Below are positions 1 to 64,000 of a DNA stretch of 64,000 nt, piece by piece. Location of the stretch: assembly GCA_963755915.1 (NCBI GenBank), contig CAVWLP010000002.1:4480001-4544000 (forward strand), given 5' to 3'. A model generated the notes under the pieces. It had not been told where the DNA came from, ran no database searches, and saw nothing but the letters and a program-made list of their open reading frames with translations. The position numbers and the translations under genes were made by a program. Source of the DNA: an uncultured Phycisphaerales bacterium. Its GTDB lineage: Bacteria; Planctomycetota; Phycisphaerae; Tepidisphaerales; Tepidisphaeraceae. Position 1 is the stretch's first letter. The number at the start of each line of letters is the position of its first letter.

Positions 1-36
1 AACCGCTTCCTTTTATTCCTTCAGGAAGGACGAAAC

Positions 37-64
37 AGTTTACGGACGAGCTTTGGGTTGTCAA
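37..64 (-). promoter_or_regulatory. sigma70-type promoter for a gene beyond the left edge
   Basis: Minus strand TTGACA-16 bp-TAAACT, followed by a purine-rich AAGGAAG RBS-like stretch near the edge. Confidence 0.5.
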
Positions 65-131
65 GTTGGGAAAATGAACGTTTTCAATTCCCGTAAATCA
101 TGCCTGGGGTATTTGCTCCACCATCACCCCC

Positions 132-2371
132 CTAACGCATCCCGGGCACTTCCCCCGATTGCACATGCAACCATCCCATCCAACGAAGCAAAAAATACTC
201 ATTGAACGGCTGATCATCCGTCATAATCACCCGCTCACCCGGAGTCGGCAAAGCCCTGAAATCAATCTCCCTCTTTAAAACGTGGTCAAGATAGCCCGCC
301 GCGTCCTCCCCATTCGACCATTCCAGAAGATCCGTCCTGGCACCCTCCGGCATCCGGGCCGCGACCTCTTCCCCATCCAGCTTTGGAATCGGCTCCATCG
401 AGCCCAGCATATGCAATCCCTGCGCTTCAATCGGCAAAAATCCTCGCACGTACGGAAACGATTCCCGGAACGAGCGAATAATCGCCAGCGCCGTCGCGTT
501 GATCCCGCCCGGTAACCACATCTGCACGATCCCATTCCGGTTCAAATCCTGCTTCGCCAGCGAATAAAACTCTGTCGAATACAAAAGACTCGATCCAGCC
601 GCCTCAATCGGCGGTGGTGGATCGACCACGATCACGTCAAATTTTCGCCCGCAGCGCCGAAGATACCGCCTGCCATCGTCGATGATAATGTGCCCATTCG
701 GGTTGCTCAGACATTTATCCGCATCCGCATGATAATAACCAAACGCCTGCGGCACTGCCGGAACCAGCTCCACCGCGCTGGTATCAATATTCCATGACAG
801 CGCCGAGCGATACGTCGTTCCCATCCCGAAACAAATCACCAGCGTCGATTTCGCCGGACCTTCATGCAATCCGAGCGGCAAATCCACCATGAATTTTGTG
901 ATCGGCGTCAGGATCGTCATCCCCACTCCGTTGACCAGCAGGATTTTCCCCATACCACTCCCGCCCGAAAGAACCGTCGCCGCGTAATCCCGCCGGATCA
1001 CGCAACCCGGGTCAGTCTCGCGGTACATCCACTCCGCATCATGCGAAAAAAATAGCGTGAAACCCACCTCGGCAACCAATGCCGCCGTCAACCCCACCCT
1101 CACCGGCCCAAAACGGGAACCGCGATGCCCAATCCAATACACCACAAACGGCATCCCGAGCAAAATCAGCGCCCACCGCTCGCTGATATAGGGTAAAAGC
1201 AGATACCCACCGGCCAGTGGCCCCAGAATGCACCCCACCACATTAACCGCATAGGCCTGCCCCGCGCGCCGCGGCCGGCCCGATGCATATCGATCGATCA
1301 GGCTCGGCGTCAGGTAGCCCAATACCGCGCAAAACGGACAGATGCTCGCCAGCAACACAATATCGCTCGAAAGATCCATCGTTCCCGCGCGGGAGCTTAT
1401 CACCACCACTCGCGGATCATTCACCAGCACCGGCAAAAATACCGTGAAGCCAAGGGCAACGAGCAGTGTCCCATATGAAAGCACCCGACGTCGCGAAATA
1501 CCCCGCCGATAAAGCCACGATCCCAAAATGTCGCGCCCAAATAGGTAAAAACAACGGACGCGAACGAATACACCTCCGTTCCCAGCAGCGGCGTAAACGC
1601 GCGAGACCACACCACCTCCATCGCCATCGACGCAAAACCTGTCGAAAACAGCACCGCCCGGATAACCCCGTCCGGCAGCACTTCCGCTGATTTAGGCACG
1701 TTGAGCCTGACCTGCGCTTGCGGAAATGTCTTAACTTCACGCCGAGACCTCACTCCCAGCCAAACGCTGATCGCCGTGATGATGAAATTTCCCCCCGCCG
1801 CTACGCACAGCGTGCCATGAAACCCAAATAGCTCGACCAGCGCCACGGCCGTCGCCAGCGTGCCGCACATCGCTCCCAGCACGTTGGCCAGGTAGAGAAA
1901 GCTGAAGCTGCTGTTGTTGCCCTCCACCCGTTCCCGGATGTACGCCATCATGAACGGAAACGTCGTCCCCATGCAAAAGCACCAGGGAAGAATCGATATC
2001 GCCACCGCCAGCGCCGACAGCAGCAGATATCCCGAGGAATTCATTTGCCCTGCCGGAAGCAGAATTCGCTCGCACACGTCGAACAGCTTTGGCGCCGCGA
2101 ACGCTCCCACCCCGATCAGAAACTCCGTCGCGCCGTAAAAGATCGCGGCCGACAATCCAGTTCGTTCAACCAGCCACGCGATCGACCGCCCCCCCCACCA
2201 CGATCCAACGGCCAGCCCGAGCATGAATACCGAAAGGACGACGGACAGCACCGGCGTAATGATCCCGAACGACGCGAATGCCAGCCGCGCCCACACGACC
2301 TGATACACCAGCCCCGAGAACCCCGATATAAAAAACAGAAGGAAAAGGATCGCCCGCCAGTATCGAGTCAT
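132..2371 (-). CDS. Membrane-fused spermidine-synthase-like (SAM-fold) protein; one frameshift at ~1525
   Basis: N-terminal multi-TM region (FFISGFSGLVYQVVW..., LYLANVLGA) in ORF 1421-2371 joins the SpeE-like C-terminal domain (AVELVP, IIIDDGRRYL, FDVIVVD, LYSTEFY) in ORF 132-1610; adding one T in a T run restores ATFLGSW. Confidence 0.8.
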
Positions 2372-2429
2372 GCGTGCCAGTCATCTACCGGGGACAGGGC
2401 GGTTAATCAAGAAATCGCGGGTTGCCTGT

Positions 2430-3761
2430 TCATCCGTTTTGGCTTTGCGATCTCCGCACCTCAATACTCCGCGCGTGGCCATCCAGCCCTTCCGCTTCCG
2501 CCATCGTCACAATCGCCTCCGCATCCCCCCGCAGCCCCTTCTCATCATATTTCTCCACGCTCGCCCGCTTCATAAACTCGAAGACGCTGATCCCGCTCGA
2601 AAACCGCGCCGTCGTATTCGTCGGCAAACAGTGGCTCGGCCCCGCGACATAATCCCCCGCCGCCACCGGCGAATACGGCCCGACGAAAATCGCCCCGCCG
2701 CTGCGGAGTTTTTTCAGAACCGATTCATCATCGCGCGTCTGAATGTTCACGTGCTCCGCCGCGAATCGATTCGCCAGCTCAATCAGCGCATCCATCGACG
2801 TGCCGAGAACGATCGCGCTGTGTTCCTTCAGCGCCCTTTCAATCGCAGCCTTGCGCGAAAGCTGCGGAAGCTGCAATCCGATTTCGCGCACCACCGCATC
2901 CGCGACTTTTTTGGAATCCGTCAACAAAAAACAGCTCCCCGGATCATGCTCCGCCTGGGCCAGCAGGTCGGCGGCAATGAATTTCGCATTCCCCGTCTCA
3001 TCCGCCAGCGCCAGGATTTCGCTCGGCCCCAGAAATCCATCGATCCCCACGCATCCGGCCAGGGCCCGCTTGGCAAGCTGCACATAGACATTCCCTGGCC
3101 CCACGATCTTATCGACGCGCGGAATCGTCTGCGTCCCAAACGCCATCGCCGCGATGGCAGCCGCCCCGCCGGCGCGGAAGACTTCTGTCAGCTTCAGCTC
3201 ATGGCAAGCCGCCAGGACCAGGTCGATCTTCCCAAACCTACTCGGTGGCGAGCAGACAACGATTTTTTTCACTCCCGCCACCTGCGCCGGGACAGCGAGC
3301 ATAATCAGGGTTGACGGATATGCCGCCTTCCCACCCGGAAAATAAAGCCCTGCTGAATCCAGCGGCGTAAACCGCATCGAAAGCTCGACGCCAGGCCGTT
3401 TCAGCGGAGCCATCTCACCCGGCATGAGGTGCTGCTGATATTGGCGCACCTGCGCGATCGATCGGCGGATCGCGTCCAACTGTTTCGCCGGCGTGCGCGA
3501 ATGCGCCTCCGCCATTTCCTTCGTAGAAATATGGATTTGATCTGCCCTGAAATCCGGATCGTCAAACTGCCGCGCGCTCTCGACAACCGCGGCATCCCCA
3601 AGCTGCGAAACATCCGCGAGGATTTTCTGCACCGAGGCGATCTGTTTGGCGAGTTCACCTTTCCCGGTCGCCAGTGCAACCGGATCTAAAGCGAGCTGCG
3701 CCAGTAGCGTTTCCACGCGAGCAGATTCAGCGGGGTTGTCTAATGACAGGATCGGGATCAT
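2430..3761 (-). CDS. hisD: Histidinol dehydrogenase
   Basis: PGGKAAYPST, KIVGPGNVYV, GPSE, QAEHD, AAEH and GDYVAGPSHCLPT motifs. Confidence 0.97.
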   Translation of the reverse strand: MIPILSLDNPAESARVETLLAQLALDPVALATGKGELAKQIASVQKILADVSQLGDAAVVESARQFDDPDFRADQIHISTKEMAEAHSRTPAKQLDAIRRSIAQVRQYQQHLMPGEMAPLKRPGVELSMRFTPLDSAGLYFPGGKAAYPSTLIMLAVPAQVAGVKKIVVCSPPSRFGKIDLVLAACHELKLTEVFRAGGAAAIAAMAFGTQTIPRVDKIVGPGNVYVQLAKRALAGCVGIDGFLGPSEILALADETGNAKFIAADLLAQAEHDPGSCFLLTDSKKVADAVVREIGLQLPQLSRKAAIERALKEHSAIVLGTSMDALIELANRFAAEHVNIQTRDDESVLKKLRSGGAIFVGPYSPVAAGDYVAGPSHCLPTNTTARFSSGISVFEFMKRASVEKYDEKGLRGDAEAIVTMAEAEGLDGHARSIEVRRSQSQNG

Positions 3762-3863
3762 TTACCGCCTTTTCGCTTTCCTAAACCTCCCAGTTTATCC
3801 AGTTTGTTGCGGACTGTTACCTTTTGTACCGCAGGTCCCCGCCGAAAAAAATTCTCCCGGCGA

Positions 3864-4979
3864 TCACTTCGTCACCCAGCACGCTGCCAGATGATTGGGC
3901 TTTCCATCTTTCATTTCCAGCATCGGAACTTCCGTCGCGCATTTGCGCAGCACGCGAAACTTTTCCGCCCCACTGCTCACCTCCATCGTCCCTCCAAAAT
4001 CCGCGACGCGAAGCGAAATCGTCCGGCTGGTCCCCTGCTGAGAAATATTCACAATCGCGTTCTGATCGGCCGTAGCCGCCCCCGCGCGTTAGTGGGCACC
4101 TCGGATGAAACGGACACCCGCTCGGCGGATTCGTCGGCGACGGCACCTCGCCCCCCAGCACAATCCGCTCCCGGCTGCGCCGCGGATCCGGCTCCGGCGC
4201 CGCCGACAACAGCGCCGCCGTATACGGATGCTTCGGATTCGCATAAAGCTCCCGCGCCTCCGCCCTCTCGACGATCCGCCCCAAATACATCACCGCCACG
4301 TCATCCGAAAAATGCTCCACGACAGCCAGGTTATGCGCGATAAACAAATACGCGATCCCCCGCTCCGCCCGCAGATCGGCCAGCAGATTGAGAATCTGGC
4401 TCTGAATCGAAACGTCCAGCGCCGACACCGGCTCATCGCACACAATAAAGTCCGGCGAAAGCGACAGCGCCGCGCAATCCCGATCCGCTGCCGCTGCCCC
4501 CCCGAAAACTCGTGCGGATATTTGTTCGCATCCCCCTCATCCAGCCCCACGCGCCGCAGCAGGGACGCCACCATCGCCCGCTTCTCCTCCCCGCGGGCGA
4601 TTTTGTGCACTTCGATCGGCTCGCCGATGATATTCCCGACGCGCATGCGGGGATTCAAACTGCTCACCGGATCCTGAAAAATGATCTGCATCCGCCGCCG
4701 CATGTTGCGAAGCGCTTCGCCGCGATAGGCGAGAAAATCATGCCCGTCGTATCTGATCGAGCCCGACGTCGGAGGAATAAGCCGCAGGATCGACCGCCCC
4801 ACCGTCGTCTTCCCACACCCGCTTTCGCCGACAAGGCCCAGCGTTCTGCCGCGGTGGACGTCGAACGACACGCCGTCAACCGCTTTCACCCAGCCGACCG
4901 TTCGCGAAAAGATTCCGCGCTTGATCGGGAAATAAGTTTTGAGGTCGCGGATTTGCAGCAGCGGTTCGCCGTTGTTCAT
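3864..4979 (-). CDS. oppF: Oligopeptide/dipeptide ABC transporter ATP-binding subunit (OppF/AppF type); frameshifts at ~4470 and ~4080
   Basis: [43 protein letters not shown]...HLAACW spread over three frames. Confidence 0.9.
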
Positions 4980-6019
4980 CGCGTCACCTCGGCGGCGGGC
5001 CTGCGCGCATCAATCACCGGCGGCGTAATCTTTCCGACCGCGAATCCCTCGATGTGATGACACGACCCCCAATGTCCCGGCGAAAATTCCCGCAGCGCCG
5101 GCTCCTGATTCGCGCACAGCGGATCGCCGTTCATCCGCGGGCAGCGCGGATGAAACTTGCACCCGCTGGGAAATGCCCGCGGGCTCGGCACCGTCCCTGA
5201 AATCGTCTGCAATCGCTCGTTGACGTGCCCTAACCGCGGCATGGCGCGAAACAGCCCTTCGGTGTATGGATGTTTTGGCGAATCAAACAGCTCCCCCACC
5301 GCCGCGAATTCAACCACCTTGCTCGCATACATCACCGCAACCGCATCCGCGTTTTCGGCGACGACGCCCAGATCGTGCGTAATCAGCATCACGGCCATCC
5401 CGCGCTCGTTCTGCAGTTTCCGCAGCAGCTCCAGAATCTGCGCCTGGATGGTCACATCCAGCGCCGTCGTCGGCTCGTCCGCGATCAGAAGTTTCGGCCG
5501 GCAGGAGAGAGCCATGGCGATCATAATGCGCTGCCGCATCCCACCCGAAAGGCGATGCGGATACTCGTGAATTCGCTTGCCCGCGTCGGCGATCCCCACA
5601 TCGTGCATCGCCTCCTCGGCGATCTCGTAGGCCTTTCGAGTGCCGACGTTTTGATGGAGCTGCACGGCTTCGACGATCTGCTCCCCGACGGTGAAGACCG
5701 GGTTGAGGGAGGTCATCGGCTCCTGAAAGATCATGGCGATCTCAGAGCCGCGCACGCCGCGCATCTGCTTCTCGGTCAGCGAAAGAAGATTTCGCCCTTC
5801 GAAAAGAACCTGTCCGCCGAGGACCTTGCTCGGCGGGCTGGGAATCAGGCGGAGGATCGAAAGAGCCGTCACCGATTTTCCGCAGCCGCTCTCCCCCACC
5901 ACGGCCACGGTCTGCCCCGGAAAAATCGTCAGCGAAGCGCCTTGAACGGGACGGATTTCCCCACGCGGCGTGTCAAACGCCACGGTCAGGTCGCGAACTT
6001 CAAGCAGCGGCTTGGGCAT
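4976..6019 (-). CDS. oppD: Oligopeptide ABC transporter ATP-binding subunit (OppD/DppD type)
   Basis: [34 protein letters not shown] and a Cys-rich C-terminus. Confidence 0.93.
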
Positions 6020-7233
6020 TATTTCGCATCCTGGAACTTTGGGTCCAGCGCATCGCGCAGCGCCTCGCCGATAAGGTTATAGGCGAAGACCGTCAGGAAA
6101 ATCGCCAGGCCCGGATAAAGCGCAATCCACCAGTAAAACGTGCCGCCCTCGCCTAGGGCCTGCTCGAGGAGGTTTCCCCAGCTTGCTTCGTTGACCAGGC
6201 CGATGCCCAGAAAGCTGAGGGTGCTTTCGACAAGGATGGCGCTGGCGACGCCGAAGCTGGCACTGACGATCAACGGGGTGAGGCCGTTGGGAAGCATGTG
6301 GCGGAAAAGGATCGACCGCACCGGTAACCCGGCCGTGCGCGCGGCCTGCACGAAATCTCGCTGGCGGAGGCTCAGAAACTCGGCGCGGATGAAATAGGCA
6401 TATCCCACCCAGCTCGTGGCGCCGATGATGGCCATCATGATGTACAAATTTGGCGGGAAAATAGCGACAAAACAGAGAAGCAGCAGCAGCGTTGGGATGG
6501 CGTCGAAAATTTCGACGAACCGCATGCCTATCAGGTCGATCCAGCCGACGTAATATCCCATCAACCCCCCTACGATGACGCCGATGATCAGGGCGATACC
6601 CGTGGAGATAAATCCGATGGAGAGGGCGATGCGCGTGGCGTAGATCATGTTGCTGCACAGATCAGCCGCGTCGGCGGTGGTGCCCATCAGGTGAGTGTGG
6701 GATGGGGCCGTCAGGCGGACGTTCCACTGGTCGCGAAGATGATCGTCGGGGGAGAATGGGATGGGGGCGTTAAACACCGAATCGATTTTTCCCGTCTGCT
6801 CGTCCACGCGATAGGTTTGATAGACGACGATCTGCGGCGGATTGATAACAAACGGAAAAATCGCGATTGACGCAGCGATGACGCAAAACCAGAGGGTCCA
6901 GCGCGTTTTTCTGGCCAGCCCGGGGAGAAAATACAGGATTGCCGCGCTCCAGAAGATCACCTGAAGGATCACATCGGCCGGCGAAAGATAGGTGAGCAAG
7001 GGGCTGGACCAGTGGCCATTTTCGTGAATCAAATAGGGATGCGAGTTGGCGACCAATGGGCCGAAGACAGCGAAGAATACCAACGCGCAAATCCAGATGA
7101 GGCCCAGGATCGCGCCGGTGCGATGCAGCACCGCCTCGATGACCTGGCTCGTGTAGGTGCGCGAGGGAATGGCCGTCTCGGTGGCGAGCAGCTCGCCGTG
7201 GCCGTGCGGGGTGATGGTTCCGAATTCGGTCAT
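6019..7233 (-). CDS. oppC: Peptide ABC transporter permease (OppC/DppC type)
   Basis: [13 protein letters not shown] loop, [28 protein letters not shown]. Confidence 0.9.
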
Positions 7234-7235
7234 GG

Positions 7236-8309
7236 TTATTCGTAGCTCACGCGCGGGTCGGCGACGGCGTAGATGATGTCGCGGAGGATCTGACTGAGAA
7301 GCCCGATCAGGCCGCCGATGAGGGTGACGGCCATGACGACTTCGCGGTCGCGAAATTGGACGGATTCCACGCCGAGCCTGCCCATTCCCGGAATGCTGAA
7401 GATCGATTCGACGACAACAGAGCCGCTAATCATCGCGGGCAAAATGCTGGCCGCGACAGTGATCAGTGCCAGCAGACTATTCCGGAAAACGTGGCGATAA
7501 AGGACATCGTGCTCGGAAACGCCTTTCGCGCGGGAGGTGCGAACGTAATCGGATTCGAGATTTTCGAGGATGGAGCCGCGCATGAGCTTCGTCAGGAATG
7601 CCGAGCTACCGTAGCTGAGGCAGACGACCGGAAGCACCAAGTGCCAGATTGCGTCAAGAACCCAACCGCGGCTCCAGCCGCTGGCGGTCCAGTGCGGGAA
7701 AAAGGCCATGGCGATTGCTTCGGGCTCGTGCAGGCCGGAGGTGGGGAATAGCTTGATGTATTGCCGGTTGGCCAAGAGGCCGATGAGCATGACGCCGGCC
7801 CAGATCGTGGGGACCGACCAGGCGGCAAGCTGCGAGAGCGATGTGGCCGTGTCGTACCAGCCGCCGCGATGCCGGGCGGAGATGATTCCGGTGATGATGC
7901 CGAAGCCGTAGACGAAGGGGATGCTGACGAGGTTCAGCAGCAAAGTTATCGGCAGCGCCTCGGCGATCAAGTCGATCACAGGCCGATGCTGCGCCAGGCT
8001 TTCCCCGAGGCTCGGAAATTTCAGTCCGAATTTCCCCAGCGTACCATCTTCATTTGGCCGGAAACCGATCGGTGAAATCAGGTTTAGCCAGCGGCCGTAC
8101 TGGACCATCTTCGGCTTGTCGATGCCGTAGCGTTTTTCGTAATACTCGCGAACGTAATGAGCCTCCTGGCTTTTGAGATTCCCGGATTTGTCGAGCAGCG
8201 GGCCGCCGATGCCGCCGGGGGAATAGGCCATCGTGAAAAAGACCAGTGCCGTAATCCCCAGCAGCGTGGGAAACATCAGCAGACAGCGGCGGACGATGTA
8301 GGTGAACAT
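7236..8309 (-). CDS. oppB: Peptide ABC transporter permease (OppB/DppB type)
   Basis: MFTYIVRR, DYVRTSRAKG, VESIFSIPGMG, YAVADPR. Confidence 0.9.
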   Translation of the reverse strand: MFTYIVRRCLLMFPTLLGITALVFFTMAYSPGGIGGPLLDKSGNLKSQEAHYVREYYEKRYGIDKPKMVQYGRWLNLISPIGFRPNEDGTLGKFGLKFPSLGESLAQHRPVIDLIAEALPITLLLNLVSIPFVYGFGIITGIISARHRGGWYDTATSLSQLAAWSVPTIWAGVMLIGLLANRQYIKLFPTSGLHEPEAIAMAFFPHWTASGWSRGWVLDAIWHLVLPVVCLSYGSSAFLTKLMRGSILENLESDYVRTSRAKGVSEHDVLYRHVFRNSLLALITVAASILPAMISGSVVVESIFSIPGMGRLGVESVQFRDREVVMAVTLIGGLIGLLSQILRDIIYAVADPRVSYE

Positions 8310-8327
8310 AAGAGGCGGAGCAAGGGT

Positions 8328-10178
8328 TCAGTCATGGTATTTTTGCAGGGCCTGGGGAACGTACCATTCCGAGCTTCCGTTCAGACCTTCTTTTGTGACC
8401 AGGACGCCATGAATTCGCTTGTCGATGAAATCGAGGTCCTTCTCGATGTAAAGGAAAGTGTAGGGCTCGTCGCGGTGGAAAATCTGATCGACCTGGTGCC
8501 AGACGGGCATGCGCTTGGCGTCGTCGACGATCGACCGCGCCTTTCCGATCAAAGCATCCGCCTCGGGATCGCTGTACTGGATGAAGTTGTCGCCGGTGCC
8601 GGCGATCTGGCTGGAATCGAAGATCTGATAGGCGTCGAATTCGAGGTCGCCGCTCCACCCGCCTAGATAGACGTCATATTGCCGGTCGTCGAGGCGCTTG
8701 AGCATGACGGACCATTCGACCGGCTCCGGCTCGGCGAGAATTCCGGCCTGGGCGTAAGCGTCTTTCAGATAAGACGCAATCCGCCCACGCACTTCATTGC
8801 TGCTGTTGTACATGATCTTGAATTGCACAGGCTTGCCGTCGGGCCCGTAGAGCTGATCGCCCTGCTTTGTGCAGCCTGCATCGGCGAGGAGTTTTTCAGC
8901 AGCCACCGGATCGTATGGCCAAGGCTGAATCGTCGGATCGGCCTGCGGCGTCATCGGGCTGAAAGGGCCGCTGATCACCGAGGCGTATCCCCGCATGATG
9001 TCCTTTATGATGCGATCCCTGTCGGTGAGCATTGTCATCGCCCGCCTTACCCGGGCGTCAGCGAAAATGGTGGGCTTGCCATCCCGCCCCTGCTTTTCAT
9101 TCCAGCCGACGTAGATGAAGCCCTCCGATGGAACCTTCAGCGACCAATGATTCGTGCTCTCGACAAGCTGCGGATCGGCGCACATCTGGTCATATTGCTC
9201 GGGCGACGGTCCGCCAGCCATCCCGCCGAAAATGTCTGTGTCGCCGTTTTCGAAAGACGTTGTTCGCGCGGAGGGATTTTCAATCACCTTCCAAACCATC
9301 CTGTTGAACGAAGGCGTGGGGCCCCAATAGCGCTCGTTGCGCACGAGAATAACCGGCGCGCCCGGTGTCGGTGTCCAGCTTGTCGGATCGGGAAGCCGAT
9401 ACGGTCCGGAGCCCAACAGAAGTCCGGTCGAGTTGTTGATCTGTTCCGGAGTAAATTTCGAATAGAACGACTTGGGCATAATTCCAATGCCGGCAACCGT
9501 CTCAAAGCTTTTAAAATACGGTTCCGTGAAGACGAAGCGAACCGCGTAATCGTTGAGCTTCTGCACCGACCCCAGCTTGTCCAGATACGCACGAATGCGA
9601 GGGGCCTCGATCCGCTGGTCGCGTATCAGGTCGAAAGTAAAAACGACGTCATCCGCGCTCAGGGGAGAGCCGTCCGAAAACGTGATTCCCCGCCGAAGTT
9701 CGAAGTCGATCGTGAGTTGATCGGGGGAAATGGTCCAAGACCTGGCCAGGCTTGGAGTCCAGGCAAGCGTGTCGGGGTCGCGCCCGCAAAGACTGTCGAG
9801 GACACCGCCCTGGACGATGGCGGAGGCCAGATCCGTGGAAATCAGGGGCGTAAGTTTTTCGGGGATGGCCATGAATGTGTCAACTAGATCATCCCCCTGG
9901 GCGTAGTCCGGAGCCTGCTGGGCTTTGAGGATTCGCTCGAAACCGGCGGTAAAGTTGTCGGTTGTGGAGGGATTCGTCGTTGCCGTCACCAGCGCGCCGC
10001 GCTCAAGCAACCGGCGGATGGCGGCGATGTCATTTGTCTGCTGGTTGAGCAGCGTGTTGGTTTGCTGGATGAGCGTCCATTGGCGGTCGTACTGGTTCAT
10101 CGCCAGGAAAACGACGCCGATGAGGCACGCCAGGATCAGGAAGAGGAAAAAATCCTTTAAGCCGAATCGGTTCTCCAT
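8328..10178 (-). CDS. Peptide ABC transporter substrate-binding protein (SBP family 5) with N-terminal membrane anchor
   Basis: PSLARSW, FSDGSPLSADDVVFT, GSGPY, DARVRRA. Confidence 0.88.
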   Translation of the reverse strand: MENRFGLKDFFLFLILACLIGVVFLAMNQYDRQWTLIQQTNTLLNQQTNDIAAIRRLLERGALVTATTNPSTTDNFTAGFERILKAQQAPDYAQGDDLVDTFMAIPEKLTPLISTDLASAIVQGGVLDSLCGRDPDTLAWTPSLARSWTISPDQLTIDFELRRGITFSDGSPLSADDVVFTFDLIRDQRIEAPRIRAYLDKLGSVQKLNDYAVRFVFTEPYFKSFETVAGIGIMPKSFYSKFTPEQINNSTGLLLGSGPYRLPDPTSWTPTPGAPVILVRNERYWGPTPSFNRMVWKVIENPSARTTSFENGDTDIFGGMAGGPSPEQYDQMCADPQLVESTNHWSLKVPSEGFIYVGWNEKQGRDGKPTIFADARVRRAMTMLTDRDRIIKDIMRGYASVISGPFSPMTPQADPTIQPWPYDPVAAEKLLADAGCTKQGDQLYGPDGKPVQFKIMYNSSNEVRGRIASYLKDAYAQAGILAEPEPVEWSVMLKRLDDRQYDVYLGGWSGDLEFDAYQIFDSSQIAGTGDNFIQYSDPEADALIGKARSIVDDAKRMPVWHQVDQIFHRDEPYTFLYIEKDLDFIDKRIHGVLVTKEGLNGSSEWYVPQALQKYHD

Positions 10179-10199
10179 GAGAGATCAAAACGCCTTTTT

Positions 10200-11195
10200 T
10201 TAAATTTTGGCCGCCTCGCGCCTGGGATCAAAAGCATCCCGCAATCCGTCTCCGACGAAATTGAGCGCCAGCAGCGTCACGCCTAGCAGAGTACACGGAA
10301 AAAGCAGGAGCCACCAGCAGGAGGCCATCGGGCCCAGCGCCAACGTGAGGCCGTCGCTGGCGAGAGAACCCCAGGTGGGAAGGGGCTTTTGGATGCCGAT
10401 GCCAAGGAAACTGAGGAGCGATTCCTGCAGGATCGCCTGGGGGACCGTCAGCGTCGCGTAGACCGTGATCGGGCCGATGAGATTGGGGAGCAGATGGCGC
10501 AGGAAAATCCGGTGGCTGGGGGCGCCAGCCGCGCGGGCAGCCTCGATAAAGGGGAGGGTACGCAGCGACAGCACCTGGCCGCGAATGACGCGGGCCATTG
10601 TCAGCCAGCTCACCAGGCCAATCGAAAGAAACAGCACCACCAGGTTCGCCGCCATGCTCGAATGGAGAAGATTCCCCAGCGGCGTCTCCATCGCGAATTT
10701 GAAGAGGATCACGAGCAGGATATAGGGCAGTGCGTAGAGGATGTCGACGATCCGCATGAGCAGGGAATCGATCCATCCGCCGCGATAACCGGAAATGAGT
10801 CCGACGCTGACGCCAAGGGCGACGCTGATCGCCGCGGCGGCCAGGCCGATGGTAAGGCTGATGACTCCGCCGGCCAGGCATTGGCCCAGAAGGCTCTGGC
10901 CAAGTTTGCTCGTGCCGAAGAGAAGCCAAAGCGAGCGAGTCTGGGGAGCAAGCAGGGCGGCGTCGGTGCGCTGCTGGTCGTAGTAGAGAGAAGAGGAGGA
11001 GCTGAGGGTCCAGGGCAGGGTGATGATGCAGGCGCCGAGTAGAATCGCCAAGACCGCCCCGCCGATGGAAATCCGAAATCCGAAACCAGAATGACGAATC
11101 AAATTCGAAATCCGAATGACCGAATGACGATCGCCCAGTCGGATTTCGACATTCGGGTTTGATTCGTCATTCTGGTTTCGGATTTCGGGTTTCAT
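10200..11195 (-). CDS. oppC: Second peptide ABC permease (OppC type); N-terminus encoded by a palindromic repeat
   Basis: FIEAARAAG, HLLPN, ESLLSFLGIG, NFVGDGLRDAFDP; ATG overlaps the upstream stop (ATGA). Confidence 0.88.
   Translation of the reverse strand: MKPEIRNQNDESNPNVEIRLGDRHSVIRISNLIRHSGFGFRISIGGAVLAILLGACIITLPWTLSSSSSLYYDQQRTDAALLAPQTRSLWLLFGTSKLGQSLLGQCLAGGVISLTIGLAAAAISVALGVSVGLISGYRGGWIDSLLMRIVDILYALPYILLVILFKFAMETPLGNLLHSSMAANLVVLFLSIGLVSWLTMARVIRGQVLSLRTLPFIEAARAAGAPSHRIFLRHLLPNLIGPITVYATLTVPQAILQESLLSFLGIGIQKPLPTWGSLASDGLTLALGPMASCWWLLLFPCTLLGVTLLALNFVGDGLRDAFDPRREAAKI
11068..11193. repeat. Palindromic element built from AATCCGA/AATGACG-type heptamers (42-bp arms)
   Basis: 11068-11109 is the reverse complement of 11152-11193 with 3 mismatches, all G-T wobbles on the + strand. 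Confidence 0.9.
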
Positions 11196-12124
11196 TCCAC
11201 CCTCCCCGCGATCTCAATCCGCGGATCGACAAACGCATATCCGATGTCCACCAGGAGATTCAGCCCCAGCAGAAACGCCGCATAGACCAGCACCGTGCCC
11301 AGGATCAGCGTCTGATCGCGGTTCTTTACGCCGTTGACGAAATGCTGGCCGAGGCCGGGAATATTGAACACGGTTTCGACGACGAATGATCCGGTCATCG
11401 CGTACGCCGTCGCGGGGCCGAGGTAGGTGAATACGGGCAGGAAAGCATTGCGGAACGCGTGCTTCCAGATGACGGCCGTTTGGGAGAGGCCCTTGGCCCG
11501 CGCGGTGCGAACATAATCGTTGCCGAGGGTGTCGAGCATTGAAACACGGGTAAGGCGCGCGATATACGCCATGGGCATCAGCGCTAAGGCCACGCCCGGC
11601 AATACCAGTTGCCGAAATTCGCCCCACCCCCCTGCCGGGAACCAGTGGAGCCAATCCGAAAAGACGACGATAAGCATTCCCGCAACCACAAACGCGGGCA
11701 GACTGATCCCAATGAGCGCAATGGCCAGGCTCGTGAAATCAAGGACCGATCCGCGGCGCATCGCGGCAGTGACGCCGACGCCGCAGCCGCCCATCAGGGC
11801 GATCAAAATCGCCACTAGTCCCAGCGCCATCGAAACCGGCAGGCTGCTGCGCAGGATTTCGTTCACGCTCCAGCCCTCGTAGGAAAGACTCGGGCCGAAA
11901 TCCCCATGGCGCACAATCTGCCACGGATAATACGTCAGGAATTGGTGCCAGGTTTGGGCGTGGAAGCGGGCCTTCAGATCGTTCTTGGCGGCTTCGCTGA
12001 GGGCGCGGTCGTTGTTCTCATACGGAGAGCCGGGAACGATCCAGACCAGGGCAAACGTGATGACATAAATGATCGCCAGGATCAGGGGCAACTGGACGAT
12101 CCGCCATGCGATGAAGCGTGCCAT
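11192..12124 (-). CDS. oppB: Second peptide ABC permease (OppB type)
   Basis: GDFGPS, DYVRTARAKG, TGSFVVETVFNIPGLG, VDIGYAFVDPR. Confidence 0.9.
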   Translation of the reverse strand: MARFIAWRIVQLPLILAIIYVITFALVWIVPGSPYENNDRALSEAAKNDLKARFHAQTWHQFLTYYPWQIVRHGDFGPSLSYEGWSVNEILRSSLPVSMALGLVAILIALMGGCGVGVTAAMRRGSVLDFTSLAIALIGISLPAFVVAGMLIVVFSDWLHWFPAGGWGEFRQLVLPGVALALMPMAYIARLTRVSMLDTLGNDYVRTARAKGLSQTAVIWKHAFRNAFLPVFTYLGPATAYAMTGSFVVETVFNIPGLGQHFVNGVKNRDQTLILGTVLVYAAFLLGLNLLVDIGYAFVDPRIEIAGRVE

Positions 12125-13797
12125 TTAGTGATTCACCTGCACGCCATTGAACATCACCGTGCCGTTGGCCGCCAGTGCGATCCCGTTTACCTGGGGGCGG
12201 AAAAGATAGGCGTTGACGTATGTGAAGAGCGGAATGATGGGGGCTTCGTGCAGTAGGATTTTTTCCGCTTGCGACAAAAGCCCCATCCGCCGCCGGGGAT
12301 CGGCCTCGCGCTGGGCCTCGGCACAGAGGCGGTCATACTCGGCGCTCGTCCACTTACTGTCGTTCTCATCGCTGTCGGATTTATATTTGTCGGTGAAGGT
12401 CGTCGGGTCATGATAATCCCCATACCACCCGGCCCTGGCGATGTCGTATTGCTGCGTATGCAGGTCCGCGCCGAAGACTTTTACTTCGACACCTTCGAGC
12501 TTCATGTCGATTCCCAGGTTCGTGAACCACTGCCGCCTGACGATCTGTGCGACGTCGCCGTGAAAACTTTCCGTGTTATAGAAGATGCTCAGCGGGGGAA
12601 ACCCGCTCCCGCCGGGATATCCGGCTTCCGCAAGCAGCTTCTGCGCCGCTGGCACGTCATATGGCAACCCCGGCGGTGAAACATATCCCGCAAAAACACC
12701 GGGCGGAATGTAGGTGAACGACTGCGGCTGCCCCAATCTTCCCACGTTGCGGACGATCGGATCGCGATCGATCGACATCGCCAGCGCCTGCCGCACGCGC
12801 ACATCCGCCAGCGGATTTTCCGGCCATCAGGCAGCGTGGGCAGACAGTTCAGCGAATAAAAGTAGGTCCCGAACGCGGGGAAGACGTGCAGATCGTCGCG
12901 CTTGCCCTCGACCAGCATCTGGGCGGCAAGATTTGGATCGACATCCGAAAGCCAATCGACGTCGCCCCGGTCGTAGATTCGAAACGCCGCCAGGCCGTCC
13001 TCGGCGTAAATCTGGTCGATCACCCGGCTCTTAATGCTGGCCCGATTCCAGTAATAGTCCGAAGCCACCAAGCGCAGCCGGCGCTTGAAGCTCCACTGGG
13101 CCAGCCGATAAGGCCCATTGGTCACCAAGTGCGGCGGGCGCGTGAAATCGAGGTTAAAGTGAAGCCCATCGGGTTCAAGAAAATCGTGCATGGAAGCTTC
13201 GTTCATCGGAAAAAAGGCTGGAAACGCCAGGAGCGACGGAAAAAAAGGAACGGGATCGGTCAACGTGACGACAAGGGTATGATCGTCCAGCGCCCGCTCC
13301 CCCACTGTCGAGATATCCGGCGCGGTGGCAGGTTTACTGGCCTCTTTCGCCGCCAGGAAATTCGCGAAGTCATCCGAATATTTTTTCGCGCCGCGAATGT
13401 AAAAGTGCAGATAGGTATATTCCCCCGGCGTCTCAAGAAACCTCCGCCATCCGAAGAGAAAATCCTGCGACGTGACGGGATCGCCATTGGTCCATTTCGC
13501 ACCCGAACGAATATGGATCGTCCAAATCGTCCGCGTCGGATCGGTCGTTGCGCGGTCGGCGCAGCCGAGGACCGGCTCAAGCGTTTTGGCGTCCAGGGTG
13601 TAAAGCCCCTCCCACAGCCCATACGCAATGCGGATGTCCTGCATCCAGCTCATGCCGTTGGGATCGAGGCATTTGTTGTCGCCGCGGTTGATGAAGGCAA
13701 AATCGGCGCGCTGCTGACCTGAGGTGTCGTTGGACCAATAGAGAGCCGCGGCCGCAAGCCCGGCGAGGATCACCGGGATCGTGAGCAGCCGGGTCAT
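12125..13797 (-). CDS. oppA: Second peptide ABC substrate-binding protein (OppA type); frameshift at ~12815
   Basis: EGLY, KWTNGDPVTSQDF, VTNGPY, DVRVRQAL, RAGWYGDY.DP.TF, EAPIIPL. Confidence 0.88.
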
Positions 13798-14954
13798 TGC
13801 GCCGCTTCGGTCGATGCGGGAGATGGGGCAGTTGACGCAGCGGAAAGATCTGCCGGGGGCTTTAGATCTTGGAAAGCGGGAATCTGGGATAGCTCCTGAA
13901 TCAAGGCAGCGGACACCTCTTTGACAGAGTCTGCCGGCGCCGCGGCAGAAAGATTGTGAAGGGCGGCGCCTGCTGTTGTGAGATTAGGATCCTGGGTGAT
14001 TTTGCCAAGCCCATCCTCGCCCATCCAATAACCCTCGGAGTTGAGGGCGTCGATCAAATCGTGAACCTGGTCGGGGCGCAGGTTCGACGCACGTTGCCCG
14101 GCCCACGAAATCAGGTTCGCGGCGTTTTGCACGGCCTGGAGTTGCTGGTCTTGCGACATCACGCCCCATCCATCCGGGGTAAGCAGCAAATACTCAGCGT
14201 ATGTATCGGCCACCGGATTTGGTGGATAACTCGTCTTGTAAAGCTCAAGGCGCGTCGATTGCAACTTAAGCAGACCACCGATCAGCGGCGCCATCGCAAC
14301 CGGATCCGGCATCCCACCAGATGTCCATTGCCTCGGATTCATGGCTTTATAGGCTTCTGAAGCGATCAGGCCTGCCATCGGACTATCGCTGCTATCCTTG
14401 ACGGACTCTATGATGGCATCCAGTAGAGAGACGCATGGCCCGGCCACAAACGCCTGACTCTTAAGGGCCAGCGGCAACATCAACTTAACCGCCTGAACGC
14501 TCACATAAACTACCGCCGGCGACTTATCCCCCAGTAATTTGATCAGCGCGGGGGTAAGGTTTGCCTTCTGCCCGGCGAGGCTGCGGATGACCAGCGCCAT
14601 ATTCAACCGCGCCGCAACCGGTGGATCGCCCTGTGAGAGCAAGCCGATGAAAACCGTGTTCAATGCCGCCGTGTAGGTGTTTTGATAGGAGGTTGACGCC
14701 GTCGCGGGGTCCTCGTTGATAAGCCAGTTGCGGACCATGCTTACGGTCGGCTTGTCGTCCGAATTTTTCACCAGCTTGTCCATCACGCCGCCAATCTTCT
14801 GATTGATCTCATCAGAGAAGCTGGTGGCGTCCGGAGCGTCTTTGGCGGCGTCGCTGATGCTGGGATCGGCGGGCATCGCGGGAATGTCCGCCGCCGCGCG
14901 CATCGAACCGACTCCGAGGGCGAGAACAAAACAGATTACACAACGTCTTAGCAT
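13794..14954 (-). CDS. Exported hypothetical helical (HEAT-like) protein heading the opp operon
   Basis: Signal peptide MLRRCVICFVLALGVGSMRAAA; LIKLLGDKSPAV HEAT-like motif; stop overlaps the oppA start (ATGA). Confidence 0.6.
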   Translation of the reverse strand: MLRRCVICFVLALGVGSMRAAADIPAMPADPSISDAAKDAPDATSFSDEINQKIGGVMDKLVKNSDDKPTVSMVRNWLINEDPATASTSYQNTYTAALNTVFIGLLSQGDPPVAARLNMALVIRSLAGQKANLTPALIKLLGDKSPAVVYVSVQAVKLMLPLALKSQAFVAGPCVSLLDAIIESVKDSSDSPMAGLIASEAYKAMNPRQWTSGGMPDPVAMAPLIGGLLKLQSTRLELYKTSYPPNPVADTYAEYLLLTPDGWGVMSQDQQLQAVQNAANLISWAGQRASNLRPDQVHDLIDALNSEGYWMGEDGLGKITQDPNLTTAGAALHNLSAAAPADSVKEVSAALIQELSQIPAFQDLKPPADLSAASTAPSPASTEAAQ

Positions 14955-14992
14955 GCTTAGGATTCTCCGGCGAGATTCAGGCCAGAGCGGCA

Positions 14993-15021
14993 ACCGTAAC
15001 CGCCGCTAATTTGAGTGTCAA
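14993..15021 (-). promoter_or_regulatory. sigma70-type promoter of the peptide ABC operon
   Basis: Minus strand TTGACA-17 bp-TACGGT about 40 nt upstream of the ATG at 14954. Confidence 0.55.
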
Positions 15022-15093
15022 GAAAGCCTTGTTGCGGCGCTCCGCCTATCAAAATTATACCGCAAATTCTCCCCAGACCCTCAATGCCCCTCC

Positions 15094-15960
15094 CTAATTT
15101 CTCCAGGCATCGCGAGCCGTGGGGACCAGATAGCTGTCATAATTGTAGGCCGGTCCAACATCCGTACCTATATATCCGGGATCATCGACAGTCTGCGGCC
15201 CGGATATTCGATGCGGGGCGATTGCTGTATAAATATTGTCACTTCCGACCCCGCAATAAGGCGTCTTCTCAAAGGAAACATACCCCGAAGGGTACAGCAC
15301 GTTCTGCCCCGCTTGCTGGTGGTTTAACGAATTCCCCTTGGCCAATTCAAATGGCGGCGCGTCGCGTGCAGGCCCCAGAACTCGATTCCCATCGCAATCA
15401 AATCCCGGATTCTTGTCGGCAAGAATGGCGCACTGCTCGGGCAGGCGATCGCTGCTGAAGGCCATGTTGAAGGCATCGGTAAAGGGCGAATCGTATGAGT
15501 AGCTGAGGTTCGCCGGCGAGCGGAAATTCCAGCGTTTCGTCGCCACGGTGGAAGCTCCGCTGGCATCGGTCATGGTATCCGGCTCATCCCCGGTGCTCGG
15601 GCAGACGAAAACCGCAAGGTCCTTCACGTATCCTCCGCGCACGAGGAGCCAAAGCGAAGCCGTGATGTCGTTCGGCTTTATGCCGCCGTCCGGACCGGTG
15701 AACGCCACGTAACCGAGCGGCTTATGAACCCAGTCGTAGGGAGATTCCGGCAGCGGGAGAAAACTTGAGCCGTTGGCTTTGCCGTATTCCTGTAGCGCCA
15801 CGCCGATCTGATACAGGTGGGCGCTGCAATCCGTCCGCCGGGCGTCTTCCCGCACCATCTCCAGATAGGGAAGAATGATCGCCGCAAGGATCGTCAGGAT
15901 GCCAATGGCGACCAGGAATTCGATGAGCGTGAAGGCGCTCCTTCTCCTGGCGCACGTCAC
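15094..15960 (-). CDS. Prepilin-type N-terminal cleavage/methylation protein (planctomycete H-X9-DG-like family)
   Basis: AFTLIEFLVAIGILTILAAIILP, C..HL.QIG.AL..Y, FVCPS, NHQQAGQNVLYPSG.V. Confidence 0.85.
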   Translation of the reverse strand: MTCARRRSAFTLIEFLVAIGILTILAAIILPYLEMVREDARRTDCSAHLYQIGVALQEYGKANGSSFLPLPESPYDWVHKPLGYVAFTGPDGGIKPNDITASLWLLVRGGYVKDLAVFVCPSTGDEPDTMTDASGASTVATKRWNFRSPANLSYSYDSPFTDAFNMAFSSDRLPEQCAILADKNPGFDCDGNRVLGPARDAPPFELAKGNSLNHQQAGQNVLYPSGYVSFEKTPYCGVGSDNIYTAIAPHRISGPQTVDDPGYIGTDVGPAYNYDSYLVPTARDAWRN

Positions 15961-16454
15961 GGCTCGCCCCTGAAGAATTGCGCCCGGTCGCGGCGCTCCG
16001 CCTGCACGTCGGCCGCCACTTCGGTGTCTGTCATCAGATGCCCCTTGAAATCATCGAGCACCAGCGGCGCCTCATCAGGCTGCGTTGCCGGCATCAGCTT
16101 GATTCGCGCCAGCGCGTAAAACATCTCATCCGAGCCGACTACGTGATCGATCACCAGCCCCGCGCTTCCTCCGGGCAGGATGATGTTCCCCACCAGGCTC
16201 ACCCCATCCCACTGCGGATCGATTGAGAATTTAAGCGTTCGGTAGCCCCACTTTTTGATCTCCACGTCATGCTTATATTTCCGTGCCAGGCTCACGCTCA
16301 CCGGCGATGTGTATGCCTTTCCGTCGACGATCACCTGGGCCTCGTTCGGATCGGTGTGGAACGTAAGCGTCTGGCGTGGCCCGCGAAGAAGGGTGGCGCA
16401 GCCGCCGGCGGGAAGGACCGATAACAAAAGCCAGAAGAGAATTGTCTTTCTCAT
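15957..16454 (-). CDS. PEGA-domain lipoprotein
   Basis: Lipobox-like AGGC, TDP..AQV.VDG, IKKWGY. Confidence 0.65.
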   Translation of the reverse strand: MRKTILFWLLLSVLPAGGCATLLRGPRQTLTFHTDPNEAQVIVDGKAYTSPVSVSLARKYKHDVEIKKWGYRTLKFSIDPQWDGVSLVGNIILPGGSAGLVIDHVVGSDEMFYALARIKLMPATQPDEAPLVLDDFKGHLMTDTEVAADVQAERRDRAQFFRGEP

Positions 16455-16462
16455 GAGATACT

Positions 16463-17542
16463 CTATCGGCCCGCGGCAGCCTCGCCGCCTATCTCGACTT
16501 TCCGCTTTAACTGCCCGCACGCCGCGTCGATGTCCCTCCCCCGGCTCTTGCGCACGTGGGCATTCACGCCCGCGTTTCGCAGGACCCTCTGGAACGCGAA
16601 TACATTTTCCGCCGTCGGCCGCTCGAAGGGCAGGCCCTCCACCTCGTTATAGCGGATGAGGTTCACGTTGGCGCGCAGCGTTTTGCAGATCGCCGCCAGT
16701 TGGTGGGCCTGTTGAAGTTTGTCATTCACGCCGTGAAGCAGGATGTATTCCAGCGTGACCTCGCGCCCGGTCTGCTCGAAGTAATACCGGGCCGCATTCA
16801 GGATATCCTTCAGCGAGAAATGCTCGGCCCACGGAATCAGCTCGCGCCGCAGCTCCTCGGTGGGGGCATGCAGAGAGATGGCCAGATTCAGCGGCAGATT
16901 CTCGTTCGCCAGCGAACGAATTTTCTCCGGAACGCCGACCGTCGAAACGGTGATCTTCCTGGCCCCGATGTTGAAGCATCCGGGATCGTGGATGATTCGA
17001 ATGGCTCTTATAACATTGGTGTAATTAGCTAGCGGCTCCCCCATCCCCATAAAAACGATATTTGTGATGTGCGTTCTCTCCTCAGAAAGTAAGCGGTTGC
17101 AAAGATAGATCTGCTGCACGATACGATCGGCGCTGAGGCTGCGCTGCAATCCGTTCAGACCGCTTGCGCAAAACTTGCATCCCACGGGACACCCCACTTG
17201 TGAACTAATGCACGCAGTCCGGCGATTTTCGTCCGGAATTACCACGCATTCCGCGGCCGCGCCGTCCCAATCCGCCAGGATTTTCCGCGTCCCGTCGCTG
17301 CTTTTCTGCTGCTTCACGACCTGCCCGATGCTGAAATCAATCGCCTCGCCAAGCGTTTGCCTGTCCTGTTTTGACAGGGTGGAAATTTCCGCTGGAGATG
17401 ACTTGAGATGGTGGTAAATCGCCTCGCGGATTTGCCGCCCGCGATAGCGCGGCCAGCCCCACTCAACCAACATCTGGTCGAGCTCCTCGCTCAATAGCGA
17501 AAAAAAGTTTCTCTTCGCAGGAATCGGCATCTTGTGTGGCAT
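16463..17542 (-). CDS. rlmN: 23S rRNA m2A2503 radical SAM methyltransferase
   Basis: CISSQVGCPVGCKFC, MGMGEPL, SLHAP, RGRDIDAACGQL. Confidence 0.96.
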   Translation of the reverse strand: MPHKMPIPAKRNFFSLLSEELDQMLVEWGWPRYRGRQIREAIYHHLKSSPAEISTLSKQDRQTLGEAIDFSIGQVVKQQKSSDGTRKILADWDGAAAECVVIPDENRRTACISSQVGCPVGCKFCASGLNGLQRSLSADRIVQQIYLCNRLLSEERTHITNIVFMGMGEPLANYTNVIRAIRIIHDPGCFNIGARKITVSTVGVPEKIRSLANENLPLNLAISLHAPTEELRRELIPWAEHFSLKDILNAARYYFEQTGREVTLEYILLHGVNDKLQQAHQLAAICKTLRANVNLIRYNEVEGLPFERPTAENVFAFQRVLRNAGVNAHVRKSRGRDIDAACGQLKRKVEIGGEAAAGR

Positions 17543-17707
17543 ATTATCTGCTGTGGAAACACTTGGGCAATGGGGTGAACGGACGAAGGAGGTTTCCTAA
17601 TGCACGGCATCGATCAGGCTGGCAGCGCCGCCGCGCGAAGTCGAGCAGTGAAGGCACTTCAAGGCGCCCGAAAATCCGGCGGCGGAAAAAATCCGGATAT
17701 ATCGGTT

Positions 17708-18343
17708 GTGAGCACACAACTAACCAACATTCCATCCGTCGTACCAACTTCCCCCACCGACGAGCAGCTCCTCGCTGCTTATCGCCAGGGTGACCGCACT
17801 GGCTTCTCGCGACTCGTCGAACGATACCAGCGCGAACTGTTCCATTTCCTGGTCCGGTTCGTCGGCGACCGCGCCGCGGCGGAAGATCTCTTCCAGGAAT
17901 CCTTCCTCCAGGTGCATCAGAGCGCTAAGCTCTTCGATCCACAGCGCCGATTCCGACCCTGGTTGTTTACAATTGCAGCCAACAAGGCACGAGACTACCT
18001 CCGCGCCCAGTCGCGCCGCCCGGCCAACCAGCTCCAGGCGGCCATCAACCCCACCAACGACGACAGCGGGGAATTCATCGACCTGATGAAAAGCGACGAT
18101 CTCGGCCCGGCAACGCCCCTCGAGCGCCAGGAAATTCAGGAACTCGTACAAAAAACCGTAATGGAGATGCCCGCCAACTTCAGGGAAATCTTGCTCTTAT
18201 CGTATTTCCATCAATTTTCATACAAACAAATTGGAGAAATACTTGAAATTCCCCTGGGGACGGTAAAATCACGGTTGCACGCAGCGGTTGCATTTTTTGC
18301 GGATCGCTGGCGATTGCTGAACCAGGGCAGTTTTGATTCGTAG
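17708..18343 (+). CDS. ECF RNA polymerase sigma factor (probable GTG start at 17708)
   Basis: Region 2 AEDLFQE..F and FRPWLFTIAAN; region 4 SYKQIGEILEIPLGTVKSRL. Confidence 0.92.
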   Translation: MSTQLTNIPSVVPTSPTDEQLLAAYRQGDRTGFSRLVERYQRELFHFLVRFVGDRAAAEDLFQESFLQVHQSAKLFDPQRRFRPWLFTIAANKARDYLRAQSRRPANQLQAAINPTNDDSGEFIDLMKSDDLGPATPLERQEIQELVQKTVMEMPANFREILLLSYFHQFSYKQIGEILEIPLGTVKSRLHAAVAFFADRWRLLNQGSFDS

Positions 18344-18533
18344 ATACCCTTGGTTGTTTTTCATCGGTTGCACACATATCTCCGATGTAAAACGACTGAA
18401 AAACTTGTTGTAACCCCTGGTCGTTGTTCAGATCTACATATCGGTCGTGGACTTACGTCCGTGCGGTCAGCAAGGTACCAAAGCCCAAGTCAGGCCATTG
18501 TACGCTTGGCTGAGCAACGGAGAACCACAGGGG

Positions 18534-18851
18534 ATGAGTATGCGAAAGAAAAAGCTCAACGAACAGGATCAGGCAGCAGTGGATCTGCTGCTGGACCGGC
18601 CCACGGACGGCTTTTACATGGGAAGCCTTGCGGACAGCGGAGTTTTTGTGAAATCGGTTGACGTCAATCATCAACGCGTTCGATCGGTGAAGCATGTTCT
18701 CAATCTCCTCAAAGAGATGCCGGTGGCCGACCCTCCCGCGGACCTCGCGGGAAAGACGCTTCGGCGGGTTTATGCTTCGGGAGCGGGGAGCTCCTCGATC
18801 CTTCGCGCCCCTACGCCCAATCGCGACAGCGACCAGCAGCGCCTCTCCTGA
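18534..18851 (+). CDS. Small soluble hypothetical protein, possibly anti-sigma-like
   Basis: GGGG RBS; helical LL..MP..DPPADL..KTL.RV motif; downstream of the ECF gene. Confidence 0.5.
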   Translation: MSMRKKKLNEQDQAAVDLLLDRPTDGFYMGSLADSGVFVKSVDVNHQRVRSVKHVLNLLKEMPVADPPADLAGKTLRRVYASGAGSSSILRAPTPNRDSDQQRLS

Positions 18852-18875
18852 GGCGCCGCGCCGCTCGTTTCCCTC

Positions 18876-20055
18876 CTACGCCAGCAGTGCCGACATAAGT
18901 TCCCCGATTTCTTTTTCTGAATGCTCGCAGCTTAGCGTCACGCGCAGCCGGCTGGTTCCGCGCGGCACCGTCGGCGGGCGCACGGCCGCAACCACGAATC
19001 CCTTCTCCAGCAGCCGCCGCGATTTCTCCAGCGCCGCCGACTCTGACCCGAGAATAATCGGAACGATCGGCGAATCGCCCTTCACGATCTCAATTCCTTT
19101 GGCCGCAAGCGCGTCGCGAAACGCCCTGGAAAGCGCGCACGCGCTGCTGACGCTGCGGCTCATCGCGCATGACGGCGATCGCCTCTTCGATTCCCGCGCA
19201 AGTCGAGGGCGGAATGCTCGTCGAATAGATGTACGCCCTTCCGAAATTTAAAAGTGCCTGCCCCCAATTCTTTTTTGCACACACCGCCCCGCCGGCACAT
19301 CCGATTGCTTTCGAAAAAGTCACCAAAAAGATGTCGACAAGATCGCAAAACCCTCGCTCCGCGACCAGACCGGCGCCGTTTGGCCCGTACACCCCGCTGG
19401 CGTGGGCTTCATCCATAACAAGCAGGAAATACCGGTCATTTTGCAGCCGGTGCAGGGCCGCGAGGTCGGCCTCATCGCCGTCCATGCTGAAGATCGACTC
19501 GGTGACGACAACCTGGATCTGGTCCGGGTGCGCGTCTTCCAGAAGGCGCGTGAGTTTTTTGATCGAATTATGTGGAAACACCCGCCACGGCGCCTCGGTC
19601 GCTCGTACCGCGTCGATGAGCGAGGCATGCGCGAGCTTGTCGATGACAAATCGCACCCCCGCCGGCGCCAGACTCACCCACGGCGCAGATCGCCTGAATC
19701 GCCGCGACGTTTGCTTGGTAGCCGCTGGGAAAGAGCAGCGCCGACTCGGTGCCCTTCCATCGCGCCACCGCCAACTCCGCGGCTGCATGCGCGGTCGTAT
19801 ATCCGCTGATCAGCGCCGAAGCGCCGGAGCCCGCGCCATATTTCGCTGCCGCGGTACGCGTCGCTTCAATCACGCGCGGGTGATGCGTCAATCCCAGGTA
19901 ATTGTTTGAGCAGAAATTCGTGCAGAGCTTGCCGTCGATTTCGACATGGACCGCGTCAATCGGTCGGACGACACGCCGGGTGCGGAGGAGATTTGCACCG
20001 ATAGACCCACCAGCTCCCTTTCGATCAACTGATCGAACCATTGGGGCTGGCTCAT
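18876..20055 (-). CDS. bioF: 8-amino-7-oxononanoate synthase; about 3 frameshifts
   Basis: NFCSNNYLGL, SGYQAN, HASLID, ESIFSMDGD, DEAHASG, TFSKA (PLP Lys), RPPTVP.G.SRLR; the ATG at 20055 overlaps the HU stop. Confidence 0.9.
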
Positions 20056-20423
20056 TCCTGATCATCATCCTCGGCGTCATCCCCGTTGTCGGACATGTCA
20101 GCCACATCACCGGCCTCATCATCTACAGCGGCTCCTGTGAGGCTTGCCAAGCGCTGTTTCATCAGCCGCCCGACTTTAAACTTGACCGTCCGCTTTTCAG
20201 GAACTTCGACGGGCTCTAGGGTCTTTGGATTCTGAGCCTTGCGGGCTTTTCGGACTTTGGTCTCGAAAACACCGAAGTCTCGGAATTCCAATCGGTTGCC
20301 TTTCCCCAGCTCATTCACGATCTCGTCGAGGAACTGCTGAACGACGCGTTTGACCTGGACCCGCCGCTGTGCAGCATTGTCGGCGATGCGGTCGATCAGT
20401 TCCTTCTTCGTGATGGTAGCCAT
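20052..20423 (-). CDS. HU/IHF family DNA-binding protein with acidic C-terminal tail
   Basis: TKKELI, EFRDFGVF, ARKAQNPKT, VKFKVG. Confidence 0.93.
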   Translation of the reverse strand: MATITKKELIDRIADNAAQRRVQVKRVVQQFLDEIVNELGKGNRLEFRDFGVFETKVRKARKAQNPKTLEPVEVPEKRTVKFKVGRLMKQRLASLTGAAVDDEAGDVADMSDNGDDAEDDDQE

Positions 20424-20555
20424 GGCTCCCTCGAGTTGAAGTTAACGTGCGATGGGAAACAGACTTAAAATAATATCGCTTACCTCCTCTCGTATTGCAA
20501 GAAGAAAACGGGCTCATAACAGCCCATTTTAAAGCAAGATTTAGATGAAGATGAT

Positions 20556-20909
20556 TTACCGGTAGGAGATACCGTAGGTCTGGCTGATCGCCTGGCGCTG
20601 GTAATACCCACCAGCCCACCCGCCATTGCCCCCCAGGCCGCCGGCAAAGCCGGGATATAAATCGTAGGTATTGATGGAGTAAAAGCTGGTGGTTCCGTCG
20701 TTAAACCCCTCAAAAGCCGCCGGCCCGCGACCGTCGCGGGAGAGATCGAGCTGGGGGGTTCCTTCGATCACCGGAGGATCAAACACCAGGGCACTGGCAA
20801 CCGCCGGTGAGTAAACGTGTGCTTGTTGCACCGGGGCAACAGTTGCCGGCTGTGAAGCACAGCCACCCAGGGCCATTGCAAGAATCATCATGAACGCGAA
20901 CCAACGCAT
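20556..20909 (-). CDS. Hypothetical lipoprotein
   Basis: Signal peptide with lipobox LGGC. Confidence 0.65.
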   Translation of the reverse strand: MRWFAFMMILAMALGGCASQPATVAPVQQAHVYSPAVASALVFDPPVIEGTPQLDLSRDGRGPAAFEGFNDGTTSFYSINTYDLYPGFAGGLGGNGGWAGGYYQRQAISQTYGISYR

Positions 20910-20920
20910 ACCGCGGTTAT

Positions 20921-20936
20921 TTCAAAGCCGGTGCCA
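20921..20936 (-). promoter_or_regulatory. Possible sigma54 (-24/-12) promoter
   Basis: Minus strand TGGCACCGGCTTTGAA (GG-N10-GA variant), about 12 nt before the ATG. Confidence 0.4.
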
Positions 20937-21077
20937 TCCTTCACTTGGCCTGCAAACCGCTGGATTTTAGCCGTTATGAGATCAGCCTGTTACGTTTGAT
21001 GCGGGAAATCAACATGCGCGTGTTGCCGTGGCAAGACGCGTTGCCCCGTTGCGACCCCAAATGCCACAGCAACTGTT

Positions 21078-22067
21078 TTAAATCTGAAAATCGGGCACAA
21101 AATCCGCTTGCTCTCGCGCTCTCCGATCGCGGTACTTGAGCTTCGGCGGATCCGCACTGACCCGGTTGAATTTCGCCACGCTGCTGGTGATGAAGACGTT
21201 GCCCCCGATAACGCACCCTTCGCCGATAACGGTTTCGCCGCCTAGGATCGTTGCCCCGGCGTAGATGGTGACGTCGTTCTTGATCGTCGGATGCCGCTTC
21301 TGTCCACGGAGCAATTGTCCAGCCGCCGGGGCTAATGCCCCCAGCGTTACGCCCTGGTAGATCTTCACGTTCTCGCCGATCTCCGTGGTTTCGCCGATCA
21401 CGACGCCGGTGCCGTGGTCGATGAAGATCCGGTGGCCGAGCTTGGCGCCGGGATGTATGTCGATCCCGGTCAGGCCGTGCGCGTATTCCGTCATGATCCG
21501 GGGCAGCAGCGGGACGTTCTGCTTGTAAAACTCGTGCGCCACGCGTTGGACGGTGATCGCCATCAATCCCGGATAGGAAAAGATCGTTTCATCGGTGCTT
21601 TGCGCCGCGGGGTCGCTCTCGAACGCCGCCTGCACATCATCCGCCAGAAGCGTGCGCACCGCCGGCAGGCGATCGAAGAACGTCGCGACGATCCGCGCCG
21701 CCTCTGCATCACATTCGCTGCATTCATCGCCGCTGCCGTCCGTCCCCGGCAGTTGCCGCTTGTATCGAAGGCAGCAGCGGGTCTGGTCATACAGAATTTC
21801 CGACAGCTCCGCGACCAGCTCGGTCATGCGCAAAGCGATGTTGTCATCGGTGAGACCCTGCTGGCCGAAATAACCCGGATAGATGATCTGTCGAAGCAGC
21901 CCGATCACCCGGATGATCGCATCGCGGCTGGGCAGAAAGACCCGATTCATATGCCGCATGCGCGGCTCCGCCACGATGCTCTTCACCAGGGCATCGACAA
22001 CGGCGGGAAGACGAGCGGTTAGTTCCTTTTGATCCATGATGGCAGTCGTATCTCTAGCATCCGGCAA
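21078..22067 (-). CDS. cysE: Serine O-acetyltransferase (EpsC/CysE type)
   Basis: DPAA, YPG, TGIDIHPGA, FIDHGTGVVIGET, KRHPT. Confidence 0.92.
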   Translation of the reverse strand: MPDARDTTAIMDQKELTARLPAVVDALVKSIVAEPRMRHMNRVFLPSRDAIIRVIGLLRQIIYPGYFGQQGLTDDNIALRMTELVAELSEILYDQTRCCLRYKRQLPGTDGSGDECSECDAEAARIVATFFDRLPAVRTLLADDVQAAFESDPAAQSTDETIFSYPGLMAITVQRVAHEFYKQNVPLLPRIMTEYAHGLTGIDIHPGAKLGHRIFIDHGTGVVIGETTEIGENVKIYQGVTLGALAPAAGQLLRGQKRHPTIKNDVTIYAGATILGGETVIGEGCVIGGNVFITSSVAKFNRVSADPPKLKYRDRRAREQADFVPDFQI

Positions 22068-22090
22068 ATACTTTATCCATAATCGGCGTT

Positions 22091-23466
22091 ATGCAGTCGG
22101 AGCTAATGATAGGCATATCGGGAATGCGGGGCACGATCGGTGGTTCGCTGACGCCGATGGTCGTCGCACGGATGGCCGCGGCCTACGCGCGGTTTCTCAA
22201 GAGCCGAAATCCCGGCGGCGGACGATTGAAAGTGGTCTTTGGGCGCGACTCGCGTCCCAGCGGGCCGTGGGTCCGCGACGCGGCGATCTCCGCCCTCGTC
22301 GCCAGCGGGCTGGAAGTCATCGACCTCGACATCGTAACGACGCCCGGCGTGGCGATGATGGTGCGCCATCTCCAGGCCGATGCCGGGGTCATCGCCACCG
22401 CATCCCACAACCCAATTGAATGGAATGGTCTTAAATTGCTCAATCGCGATGCCACAGCCCCTCCGCCGGAAGAGGCGAAAATGATCGCAGAGCTCTATGA
22501 GCAGAATAAGGCTGATTTCTCGGCAGTTGGCGAGCTTTTCCCGGCCCGCCGCGATACCCAAACCCATTCCCTTCATGTCAAACGTGTGCTAAATTATGTA
22601 GACACACTTGGAATTTGCTCTAAGAGGTATAAGGTGGTACTAGATAGCGTTAATGGCGCCGGATGCGTGTCCAGCGCCACGATGCTTGGAAAGCTTGGTT
22701 GCGAGCTGATCCACATGAACGCCACCCCAGACGGCCGCTTCGCACACGAGCCCGAGCCGACCGAGAAAAACCTCGTTTCCCTTTGCGAAGAGGTTCGCCG
22801 GCAGCGGGCGGCAGTCGGATTTGCCCAGGACCCCGATGCCGATCGCCTCGCGATTGTCGATGAAAATGGCGCTATATCGGCGAGGAATATTCTCTCGTGC
22901 TCTGTGCCAAATGGATTTTGTCGCGCAAACCGGGGGTGACGGTCGCCAATTTGTCGTCGAGCCGCATGCTGGATGACGTGGCAGCCGAGTATAAGAGCCA
23001 GGTCGTTCGAACGCCCGTCGGAGAAGCGAACGTGATTCAGGCAATGCTCTCCAGCGGCGCCAGTATCGGCGGCGAAGGCAATGGCGGTGTGATCGATCCG
23101 CGAATTGTTCCCGGACGGGACAGCCTGGTGGGAATTGCGTACGTCCTGCAACTGATGGCAGCGACAAAACTTTCGATCAGCCAGCTCGTATCGCAGATTC
23201 CACGATACGAAATCGTCAAAACGAAATTCCCCTGCCGGCGGGAGGACGCGGAACGAGCGGTCGCGGCGCTCCGCAAGCATTATGCTTCCGAGAAAATCGA
23301 CGTTCAGGACGGTATTCGCATCGATTTTCCCCAGGCCTGGCTTCACGCCCGGCCCAGCAATACCGAGCCCATCATGAGGATTATTGCTGAAGCTTCCGAC
23401 CGGGCAAAAGCCGAAAAATTGATCGAGGAGGCGCAGGCCGTCGTGAACTCGATCCTGCCGTCATAG
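22091..23466 (+). CDS. glmM: Phosphoglucosamine mutase / phosphohexomutase; frameshift at ~22870
   Basis: SGMRG, GRDSR, TASHNP catalytic Ser, DPDADR, GGEGNGG, RPSNTEP. Confidence 0.85.
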
Positions 23467-23583
23467 TCGCTTATAAAATTGCGCAAAACGGTTGCAAAAA
23501 AGAGCAAACCCCTGTTAATCTGGGTTGGCGTTTGGACGAAACAGATAATGCAGGATTGTCGATCCCTGAAAGGGCATTTCATC

Positions 23584-26115
<2,532 letters not shown>

Positions 26116-26137
26116 AGAAAATCGGACGTTACGAAAC

Positions 26138-26178
26138 GAAGCCCGCAGGATCGCCATCCCGCGGGCTTTCTTTTTTTT
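26138..26178 (+). terminator. Rho-independent terminator after hppA
   Basis: AAGCCCGC...GCGGGCTT stem followed by a T8 tract. Confidence 0.85.
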
Positions 26179-26303
26179 GCGGTCCTCTACTCGTTTGAAC
26201 TTATCTGGTTTATCGCGGCAGGTCCGGATAATTGCGGCGATTTTCGCATAATCGCTTGCCTCTCTTCCGGCTGTATTGCATCTCATTAATCAAGGAGGTT
26301 CGC

Positions 26304-26488
26304 ATGAAGCCAGAAGAGACGACCGGGCAGGCCGAGCGCCAGACATTGGACAACCGGCAGTTGCAGGCCCCGCGCAGCAAAGGCAGGCCCTGGATTTCCG
26401 GGACGGGGTTTACAAGTTCAATCAGACGTTCGAAGCGCTGCTGGAGGCGTACTCACAGGATCCGGAGCGGTGGGATGGATTGGAGTAG
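26304..26488 (+). CDS. Small (~61 aa) hypothetical protein ending DPERWDGLE; one frameshift in a C run at ~26368
   Basis: Strong RBS AAGGAGG, ATG at 26304; one added C joins MKPEETTG... to ...AQQRQALDF...ERWDGLE*. Confidence 0.55.
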
Positions 26489-26497
26489 CGCACCGCG

Positions 26498-27087
26498 CTA
26501 GTTCAGCGAGCCCTTGGTGCTGGGAACGCCGGGGCTCGCGGGTCGGGGGAGACTGCCTGGCGGAGGGCGCGGGCGGTGGCTTTGAAGATTGCCTCGGCAA
26601 TGTGGTGGTTGTTGCCGCCGTAGGGGACGTTGATGTGCAGGTTCATCTTGGCGTTGGCGGCGACGGCTTTGAAGAATTCCTCGATCAGCTCTACGGGGAA
26701 ATTGCCGACGCTTCCGCCGCGATATTTCGCTTTATAGACAAACGCCGGGCGGCCTGAGAGGTCGATGGCGACCTGGGCGAGGGTTTCGTCCATTGGGACG
26801 ATAGCCCAGCCGTAGCGCTGGATTCCGCGTTTTTCGCCGAGGGCTTTTTCAAGGGTCTGGCCGAGAACGATGCCGACGTCTTCGACGGTATGATGGGCGT
26901 CGACTTTCAGATCGCCCTGGGCCTCGATGCTCAGATCGATCAGGCTGTGGCGGCCGAGGAGGTCGAGCATGTGATCGAAGAACCCGACGCCGGTCTCGGC
27001 GACGGTTTTGCCTGAGCCGTCGAGGTCGAGGGAGATTTTGACCTTGGTTTCTTTGGTCTGGCGGGAGATTTTGGCGGTGCGGGGCAT
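26498..27087 (-). CDS. hisB: Imidazoleglycerol-phosphate dehydratase; frameshift near the C-terminus
   Basis: RQTKET, FFDHML, DAHHTVED, NNHHIAEAIFKA; canonical GVPSTKGSL end in the shifted frame. Confidence 0.96.
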
Positions 27088-27094
27088 TGGAAGC

Positions 27095-27123
27095 GAATGT
27101 TACGAAATGTTACGAAATGTTAC
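27095..27123. repeat. Three tandem copies of a 10-bp unit GAAATGTTAC upstream of hisB
   Basis: gaatgttac gaaatgttac gaaatgttac. Confidence 0.85.
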
Positions 27124-27255
27124 ACTTTTCGAAAATAAGTTAGTAAGTGCTTATTTGATCCGTAAGTTTTATGGCTACAAATAGTTATCGGAAAAATGGG
27201 GTCGAAAAATCGAACTTTTCGGTCGGAAAGCGAAAAATGCGCAATAACCGCGAAG

Positions 27256-27621
27256 TCATTCATGGTGAAGTCTGTAGAGGTCTTTGACCCCGTCGCGGGA
27301 GAGGACGATCAGGGCCCAGATTCCCATGATTGTGCCCACGGGAAAGACGACGCAGGTGAGGGAGGCGACGGCGATACTGAAGATGCGGAATCGGGCAAGG
27401 AACATGCAGATTCCTGATAAGACGCAAAATAAGTCCGCAATGAGCAGCACGAGGACGAGGTGCTGAAATTCGGGTTGGTCGGCGACGGCCAATGCGACGA
27501 GCGCGCCGATTAGAAGGCCGAGGCCGCCGAAGGCGATTTGGCAGATCGCCAGCAGGCGCAGGTTCGCCCCATCTTCCGCGCTCGGAGGGTTGTGGTGCGC
27601 GTATTGGACGGGGTTGGACAT
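27256..27621 (-). CDS. Hypothetical membrane protein
   Basis: 3-4 hydrophobic segments; FPVGTIMGIWALIVLSR..VK motif. Confidence 0.65.
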   Translation of the reverse strand: MSNPVQYAHHNPPSAEDGANLRLLAICQIAFGGLGLLIGALVALAVADQPEFQHLVLVLLIADLFCVLSGICMFLARFRIFSIAVASLTCVVFPVGTIMGIWALIVLSRDGVKDLYRLHHE

Positions 27622-27636
27622 GGGCGATTTCAGATT

Positions 27637-28707
27637 TCAGGCGGCTTTGCCGGCGGCGGTGAGCATTTTAATTCCGGCGAGCAGGGCGTTGTTTTCGTGG
27701 CTGTGGCCGATGGTGATGCGGATTTTGTCCTTCAGGCCGGGGAGATCGAAATAGCGGACGAGAATGCCCTGCTCCTTGAGGCCCTGGTACATGGATTTGC
27801 CGTCGCCGGTGGGGACGGAGGCGAGGACGAAATTCGCCTGGCTGGGGAGGACCGTCCAGCCAAGCTGGGTCAGCTCGGCGCTGAGGCGGGTACGCTCGGC
27901 CTTGATGTTATCCCAGGTGCTGCGGGCATAGGCCTGGTCTTCCAGTGCCGCGGTGGCGGCAACGATCGACAGCGCGTCGCAGTTGTAGCTGTCCTTCACC
28001 TTCATCATCTGGGCGATCACGTTCGGCTGGGCGATGGCATATCCGAAGCGCAGCCCGGCGAGACTGTAGGCTTTGCTGAGGGTCCGGAGGACAACGAGAT
28101 TCGGAAACTCGTCGACGAGTGAGGCGCAGTTGTCGTCGGCGAAATCGGCGTAGGCTTCGTCGACCAGGAGCAAGCCTGAGAATTTGCGAGCCAAGTCCGC
28201 GACTTTCAGGGGCGAGACAAACGTGGCGCTGGGGGCGTTTGGATTGGCCAGAAAAATCGCCTGGGCGTTGCTCGCGGCCAGGGCCGCGGTCGGCAGGGAC
28301 CAGTCGCGGTCCCAGGGGATTGGCAGGGATTTGGCATCCTGCAATTTTGCGAGAACCGGATAAAGGGAATACGTGGGATCGGGAAACGCCAGGATTCCGT
28401 GCGGGGGAATGAAGGTGCGGGTCGCGATGGTGAGGATATCGTCGCTGCCGTTGCCAGCGAGAATGTGATTGCGGGTGACGCCGTGAAGTTTGGCGGCGGC
28501 GTCGCGGAAAAGATCAGCGGTGGGGTTGGGGTATCGGCGAAGGAGCTCGGCGCTGGCGCCGGCGATGGCCTGCATGACGCGCTCGCTGGGGGGATAGGGA
28601 TTTTCGTTGGTGTTGAGCTTGACGATGCGCTCGCCGGGGGCGGGCTGCTCGCCGGGCGTGTAGCCGTGCATTTCGCGGATGGTGGGGCGGATGAATTGGG
28701 GAGTCAT
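27637..28707 (-). CDS. hisC: Histidinol-phosphate aminotransferase
   Basis: KLNTNENPY, GNGSDD, NPNAP, VDEAY, RTLSKAYSLAGLRFG; start at MTPQF (the ORF extension upstream is a repeat). Confidence 0.95.
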   Translation of the reverse strand: MTPQFIRPTIREMHGYTPGEQPAPGERIVKLNTNENPYPPSERVMQAIAGASAELLRRYPNPTADLFRDAAAKLHGVTRNHILAGNGSDDILTIATRTFIPPHGILAFPDPTYSLYPVLAKLQDAKSLPIPWDRDWSLPTAALAASNAQAIFLANPNAPSATFVSPLKVADLARKFSGLLLVDEAYADFADDNCASLVDEFPNLVVLRTLSKAYSLAGLRFGYAIAQPNVIAQMMKVKDSYNCDALSIVAATAALEDQAYARSTWDNIKAERTRLSAELTQLGWTVLPSQANFVLASVPTGDGKSMYQGLKEQGILVRYFDLPGLKDKIRITIGHSHENNALLAGIKMLTAAGKAA

Positions 28708-28734
28708 AGAGACGAAGCGGATTATACGGTCTTT

Positions 28735-28859
28735 CCCCCTCGTCCGGTACTCCGGGAGAGGGCAGGGGTGAGGGCCTCGGAAAAAATCTCCTCGCACCCA
28801 CGGCCCTCACCCGCGCGGACTTCGTCCGCTTGCCCTCTCCCGGAGTACCGGGCGAGGGG
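28735..28859. repeat. REP-like inverted pair (CCCTCACCC...CCCTCTCCCGGAGTACCGGG.GAGGG family)
   Basis: 28735-28776 and 28802-28859 are inverted copies; the second carries an extra GCGGAC-TTC-GTCCGC hairpin. Confidence 0.9.
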
Positions 28860-28873
28860 AAAAGAGGGGATGT

Positions 28874-29807
28874 TCAAGCTGTCAATAATGATTCGATCGT
28901 CGCGCATTGCCCGCCGTGGGATTGGGCGAGGAAGCCGAAATAGCGCTCGAGGGCGTGGATGAAGCAGCCGTCGAGTTGGCCGGCTTCGGGTTCGGGTTTG
29001 TGGAGGTGGAGGTTTTTCGAGGCGAGCAGTCTAAGGAACTCCGCGGAGCCGGCGAACATGGTGCCGGGAATGAAATCGGCACGAATCTGGCGGGGGTTGG
29101 TTTGCATAAGCTCGGTGAGCCAGGGGCGGTTGTTGCGGTAGTGGTCGTGCAGGGGGCGGGTTTGTACGCCGTAGATGCTTGGCTTGGAGGGGTCGATGTG
29201 GGAGAGGAATTTGTCGGTCATTTGTTTGTTGCCGACGAGGGATTCGAGGTTCATCCAGAACCAGTCGCCGCCGTAGGTGAGATGGGTGGAACGCTTGGTG
29301 TGGATCTTAATGAAATAATCGTAGGGAGAGAGATCGAGATATGCGGCGGTGAGGAGAAAGGGAATGATGTCGCGGCCGTGGTTGGGGAGAAGGATGGCAT
29401 CGGCGCGGGGGCGGGGGAATTGGGAGAGAAATTCTGCCTGGATCGCGGGCTTGGGGGAGGTCAGGAGCAGGTCGTAGTCGGTGAAATCTTTTAGCTTGCC
29501 GAAAATGATTCTCGCTTCGTCCTCGTAGAAGGCGTGCACGAGAATCAGTTTTTTGCTTCCGGCAAGGCGGATAGGGGCGGGGATGATGTTGGAAAAGTCC
29601 CGGGGGGAAAGGCGCTGGCCGGTAGGGTGCTGGGCGCGCATCAGCGGGCGGATTTTGCGGGTTCGGCGGATAAATTGATGCACTTTTAAAATCAGGGTGA
29701 ACGGTTCATATTCGAGTGCGTAGGCGAGGGGTTTGGGACGATCGGCATTTTTTTTTCCAGAACCATTCGCGGGTGCGGGCGGAGCCGCGGATGCGGATTT
29801 CCTGCAT
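28874..29807 (-). CDS. Rhamnan synthesis F (RgpF)-family protein; start uncertain (29641, or 29807 with an A9 frameshift)
   Basis: VHAFYED, N.GRDI.PF, KIHTKRS, FIPGTMF, GQLDG...HALER. Confidence 0.75.
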
Positions 29808-29926
29808 GTATTTGAGAAGATCGGGGTCGAACATTGGTTAGATTTGCGGCATGATAGGGAAAGGCCCCAGGATGGCCATCCTGAGGATACAAAGTGTGGG
29901 GGCTTTTGATTGGGAATGGGATTTAG

Positions 29927-31159
29927 ATGGAATCGCATCTTTTTCAGGATTTGACGCTGATCTTTCTGGCGGCGGTGGCCGGAGGGATTTTGGCGTGGCT
30001 GGTGAGTCTGCCGTTGATCATCGGATTTGTGATCGGGGGGATCATCATCAGCCCGTTTACGCCGGGGATTCGGCTGCATGATGTACATACGTTCGAGGAG
30101 ATGGCGGAAGTTGGGGTCGTTCTGCTGATGTTTTCGGTGGGGGCGGAGTTTTCGCTGGAGGAGCTGCTGAGCGTGAAGTGGGTGGCGGTGGTGGGAGGGT
30201 CGCTGGGGATTGCCATCATCATCGGCACGACGCTGGGGATCGGACATCTTCTGCACTGGACGATGAACCAGTCGCTAGTGGTGGGGGCGACGGTTTCGGT
30301 GGCCAGCACGATGGTGCTGGCGCGCGTGCTCCAGGAGCGCGGAGCAATGGGGACTTCGTATGGCCGGGTGATGATCGGCATCACCCTCTTCGAAGATCTG
30401 GCAGTGGTTCTGATCACGGTCGTCCTTCCCGCGTTCGCGGGGACGGATGCGGACCGGTTTACCAAGGCCGCCTGGACGCTGGGCAAAGCGGTCATCCTGC
30501 TGATTCCCCTGGCGATTCTGACACGGACGCTGATTCCGCGGCTTCTGCGACTGATCCGCCGGACGAAGGACCAGGAGCTTTTTCTGCTGACGGCGCTGGC
30601 GATCTGCCTGGGGACGGCCGCCCTTTCGACGGTCGCGGGGTTTTCGATGGCGCTGGGGGCATTTTTGGCGGGATTTTCCATCAGCGGTGCGAAGGACCTC
30701 GATGAGGCCCATCACAGCCTGCTGCCGCTCCGGGATATTTTTGTGGCGCTATTTTTCGTTTCGCTGGGAACGCTGATCCAGCCGGCGATTTTGATGCGGA
30801 GTCTGGGTTTGCTGGGGGTGATGCTGCTGCTGATCGTGCCGGGGAAATTTATTTCCTGGGCGATCGTGGTGAGGATTTTTGGATATCCGACGAAGACGGC
30901 TATCGGCGTGGCGGCGGGATTGACGCAGATCGGCGAGCTTTCGTTTGTCGTGGTCAAGGTCGCGCGGGATGCAGGAATGGTGGGAGACGAGGTGTTTAAT
31001 GCGACGGTGGCGGCGTCGCTGATTTCGATTTTTATCAATGTGTTTGTGACGTGCGCGGCGCTGAGATTTGTGGAAGGGAAGAGCGCCAATGTCACTGTAA
31101 GAGGGCCCTCACCCCAACCCTCTCCCGGAGTACCGGGCGAGGGGGTAAGCTCGAATTAA
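29927..31159 (+). CDS. CPA2/Kef-family cation:proton antiporter (no TrkA domain)
   Basis: AEVGVVLLMFSVG.EFS, SVAST, LFEDL, LGAFLAG, PLRDIF, QIGELSF. Confidence 0.9.
   Translation: MESHLFQDLTLIFLAAVAGGILAWLVSLPLIIGFVIGGIIISPFTPGIRLHDVHTFEEMAEVGVVLLMFSVGAEFSLEELLSVKWVAVVGGSLGIAIIIGTTLGIGHLLHWTMNQSLVVGATVSVASTMVLARVLQERGAMGTSYGRVMIGITLFEDLAVVLITVVLPAFAGTDADRFTKAAWTLGKAVILLIPLAILTRTLIPRLLRLIRRTKDQELFLLTALAICLGTAALSTVAGFSMALGAFLAGFSISGAKDLDEAHHSLLPLRDIFVALFFVSLGTLIQPAILMRSLGLLGVMLLLIVPGKFISWAIVVRIFGYPTKTAIGVAAGLTQIGELSFVVVKVARDAGMVGDEVFNATVAASLISIFINVFVTCAALRFVEGKSANVTVRGPSPQPSPGVPGEGVSSN
31104..31145. repeat. GGAGTACC-family REP copy inside the antiporter 3' end
   Basis: Near-identical to 28802-28859; translated as PSPQPSPGVPGEG. 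Confidence 0.9.
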
Positions 31160-32808
31160 GTGCCGGCGGCGGAGAGAGTCGATTTTACCAGGGTGCGGGC
31201 TTCTTCAAAGATCTGGTTGAGATGGGATTCTGATTTGAGGCTTTCGGCGTAGATTTTGTAGACGTTTTCGGTGCCGCTGGGGCGGGCGGCGAACCAGCCG
31301 TTTTCGGTGGTGACTTTGAGGCCGCCGATGGGGGCGCCGTTGCCTGGGGCGGTGGTGAGTACGGCGGTGATCGGTTCGCCGGTAATTTCCTTGTGGTGAA
31401 CGGCGCTGGGACTGAGCTTGCCGAGGACGGCTTTTTCTTTGAGCGTTGCGGGCTGATCTTCGCGGCGATAGTGGGACTGGCCGAACTGGCTTTCGATCTG
31501 GGCATAATGCTCGCCGGGGCCTTTGCCGGTGCGGGCGGTGATCTCGCAGGCGAGGAGATCCATCACCGGGCCGTCCTTGTCGGTGGTCCAGACGGAGCCG
31601 TCCTTGCGGAGGAACGTGGCGCCGGCGGATTCTTCGCCGACGAAACCGAGGGAACCATCGAAAAGCCCTGAAACAAACCATTTGAAACCGACGGGCACCT
31701 CGTAGACCTTTCGCTTCAGCGACGCGCCGACGCGATCGATGATGCTGCTGCTCACGAGCGTTTTTCCGATCATCGCTTTGGCGGGCCAGTTTGGGCGATT
31801 AGTGAAAAGGTATCGGGCGCTGGCGGCGAGGTTGTGGTTCGGAGGGAGCAAGCCGACGGAGGGGGCGACGATTCCGTGGCGGTCGGCGTCGGTGTCGTTG
31901 CCGAAGGCGATCTGGTATTTGTCCTTCAAGGCGACGAGGCTGGCCATCGCGTAGGGGCTGGAGCAATCCATGCGGATTTGCCCATCGTGATCGACGGTCA
32001 TGAAGCGGAAAGTCATGTCGACGGTGGGATTGACGACGGTGATGTCTAGCTTGTATCGCTCGATAATGGGATGCCAGATGTGGACGCTGGCGCCGCCGAG
32101 AGGGTCGGCGCCGATGCGCAGGCCGGAGGAGCGGATGACGTCCATGTCGATGACGGCGGCGAGGTCTTCGACGTAGGGCTGGAGAAGATTCTGGCGATGC
32201 GTGGTTGGCGCGGCGAGGGCCCGCTCGAAGGGGATACGTTTGACGCCGGCGTTGTTTTCGCGAAGCAGGGCGTTGGCGCGGTCCTGGACCCATTTGGTGA
32301 CGTCTACATCGGCGGGGCCGGCGGTGGGCGGGTTGTATTTGAATCCGCCGTCGCGGGGGGGATTGTGGGAGGGGGTTACCGCGATCCCGTCGGCCAGATT
32401 CGTTTTGCGGCCGCGGTTATAGGTGAGGATCGCGTGAGAGAGGACGGGAACGGGTGTGAATTCATCGTCGGCGGCGATGATGGTTTCGACGCCGTTGGCG
32501 GCGAGGACTTCGAGGGCCGTGTCGTGGGCGGGGATGTCTACGGCGTGGGAATCCTTGGCGAGGATGAGGGGGCCGGTGATATTTTTGCTGGCGCGGTATT
32601 CGCAGATGGCCTGGGAGATGGCGAGGATGTGGGACTCGGTGAAGGAGCCGTCTTCGGGGGTACCGCGATGGCCGCTGGTGCCGAAGGCGACGAGTTGGCG
32701 GGGATCGGAGAGATCGGGCTTGCGATCGAAATAGGCGCGGATCAGGGCGTCGCGATCGATGAGCAGACTCGGCGGCGGAAGTTTTCCGGCCAGAGGTGAA
32801 ATGGGCAT
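31156..32808 (-). CDS. pgm: Phosphoglucomutase (alpha-D-glucose-1,6-bisphosphate dependent)
   Basis: FGTSGHRG, TPSHNPP, DTDADRH, GEESAG, RPSGTE. Confidence 0.95.
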   Translation of the reverse strand: MPISPLAGKLPPPSLLIDRDALIRAYFDRKPDLSDPRQLVAFGTSGHRGTPEDGSFTESHILAISQAICEYRASKNITGPLILAKDSHAVDIPAHDTALEVLAANGVETIIAADDEFTPVPVLSHAILTYNRGRKTNLADGIAVTPSHNPPRDGGFKYNPPTAGPADVDVTKWVQDRANALLRENNAGVKRIPFERALAAPTTHRQNLLQPYVEDLAAVIDMDVIRSSGLRIGADPLGGASVHIWHPIIERYKLDITVVNPTVDMTFRFMTVDHDGQIRMDCSSPYAMASLVALKDKYQIAFGNDTDADRHGIVAPSVGLLPPNHNLAASARYLFTNRPNWPAKAMIGKTLVSSSIIDRVGASLKRKVYEVPVGFKWFVSGLFDGSLGFVGEESAGATFLRKDGSVWTTDKDGPVMDLLACEITARTGKGPGEHYAQIESQFGQSHYRREDQPATLKEKAVLGKLSPSAVHHKEITGEPITAVLTTAPGNGAPIGGLKVTTENGWFAARPSGTENVYKIYAESLKSESHLNQIFEEARTLVKSTLSAAGT

Positions 32809-32822
32809 CGGCGAATTTGCTC

Positions 32823-34253
32823 CTATGCCTTCGCACCAACGGCGGCGGCGGCAGCCACGGTTTCTGCATCGAGGATTGCGCTGGGCTGATGCCAGCAATC
32901 CTGCGGGGCAATGATTCTTTCCGACGAGGGCGGGCCCCACGTTCCCGGTTCGTAGAACTCGACGGGGACGGCGTCGCCGACGACGGGATCGACGATTTTC
33001 CAGGCGGCTTCGACGCCGTCCTGGCGGGCGAAGTAGGCAGTTTCGCCGTTGGCGGCGTCGGAGAGGAGGCGTTCGTAAGGTTCGAGCTCACCGGGGGGTT
33101 GATAGTGGGCGAGAAGCTCGACGTCTTTTCCGGTCATGGCCTGGCCCGGGGATTTCACGCGGGCGCCCGAAGCCGATGATCATTTCCGGACTGAGACGGA
33201 AGCGCATGTAATTGGGGCAGGAGATGCCGGGTTCGCTGAAAACATTTGTGGGGGGCCGGTGGAACTGGACGAGGACTTCGACGGCGGCGGTGGGGAGTTT
33301 TTTGCCCGCGCGGATACAGAACGGGACGCCGGCCCAGCGCCAACTATCGATGTGCAGGCGAACGGCGGCGAAGGTTTCGACGGTGGAGTTGGGGGCGACG
33401 TCTTTGTCCTTTCGGTAGCCGGCGTACTGGCCGCGGACGCAGTCTTCGGGTTTCAGGGGCAGAACGGCGTTGAGGAGCTTGGCGCTGCTCATCGCGGATG
33501 GCTTCGCCGTCGTGGGCGGCCGGGGCCTCGGCGGCGATGCAGGCGACGATTTGAAGCATGTGGTTCTGAATCACATCGCGGATGGCGCCGACTTCCTCAT
33601 AGAGTTTTCCGCGACCTTCCACGCCGATGGACTCGGCCATGGTGATCTGCACGCTGGCGATGTAGTTGCGGTTCCAGATCGGCTCGAGGAAGGCGTTGGC
33701 GAAACGGAAATAGAGCAGGTTCTGGACGGGCTCTTTGCCGAGGTAATGATCGATACGGAAGATAGAATTTTCTGGGAAGAAGCGGTGGAGGGTGTCGCTG
33801 AGCGCGGGCGGAATCGAGATCGCGGCCGAATGGTTTTTCGACGACGATCCGGGCGTTGCGATTCACGTCCGACGAGGCCAACCCCTCAGCTACTTTGCCG
33901 AAGAGGCTGGGGGGAATGGCAAGATAATGGAGGGGGCGCTGGGCGGAGCCGATTGCTTTGTGGAGGGCTTTGAAGGTTTGCGGGTCGCCGTAGTCGCCGT
34001 CGATGTATTGGAGGAGGGAGAAGAGCTTGTCGAAGGCGGCGCGATCGACGCCGCCGTGCTCGGCGAGGCTCTGGCGCATGCGCTCCTTGAAGCGGGCGAG
34101 GTCCCAGCCGGCCTTGGCGACGCCGATGACCGGGACGTTTAACCGCCCGTGCTGAACCATCGATAAAAGCGAAGGGAAGACTTTTTTGTAGGCGAGGTCG
34201 CCGGTCGCGCCGAAGAAGACGAAGGTATCGGAGGTTTGATTTTGGTTTCCCAC
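32823..34253 (-). CDS. zwf: Glucose-6-phosphate 1-dehydrogenase; about 3 frameshifts
   Basis: [55 protein letters not shown] start after a GGGG RBS. Confidence 0.93.
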
Positions 34254-34270
34254 GGTAATTTCCCCTTTAA

Positions 34271-35314
34271 TTATTGTCTGGGTGGAATTTTTCGCGGAGC
34301 GGGATCGACTTCCTTGTGTCCGCCGAACTCGAAGCGCAGGGCCGAGAGAAGTTTCTCGGCAAACGTGTTTTCCCCGCGCGAGCTGAATCGTGCATAGAGG
34401 GCGGCGCTCAGGACGGGCACGGGGACGGCCTCGTCGATGGCTGCCGCCACGGTCCAACGCCCTTCGCCGGAGTCAGCGACATGACCGGAGAAATCTTCGA
34501 GGCTGGGATTCTTGGCCAGCGCGGAGGCGGTGAGGTCCATCAGCCAGCCGCCGATGACGCTGCCGCGGCGCCAGACTTCGGCGATGTCGGAAAGGTTCAT
34601 GTCGTAGCGGTAATATTCGGGATTTCGCAGCGGGGTCGTCTCGGCGTTGATGGCCTGCTCGGTCTTGCCGGCATCCGCGTGGCGAAGCACGTTCAGCCCC
34701 TCGGCATAGGCGGCCATGATGCCGTACTCGATGCCGTTGTGGACCATCTTCACGAAATGTCCGGCGCCGTTCGGGCCGCAGTAGAGATAGCCCTGCTCGG
34801 GGGCGGTGGGAGACCCTTTGGCCCGCTCGGGCGTGCGCGGGGCGGCTTCGATTCCAGGGGCGAGGGAGGCGAAGATAGGTTCCAGATGCTTGGCGATGTC
34901 TGGCTCGCCGCCGATCATGAGGCAGAACCCGCGCTCGAGGCCCCAGACACCGCCGCTGGTGCCGACGTCGACGTAGTGAATTTTCTTCTCGCGGAGCATG
35001 GCGGCGCGGCGGATGTCGTCGTGGTAATAGGAATTGCCGCCGTCAATGAGGATATCGCCGGGTTCGATGAGGGGAAGAAGCTGTGCGATCGCTTTGTCGA
35101 CGATCGCGGCGGGAACCATGAGCCAGATGGCGCGGGGCTTGCTGAGTTTCTTGACGAACTCCGCGAGTTGGGTGGATCCGTCGGCTCCATCTTTGATGAG
35201 GCCTTGAACTGTATCCTGCGAGATGTCGTTGACGACACACTTGTGTCCGCGCTTCATGAGGCGCCGAACCATGGCCGCGCCCATTCGCCCCAGTCCGATC
35301 ATGCCGAGTTGCAT
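34271..35314 (-). CDS. gnd: 6-phosphogluconate dehydrogenase (decarboxylating, short form)
   Basis: [42 protein letters not shown]. Confidence 0.94.
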
Positions 35315-35434
35315 GTGATCTCCTTCGTTGATGCGGATTATAGGTATATGCAGTGGAGGGCGAGGGGGAAAGGAAATTTTTTTTTTGAATCGAGTCGCGA
35401 GGCAGGGTGTCCTTTGGTTACGCTTATGGAGTAT

Positions 35435-36132
35435 CTAATCGTTTTTTTCGGCTGCCTCACCAATGCTCGGCGGCTTGATTGACGGCTCCCACATTCGGAA
35501 GCCGCCGAGAAACGCGTTGTCGTTTTCGCCTACGCGGCACTTGGGCGGAATCTTTTTGAGATTGTGAACGTTGCCGCCGCCGAGGACGATATAGTCCGGC
35601 TCGAGCGCTGCGCCAAACGCCACACAACGTCTTCAACGGATTTGCGCCACTTCTTTTTTCCGCGTTTCTTCAGGCCACGCAGGCCGACGTAATCTTCGTA
35701 GGTTTTTTTCCGGTAGGGAAGATGCCCCAGCTCCATTGGCTCAATGACGCCGTCGACGATTAGCGCCGTCCCGAGGCCCGTCCCAAGGCCCAGGAAAAGC
35801 ATTTTGCCGCCATCATAGCTGCCCAGCGCCTGCATGGCGGCGTCGTTGATCATTTTGACCGGCTTGTTGCCGAATGCGGCTGAATAATCGAAGCCCACCC
35901 ACCCATGGGCCAGGTTGTGCGGTTCCGCGACCGGGCGGTTATTCAGCACCGGGCCGGGGTAACCCATCGAGACGACTTCATATTCCCAGTCACCCGCCGC
36001 CTCAACCACGCCGGCGGCCATCTGCTCGGCGGTCATCGAGGGGCCGGAGTCAAACATGCGGTGCTCGCTCTGCCCGGTGGCGAGAATTTTGATGTGAGTC
36101 CCGCCGACGTCGATCACGAGGATGTTTTTCAT
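35435..36132 (-). CDS. ppgK: ROK-family (polyphosphate-type) glucokinase; frameshift at ~35620
   Basis: IDVGGTHIK, GYPGPV, NDAAMQA, GLGTGLG, ELGHL, VLGGGN. Confidence 0.75.
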
Positions 36133-36237
36133 CGGATGATGAAATTACACGATATGGCGGGGGATTGGAAATCCCTCTTACCCCCTCGTGGCATTCCGAT
36201 GGCAGTCCGGCAGAAGGCAACGGTTGAGGCATATCCC

Positions 36238-36528
36238 TTATGCCGCAATCCGCGAAACCTTCAGTTTCTTCGATTTCTTCCTCACCTTCCACAAATCGTA
36301 CTGCATCTGCTGATTCAGCCACGATTCCGCCGTCGTATTAAAGGCAATTGACAACCGAATCGCCATCTCCGGACTAACGCCCGACCGCCCATTCAGCAGC
36401 TCCGACAGACTTTTCCGCGTCACGCCCAGCGCCTTCGCGGCCGCGGTTACCGACAGATGCAGCGGCTCCAGGCAAAGCTCCCGGATCACCTCCCCTGGAT
36501 GCGGTGGATTATGCATAACGTGGCTCAT
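36238..36528 (-). CDS. higA: HigA family antitoxin (HTH)
   Basis: [49 protein letters not shown]. Confidence 0.92.
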
Positions 36529-36538
36529 GATCTGCTCC

Positions 36539-36574
36539 TCAATGATAGTCCAGATAGTCGACTTCAGCGGACTG
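36539..36574 (-). pseudogene. higB: Relic 3' end of higB toxin
   Basis: Reads (QSA)EVDYLDYH-stop directly before higA, the typical C-terminus of plasmid-killer HigB; in-frame stop upstream and no start codon. Confidence 0.7.
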
Positions 36575-36580
36575 CTAAAG

Positions 36581-37581
36581 TCAGCCGATCTGCAACACGC
36601 CAGTCCCCGAAATCCCATCATGCTTGAGCATTTGCAGCCCGCGGTTGGCGTCCTGCAGGGGGAAGACCGTTGTTTTGGGCTTCAGGGGAATTTCGGCGGC
36701 GAGGCGCAGGAGTTCTTCGCCGTCGGTGCGGGTGTTGGCGGTGACGCTGCGAAGCTCTTTTTCGTAGAAGAGATGGCGTTGGTAATTCAATGTGGGAATG
36801 TCGGTAAGATGGATTCCCGCGATCGACAGGGTGCCGCCGCGGTCGAGGGCTTCCAAGGCGGGCAAAACCAAATTGCCCACCGGCGCGAACATCACGGCGC
36901 TGTCGAGCGAACCGGGCGGCTTCGCATCGGCGGAGCCGGCCCAGGTGGCGCCGAATTCCAGGGCCAGTTTGCGGTGCATTTCGTCGCGGGTCATTACAAA
37001 GACGGTGCAGCCAAGATGGCGGGCGATCTGGATGGCGATGCTGGCGGATGAGCCGAAGCCATAGAGGCCGAGCCGGCATCCGGGCTTCATCCGGGCGCGC
37101 TTCAGGGCGCGGTAGCCGATAATCCCGGCGCAGAGGATGGGCGAAATCGTCGCCGGGTCGATCGAAGCGGGCAGATGGTAGGCGAAATTTTCGCTGACCA
37201 CGGCGTACTGTGCGTATCCGCCGTCTTCGTCGTAGCCGGTGAATTTTGCGTTGGGGCAGAGATTTTCCTTTTGTGCTTTGCAATAGCGGCACTGGCCGCA
37301 GGTGTGGCGAAGCCAGGCGATTCCCGCGCGGTCGCCGATTTTGAATTTGCTTACGCCTTCTCCCAGGCGGTCGACTGTTCCGACCACCTGATGTCCGGGA
37401 ATGATGTGCGGCCGATGGGGCGGAAGGTCTCCCTCCACGACGTGGAGATCGGTTCGGCAGAGTGCGCAAACCAAAACGCGAACGCGAATCTCCCCCGCCT
37501 TGGGCTCAGGCGTCGGGACTTCGGCAATTCAAGGGGGGAGGAATCGATCAGCCCGGGCTCTTTGAGCGCCATCGCCTTCAT
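36581..37581 (-). CDS. Zinc-dependent alcohol dehydrogenase (AdhP-like); N-terminal frameshift(s)
   Basis: CRTDLH, PGHQ, CGQCRYC...ENLC, LCAG, GLYGFG. Confidence 0.88.
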
Positions 37582-38009
37582 TACAGGGGTGATATCTCAT
37601 CCTGCCGCCATTTTTCAAGAGGAATTACCTTGCGCTGCGGCCCCTCGGTCAGGACGGTCCTGATGGTATCGGCGATGTCGCGCAGTGAGGTCGATCCCTT
37701 GGCCAGGACCGCGCTCACCTGAAGGGACTTTGCCCTGACGGCCAGCGGACCATCGGGAGCGGCGGTGAAGACGACCACGGGAACCGAATGGAGGCGGACA
37801 TAGGAGCGGAGCATCTCGACGAGGTCGGCGCCGTTCATTTCGGGAATGTTCAGGTCGAGCAGGACGAGATCCGGCGTGCGCTCGACGATGTAGGTCATGG
37901 CGGCTCGGCCGTCGGCGGCGCAGTCAACCGTATGACCCTCGCGACCCAGATAAAGAGCCAGGGCCTCGGAAGAATCGGCGTGATCCTCCACGACTAGAAC
38001 ACGCGCCAT
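37581..38009 (-). CDS. Single-domain response regulator
   Basis: LVVED, DLVLLDL.IP, conserved T and K; TAATG overlap with adh. Confidence 0.88.
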   Translation of the reverse strand: MARVLVVEDHADSSEALALYLGREGHTVDCAADGRAAMTYIVERTPDLVLLDLNIPEMNGADLVEMLRSYVRLHSVPVVVFTAAPDGPLAVRAKSLQVSAVLAKGSTSLRDIADTIRTVLTEGPQRKVIPLEKWRQDEISPL

Positions 38010-38162
38010 TTCCGGATGCTATCGCCCAAGCCGCTGGGCCGATACGCCGAAAATCTCGATTGCACAGAAAAATTTTGCGTCCTCTCCGGCTCAACATCAA
38101 TTACAAACCGCATAAAATTGCAGCACTTCCATTCTGCACGGGCGATTTGAGCAGTTTTTTGC

Positions 38163-38558
38163 TCACTTCGCTACGTTCGAAGCCAGGGCCGCTACGAGCG
38201 CGATGTTGGCCGTCAGTTCCTGAGGCAGATGATGTCGGTCACGCAAATATTCGACCGAATTAAACGAAATCCATGCGTTTCCCTGCTCGTCTTCCCAGAC
38301 GAGAAGCTTGAGGGGCAAGTCGATGGCGATGGTGGGCGCGGCGAGCATCAGGGGCGTGCCAGCCTTGGGGCTGCCGAAGATGAGCAACTTGGTGGGCCGC
38401 ATGGTCATCCCGGCGAGTCCGGCCTCGCCGCTGTGGTCAATCAGGGCGAAGATTTTGACGCCTTTCTCGGCGAGGACCGTCTCCAGCCGCATGACGGTCT
38501 CGCTGACACTGTGGCTGCTGGGGACATTGACGATTCCATTGGCTTCCTGGGAGGGCAT
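38163..38558 (-). CDS. DUF302 family protein
   Basis: FALIDHS, LLIFGSPKAGTPLM, IDLPLKLLVWED. Confidence 0.85.
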   Translation of the reverse strand: MPSQEANGIVNVPSSHSVSETVMRLETVLAEKGVKIFALIDHSGEAGLAGMTMRPTKLLIFGSPKAGTPLMLAAPTIAIDLPLKLLVWEDEQGNAWISFNSVEYLRDRHHLPQELTANIALVAALASNVAK

Positions 38559-38670
38559 AGATCTCCTTTCACTGGGATTGGGCGAACAGTTTCATGCAGA
38601 GCATAACCAAATATAGCGTGGCGATGAGGCCGACGCGGTACCCGCAAATTAAAGAACTTTCAGATTTCCC

Positions 38671-38702
38671 TTGCATCCCCGGACCGTAAGTGTACACTTA
38701 CG
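38671..38702 (+). promoter_or_regulatory. tetR promoter overlapped by a perfect 18-bp operator palindrome
   Basis: TTGCAT-16 bp-TACACT; CGTAAGTGTACACTTACG at 38685-38702. Confidence 0.8.
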
Positions 38703-38708
38703 ACCCTC

Positions 38709-39286
38709 ATGGCTAGCGGCGACCTTAAACGAATGCTTCCCCTGGTGGCGCGAGCCTTCGCGGACCTGGGATATCGCCGGGCGACGACGGCCGCCTTGGC
38801 GAAGCGTTGCGGGGTGCGGGAAAACGTGCTCTACCGCGCCTGGCCGGACAAAAAAGCGATGTTCATCGCCTCCATCGACTTTGTCTGGCAGCGGTCGATG
38901 GATATCTGGCAGCGGCTGGTCGAGGAATCAGGAAAAACGGGGGCGGAGGCGGCGACGCTGATTCTCGAATACGAGTCGAAACACCACGGGGAAACGGGGC
39001 TTTACAAAGTTGTGTTCGCCGGCCTGACGGAGCTGGATGATCCGCAGGTTGCGGCCGCCCTGCGGAATATGTACCGCAGCTTTCACGCGTTCATCACCCG
39101 GCAGGTGCTGGCCATGCGGGAGCAACCTTCGGCGCGGATTCGGGAAGCGAGGCTTCCGACGAGATGTGCGCCTGGGGCGTGCTGGGGATCGCCACCGTGG
39201 TCAACATCGACCGCGAGCTGAAGCTTTTCAGCCCCCGCGAACGGGCGCAGCTTTTTACCCGGCTATTACAACTGCTCATCCAATGA
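38709..39286 (+). CDS. TetR/AcrR family transcriptional regulator; frameshift at ~39150
   Basis: FADLGY..ATT..LAK.CGV....LY..WPDK HTH; C-terminus WGVLGIATVV...LLIQ* in the shifted frame. Confidence 0.88.
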
Positions 39287-39310
39287 CCTCTTGTTTTTTT
39301 TATATCCTCG

Positions 39311-39326
39311 GTAAGTGAATACTTAC
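39311..39326. promoter_or_regulatory. Second TetR operator upstream of the desaturase gene
   Basis: GTAAGTGAATACTTAC, same GTAAGT-N4-ACTTAC arms as at 38686. Confidence 0.8.
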
Positions 39327-39353
39327 GGCCTTTGGGCCGGAAAGGATGCGTCT

Positions 39354-39986
39354 ATGCTCGTTTCACTTCTTTCGTCCGCGGCTTTGATCCTGGCGGGAAA
39401 ATGCCTTCTCAAATTTATCGCCGCGGTTTTGGTCACGGATTTTATCTCGGGGGTTTTTCACTGGTTTGAAGACGCGTATGGCCGGGAGGACTTTCCCTTC
39501 ACCGGCAAATGGATTACGCGATTGAACGTCCTGCACCATCACAACCCGCGGGCCTTCGTCCACAATTCCTGGTGGCAAAGCTCGTGGGACCTGACCCTGG
39601 TGGTGGCGATCGTCGTGCTCGTCGCCTGGGCGATGGGGTGTCTGAGTTGGCCGGTGTGGGTGTTTGCCATCGTCGGGGCAAACGCGAATCAGATTCACAA
39701 GTGGACCCACCGCACGCCGCGCGAGAACGGCAGGATCATCACCGCGCTTCAGCGGCTTCATCTGGTGCAGAGCGTGCGCCATCACGCCCGGCACCATACC
39801 AACCCGAAGGACAGCAATTACTGCGTGATCACGGATTTCCTGAATCCGATCCTCGACGGCCTTCGGGTGTGGGAGGGGATCGAGTTCGTTCTGCTGCACC
39901 TGTTTGGAATGCGGCGGAGGGTTGATCCATCGGCGAAGCGGCCTGAAACGCCGATCGGTGCGGTTCATCAGATCAGCGCACCCTAA
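39354..39986 (+). CDS. CarF/TMEM189 (Kua/FAD4)-family lipid desaturase
   Basis: DF.SG..HW.ED.YG, HH..P, NQIHKWTH, HHARHH, YCVIT...NP.LD; GAAAGGA RBS before the ATG at 39354. Confidence 0.87.
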   Translation: MLVSLLSSAALILAGKCLLKFIAAVLVTDFISGVFHWFEDAYGREDFPFTGKWITRLNVLHHHNPRAFVHNSWWQSSWDLTLVVAIVVLVAWAMGCLSWPVWVFAIVGANANQIHKWTHRTPRENGRIITALQRLHLVQSVRHHARHHTNPKDSNYCVITDFLNPILDGLRVWEGIEFVLLHLFGMRRRVDPSAKRPETPIGAVHQISAP

Positions 39987-40040
39987 GTCGTGTTTCTCGT
40001 TTCTGGGGCATGGGAGTGCGCCACCCGGCCGAATGAAAAT

Positions 40041-40106
40041 CTCACGCAGAGGCGCAAGGCGCAGAGAATCTCGGTTTTCCTCTGCGCCTCTGCGCCTCTG
40101 CGTGAG
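40041..40106. repeat. Palindromic REP-like element of 8-mer CTCTGCGC units (CTCACGCAGAGG family) between convergent genes
   Basis: CTCACGCAGAGGCGCAAGGCGCAGAG...CTCTGCGCCTCTGCGCCTCTGCGTGAG. Confidence 0.9.
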
Positions 40107-40139
40107 GTTCTTCAAAGCGGGCATTAGGTGCGGCCTGGT

Positions 40140-42864
40140 TCAGTGAGGCGTGTACCCCGCGATCACGCTTGTAAATTGATATTCGCCTGACCCCACCTCA
40201 AAAACGGCAGCTCCCGCTTCGAATCGTACAAACTTCACCCCCATCGCCTGCGCTGTGGGCTTCCCCCCTTCCGTCACCGATTCCGCATCGCGCGCGGGAA
40301 TATATACCATCGCCGTCGTGTTTGCCGGAACCACAACATGCATCGAAACGCTCCCAGATTTCTGCGCCCACTCACTTACAATCCGACCATAAGCGGAATC
40401 GTAATGCGCCCGCACCCATGCGAGATCGCCCAGCATCGCCGGCTTGATGATTAATTTCCTGAAGCCCGGCGCATCCGGGTCAGGCCGAATCCCCGCCAAG
40501 CCCTGGTAAAACCAACTGTCCAGCGAATTGAAGCAGGCGTGAATAAACGACGCTCCGCCGTCCCATTGCTCCGGCCACGTCGTGTCCCCTTGCTCCAGGC
40601 AATATCCCCAGCCAGGGTAACTTTTGTTGTGGACGATCGTCCACAAGAGATCGTCACGGCCGATGTCCTGGAGGTAATGAATGAGAAAATACGTGCCAGT
40701 GAGGCCGGTATCGAGATGGGCGCCGCGGGCGGCGATGCTCTGAAACAGGGTCTGCTGCACCGCAACCCGCAACTTTTCCGGCGTCACGCCCGCGACCAGC
40801 GGCATCACCAGGTACGCCTGTTTGTCGTTCAAATAACAGTTTCTCTTCGGATCGAAATAGTTTTCCTGGATTCGCGATCGCAGTGCATCGGCCTGGGCCG
40901 AAAATTCCGATGCGTCCGCCGTTCGATTCAGCCCCTTTGCCATCCAGCCAAGCTGATCGAGCAGATAGACGAGATAGCAGTTGTTAAAAAACTCAGCCTC
41001 CCGGGGTGAGGGGAAGCCCCAGAGTCCCCTGGCGTTTAACGGTCCGGGCGGAAGCCAGTCTCCCAGGCTATCTATTCCGTTCTTGGCAAAGGCGCGCAGC
41101 AGTCCATCGCTTTCATGGGACTGAAGCATCTGCACATAGCGCCGGCAGGCCAAATAATTTTCGCTGATCGCGGCGCGATCTCCGTAATAGAGATTCAGCC
41201 GCCAAGCCAGCTCCTGAAGCGCCGCGCCCCACGGCGGCCCGCCGCCCCCTTCGCCCTGCGGGGCGGTGTGCGGGATAAATCCAGTCGTCGGGTCCTGCAC
41301 GTCGCGCCAATCGGCGATCCACTTTTCGTAAAACCCGGGCATCTGGAAATTCATGATGCAACTGTCGATGGAGACCTGCCCATCGCCGCCGTAACCCAAT
41401 CGCTCCCGGTGCGGACAATCGGACATGTATCCCCCCTGGCTCAGGCAGTGCATCGTCCGCAGATCGACCTGGTGCATGCGATTGATGAGCGGGTCCGAGC
41501 ATTCAAATTCCCCCGCCTCATCCCAGGCCGCTCCTATGGCCAGCGCGGTTGCATCGCCGGGGCTGGGTGGCGAAGGCAGACCCTCCACCGTGGCGTATCT
41601 AAATCCGTGGTAGTTGAATTTGTTGGTGAACACATCTCCGTCGTCGCCGGACGAGATCAGCAAGTCGCGCTGATTGAAGACTTCATCGTCCTGGGCGCTA
41701 ACGGCTCGGTCGGAGTAATGGATGGTCACGACATGACCCGCCGGGAGGCGCGGAAGTTTCAGGCTCAGAAATCCGGTGAGATTCTCGCCGAAGTCGAAGG
41801 CGTAAAGGCCGCCACCAAGGTCTGAGCACGAAACGGCGGGAATGGTTTTGATGATCTCATCGGGCGGACCGCGCTGGGCATCGGCTTCGACCGGCGGGCT
41901 GGCGACTTCCTTTGCCGCTGCCCAATCTGCATCGGAGAAATCCGGATCGCACCATTTGGGTTGGAGTGCGCGGGGAATGACAAGTTCGCCGCCAAACTGG
42001 GCAACGCTCCAGCTTCCGAGGATCGCGCGACCGCTGGCAGCGCATCGCCAGCTCGAATCGGTGCCAATCGTGATCGGTTTGCCGTCGACGCTGAGATCAA
42101 GCTGCAACCGCGCGATCGGCCCGTCATTCACAACCCCGCGGCGCCCCGGCCAATACCAGCCGCGGCTGAGCCAGAGGCCGATGCAATTCGGGCCTCTATG
42201 CAAATAATTTTTGACGTTATAGGTTAGGTAGAGCGAGCGCTTGGAATAATCGGTCACGCCGGGGCTGATGACATCCGCGCCAACTTTTTGCCCATTCACA
42301 TAAAGTTCGTACCACCCCATGACATTCACGCGCGCGATGGCCGAATCCAGGTCGCCGTCGAGATCAAAATCCCGCCGAATCTGAGGCTCGTTGCAGAACC
42401 CCGGGGGACTTGCGGGCAAATTCGCCATGATCCATCGGGCGTGCCAATCCGCGGGCTCTAGGAGCCCCATCTGCCAGACGGCCGGCGCGCTCCAATCAGA
42501 GACGTTCCCCTTCTGATCCCAGATGCGCACCCTCCATTGGTACGTCTGTGCCGAAACCAGCGGCTCGCCGCCATATTCCACGTTCACCGAGTCATCCGAC
42601 CGCACTTGTCGGCTGTCCCAGACGATTTTGTCGCCCCGGCTCACCTGGATTTGATACGCCGACTGAATCTCGCCCCGGGAATCCGACTCGATGGTCCAGC
42701 TTAGCCGCGGCCTGGGTGCATCGATCACCGGGGTTCCCGCAAGATATTCACAGCGCAGCCCCCCTACCTTCAGCGCTGCGCAGTACCGCCGGGGAGGCGA
42801 TGGCAACGAGCATGGCAAGAAGTAATTTAACGATTTCCCTGTCGTAGCCGCGGGGAGATTTCAT
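40140..42864 (-). CDS. Alpha-L-rhamnosidase, GH78; probable N-terminal frameshift at ~42790
   Basis: LRCEY...PRLSW, QSAYQI, DFGEN..G, YHGFRY, DCPHRERLGY.GD, TTWPEQW, H.....WFY..LAGI; AAGGAG RBS before the ATG at 42864. Confidence 0.9.
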
Positions 42865-42929
42865 CTCCTTCATCACTTTGGTTATACCACTACGGCGGTG
42901 CGTCAGGACATCATCGCCCGCAAGGAGTT

Positions 42930-44081
42930 TTGGCAGTGCGAATTCTGGGATCGCTGGTCGGCCTCGCGTTGATCGTGCTGGTTCTTCTCGATACGTTCGA
43001 GACGATTATCCAGCCGCGCCGGGTGACGCATCGCTTTCGTCTCGCTCGCTTCTATTACCGCACCTGCTGGGATCTGTGCTCGAAGATCGCCCTGATTGTC
43101 CCCGCCGGCAAACGGCGCGAAGCGTACCTTTCATTTTTCGGGCCTCTATCGGTTTTGGGGCTGTTTGTCATCTGGATCTGTGCGCTCATTTTCGGTTTTG
43201 CGGTGCTGGCCTGGTCGGTGCCGGAAAGAATCCAGACCGTCGATACCCACATCAATTTCTTCGACTACCTCTACATGAGCGGCACAACGATCTTCACGCT
43301 CGGTTACGGCGACGTCGTCCCGATCGACCATTTCGGGCGGACCCTTGCCGTCTGCGAATCGGGGCTGGGATTTGCGTTTCTGGCCATCGTCATCAGCTAT
43401 CTTCCAGGGATCAACCAAGCTTTCTCGCGCCGTGAAGTGACCATCTCGCTGCTGGACGCCCGCGCGGGATCGCCCCCCAGCGCTGCGCAACTGCTCAGCC
43501 GCGTCGGTAAGTCAGCGAGCATGCCGCAGCTCGATTCCTTCCTGGCCGAGTGGGAAGCGTGGTCGGCCGAGCTTCTGGAATCGCATCTTTCCTTTCCGAT
43601 CCTGACGTTTTTCCGGTCGCAGCATGACAACCAATCCTGGCTGGCCGCCATTACCTGCATGCTCGACACCTGCGCCGTGATGCTGGCCGAGCTGAAGGAT
43701 TGCAACGTGTACCGGGCGCAGCTCACGTTCGCGATGGCGCGGCATGCGGTGGTCGACCTGGCGCTGGTATTTCGTATCAGCCCCGCGGCGCCGGACGTGG
43801 ACCGGCTTCCGGAAGACAAATGCCGGCTGCTTCAACAGACCCTCCGCGACTCGGGCCTGGAGATTTACCCCGCCGGCGAAGCAGCGAAAAAAATCCGGGA
43901 GCTGCGGGCGATGTACGAGCCGTTCGTCAATGCGCTCGCCAAACGGTTCCTCCTGACCCTTCCGCCGTTCATTACGGATTCGGAACCGATCGATAATTGG
44001 CAGCGGAGCCCGGGCTTTCGTGCTCCCGGACTCGAAAAGCTCCCGACCATCGAAGGGGCGGAAGATCATTTTGGTGGTTGA
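42930..44081 (+). CDS. Potassium channel family protein (Ion_trans_2)
   Basis: Pore helix and filter YMSGTTIFTLGYGD. Confidence 0.85.
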   Translation: MAVRILGSLVGLALIVLVLLDTFETIIQPRRVTHRFRLARFYYRTCWDLCSKIALIVPAGKRREAYLSFFGPLSVLGLFVIWICALIFGFAVLAWSVPERIQTVDTHINFFDYLYMSGTTIFTLGYGDVVPIDHFGRTLAVCESGLGFAFLAIVISYLPGINQAFSRREVTISLLDARAGSPPSAAQLLSRVGKSASMPQLDSFLAEWEAWSAELLESHLSFPILTFFRSQHDNQSWLAAITCMLDTCAVMLAELKDCNVYRAQLTFAMARHAVVDLALVFRISPAAPDVDRLPEDKCRLLQQTLRDSGLEIYPAGEAAKKIRELRAMYEPFVNALAKRFLLTLPPFITDSEPIDNWQRSPGFRAPGLEKLPTIEGAEDHFGG

Positions 44082-44552
44082 ATGGGCAGGATAAGTGCAG
44101 GACTTTTGATGTATCGCATCCTGGGCGGAAAGCCGGAGGTGCTGCTGGTGCATCTCGGGGGGCCGTTTTGGAAGAAAAAAGAGGCCGGCGCGTGGGTGAT
44201 TCCGCGCGGGGAGATCGAGGAAGGGGAAGAGCCGCTGGCGGCGGCGAAGCGCGAGTTTAACGAGGAGACCGGATTCGAATCCACGGGGCCATATATTTCG
44301 CTTGGAGAAGCTCGCCAGAAATCGGGAAAGCAGATTTCCGTGTGGGCGTTTCGCGGCGATTGCGATCTGACGCGGCTTCGGAGCAATACGTTCGAGATCG
44401 AGTGGCCGCCGAGATCGGGGAAACGGCAGAAATTTCCGGAAGTGGACAGGGTGGCTTTTTTTTCTGTGGAGGACGCGACGAAGAAGATCATGGCGGCTGA
44501 ATTGGTGTTCCTGGAAAAGTTGGGCGGGCTGGACATTGAATACAAAACTTGA
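44082..44552 (+). CDS. NUDIX hydrolase
   Basis: GEIEEGEEPLAAAKREFNEETG; SN.FEIEWPP.SG..Q.FPEVDR. Confidence 0.9.
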   Translation: MGRISAGLLMYRILGGKPEVLLVHLGGPFWKKKEAGAWVIPRGEIEEGEEPLAAAKREFNEETGFESTGPYISLGEARQKSGKQISVWAFRGDCDLTRLRSNTFEIEWPPRSGKRQKFPEVDRVAFFSVEDATKKIMAAELVFLEKLGGLDIEYKT

Positions 44553-44659
44553 CAGTCCGCAACACAATGGGGGAGATGGGTAAGATGGGATAGTGAAAAT
44601 CAGGGTTTTGGGATCGCGATTATGATGTTGATCTCGCCAAAGGAATTTCAGGAGGCCGC

Positions 44660-45241
44660 ATGTCCGACTATCCGCCGCCGATGCCCGATCCTTTGCACTA
44701 CTACGCTCCAGTGCCGCCAGTTCGGCCGCGACCGCTGTCGGTGTCGGTCATTGCGTGGATCGCGATCGTGCTTGCGGGACTGGGGGTGCTGGGCGGAATT
44801 TGCGGCATTGTCCAGCGCCTATTTCTGCCGAACCTGAATCAATCGAGTCCGATCACCCAGGTACTTCAAGGCTCCGGAACAATCGCAACATTTCTTCTCG
44901 TCGGTCAGATCATCGGCTGGCTGGTGGATATCGTGCTGCTTTTCACCGGCATCGCATGCCTGAAACTCAAGGGCTGGGGGCGTCGATGGATGATTTACAT
45001 CATGGTTTTCCAACTCTTCACGCTTGTGGTGGGAAATGCTTTTAACTGGGTTATGGTGCGCCCGGTGATGCACCGGCTTGCGCAGCAATACGCGAAGGAT
45101 CCTTCGGTGCAAATGGGACTGCGGTTCGCGCAGATTGCTCAGATCGTCGGCCTGTTCATCGGCACTGCCGGCCCGCTGATTGTTCTCTATTTCTTCACGC
45201 GTCCGCACGTCAAAGCCGCCTTTGCGCCGACGGTGCCCTGA
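44660..45241 (+). CDS. Hypothetical 4-TM membrane protein
   Basis: AGGAGG RBS; four hydrophobic segments; RP.VK.AF end. Confidence 0.7.
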   Translation: MSDYPPPMPDPLHYYAPVPPVRPRPLSVSVIAWIAIVLAGLGVLGGICGIVQRLFLPNLNQSSPITQVLQGSGTIATFLLVGQIIGWLVDIVLLFTGIACLKLKGWGRRWMIYIMVFQLFTLVVGNAFNWVMVRPVMHRLAQQYAKDPSVQMGLRFAQIAQIVGLFIGTAGPLIVLYFFTRPHVKAAFAPTVP

Positions 45242-45279
45242 ATTAGGCAAAACATCAAATACGCAGAGCCGGCCCGCAA

Positions 45280-46388
45280 TCACGATTCAACAAGCGCATG
45301 AACATCGTCTGACCCATGTATCCCCTCGCACCGCACGCCGATGATCAGCGGCAATTCAATGGTAAACGTGGCTCCGGTTCCTTCACCGCCGCTTTGAGCG
45401 CGGATCGTTCCACCGTGCAAGCGCACCAGTTCCTGAGCAATTGAAAGGCCCAATCCAAGGCCGTCCCGGCCGCGAGCGGGGCCGGCTTGGGCCTGCCAAA
45501 AATCCTCGAACACATGAGGAAGGTCGGCGGCGGCGATACCACGACCGGTATCCTGGATCTGGATTTGAGCGGAGGAGTTTTCGTAGGTCAGGCGAATGAG
45601 GATTTTGCCACCGTCGGGGGTGAATTTGATTGAGTTGGCGAGAAGGTTGGCGACGACCTGGCGCAGGCGGCGAAGTCGGCATCGACGCGTGCGGCTGGAG
45701 AGGCGAGAGATACCTCGAGCTGGAGCCCATTCGCGGCGGCCTGGGGGCGAAGCGCGTTGATCGCGGCGCGGACGGGCTCGCTGAGGTCCAGTGGCCGCTT
45801 CTCCACGCGCAGCTTCCCGCGGGCGATGCGGGAAACGTCGAGCAGGTCTTCGATGATGTGGCGGATGGCGTCGGTATTGCTGCGAATGATTTCGATTCCT
45901 TCGCGCATGAACTGCGGCGCGTCATTCTGCCGGGCCGTGTCCAGCCAAAATGTGATCGCGCACAGTGGCGTTCGCAGCTCGTGGGAGGTTGCTGCGAGGA
46001 AGCGGTCTTTGATCTGGTTGGCTTGTTCGGCGTCGAGGCGCGCCTGGCGCTCAGCCGCGAGAAGCCGCTCGCGCTGCGACGTAAGAAAGCTTGTGACGAG
46101 AGCGACGGTGAGGAAGACGGCGAGCCTGACGAGGACCGTCCAGCTCAGCGTCCAGGCATATCGGGGCGCGAGGAAGAAGAAATCGTCGGCGGCGACGGCG
46201 AGCACGGTGGCGAGCAATCCCGCGCCCCATCCGCCCAGCCACGAGGCGATTAGAACCGCGGCGAAGAGCAATGGCGCCGCGGAGGGCTCGACCTTTCGGG
46301 TCAAGGCGAGGTTTGCACAGACGGCCGCGAAAATCAGCGACACGGTTCCGGCATATTTTCGAAAGCGAGAGGTCCATCCCTGTCTCAT
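45280..46388 (-). CDS. Sensor histidine kinase with DUF4118-type membrane domain; frameshift at ~45670
   Basis: SHELRTPL, DLLDVSRI, N box, DTG.G, GLGLGL, G.GATF. Confidence 0.88.
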
Positions 46389-46531
46389 CGCGATGCTTTC
46401 TTCCCGTTGCTTCGGTTCCTGTCGCGCGTGGTTCCGAATCTCAGAAGAAGGGGACCGCGAATCGAACTCTGGGAACAACCGGCTCCTTACCTTCCGATCG
46501 CGGCCCCTTTTCACCCACACCTTCATCGTTG

Positions 46532-47452
46532 CTACAGCCAGTTCCAGAACTTCCACCAGTGAGACGATGAGCCTGAAGCGGAGACCGGCTTAACAGTGGC
46601 GGGCGTCGCGGCCGAACTTGAAACCGACGCGGTCGGCTTGACCACGGCGGAGGAAGTTTTTGCGTTGGCCTGCTCGTGATGAGCGGGAGCGATGTCCATC
46701 ACTGCCAGGAGCACGCGATGCGAAACTCGCCGGCAGGCGTCGGTTTCGTTTGCGGGCAAAGTGGCGAAGTGGTTGTTGAGGGCAGTGAATTCTCTGAGGA
46801 GATTCGCGCGGAGCCTCGTTGCGGTGAGGGTTTGGGGTGCGTAGATCCTCCAGTGGGACCCCTCGTAAACGAAGGGGACTTCAGCGGCAGGCAGACCGTT
46901 GTTGGCCCTGATCTGGGCGAGGGCAATCGCCTGATCCCGGCTCAATGAATCCATTTCCGAGGAGTTTGCACCGGCGGCCTTGAGGACCTTGTCGGCGAGC
47001 TCGGAATCGGCGGCGGGAGCGCCCTCGGTAATGGTCAGAAAGGAGCTGGTGAAGGTTTCAGCGGCGTCGGAGACGGCGAATTCCTGGCCGTACTTTTCGT
47101 TCCAGGCCTTGGCAATATCATCGATCTGCGCGTCGAGCTTGGCGCCGTAGCCCTGGGAATAGGTATCGGATTTCATAATCCGCCCCTGGCCGGGCTGAGC
47201 GAAAAGGGCGGCAAGCTTGGACATGTCGTTGGTCTGGAGCGCGTCTTCGGTAAGCCGGCCCACTACTTTGCGGATGCCGACTTCCGAGGGCATCTCGGCG
47301 GCAACCTGGTGAGCGGTGCTTTGCGCGTCGGCTGCGAGCTGCGCCGAGGGCGGCGCGGCGGTCGAAGTGGCGGCCTGAAGCGTCGGGCAGGCCGCAGCGA
47401 AAGTGAGACCGCTCACGGCGGCGGCGGCCAAAATGATGGAAACTGGTTTCAT
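46532..47452 (-). CDS. Exported hypothetical protein with Trp-rich C-terminus
   Basis: Signal peptide; AGGGAG RBS; ends HWWKFWNWL. Confidence 0.65.
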   Translation of the reverse strand: MKPVSIILAAAAVSGLTFAAACPTLQAATSTAAPPSAQLAADAQSTAHQVAAEMPSEVGIRKVVGRLTEDALQTNDMSKLAALFAQPGQGRIMKSDTYSQGYGAKLDAQIDDIAKAWNEKYGQEFAVSDAAETFTSSFLTITEGAPAADSELADKVLKAAGANSSEMDSLSRDQAIALAQIRANNGLPAAEVPFVYEGSHWRIYAPQTLTATRLRANLLREFTALNNHFATLPANETDACRRVSHRVLLAVMDIAPAHHEQANAKTSSAVVKPTASVSSSAATPATVKPVSASGSSSHWWKFWNWL

Positions 47453-47756
47453 AAAACTCCCTTCGTAGATAGAGAAACACCATGCCCGGGCGGTTCGACA
47501 CGCGCGAACCTGCCAGGGTGACGAGGATTATGGGAACCGGATTCCGGGGACATTGCGGTGCCGCAAAATCCGGCATGCCTCATCGCTGCATGATGTGCAT
47601 CCCCTCTGAACGAACCCTCATGCGCAGGTACGACTGAGGTTGCTATTGAAAGAGCAATTAATTGTGGGTGCGACAAAGCGCCACATCTGGAAAAAAAGTG
47701 GACCGCAGCAAATGGATTCATTCCTGGTTTGTGAATCAGCCGGCCCCGGGATTGAT

Positions 47757-48263
47757 CTATTTCTGCCCGGTGCGCCCCGATTGCGGCACAATTGTGAGCC
47801 ACTTCATTGCGGGATTTTTGCTGGGAACCAGCACAATCGGGCAGCTCGCGGTGTGAATGATCCTGAAGGGCGCGCTGCCAAACATTGCCTCGAAAAGGCG
47901 GCCGTGCTGATGGGTGCCCATGACGATGAGGGCGGGCTTGATTCGCTTCACTTCCCGCACCATTTTGGCAGCGGGCCTTCCGCGAATGGAATAGCTGCGC
48001 ACGATCAGTCCGCGCGTCTTCACGCCGAGCCTAGTGCTGGCCCTGGCGAGAAACTCCATTTCCTGCTTGTAAAGATGCATCTCGGCGGCGACGGCCGTGC
48101 GTGAATTGTCGCTGCGGAGTCTGCCGTCTTCGGCTTCGGCAGCGGGAGAGGATATGTGCATCAAAACCAGGTTCATTCCGAAAGCGCGGGCCATGTCACG
48201 CGCGATCTGCACGACGGTCTCGGTCGCCTCGGAAAAATCGATAAACGCCAGCACAGTTGCCAT
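47757..48263 (-). CDS. Universal stress protein
   Basis: LAFIDFS, LMHI, LIVMGTH..G....FGS, CPIVLVP. Confidence 0.88.
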   Translation of the reverse strand: MATVLAFIDFSEATETVVQIARDMARAFGMNLVLMHISSPAAEAEDGRLRSDNSRTAVAAEMHLYKQEMEFLARASTRLGVKTRGLIVRSYSIRGRPAAKMVREVKRIKPALIVMGTHQHGRLFEAMFGSAPFRIIHTASCPIVLVPSKNPAMKWLTIVPQSGRTGQK

Positions 48264-48522
48264 AGAAGTGCCTCGTAATTCCGCAGGTGCGCGCAACTTC
48301 GAATTATATGCCTGCGGTGAGAACAAAGCTCGCCCGCACGCTGGCAGAATCCGCTTGCCCCTCACCCGCTGGCGTACCCGCCCGCGCGGCGTTCGAAAAC
48401 TTCAATTTTTTATACCGCAACTTCGAGCCCCTTCCGAGCATGCCCTTTGCGGAAAAAAAAGAATCTACAGCACAAGAACAAATGGGATGACAAGTGTTGT
48501 TTCGGATTCAAAGGAGCTCAAC

Positions 48523-50029
48523 ATGTCAAATTCCAAAAAGTCTTTATCGATCGTAGCAGCGGCCGCGGCAATCGCCGGCGCAGTCGTCTTCGGCCCCGGA
48601 GTCTGGCGCGAGGCCCAATATGTGAGGGCGGATGAAAGCGTGAACGCCGTGCGCCAGGCACTCGCCGGCATCGACGATCAATCGGCGCTGTATCGCGCCA
48701 TCGACCGGGATGTCGAACCTTCGGTAGTCGAGATACGCGTTACAAAGAGTATGGCCCATGAGATGACGCCGCTTCCGCCGGATTTCCAGAAATTCTTTCA
48801 TGACTTCGGCGGCGGCAACCAGTTTCCGCCGGAATTTTTTAATGGCGGAGGCTCCGTTCGCGAGGTCGGGATGGGCAGCGGGGTCATCATGGATGCGTCG
48901 GACGGCTACGGTTACATCCTGACGAACAACCATGTCGCCGGGGGGGCAAGCCAAATGACGGTGACTCTCTCCGATGGCCGCGTCATTCAAAACGCGCAGC
49001 TTGTCGGTGCTGATCCACGGACCGATCTGGCGGTCGTCAAGATCAAAGCCGACGATCTCATCCCGGCGAAATGGGGGGATACGCCGGCCTGGAGCCGGGC
49101 GACCAGATCATGGCGTTTGGGAGCCCCTTTGGATACGTGGGATCGATGACGCACGGGATCGTCAGCGCGCTGCATCGGCAGGCCGGCATTCTGGTGCCGA
49201 CGGATATGAGAATTTCATCCAGGTGGACGCGCCGATCGATCCGGGCAACAGCGGGGGACCGCTGGTTAATCTGAAAGGAGAGGTTGTCGGCATCAATACG
49301 GCCATCGCCACTTCCAACGGTGGATTTCAGGGAATCGGTTTTGCCATTCCATCCGAAGAGGCGAGGCCCATCTACGAGCAACTGAAATCGTCCGGAAAGG
49401 TTGTCCGCGGCTGGCTCGGTGTCTCCATCGAGAACGTCGCCCAGGCAAGAGACGAAGCGGCCAGCGAGGGGTACAAGGCGGATACAGGGGTTCTCATTCA
49501 CACGGTTCTGCATGACAGCCCGGCATCGTCCAAATTGGCGCCGGGCGACATTGTGACGAGTCTGGACGGAAAACCTGTCGCGAACATGAGCGAGCTGCGC
49601 GACGAAGTCGCCTGGTCGACGCCGGGGACCGAGGTGACGCTCGGCGTCTTCCATGACGGCAAAACGGAGGACGTGAAGATCAGGCTGGGCCAGCAGCCGA
49701 CGGGGAACGAAGTCGCCAGCGCTTCGCCGGGGCAATCGAACGCTGACCTGGGTCTGCAACTGGAGAACCTCAACGCCTCCCAGGCCCAGGAATATGGGTT
49801 GCAGGAAAAATCCGGCGCCGTGGTGGCCGACGTAGACCCGAATTCTCTCGCGGCACAGGCCGGGGTGCATCAAGGGGATGTGATCACCGAGATCAACGGC
49901 AGGAAAATTTCCGATGCGCGGCAGGCCGACGCGGCGCTCGCCAAAGCGGATCTTAAAAACGGCGTGCGTATGCAGGTCACGAACGACCAGGGTTCAGAGC
50001 TCCTTTTTCTGAAGTCGAACCTTGGTTAA
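48523..50029 (+). CDS. degP: HtrA/DegP-Do serine protease with two PDZ domains; 2 frameshifts
   Basis: [43 protein letters not shown]. Confidence 0.9.
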
Positions 50030-50077
50030 GATCGGAGGCAGCTCCTTGCTCGAACACCCTGGAGCTGTGACTTTCGG

Positions 50078-50119
50078 AAAGGCGGCCGCCAGGGAAGTAA
50101 AAGGCGGCCGCCTTTTTTT
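50078..50119 (+). terminator. Rho-independent terminator after degP
   Basis: AAAGGCGGCCGCC-loop-GGCGGCCGCCTTT plus T tract. Confidence 0.8.
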
Positions 50120-50232
50120 GTTCAACTCATCAGGGGCGTCCTCTCGGTTCCAGAACTCCCGGCCGAGATTTCGTCGCAGCGATAAATCCTTTCTGTTATA
50201 TTGATTCGCAAATGAAAAAAGGAAGGTGCCAG

Positions 50233-51276
50233 ATGGACATGCAACAGAGACTGATAGACGGGATAAAGCAAATACGGCTTGGGACTCATTGTCTGCACGC
50301 CGCCGATGAGAGCGGCGGGAACATCGGAAAAAAGTTTCAACAGCTCGGCGTCGCTGACACGCCGGAGAATCGCATCGCCTATCGCGGCGCGATGATTACC
50401 ACACGTGGATACGGCGACGTCATCGGGGGTGTCATCCTCTTCGACGAGACGTTTCGCCAGAGCTACGAAGGTAAAACCGTCATCGATATTCTGAAACAGC
50501 AGGGGGTGGTCATCGGCGTCAAGGTGGATTCTGGTTTGGAGGCCTTTGGCAGTTCGAAGGTCGAACAGGTCGGGAAAAATGAGTTGGCCGCCCTTTCTAA
50601 GCGGATGGAAGAATACGCTGCGAAGGACGTGCGGTTCACCAAATTCAGGGTTGTCGGCAACATCGGCCGGGAGAACGGGAAAGACCTGCCCAGCGATGAA
50701 TGCCTGGCGGCCAATGCCGAGCTGCTGGCGGGGTATGCGGAGATCAACCACAAGTTCGGCGTGGTGCCGATCGTCGAGCCGGAGGTGCCGATGGATGGGG
50801 CCCACTCTTTAGAGCAATCCCGGCAGGCGACCGAGCGTTTTGTGAAAGCGACTTTTGCAGCTCTGCAGCGGCGGAAGATTTTTTTGCCGGGCGTTATCCT
50901 GAAAACCAACATGGTTCTTCCCGGCGTTGAGGGCCCGAAGGCTGCCGAGGCGGAGAGCGTCAAGCAGACGATCGCGATGCTTCAGGCGGCGGTGCCTGCG
51001 AATCTCGGGGCGATGGTGTTTCTGTCCGGCGGTCAGGCGACCGAAGATGGGATGAGGCGATTGGAAGCGATGCGCAACGCGGCGAACCAGGCGCGATTGC
51101 CGTACGCGGTGAGTTCTTCGTTCAGCCGCGCCTTACAGGGTCCCGCGCTGGACGAATTTGGCGCTGCCGTGCGTGATCGGGCATCCGCGGCAGAGATCAA
51201 AAGGCGCACGCAGGCGAAATTTGCCGAGACCTTGTCGCTGAACAAGATCGCGCTGGATAAGTCGGTACGGCGATAA
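50233..51276 (+). CDS. Fructose-bisphosphate aldolase, class I (glycolytic family)
   Basis: AADES, GVILFDET, GVKVD.G, VPIVEPEV..DG.H, LKTNMV Schiff-base Lys, FLSGGQ, RALQ. Confidence 0.9.
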   Translation: MDMQQRLIDGIKQIRLGTHCLHAADESGGNIGKKFQQLGVADTPENRIAYRGAMITTRGYGDVIGGVILFDETFRQSYEGKTVIDILKQQGVVIGVKVDSGLEAFGSSKVEQVGKNELAALSKRMEEYAAKDVRFTKFRVVGNIGRENGKDLPSDECLAANAELLAGYAEINHKFGVVPIVEPEVPMDGAHSLEQSRQATERFVKATFAALQRRKIFLPGVILKTNMVLPGVEGPKAAEAESVKQTIAMLQAAVPANLGAMVFLSGGQATEDGMRRLEAMRNAANQARLPYAVSSSFSRALQGPALDEFGAAVRDRASAAEIKRRTQAKFAETLSLNKIALDKSVRR

Positions 51277-51310
51277 GATTCGAAATACATTTTTGCCATA
51301 GATCTAAAGG

Positions 51311-51357
51311 CAGATGCACACGGATAAAGGGAATTGCTCTTTATCCGTGTGCATCTG
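51311..51357. repeat. Palindromic element CAGATGCACACGGATAAAG...CTTTATCCGTGTGCATCTG between convergent genes (possible bidirectional terminator)
   Basis: Perfect 19-bp inverted repeat with a 9-nt loop. Confidence 0.88.
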
Positions 51358-51424
51358 ATTTTTAATCTGACTTCGGCGAGCTCAGTCGAGGCGTGGCCAA
51401 TACTCTTCTGTCCGTGCTGCGCTT

Positions 51425-52338
51425 TTATTTTGCGGCGTTGCGGCGGCGGAGGAGAAGGCCCGCGGCGCCGATCGCCAGGACGGAGAAGGAAACCGGCTCC
51501 GGGACCGCGAGGACGACATTGGGCCGGCGGCGTAATCGGCGGCGATGTCGCTGGCGCTCTCCGCGTTATTGTAAATCCGGAACTCGTCGATGCTTCCGGA
51601 GGTGGCATTGTCGCCGGAGAAGGCGGAACGGCCGAGATAGGCGTTGGTGAAAGCGAAGTCGCTGAGCGGGTCGCCGGCGACGACGCTTTGGAGCCCGCCG
51701 GCACCGGCGGTTTCGTCGTAAAGGTAATAGCTGAGGTTACCGGAGCTATCGATGGTAACCGCGGAGAAGCAGGTATCTCCGTTGTCGAGATAGCCGCCGC
51801 CGAACGCGCCAATATTGGGGGTGGTGCTGAAGGCGTCGATTTCGGGGCCGGGGTTGTAGCCGTGGAGTCCCTGGACGATGTGGTTTCCACCGGTGTTATT
51901 TCCAGCTCCGGGCGTGCCTGCGGGTTGGGGAGCGGAAATGGTGTCCATCATGTATTCGCCGGCGACGGGTGGGTTGGCATCCGTAGCGTTGGAGAAGGAC
52001 CAGGCCTCGGTGTAGAAGCCGGAGCCGGTAAATGTGAACCACGTTTCGATGGTGACGGCGCCGCTGGTCGGCAGGATGCTGACGGGTAGGGAGAGATAAC
52101 CGCTTAGGTCGGTTTGTCCGGAAGTGTTTCCGGTGAAGTTGGGGTTGTTCAACTGGAGCTGCCCGCCAGAGACGGTCGCCGAGTTCATTAGCGTGCCGTT
52201 GGCGCCGCCGATGGAATCGGTGGCACCGTTGGTGAAGCTGTATTCATGGGTGAGATCCGCGTGAACCGGAGTGGCCGCGCAGAGCCCGACAAGCAAAAGG
52301 CCGCAACTGATTCCTCCCCGACGCATGTTCATTTTCAT
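51425..52338 (-). CDS. LamG-like jellyroll protein with PEP-CTERM sorting signal; frameshift at ~51520
   Basis: Signal peptide, LTHEYSF...D..G, TIETW, YLGRS, GSIDEFRIY; shifted frame gives VPEPVSFSVLAIGAAGLLLRRR. Confidence 0.85.
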
Positions 52339-52393
52339 CTCTTCCTCCAAAGGTTCCAACCGATCCGACTTACTTTCGACGTGAAAGAAACCC

Positions 52394-52421
52394 ATTATGT
52401 CGTGAAGTGCGACAATGTCAA
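52394..52421 (-). promoter_or_regulatory. sigma70-type promoter for the PEP-CTERM gene
   Basis: Minus strand TTGACA-16 bp-CATAAT. Confidence 0.5.
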
Positions 52422-52558
52422 CGAAATTCTTAAGGTTTTCTTTAGGTGTGAAAGAAAGTGTGGTTTTTGGTTTAAATTGGGAGGTATCGGCAAGACACGA
52501 AAAGCCCCGCCGGGGCAGGTTTGGTCTGGATAGTGTGATTGTGGAAAAAAGATTGAAA

Positions 52559-52584
52559 CCGCGGATTTCGCGGATGGCGCGGAT
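52559..52584. repeat. Three tandem 9-mer CGCGGATnn units (lone REP-like arm)
   Basis: ccgcggatt tcgcggatg gcgcggat. Confidence 0.6.
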
Positions 52585-52633
52585 AAGAAATAGATTTTGT
52601 GCTCGTTGCGCCGTGGGCGTTTGCGAAAGGGAG

Positions 52634-54269
52634 CTAGTCCTTGATGGGTCGATCGGAGTTGCCCGTGAGATCCCGGACCGTCGCGAAAATCGCCGGGAGG
52701 GGGGATTTCAGGGGTGGGGGCGGGGGGAAACCCTCCCAGCCGCCGCCGAGGCTTTGGCAGACGTCGATGAAATTGGAGACCGCCTGATCTTCGCTCATCG
52801 CCTGCTGGTCTTCGAGGCTATAGAGCGCGCGCTCGGCATCGAGGACGTTGAGATAATCGATGATCCCGCGATCGTAACGCTCGCTGGCGAGGCGATAGGA
52901 ACGCTGGGCATCGATGACTGCGCCGTCGAGACTCTGGAGCCTTCGCCGCTGGGCGTCGTAGCTGGTAAGCGAGTTATCGACTTCACCGATGGCGCTCAGC
53001 ATGACTTTTCGGAAGTTCGCGACCTGGGCGCGCGTGGCCTGGTTCTCGGCTTGGATTTGGGCATCGACGGTTCCGAAATCGAGGATCGGCCAGACGAAAT
53101 CCGGGGCGGCTTCCCAGATGCCGCGGAAGGAGATCGGCAATCGCCCGAACCCCTGGCTCTGGAACCCGCCCGAGGCGGTCAGGAAGACGCGCGGGTAGAG
53201 ATAAGAAGTCGCGACGCCGAGGCGCGCGTTGGCGGCGACGAGCTGCGCCTCGGCCTGGCGAATATCGGGCCGGCGGCGAAGAAGGTCGATCGGCAAGCCG
53301 GTATCCACTTCCTCAGGAGGCCGGGGAAGCGGCGCCGTCGCATCCAGCTCGAGCATCAGGGCGTCGGGGTCCATTCCCAAAAGCACCGCGAGGTTGCGCT
53401 TCGACATCAAAAGCTGCGCCTCCAGCGGAGGGAGCGCGGCTTCGGTTGTTTCTACTTCGCGGTCGGCCAGCGCGGAATCGAGCTCGTTGGTGATCCCGCG
53501 CTGATAGCGCTGAAGCTCCACATCTGCGGCATTGCGCTCGACGGAGATCGCCTGCTGGGCGATTGCCACGCGCATTTGGAGGGTGCGGATTTCGACGTAG
53601 CTTCGGGCGACATCGCCAAGGAGGGTCACGAGGACCTGGTTGCGCACTTCCGCGGCGGCGGCCGCGTCGGCGGCGAGGGCCTGCTGCTGGCGGCGAAGGT
53701 TGCCGAAGAGGTCGAGCTGGAAATCGGTATCGACGCCGAGGACCTGGGTGACTTCGCGCAGGCCGGTGGTGTTGACGGCGGCCGCGAGGGGGCCGTTCAC
53801 AAGACCGCCGCGGCTGATGTTGGAACTGGTTCCCCCCCGCCGACGCCGCTGAGGTCCAGATCGGGCAGCGATTGGCCGGTGAATTCAGCCAGAAGGCGCG
53901 AGACTGCTGGAGGCGGTCGATCGCGACCTGCATGTCGAGATTCCCGGCGACCGCACGATCCAGCAGCGAATCCAGCTCCGGATCGTGCAGGGCTTGCCAC
54001 CAGTGAGCGAGGTCGATCAGGGGGGCGGCTTGCGTGGAGACGACGGTCTTTGCGGGCGGCGCTTCTGAGGGGCGCGTCGAGGGCCAGGTGGTGAAATTCG
54101 CCGATATCTGCATGCGCGGCCGCTGGTAATTCGGGCCGGCGTTGCAGCCAGTGAGGGCAATCAAGGCGAGAATCGGCCCCCACAGCCCCCACCCTAACCC
54201 TCCCCCGGAGTACCAGGGGAGGGGATGAAGAGTTGGACCGGAGGTGGTGGAATATATTCGCGGATTCAT
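52634..54269 (-). CDS. Outer-membrane efflux lipoprotein (NodT/OprM/TolC family); frameshifted at ~53800-53900
   Basis: Lipobox LTGC, WW..L.DP.L..L, DLFG, P.DLL.RRPDI..AE, LGGGW. Confidence 0.9.
54185..54225. repeat. GGAGTACC-family REP copy inside the efflux lipoprotein signal peptide
   Basis: CCCCCACCCTAACCCTCCCCCGGAGTACCAGGGGAGGG; translated as PLPWYSGGGLGWG. Confidence 0.85.
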
Positions 54270-54307
54270 GTTTCTGGTCTCGGCGCTCTATGCGGTGAGA
54301 CTGCCTT

Positions 54308-55624
54308 TCAATTCGAATTACTGGGCCAGACCTCGTTGCCAGTGTCTTCCTGCACGGTGACTTCCTCGCCGGGGGTGATGGCGCTGCTGATGTTGAGGGC
54401 GACTTTTTCGCCGGGTTTCAGGCCGCTCTCGACGATGACGACGTCGCCGTTGTCTTTGAAGACGGTGATGTCGCGGAAGGTAACGGTGTTGTCATCGCCG
54501 ATGACGGCGACCTGCAATCCCTGGGGCCGCATCAGGATCGCGGCGGCGGGGACTTCGGGCAGCCCCGTCTGTTTCAATTCGAAGGCGACCTGTACGTACA
54601 TCCCGGGGACCAGGGCCATGTCGGGGTTTTTGATGTCGATTTCGGTTCGCTGGGTCCTGGTTTGGGGGTCGATGCTCATGGCGGAACGGGCGACCTTGCC
54701 GTGGAAAATCCGGCCGGGGTATTGGTCGGAGGTGATGTCGGCAGGCACGCCGACGGTCATCTGCGCGGCGGCACTTTGTGGGACGTTGACAAAGACGCGG
54801 ATGGTGTCGGATTGGGCGATGTCGTAGAGGGAGGTGGTGGAGCTGCTGCTGCCGGCGCTGATCAAATCGCCGACGTCGATTTTGCGGGCGGTGATGATTC
54901 CGTCATAGGGGGCGGTGACTTTTTTGAATCCTTCGAGGGCGAGGTATCGTCCGACATCCGCCTGATCGGCTTTGGCGACGGCCTGGGCGGCCATGAGGCC
55001 GGCCACGGCTTCTTCGTAGGCGGCCTGTTTGTCCTGGCGTTCCTGATCGGAAACGATCCCCTTGGGCGCCTCACGCCAGCGATCCCAGGTGACTTTGGCG
55101 ATGTTCAGGTTCGCCTTGGCGACGTTGACCTGCGCATCGGACGTTGCCGCCTTGGCCTTGGCGACATTGAGCTGCTGGTCGAGATCGGGGGTTTCGATGA
55201 CGGCCAGAACCTGGCCCTGCTTCACGCGGTCGCCGATATCGGAATACCAGGCTTTCACGTATCCGTCGACGCGGGCGAAGATCGTGCTCTGGTACCAACC
55301 GGCGGTTGCGCCCGGGAGCGTAAGCGGGAAACTGCTGGCCGCGGGACGGGCCGCGACGGCGACGACGACGGGTTTGGCGGAAGCGACGTCGGCGGCCAAA
55401 TCCTGGGCCTGGGTTTCCGTTCGAGCGTGGACCCAGTAGGCGAGGCCGAATGCGACACCCAGGGCGACGACGAGAAGTGTAACCGCCAGGGCGAGGAGCC
55501 GTCCGGTGCCGCGGGAGGCCTTGATGGATATTCGCTCTGGCGAGGAGTCGTGGGCCATCGATTCTCCATTGCCCCGATTGACTCCAACTGGGAGCGATTG
55601 GTCGTTCTGGCTCTCAGTGGGCAT
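54308..55624 (-). CDS. RND efflux periplasmic adaptor (MFP)
   Basis: ARVDGY, DIGDRVKQGQ.LA, APYDG.I, PGMYV, SGL..GE. Confidence 0.92.
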   Translation of the reverse strand: MPTESQNDQSLPVGVNRGNGESMAHDSSPERISIKASRGTGRLLALAVTLLVVALGVAFGLAYWVHARTETQAQDLAADVASAKPVVVAVAARPAASSFPLTLPGATAGWYQSTIFARVDGYVKAWYSDIGDRVKQGQVLAVIETPDLDQQLNVAKAKAATSDAQVNVAKANLNIAKVTWDRWREAPKGIVSDQERQDKQAAYEEAVAGLMAAQAVAKADQADVGRYLALEGFKKVTAPYDGIITARKIDVGDLISAGSSSSTTSLYDIAQSDTIRVFVNVPQSAAAQMTVGVPADITSDQYPGRIFHGKVARSAMSIDPQTRTQRTEIDIKNPDMALVPGMYVQVAFELKQTGLPEVPAAAILMRPQGLQVAVIGDDNTVTFRDITVFKDNGDVVIVESGLKPGEKVALNISSAITPGEEVTVQEDTGNEVWPSNSN

Positions 55625-58600
55625 GGGTTTCTCCAGTAATTCTACGACTATTGATCAAAGCGTACATCGCAGGAACGAAAATGAGAGTCGCAAAAGTGGC
55701 GAAACAGAGGCCGCCGATGACGGCGCGGCCAAGGGGGGCGTTTTGCTCGCCCCCTTCGCCAAGGGCTAGGGACATAGGGAGCATGCCGAGCATCATGGCC
55801 AGGGCGGTCATCAGCACCGGGCGAAGGCGGGTAAATCCTGCGGCAACGGCGGCCTCGGCGGCGGTGTAGCCCTCGGCCATGCGCTCGTCGGCAAAGACGA
55901 CGACGAGGATGCTGTTGGCCGTGGCGAGGCCGATGCACATCAGGCCGCCCATCAGGCCGGGGACGCTGAGGTAAGTGTGCGTGAGGAAGAGTCCCCACAT
56001 CACACCTGAAAGCGCGAACGGGACGGCGAGGAGGACAATCAGGGGGCTGACCCAGCTTTGGAACTGGATGACCATGAGGAGAAAGACAAGGATGACGGCC
56101 AGGGCCATGCCGCCGAACAGGCCGTCGTAGCTGCGGGTCATCGTTTCGATCTGTCCGGCGAGAGTGACGGTCATGGGTTCGTTTGGCGGGGGCTGGTCAC
56201 TGGCGAGGACTTTCTGGATGTCTTTTGAGACGCCAAAGAGATCGCGCCCCTGGACGGAGGCATTGACGTCGAACACTGGGCGGACGTTGAGCTGACTGAT
56301 GAGGGCGGGGGTTTCGACGCGATCGACCTGGGCGATATTCATGAGAAGCTGCGCCTGGTCGGTCGCGCCGGCCGAGGGCGGAAGGGGCATGGTGCGAAGA
56401 TCCTGGAGAGAATTCAGAGTGTAGGTGGGTGTTTGCGCGACGAGCGGATAGCTGACGCCGTTTTTGGGATTTACCCAGAAATTGGGGCCGACCTGGATGC
56501 TGGAGGTGAGGGCGACAAGGAGGCTGCTTCCGGCTTGCTTTTGAGTCAGTCCAAGCTGCTGGGCGAGGGCGCGGTCGATGTTGAAGCGAAGGCCGGGGAC
56601 GTCGGGCATTTGATAGACGTGGCTGTCGACCACGCCGGGGACAAGGGCCAGGTCGGCGGCGATTTTTTTTGCCTGGGCGTAGGCCTTGTCGGGATCGGAG
56701 CCGACGACGCGGACGTCGATCGGGGCGGGCTGGCCGAAGTTCAGTACCTGGTTAACGATGTCGGCGGCCTGGAAGAAGAACTGGCAATCGGGAAATTGTT
56801 TGGGGAGCTCTCTGCGGAGGTCGGCGATGTGCTGGGCGGTGGGCGTGTGATTTTCATTCAGGGCGATGAGCATTTCGCCGTCCATGACTCCGACGGTGGA
56901 CGTGTCACCAACTGCCATGTTCAGGCCGCTGTAGGGAAGGCCGATGTTCGAGAGGATGGTTTTGACCTGGTCCTGGCCGACGATTTCGCGGACGGCTTTT
57001 TCGATGTGGGCGAAATATTGGGCGGTGATTTCGATCCGGCTTCCGGCCGGGGCGCGGATGTGAAGGCGCATCTGGCCGGCATCGACGGAGGGGAAAAAGT
57101 CGCGGCCGAGGATGGGAAACATTGCCAGGGAGACGATCATGAGGGAGACGAAAAAGGCAGCGGTGATCCAAGGGGCCCCCACCGCCCAGGCGACGACGTT
57201 GCGATAACGGTTTCGAAGGCCTTCGAAGCCGGAGTTAAATTTGCGGTAGATCCAGATGAAGGGATTTCGGCTCCGTGTGTCGCCCTCTGCGTGAGTCGAT
57301 GAACTGCGGGACATCAGGTAATCGAACATCACCGGCACGACCGTGAAGGAGATCGCGAAGCTGGCGAGCAGGGAGAGCAGAACCGCCAAGGAAAGTGGCG
57401 AGAAGAGATATTTCGCCACGCCGGTGAGAAGGAAGACGGGAACGAAGACGATGCAGATGGAGAGGGTGGCCAGGAGCGTGGGCATGGCGACTTCGTTGGC
57501 GCCGTTGACGATGGCATCGACGAGCGATCCCCCTTCGCCCCAGCGGCGTTCGATGTTTTCGATCACGACGGTGCCGTTATCGACGAGGATTCCGACGGCC
57601 AGGGCGAAACCGCCGAGGGTCATGGTGTTGAGCGATTCGCCAAGGCAGTACATGACGATCAGGGCGCAGAGGATGGAGGAGGGAATGGAGAGCATGACGA
57701 TGAGCGTCAGCCGCCAGTTGCCCAGGAACAACAGGATCATCAGGGCGGTGAGGCCGGCGGCGATGGTGCCTTCGCGGAGGACGCCTTCAAGGCTGGCGCG
57801 GACGAAGACGGATTGGTCGAAGAGTGGTTCGATGTTGACGCTTTTGGGGAGCTGTTTTTTGAGTTCGGGCAGGTAATCGCGCACGCCGGCGACGACCGCC
57901 AGCGTAGAAACGCCGCCAGTTTTGCGGATGGTGAGCAGCGCGCCGGGGGTGCCGTTTTCGGTTACTAGATTCGTCTGGGTCTGGTATCCGCTGTGGACGT
58001 GAGCGACATCGCGGAGGAAGACTTGCCGGCCGTCGACGAATTTGACGGGAAAATCGTTCATGCGGTCGATCGCTTCGGGGCTGTTGTTCATGGTGACGGG
58101 GTAATCGCGCGAGCCGAGCTTCACGTCGCCGGAGGGGAGGATGACGTTGTTGTCGAGCAGGACGTTGGTGATGTCGCCGGGGGAGATTCCGACGGCGTCC
58201 ATGGCCTGCTGGTTCATATCGACCATGATGACGCGCGGCTTTCCGCCGTAGGGCTGAGGAAGGGAGACGCCGGGCACGGCGGCGAGGTCGGGGCGGATGA
58301 GGTTTTGGCCGAAATCGTTCAGAGTGCTGTCCGGGAGGCTCTTGCTGCTGAGACTGAGCTGAAGAATTGGCACATCGGTCGCGCTGTAGCGGATAACCAT
58401 CGGCGGGGTAATGCCGGGGGGCATATATTTCAGGACGACCAGCGCGCTGCTGGCGACCTGGGCGACGGCCCGGCTGACGTCGGCGCCTTCGTGCAGATAA
58501 ACCTTGATCACGCCGACGCCCTGGTAGCTGTTGGCTTCGAGGTGATCGATGTCGTCGACGAGCGCGGGCATTTGGCGTTCGTGGAGGGTCAGCACGCGAT

Positions 58601-58775
58601 TTTGAATTTCGGTGGGGCTCATGCCGGCGTAGGTCCAGACCACGCTGACAACGGGGATGTTGATTTCCGGGAAGATGTCCGTGGGCATGCGCAGGGCGGC
58701 GCCGACTCCCAGCACCACTATCAGCACCAGAAGGGATGCGATCGTATATGGACGTTTCAGCAGCCAGGCAATCAT
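55614..58775 (-). CDS. RND efflux permease (AcrB/NolG-like)
   Basis: DIFPEI, GILVDN.TV.IENI, FFP..DAG, RLRPVLMT, PLGRAVIGG. Confidence 0.94.
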   Translation of the reverse strand: MIAWLLKRPYTIASLLVLIVVLGVGAALRMPTDIFPEINIPVVSVVWTYAGMSPTEIQNRVLTLHERQMPALVDDIDHLEANSYQGVGVIKVYLHEGADVSRAVAQVASSALVVLKYMPPGITPPMVIRYSATDVPILQLSLSSKSLPDSTLNDFGQNLIRPDLAAVPGVSLPQPYGGKPRVIMVDMNQQAMDAVGISPGDITNVLLDNNVILPSGDVKLGSRDYPVTMNNSPEAIDRMNDFPVKFVDGRQVFLRDVAHVHSGYQTQTNLVTENGTPGALLTIRKTGGVSTLAVVAGVRDYLPELKKQLPKSVNIEPLFDQSVFVRASLEGVLREGTIAAGLTALMILLFLGNWRLTLIVMLSIPSSILCALIVMYCLGESLNTMTLGGFALAVGILVDNGTVVIENIERRWGEGGSLVDAIVNGANEVAMPTLLATLSICIVFVPVFLLTGVAKYLFSPLSLAVLLSLLASFAISFTVVPVMFDYLMSRSSSTHAEGDTRSRNPFIWIYRKFNSGFEGLRNRYRNVVAWAVGAPWITAAFFVSLMIVSLAMFPILGRDFFPSVDAGQMRLHIRAPAGSRIEITAQYFAHIEKAVREIVGQDQVKTILSNIGLPYSGLNMAVGDTSTVGVMDGEMLIALNENHTPTAQHIADLRRELPKQFPDCQFFFQAADIVNQVLNFGQPAPIDVRVVGSDPDKAYAQAKKIAADLALVPGVVDSHVYQMPDVPGLRFNIDRALAQQLGLTQKQAGSSLLVALTSSIQVGPNFWVNPKNGVSYPLVAQTPTYTLNSLQDLRTMPLPPSAGATDQAQLLMNIAQVDRVETPALISQLNVRPVFDVNASVQGRDLFGVSKDIQKVLASDQPPPNEPMTVTLAGQIETMTRSYDGLFGGMALAVILVFLLMVIQFQSWVSPLIVLLAVPFALSGVMWGLFLTHTYLSVPGLMGGLMCIGLATANSILVVVFADERMAEGYTAAEAAVAAGFTRLRPVLMTALAMMLGMLPMSLALGEGGEQNAPLGRAVIGGLCFATFATLIFVPAMYALINSRRITGETHAH

Positions 58776-58885
58776 TCGTGGGTGAGCCTAATTAGACCGA
58801 CTCTAGAAGGGTCTTCGGATTGATACAACGGAGAATCCAGCCTCTTCACAGAATCGCAACAATTGCCCCATAAGACGTAGGATCG

Positions 58886-59572
58886 TCAGGTTTCGTCATA
58901 GCAGTAGCCGACGCTGCGAACAGTCTGGATAAACCCCGCGGCGGGGCCCAGAGCTTTGCGGATTCCGACGATGTGGGCATCGACCGTGCGCTCTGTGACG
59001 GATTCTTCGCCCCTGAGGGCTGCTTCGATGATTTCGTCGCGCGAGAAGGCACGGCCCTTGTGCGAAGCCAGCAGCTCCAGGATGCGGAATTCGGTGGCGG
59101 TGAGCGGGACTTTTTCGCCGCGATGGAGGACGCGATGGCCGACAAGGTCGATCGTAAGATCCCCCGATTGGATGACCGCCGGCTTAAGGGCATTCAGGTC
59201 GCTGCGGCGCAAAAGGGCTTTCACGCGGGCGACCAGTTCCTGCGCGACGAACGGCTTGATGAGATAATCATCGGCGCCCAGTTCCAGGCCCAGGATGCGG
59301 TCGGCAGCGCTGGCGCGGGCGGAGAGGACGAGTATGGGAAGTCGAGCGATGCGCGGCTCAGCGCGAAGAGATTTGCAGACTTCCAGGCCGTCGATGTCGG
59401 GCATGGTGAGGTCGAGGACCACCAGGTCCGGTCGATGCTCGCGGGCGATGCGCAGGCCGCTCGTGCCGTCGGAGGCGTAGATGACGTCGTACCCCTCGTG
59501 CTCAAGGGCGCGCATCACCAGGCGGGCCAATTCCTTTTCATCGTCGATAACGAGGATCGTCTGCGGAGGCAT
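58886..59572 (-). CDS. OmpR/PhoB-family response regulator
   Basis: Receiver domain (LDL..P, GADDY..KP) plus winged helix (LTATEF, RTVDAH, TVRSVGY). Confidence 0.93.
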   Translation of the reverse strand: MPPQTILVIDDEKELARLVMRALEHEGYDVIYASDGTSGLRIAREHRPDLVVLDLTMPDIDGLEVCKSLRAEPRIARLPILVLSARASAADRILGLELGADDYLIKPFVAQELVARVKALLRRSDLNALKPAVIQSGDLTIDLVGHRVLHRGEKVPLTATEFRILELLASHKGRAFSRDEIIEAALRGEESVTERTVDAHIVGIRKALGPAAGFIQTVRSVGYCYDET

Positions 59573-59583
59573 TCAGGGGAAAA

Positions 59584-60702
59584 TTATACCGGGCCGGCGG
59601 GAAGGGCAATTTGTTGAGGCGGTCGAGATGAACTGGCGATCGGCACCGGAACCGTTGGAAGCTCGACGATGAAGGTCGCTCCCTGGCCTTTGCCGGGGCT
59701 GCGGGCGGAGACGGTCCCATGATGGGCCTCGGTCAGGGCCTGGCAGATGGCCAGTCCCAGGCCCAGGCCGCCGAAGCGGGTTTGGATTTCGCGGCCGCCC
59801 TGCTCGAAGGCTTCGAAGATTTTCGCCAGGCGCTGGGGGTCGATGCCGATGCCGGTATCGGAAATTTCGACGGTGACGAAGCTGGGTTTGTCGTTTCGCA
59901 TCTTGACGGCAATCCGCCCGGCCTCGGGGGTAAATTTGACGGCATTGCGAATCAGATTCCAGAAGATTTGCTGAAGGCGAACGGGATCGCCCTTGACGTG
60001 CGATTCTGTCGAAGGCCGGTCGAAGACAAGCTCAAGCCCCTTATCGCGGATCGCGTCCTGGCAGACGGCAATCGCATCATTGAGCACTTGGCCGATCTCG
60101 ACGACTTCTTCGCGCAGATGCATCTTGCCGGTGCTGATGCGCGTGAGGTCGACCAGGTCGTCGATGAGCCGAATTTCCAGATCGACGTTTCGGCGGATGG
60201 AGCGAATGTCTTCCAAAACATTCGGCGGAAGGTTCGGAGTTTTCTCAAGCAGGTCGGCGATCATCAGGACAGGGCTGAGAGGCGTCCGCAGTTCGTGGCT
60301 CACCATCGCCAGAAACAGACTCTTGGCCTCGCTGGCGGCTTCGGCGGCTTCCTGGGCGCGTTTCGAAGCCTGGGTAGCGCGCTTCATGGCGTCCTGGAGT
60401 GAGCTGGCAAGAATTGAGACGACGCCGAAAATGATGAGCCGGAGAAAATGTTCGCTGACGGCGGAGAGGGTGATGGGATGGCCTTGAAGGAGCAAAAGAG
60501 CCGCTCCCGCGCTGGCAAGAAGCGTGGCGAGAAATCCCGGCCCCAGGCCGCCATACCAGGCGCTCAGGAGCACCGCGCCAAAGAACAGTGGTGCGATCCC
60601 TGGATCGAAGTATCCGCGCAGCAGCCAGGTCAACACCATTGCCGTGGTAGTGGAGATAACCGCCAGTCCGTAACGAAAGATTTTCTGGCGCATAGGCGGC
60701 AT
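59584..60702 (-). CDS. Sensor histidine kinase with DUF4118-type membrane domain
   Basis: AVLLSAWYGG.GPG, SHELRTPL, NL..NA.KFT, DTGIG, GLGLGL. Confidence 0.92.
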   Translation of the reverse strand: MPPMRQKIFRYGLAVISTTTAMVLTWLLRGYFDPGIAPLFFGAVLLSAWYGGLGPGFLATLLASAGAALLLLQGHPITLSAVSEHFLRLIIFGVVSILASSLQDAMKRATQASKRAQEAAEAASEAKSLFLAMVSHELRTPLSPVLMIADLLEKTPNLPPNVLEDIRSIRRNVDLEIRLIDDLVDLTRISTGKMHLREEVVEIGQVLNDAIAVCQDAIRDKGLELVFDRPSTESHVKGDPVRLQQIFWNLIRNAVKFTPEAGRIAVKMRNDKPSFVTVEISDTGIGIDPQRLAKIFEAFEQGGREIQTRFGGLGLGLAICQALTEAHHGTVSARSPGKGQGATFIVELPTVPVPIASSSRPPQQIALPAGPV

Positions 60703-60975
60703 GGTTCGGCTTGCTCCGATTGCTCGGATTATTCTAGCGCGGCCGAGGCTGTGCAACAAAGAACTGGGAGTGCCCGGGAACTGCCGTTGGGGTCGAGCTT
60801 TTCGACGCTTGCTCAGTCAATGGCCCTCAGAATTTTTGATTTTCCCCGCTCAGATTAACCCTGTTTTAAGGTACTCCAAAATATTCTCGCCGCAGATTTG
60901 GCCGGTTGTGTCGGTTGGCTGTGTGGCATCGGGCACGTCGGCTTCCCACCTGTTTGGCGGTAAAGGAGTCCAAAT

Positions 60976-62115
60976 ATGTTTGAGCGGAGCAACGCGAAGG
61001 ACGGAAAGAATTCTATTGTTCGAGCCGGCCGGGTCGTCGTGGAGGGGCTGGAGGATCGGCGGCTTCTCTCGGCGGCACATGGGTTTCCCATGATGGGATT
61101 TGGCGGCGGGCCGTTTGGGGGAGGGGCGTTTGGCGGGCCACCTCCGATTGGCGGAAGTACGATTCAGTTTGACCAGGCGCCCTCCGCAGTTCAGAGCGGG
61201 CTGGATTCGCTGGCGTCCACCGACGGACTTACAGCGCCGACGACGAGCCAGACGGTCTATCTCAGCAATAACAACGGCGTGGAGGGGTATTCCATTGATT
61301 TGAGCAGCAGCGGAAAGAACACCCGGCTGACCGTGGACGCAAACGGCGATGCCGTGACGGCGCCGACGCAGTCGACCACGACGTTCGGAGCGATCACCAA
61401 CACCGCGGTGACCAGCGAAATTAGCGCGATCGCGACGGCCCTGGATCTGACGACGCCCGCTTCCACGACCAATGTCTCCGTGCTCACCAACAGCAGCGGA
61501 AGTTCAACCTACACCGTGCACCTGAGCAGCAGCAGCAGTTCCTCGCCGTGGAGCGGGAGGACCATCACCGTCGATTCCAACGGAAATCCCGTCGGCAACG
61601 AGGTCCTGCCCTTCAGCGTGCTGCCGACGGCGATTCAGAATGGGCTCATCGCCAACGCGCCCAGCGGCACATCGCTTTCCAGCAGCTCGACGCAGAATGT
61701 TAATATCACCACGCAGGACGGCGTGACGCTCTACACCATGCAGTTCAACAGCACGGGAACGCGCACGAGCGTCACCGTGAATTCCAGCGGCGATCTGACG
61801 AGCCTGCCCAGTATCACGAGCACGACCTACGCCGACGTTCTCTCGACCGCCGCCACCGAGCTTCAGACGCTGGCGACGGCGGATGGGGTCAGCACGGCGA
61901 TCGCTTCGACGCAAAAAGTGCTCGAATTCAGCGAGTCGAACGGGACGACGGTTTATTCTTTGACTCTTCAGGATTCGACCAGCAAGCCGGTGACGATTTC
62001 GGTGGATGAGGATGGAAATCCAACGGTTCCACCGACCGATGGCAGCTTCGGGCCAATCTCCGTGCTGGGAGGATTCGGCTTCGGCGGATTTGCGTTTGGA
62101 GGCCCGGCGTTCTAG
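60976..62115 (+). CDS. Planctomycete LEPR-XLL (Planc_extracel) protein with four PepSY-like repeats
   Basis: AAGGAG RBS; VEGLEDRRLLS motif; repeats ending TVDANG/TVDSNG/TVNSSG/SVDEDG; Ser/Thr rich. Confidence 0.75.
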   Translation: MFERSNAKDGKNSIVRAGRVVVEGLEDRRLLSAAHGFPMMGFGGGPFGGGAFGGPPPIGGSTIQFDQAPSAVQSGLDSLASTDGLTAPTTSQTVYLSNNNGVEGYSIDLSSSGKNTRLTVDANGDAVTAPTQSTTTFGAITNTAVTSEISAIATALDLTTPASTTNVSVLTNSSGSSTYTVHLSSSSSSSPWSGRTITVDSNGNPVGNEVLPFSVLPTAIQNGLIANAPSGTSLSSSSTQNVNITTQDGVTLYTMQFNSTGTRTSVTVNSSGDLTSLPSITSTTYADVLSTAATELQTLATADGVSTAIASTQKVLEFSESNGTTVYSLTLQDSTSKPVTISVDEDGNPTVPPTDGSFGPISVLGGFGFGGFAFGGPAF

Positions 62116-62131
62116 GAGAAATAATCTCACG

Positions 62132-64000
62132 GTAGAGTAGAGAACTGAACGACCCGATTGCCGCTCAGCTCTCCCTCTTCGAACCGGACGAGCGGGTTTC
62201 CCGCATCCGGCTCTCACGGTATTGTTCTTCTCAAGCATTCACGGTCGGAACAGGTCGCAGGCTGATGAGGCCCAGACGCTGCAACTGTTCGTACCAGCTC
62301 CTCGCTCCGCGCACACGGAACGGACGCTGGCTGCGACGTTTAAGGTGTCGTTCCAGTCGCTCCTGCACAAATCGGTTGATCTGACGGAACGCCTTGCGCG
62401 GATAGCCTTTGCCGAAGTAGTTGGCCCATCCTCTCAGGTGCTCGTTGATCTGTACGATCAACGCCGGGATGGGCACAAAGCCTGCTTCGGGTCCGGTCAT
62501 CTCCCGCAATTTGTCCCGCTCACGCTGCATCGACTTGCTCGAAGGACAGAGGTTCAGATAACGCCCCGGCCCGCCTTGCAGGCTCCGGTCGTACCGGAAC
62601 CTGTACCCGAGAAAGTTCAGACTTTCGCCCGGCTCTTTCAACTTCACCGTGCGGGTCTTGTCGGTGTTGATCGTCAGATCAAACCGGCCTTGCAGCGTGC
62701 GTTCCACGAACTGCTTGATCTGAGGGCCTATATACCTTGCCATGATGACAAAGTCGTCGGCGTACCGGATCAGCCGGGCGTTCGCCCAGCGATGCGGGCC
62801 ATCGGATCGGTGGAACAATTTATCAAACCAGTGCAGATATAGGTTGGCCAGCAGCGGCGAGATCACTCCGCCCTGCGGCGTTCCCTGTTTGCTCCGGGTG
62901 ACTTTCGGTGGATCGCCGGGCTTCTCGCCTTCTTCGACGATCACCGCCTTCAGCCACATCCGGATCAGCTTCAGCACGCTTCCGTCCGTGATCCGCTTCT
63001 GGACACACGCCATCAGTTTCTCATGGGGAATCGTGTCGAAGTACGACTGCAAATCCGCGTCATACACTTCCCTTCGGCCCTGCTGGAGGTTTTGCTTGAT
63101 CGCCTCCAGCGCATCGTGAGCCGAGCGACCGGGACGGAATCCATACGAACAGTCCAGGAAATCCGCCTCGAAGATCGGCTCGATGAGCAGCAGCACCGCC
63201 ATCTGCACCACGCGATCTCGGATCGTGGGGATGCCCAATGGACGCCGCTTGCCGTTGGCTTTGGGAATGTACACGCGCTTCACCGGCTGCGGGCGGTAGG
63301 TGCGGGTCTTGAGCGATTCTTCGATCTCGCTCAGGAATCCACTGACGCCGTGCTCGGAGTTTTGCACCTTCTCGATGCTCACCCCGTCCAAGCCGGGCGC
63401 CCCGCCGTTGGCGGACACCCGGTCCCACGCCGCTTCCAGAACATCGCGCCGGCAGATCCGGTCGTACAAGGTGTAAAACCGAAACCCCGGTTCCCGCTTG
63501 GCTTTGAGGTATAGCTTCTGTCTCAGAAGAAAGACTTTCCCCGGCAGACCCCTGGAGTTCACCCTCAGGTGCTCCGGCAAGTCTGTCGGATCATCCGTAC
63601 TGTCAGGTTGTCCCTGCAAGCGGGCCTCTCTTCTTCTTACTTCCGCTCGATACCGTCAGGGCTCCTTGGCTCGCGGCAGGCTTCGCCTCCGCTCACGGGC
63701 ATTACCCCGCTTCTCAGCTACTATGAGCCCATCCGACTCCCCACGCTTCCCGTCCCTTGGTTATGTCTTTCCAACGAGCCGCACAACGATGCGTGGGGTC
63801 TCTCAGTTCCCGATCTTGTCTGTCGGCACGCGCCGTCCCCATCGACCCCGAGGAGCCGGACGATTGCTCGCACCCGCTGCTTCATCGTCCGCGCCGGCTT
63901 GGCCCTCTCTGACGGGTTGGCCACTCCCATTGGCGTAACGAGGCTGGTTTGGGTTCGCTTAACGCTACGGCTCGCGCCTTCGCCTTCCGGGGCTTCGCGC
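62132..64000 (-). mobile_element. Group II intron (non-IIC; class E/F-like assignment tentative), 5' end beyond the window
   Basis: Domain V GAGCCGGATGCGGGAAACCCGCTCGTCCGGTTC (62181-62213, AGC triad); domain VI ending CTACTCTAC at 62132; DI-DIII-like structured RNA upstream of the RT ORF. Confidence 0.95.
62231..63619 (-). CDS. ltrA: Group II intron reverse transcriptase/maturase, no C-terminal endonuclease
   Basis: RT0 (GAPGLDG), IPK.NG..RPLGIPT.RDR, SYGFRP, PQGG.ISPLLAN, RYADD, FLGY, X domain GWANYF; start codon uncertain. Confidence 0.95.

Follow-up and report, generated by a model that had tools for sequence, protein, structure and literature searches.

The window, a stretch of 64,000 nucleotides from the genome of an uncultured Phycisphaerales bacterium, carries a group II intron on the minus strand at its right-hand end. 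The intron is 1973 nt long and overruns the window, and its 3′ 1869 nt (62132–64000) lie inside. When the genome was read past the window end, the 5′ terminus, GTGCG, was found just beyond the edge, at the equivalent of position 64104. The 3′ terminus is ...CTACTCTAC, with its final base at 62132. The genome assembly consists of 3 contigs and has completeness and contamination ratings of 81% and 8%.

The intron was recognised with the Rfam models RF00029 and RF02005. RF00029 scored 53.6 bits (cut-off 40) over model positions 1 to 77 of 77, ending exactly at ...CUAC, in which domain VI terminates; this match covers domains V and VI (62132–62215). In the alignment, domain V (62181–62213) has an AGC triad and is one base shorter than the model at the tetraloop, where a GAAAC or an AAA loop is possible. 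The part of domain I in the window (63836–64000) gave a partial match to RF02005, and the full domain I, taken from the copy at locus L001, scored 51.2 bits (cut-off 49). A 5′ GTGCG of the GUGYG type, the domain V catalytic triad, domain VI and a 3′ AY end are all present, as expected of a group II intron.

Within the intron, also on the minus strand, an open reading frame (62231–63619; 462 amino acids from the first listed start) encodes a protein with reverse transcriptase (RT) and maturase (X) domains, as group II introns carry in domain IV. A Pfam search returned RVT_1 (residues 118 to 341, E = 1.4e-33) and GIIM (residues 365 to 434, E = 8.6e-14) and no third match, so that no endonuclease domain was found. 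TIGR04416 scored 389.9 bits (cut-off 300), and the nearest solved protein was the RT of a IIC intron, GsI-IIC (6ar1, E = 6.7e-65). The ribozyme outside the reading frame amounts to 584 nt (1973 − 1389).

On the minus strand the intron is followed by CGTGAGATT (62131–62123), as the initial annotation had stated. This is the start of the 3′ exon, its first base, C, being IBS3, and the outer tip of a palindromic element's right arm. Upstream, beyond the window, the 5′ exon reads ...CGCGCCTTCGCGCCTCTG directly before GTGCG, with the left arm, AAATCTCACGCAGAGGCGC..., further away. As the 5′ exon ends in GCGCCTCTG, the junction restores CTCTG/CGTGAG (the slash marks the insertion point) in the right arm. 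The intron is thus inserted inside the 3′ arm of the palindrome, 9 nt short of the end of the stem. Two predictions of the initial annotation for the sequence outside the window were borne out: the plus strand, expected to continue CAGAG(A/G)CGC past the intron's 5′ end, does so as CAGAGGCGC, and the 5′ exon, expected to be related to (T/C)CTCTG, ends in CCTCTG. The palindrome copy occupies a convergent intergenic spacer, a 300-aa ORF on the intron's strand ending 75 nt upstream of the junction and a convergent 379-aa ORF ending 17 nt downstream. An unoccupied, intact member of the same family, also noted initially, was confirmed at about 40034–40112; it presents the target GCGCCTCTG/CG on both strands, has AATCTCACG on the plus strand and showed only a short inner stem in a consensus scan.

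Copies, junctions and exon-binding sites

The genome contains twelve full-length copies of the intron, nine at 100% and three at 99.95% identity, and three remnants: one internally deleted copy, one 5′ fragment and one 3′ fragment. All 14 of the 5′ junctions are preceded by GCGCCTCTG, and all 14 of the 3′ exons begin with CG (CGTGAG in seven, CGCGA in five and CGCCTC in two), an agreement far beyond chance. Thirteen of the 5′ junctions lie inside loci of the palindrome family and the fourteenth in a degenerate half-element. The sequence outside the repeat differs at every copy, so the copies are unlikely to have spread as larger recombined or duplicated segments. An ORF on the intron's strand ends 75–160 nt upstream at about 7 of 13 sites, a messy count from GC3-filtered ORFs with shadow ORFs included.

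The candidate for EBS1, CAGAGA (63906–63911, minus strand), lies in the hairpin CCC-GU-CAGAGA-GGG at 63903–63916, and CGCCAA, the candidate for EBS2, lies at 63930–63935, both at the positions given initially. Alignment to the RF02005 covariance model placed CAGAGA in a terminal hairpin loop, from which it can pair with CUCUG at exon positions −5 to −1. At all 14 of the intron's own sites five of the six bases pair, position −6 being unpaired. In a fixed register, at least five of the six pairs form in 31 of 35 distinct related introns, and the mean pairing was 5.29 for cognate against 3.73 for non-cognate combinations (p = 5e-14). Because of this fixed-register pairing, the loop is identified as EBS1, in agreement with the original proposal.

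EBS2 fared less well. CGCCAA falls in a stretch that is unpaired in the RF02005 alignment and its position stands, but in the host genome just four or five of its six bases pair with exon positions −7 to −12, with a central mismatch, and occupied sites pair no better than empty ones (p = 0.25). Among the related introns the cognate mean was 4.37 against 3.84 for non-cognate pairs (p = 0.001). The target TTGGCG-TCTCTG deduced initially from these two loops was not found at the intron's own sites, where positions −12 to −7 read TCAGCG, TTTGCG, TCCGCG, CTTGCG or TTCGCG and position −6 is C, not T.

The base pairing with the 3′ exon was located by covariation. G262 of the intron (63843, minus strand) pairs with the first 3′ exon base, C, and in 36 of 38 distinct related introns its alignment column holds the Watson–Crick complement of exon +1; the runner-up column reaches 0.63. 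This EBS3 lies within domain I and is not a delta base adjoining EBS1, the IIA arrangement. With EBS1 in a terminal loop and an EBS2 loop in domain Id, and EBS3 in domain I, the intron has the structural features of a IIB-like intron.

TTGGCG does occur elsewhere, as the IBS2 of a sister intron in a congener (G002) that is 82% identical in the RT and 81% identical in nucleotide sequence. The sister has EBS1 CCAAGA and the exon ...TTGGCG-TCTTGG/CG, two compensatory changes away from the window intron; its EBS2–IBS2 match is 6/6, and it resides in a second palindrome family.

From these pairings a pathway can be proposed. The excised intron RNA, with its RT/maturase, would recognise 5′-..GCG-C-CUCUG/C-3′: EBS1 (CAGAG) would pair with CUCUG, EBS3 (G262) with the C at +1 and EBS2 (CGC..), in part, with GCG at −9 to −7, and the RNA would reverse-splice between the G and the C of CTCTG/CG. 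As the intron protein has no endonuclease domain, cDNA synthesis is presumed to be primed by the nascent strand at a replication fork. A single specificity would in this way open dozens of apparently harmless intergenic landing sites, since the loci number about 45 and every regular palindrome has a site on each strand.

A bias in replication strand, which fork priming leads one to expect, was not seen, cumulative and local GC skew both being noisy: 9 of 15 copies agree with the sign of the skew with a 100-kb half-window and 10 of 15 with one of 250 kb. Copy orientations along contig C2 (− − + + + + + + + − + − −) are suggestive and, by a rough runs estimate, not significant. No RNA run with the stretch in it was found. 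No empty allele of the window locus and no contig joint across the intron were seen in contigs from four runs of two studies, in which the contigs break at the intron ends. The word depth in run X1 was ~52 over the intron and ~3.5–4.2 on its flanks, a ratio that is not a copy number.

The palindromic repeat family and the choice of site

Iterated nhmmer searches found about 45 loci of the palindrome family in the genome, with a median length of 68 nt. They are non-coding, intergenic, imperfect palindromes of roughly 60–90 nt whose arms consist of 8-nt units, the number of units differing between loci and between arms. GCGCCTCTGCGTGAG occurs 32 times in the genome, where about 0 would be expected. 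Intrinsic terminators have a G+C-rich stem with a T run immediately behind it. T runs (at least four T within 15 nt past the arm end) were counted at 26 of the 162 arm ends, and 203 of 5000 random 15-mers had one; the T fraction is 0.29 against 0.205. No GTAG head was seen in the family. Nor was a link to RAYTs found: the two Y1_Tnp matches, both on contig C3, are flanked by other hairpins and not by CAGAGGCGC or CTCTGCG motifs.

The family exists independently of the intron. With up to one mismatch, GCGCCTCTGCGTGAG was found in all 12 other genomes of the genus, with 2–100 matches each against 0–2 for the reversed control, and an RT match at E ≤ 1e-40 in just two of them, G002 and G010 (38% identical). 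The palindromes are therefore a host repeat, present in every congener and in most of them without the intron. Furthermore the loci are diverged from each other whereas the intron copies are near-identical, so the repeat is older than the spread of the intron.

This bears on the suggestion that the palindromes were made or spread by the intron, either as footprints of its insertion and loss or as units carried along through an upstream alternative 5′ splice site. The variable number of 8-nt units and the occupation of about 30% of the loci would fit such an origin, as would the report that the IIF intron Ge.ur.I1-1 uses alternative 5′ splice sites at repeated IBS1 motifs located 9 and 19 nt upstream (PMC3753933, available text). 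The ten congeners that have the repeat and the arm end with no RT match, together with the greater age of the repeat, make this account very improbable, and an origin of the family in the intron is largely refuted; changes in the number of units may still be driven by it. That the whole association is an artefact, from collapse of a multi-copy element in a three-contig metagenome assembly of the completeness and contamination given above, is scarcely credible. Beyond the repeat, the sequence on either side differs from copy to copy; contigs assembled from short reads in two other studies reach the junctions at identical positions, their loose ends being of several kinds; and relatives in independent assemblies have the same type of junction.

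Pairing alone does not account for the choice of sites. A second CTCTG/CG unit 8 nt upstream (TCTGCG at −12 to −7) is present at 22 of 51 empty but at none of 14 occupied sites. The same 9-mer followed by C at +1 is filled in 1 of 25 cases outside the family against 13 of 61 inside it (p = 0.057), which hints at an extra requirement. Base pairing might then be necessary but insufficient, the lineage also recognising an upstream DNA stem-loop in the manner of IIC introns, for instance in single-stranded DNA at the fork, with the palindrome as a structural part of the target. We consider this possible, though on balance unlikely.

Support for it comes from relatives of the intron, whose flanks, as the initial annotation required, are not random. 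A minimum free energy (MFE) hairpin test on these (at least 12 pairs in 20 of 53 sites and in 53 of 294 controls) was replaced by a gap-free search for the final 12 exon bases in an inverted copy, as controls in G+C-rich DNA fold too. Such a copy lies upstream at 10 of 55 relative sites against 5 of 510 controls. At the 52 sites with both flanks readable, it was found upstream ten times, in nine assemblies, and downstream once with up to two mismatches, and 14 times against three with up to three; relatives in nine other assemblies are thus also inserted in the 3′ arms of palindromes. In a Thermodesulfobacteriota assembly five of seven copies sit about 10 nt after a hairpin, a IIC-like geometry, and the solved protein nearest to the intron RT is, as noted, from a IIC intron. 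Against this, the other two of the seven have no hairpin, and a 5′ exon motif conserved among 13 sites of one Planctomycetota assembly has no inverted copy upstream at any of them. Two of the 14 junctions in the host genome itself (C2:4624852 and C2:3780871) lack a CAGAG-type left-arm motif within 80 nt upstream. The contrast in occupancy is not significant and would equally be given by selection against insertions in genes, and the sites of one genome, or of related genomes, are not independent. Part of the bias towards the 3′ arm may also be compositional, because in a palindrome with a pyrimidine-rich 3′ arm an intron with a purine-rich EBS1 must land in that arm on either strand.

We favour retrohoming by ordinary EBS pairing: an active or very recently active IIB-like intron, whose protein has no endonuclease domain, would use a palindromic repeat of its host as its homing site. 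We put the probability of this reading at roughly 85%. That the intron sits in the palindrome family, the central observation of the initial annotation, is confirmed, and the interpretation placed on it there is supported; the accompanying idea of a safe haven is compatible with the intergenic setting.

Comparison with known introns and repeats

A CGC triad in domain V is a mark of IIC introns. The AGC triad of the window intron, its EBS2 loop, its full-size domain I and the 584 nt of its ribozyme bear out the initial view that it is not one of these. IIC introns have a short EBS1, no EBS2 and a ribozyme of ~400 nt, whereas here EBS1 forms 5–6 bp and the target is a sequence that covaries with EBS1, EBS2 and EBS3. 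Intrinsic terminators, after which they insert, and attC sites are the targets of IIC introns (Robart et al. 2007 and Leon & Roy 2009, as cited in PMC4424553; Toor et al. 2006, PMC1702495). Insertion there is just after a stem-loop, while the window intron lies within the stem, with 9 nt left to its 3′ end. The likenesses are the missing endonuclease domain, the IIC origin of the nearest solved protein, multi-copy spread into intergenic inverted repeats and a stem-loop 5′ of the insertion point. After-hairpin geometry of the IIC type was also seen in some distant relatives of the window intron.

The intron is IIB-like and, judged by its sequence features, resembles classes E and F, to one of which it may belong. 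Introns of these classes, such as Ge.ur.I1, Pe.th.I2 and So.us.I2, have been described by Nagy et al. 2013 (PMC3753933) and Toro & Martinez-Abarca 2013 (PMC3552965). Like them, the window intron has a small IIB-like ribozyme (584 nt outside the reading frame, compared with the 450–700 nt stated for IIE/IIF), a protein of RT and X domains with no endonuclease, and EBS1 and EBS2 in domain Id. Its domain V, one base shorter at the loop, may fit the 5-nt loop described for E/F, and a candidate alpha′ was found by eye on the terminal loop of the Id3 hairpin, where CGGGU can pair with ACCCG of an early domain I loop. Relatives include Solibacteraceae and Bryobacterales assemblies, which is only suggestive of class F kinship, and the best matches among plasmid records are 42–46% identical and bear no class labels. 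The 5′ exon of Ge.ur.I1-1, with IBS1 repeats 9 and 19 nt upstream (PMC3753933), is a target of periodic units as here. The available portions of PMC3753933 and PMC3552965 do not tie such exon repeats to a palindromic genomic repeat family.

RmInt1 (class D, IIB3) homes into the multi-copy ISRm2011-2 of Sinorhizobium meliloti. It offers a parallel (see PMC4615759 and PMC8914252, in part) as an endonuclease-less IIB-like intron that reaches high copy number through a homing site in a repeated element, and fork-dependent priming would be expected here as well. The repeated target in the present case is not an insertion sequence but a non-coding palindrome of 60–90 nt, with a site on both strands of one element.

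Intergenic palindromic repeats are already known as landing sites. Tobes & Pareja 2006 described REP and BIME elements as targets of mobile elements, including a group II intron of P. putida KT2440 found at REPs in two of its nine copies (PMC1525189, available text). Here, by contrast, 14 of 14 junctions fall at the same base of the repeat, and the EBS sequences match. The family shares with REPs of the REP/RAYT systems the form of a multi-copy, intergenic imperfect palindrome; it differs in having no GTAG head and in not flanking the two RAYT-like Y1-transposase genes. A literature search, with the class tables and exon lists of Simon et al. 2008 outside its scope, turned up no account of REP-like palindromes as the homing target of a non-IIC intron lineage.

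Meaning of the association

The intron has very probably spread recently, through RNA–DNA pairing, to about a dozen copies at one fixed position of intergenic hairpin repeats, and its relatives appear to behave alike. A review regards site-specific homing as the specificity of all classes except C and, in the available text, names three target specificities (PMC4424553). A much bolder reading would make the class-F-like lineage the bearer of a fourth natural group II specificity, beside gene or IS homing sites, terminators and attC. Its targets would be REP-like palindromes of 8–9 nt pyrimidine-rich units (YYYYG/CG) found in a number of soil phyla. One or two changes in EBS1 would let the lineage switch from one repeat family to another, and it would prefer the 3′ arm because the upstream stem-loop is part of recognition. 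Alternative upstream 5′ splice sites could add or remove units, and in that case intron and repeat would shape each other. Taken as a whole we regard this as speculative and rather improbable.

An intron outside IIC whose EBS1/EBS2/EBS3 code is complete and covarying, and which homes into a palindromic repeat family of its host, would illustrate a route by which an endonuclease-less intron can proliferate without damaging genes. The sister intron, moved to a second repeat family by two bases, provides a natural example of retargeting, and the odd alternative 5′ splice sites of the IIF intron Ge.ur.I1-1 may be open to a similar reading. The association also points to a periodic kind of palindromic repeat, widespread and apparently without a name, in Planctomycetota, Acidobacteriota, Gemmatimonadota and other phyla, and provides a clean setting in which to ask if reverse splicing is favoured or impeded by DNA hairpins.

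The intron and its class

The intron lies on the minus strand; its last bases, ...CTACTCTAC, reach window position 62132, and CGTGAGATT comes next. Rfam placed domains V-VI at this end (RF00029, 53.6 bits, cut-off 40) and a partial domain I at the window edge, both on the minus strand. A 462-aa ORF (62231-63619, minus strand) encodes the domains RVT_1 and GIIM (maturase) and passes the NCBIfam group II RT/maturase model; no further domain was found in it, and an endonuclease domain is absent. The window ends within domain I, and the remainder of the intron was taken from the whole genome sequence. This placed the 5' end, GTGCG, at 64104 in window numbering continued past the edge and gave a length of 1973 nt; the complete element scores above the cut-off of RF02005 (group-II-D1D4-6; 51.2 vs 49).

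The 5' exon ends ...CGCGCCTTCGCGCCTCTG, and about 50 nt further upstream the right arm is mirrored by AAATCTCACGCAGAGGCGCAAAGGCGCAGAG. The insertion point in this palindrome is CTCTG|CGTGAG, which leaves 9 nt of the 3' arm beyond the intron, and the plus strand beyond the intron continues CAGAG(A/G)CGC, as the initial annotation had predicted from the window alone. A convergent neighbouring ORF (60976-62115, plus strand; 379 aa, Ser/Thr-rich with Gly/Phe-rich N- and C-terminal stretches) stops 17 nt from the intron junction.

The same annotation had excluded class IIC, rightly: the catalytic triad is AGC, an EBS2 loop is present and the ribozyme, which is IIB-like, measures 584 nt without the ORF. 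Two features would also fit classes E and F as Nagy et al. (PMC3753933) describe them, namely a domain V one base short at the loop and a candidate alpha' on the Id3 hairpin loop; a long domain VI stem, here judged by eye from the sequence, would match their account of IIF. According to PMC3552965, the core class F clade takes in introns of an acidobacterium and a planctomycete. The solved structure nearest to the intron protein is the IIC RT GsI-IIC.

Reading of the target and copies in the genome

The RF02005 alignment makes CAGAGA (63906-63911) a terminal hairpin loop and leaves the stretch around CGCCAA (63930-63935) unpaired. These positions, proposed earlier as EBS1 and EBS2, keep those names because they pair and covary with the exons. 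EBS1 pairs with CUCUG, leaving position -6 (C) unpaired at all 14 of the intron's own sites. In a fixed register, 31 of 35 distinct related introns form at least five of six EBS1 pairs with their own exon; mean pairs were 5.29 for cognate and 3.73 for non-cognate exons (p=5e-14), and for EBS2 4.37 and 3.84 (p=0.001). Intron nt 262 (window 63843), a domain I column, is the Watson-Crick complement of the first 3'-exon base in 36/38 introns (runner-up column 0.63), which identifies it as EBS3, a IIB-type feature.

The strongest single test of how the target is read comes from a congener's sister intron (82% identical in protein and 81% in nucleotide sequence). It has CCAAGA in the loop and ...TTGGCG-TCTTGG|CG as the exon, with two changes on each side and an EBS2 match of 6/6. 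This target is part of another palindromic family in the genus (motif GGCGTCTTGGCG, unit CGTCTTGG), so the genus has a pair of related introns, each with its own palindrome family as target. The motif has 26 hits in the congener, 27 in the present genome and 48, 102 and 2 in three others (controls 0-4). Hits are mostly inverted pairs, in the present genome usually about 20-110 nt apart (e.g. contig C2:2501525-2501566, 2822514-2822555 and 4361616-4361657, outside the window), where the family is unoccupied by the intron.

A blastn search of the genome returned 12 full-length copies, nine identical and three with one difference, together with a 118-nt 5' fragment, a 273-nt 3' fragment and a copy at C2:2850190-2851629 from which 531 nt (intron nt 1403-1933), including the ORF end and domain V, are gone. 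The last is a dead copy at a repeat-family locus, the same kind of site. GCGCCTCTG precedes the intron at 14/14 readable 5' junctions, and all 14 readable 3' exons begin with CG (CGTGAG in seven, CGCGA in five, CGCCTC in two); beyond the repeat every site has its own sequence. Counting both strands, the genome has 127 occurrences of the 9-mer GCGCCTCTG: 14 hold the intron, 51 are empty with CG next and 62 are empty with other sequence next.

The host repeat and a possible role of its hairpin

Iterated nhmmer searches seeded with the empty element (window 40034-40112) delimited a family of about 45 loci (median 68 nt) that contain 13 of the 14 intron 5' junctions. The arms are made of 8-nt units (CCTCTGCG) and end in one of two ways, ATCTCACG...CGTGAGAT or TTTCGCG...CGCGAAA; T runs after arm ends are enriched (26/162 vs 203/5000), if far from universal. 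GCGCCTCTGCGTGAG (at most one mismatch) is present in all 12 other genomes of the genus, with 2-100 hits (reversed control 0-2), and only 2/12 have an RT match at E<=1e-40; these counts take in G014, an assembly flagged unpublished on which no result depends. The repeat is the host's own. As the intron copies are nearly identical and the repeat loci have diverged, the repeat family is the older and the intron reached it recently. The two Y1-transposase (RAYT-like) genes of this genome (C3:1125127-1125471 and C3:576500-576694) are each flanked by their own hairpins (GGGGACGCAGCTAG... and TTTAGCCGCGACCCGCAGGG...), which are further REP-type families; the present repeat was not found flanking either gene, so no REP/RAYT relationship is shown for it.

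It is rather doubtful that the hairpin is itself recognised, beyond base pairing. Insertions are biased to the 3' arm and, among sites with the identical 9-mer and C at +1, 13/61 are occupied inside the family and 1/25 outside (p=0.057), but selection against genic insertions would produce the same contrast, and at two of the intron's own sites the 80 nt upstream contain no left-arm motif. Eight occupied elements keep an intact target in the opposite arm, on the other strand; no doubly filled element was found among the occupied palindromes of this genome. At 22/51 empty and 0/14 occupied sites another CTCTG|CG unit lies 8 nt upstream (TCTGCG at -12..-7), and TCAGCG takes that position at 5/14 occupied and 1/51 empty sites, a contrast unaccounted for by EBS2 pairing. 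Repeats of the IBS1 motif lead to alternative 5' splicing in Ge.ur.I1-1, a IIF intron (PMC3753933); by analogy, poor splicing may be one reason why a second unit is absent before occupied sites.

Relatives and precedents

Relatives with 43-82% identity are encoded at 80 loci fetched from assemblies that bear the labels Planctomycetota, Acidobacteriota, Gemmatimonadota, Nitrospirota, Thermodesulfobacteriota and others; intron boundaries at these loci were set by nhmmer and end motifs. Many of the relatives also use palindromes, though some do not. The last 12 exon bases recur in inverted form (at most two mismatches, gap-free) within 80 nt upstream at 10/55 unique sites, spread over nine assemblies, vs 5/510 same-locus controls, and a direct copy of the last eight bases (at most two mismatches) 7-10 nt upstream at 15/55 vs 15/510, although p-values overstate such contrasts because one genome's sites do not count as independent. 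The mirror arrangement, in which the inverted copy lies downstream, is seen at a single site. Two sets of sites count against general palindrome use. Thirteen sites of one Planctomycetota assembly share a non-palindromic motif. Seven identical introns of one Thermodesulfobacteriota assembly (L072-L078; RT 60% identical to the present one) each follow a GTGAATGCYT-like sequence, five of them some 10 nt downstream of a repeat-family hairpin of 13-14 bp and two with no preceding hairpin; the geometry is IIC-like though the intron itself is not IIC-looking.

At locus L059 (~890-930) exactly one 8-nt unit (TGTCGTTG) separates the 3' end of an intron copy or fragment from the 5' end of a second intron; these are tandem insertions in adjacent units of one arm. 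Several Acidobacteriota-labelled loci (L042-L045, L053, L058, L087, L111) have 5' ends GAACA, GTACA, GAATA or GAGCG, not GUGYG, with boundaries inferred from alignment and exon pairing only. At L004 (G049:C164) a 64%-identical copy without domain I, carrying one in-frame TGA, adjoins an ORF read by eye as a putative IS3-type (rve) transposase.

A 2015 review (PMC4424553) gives three specificities, with plain homing for all classes except C, and according to a 2021 paper upstream stem-loops had until then been reported for IIC only. Tobes and Pareja (PMC1525189) list a P. putida intron at REPs in 2/9 copies; nothing closer was found in the literature searched. The present intron is real and has recently proliferated, and its sequence-coded homing site is one unit of a palindromic repeat that belongs to the host. 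Nothing in the mechanism is out of the ordinary; the interest lies in the choice of target and its recurrence across the lineage.
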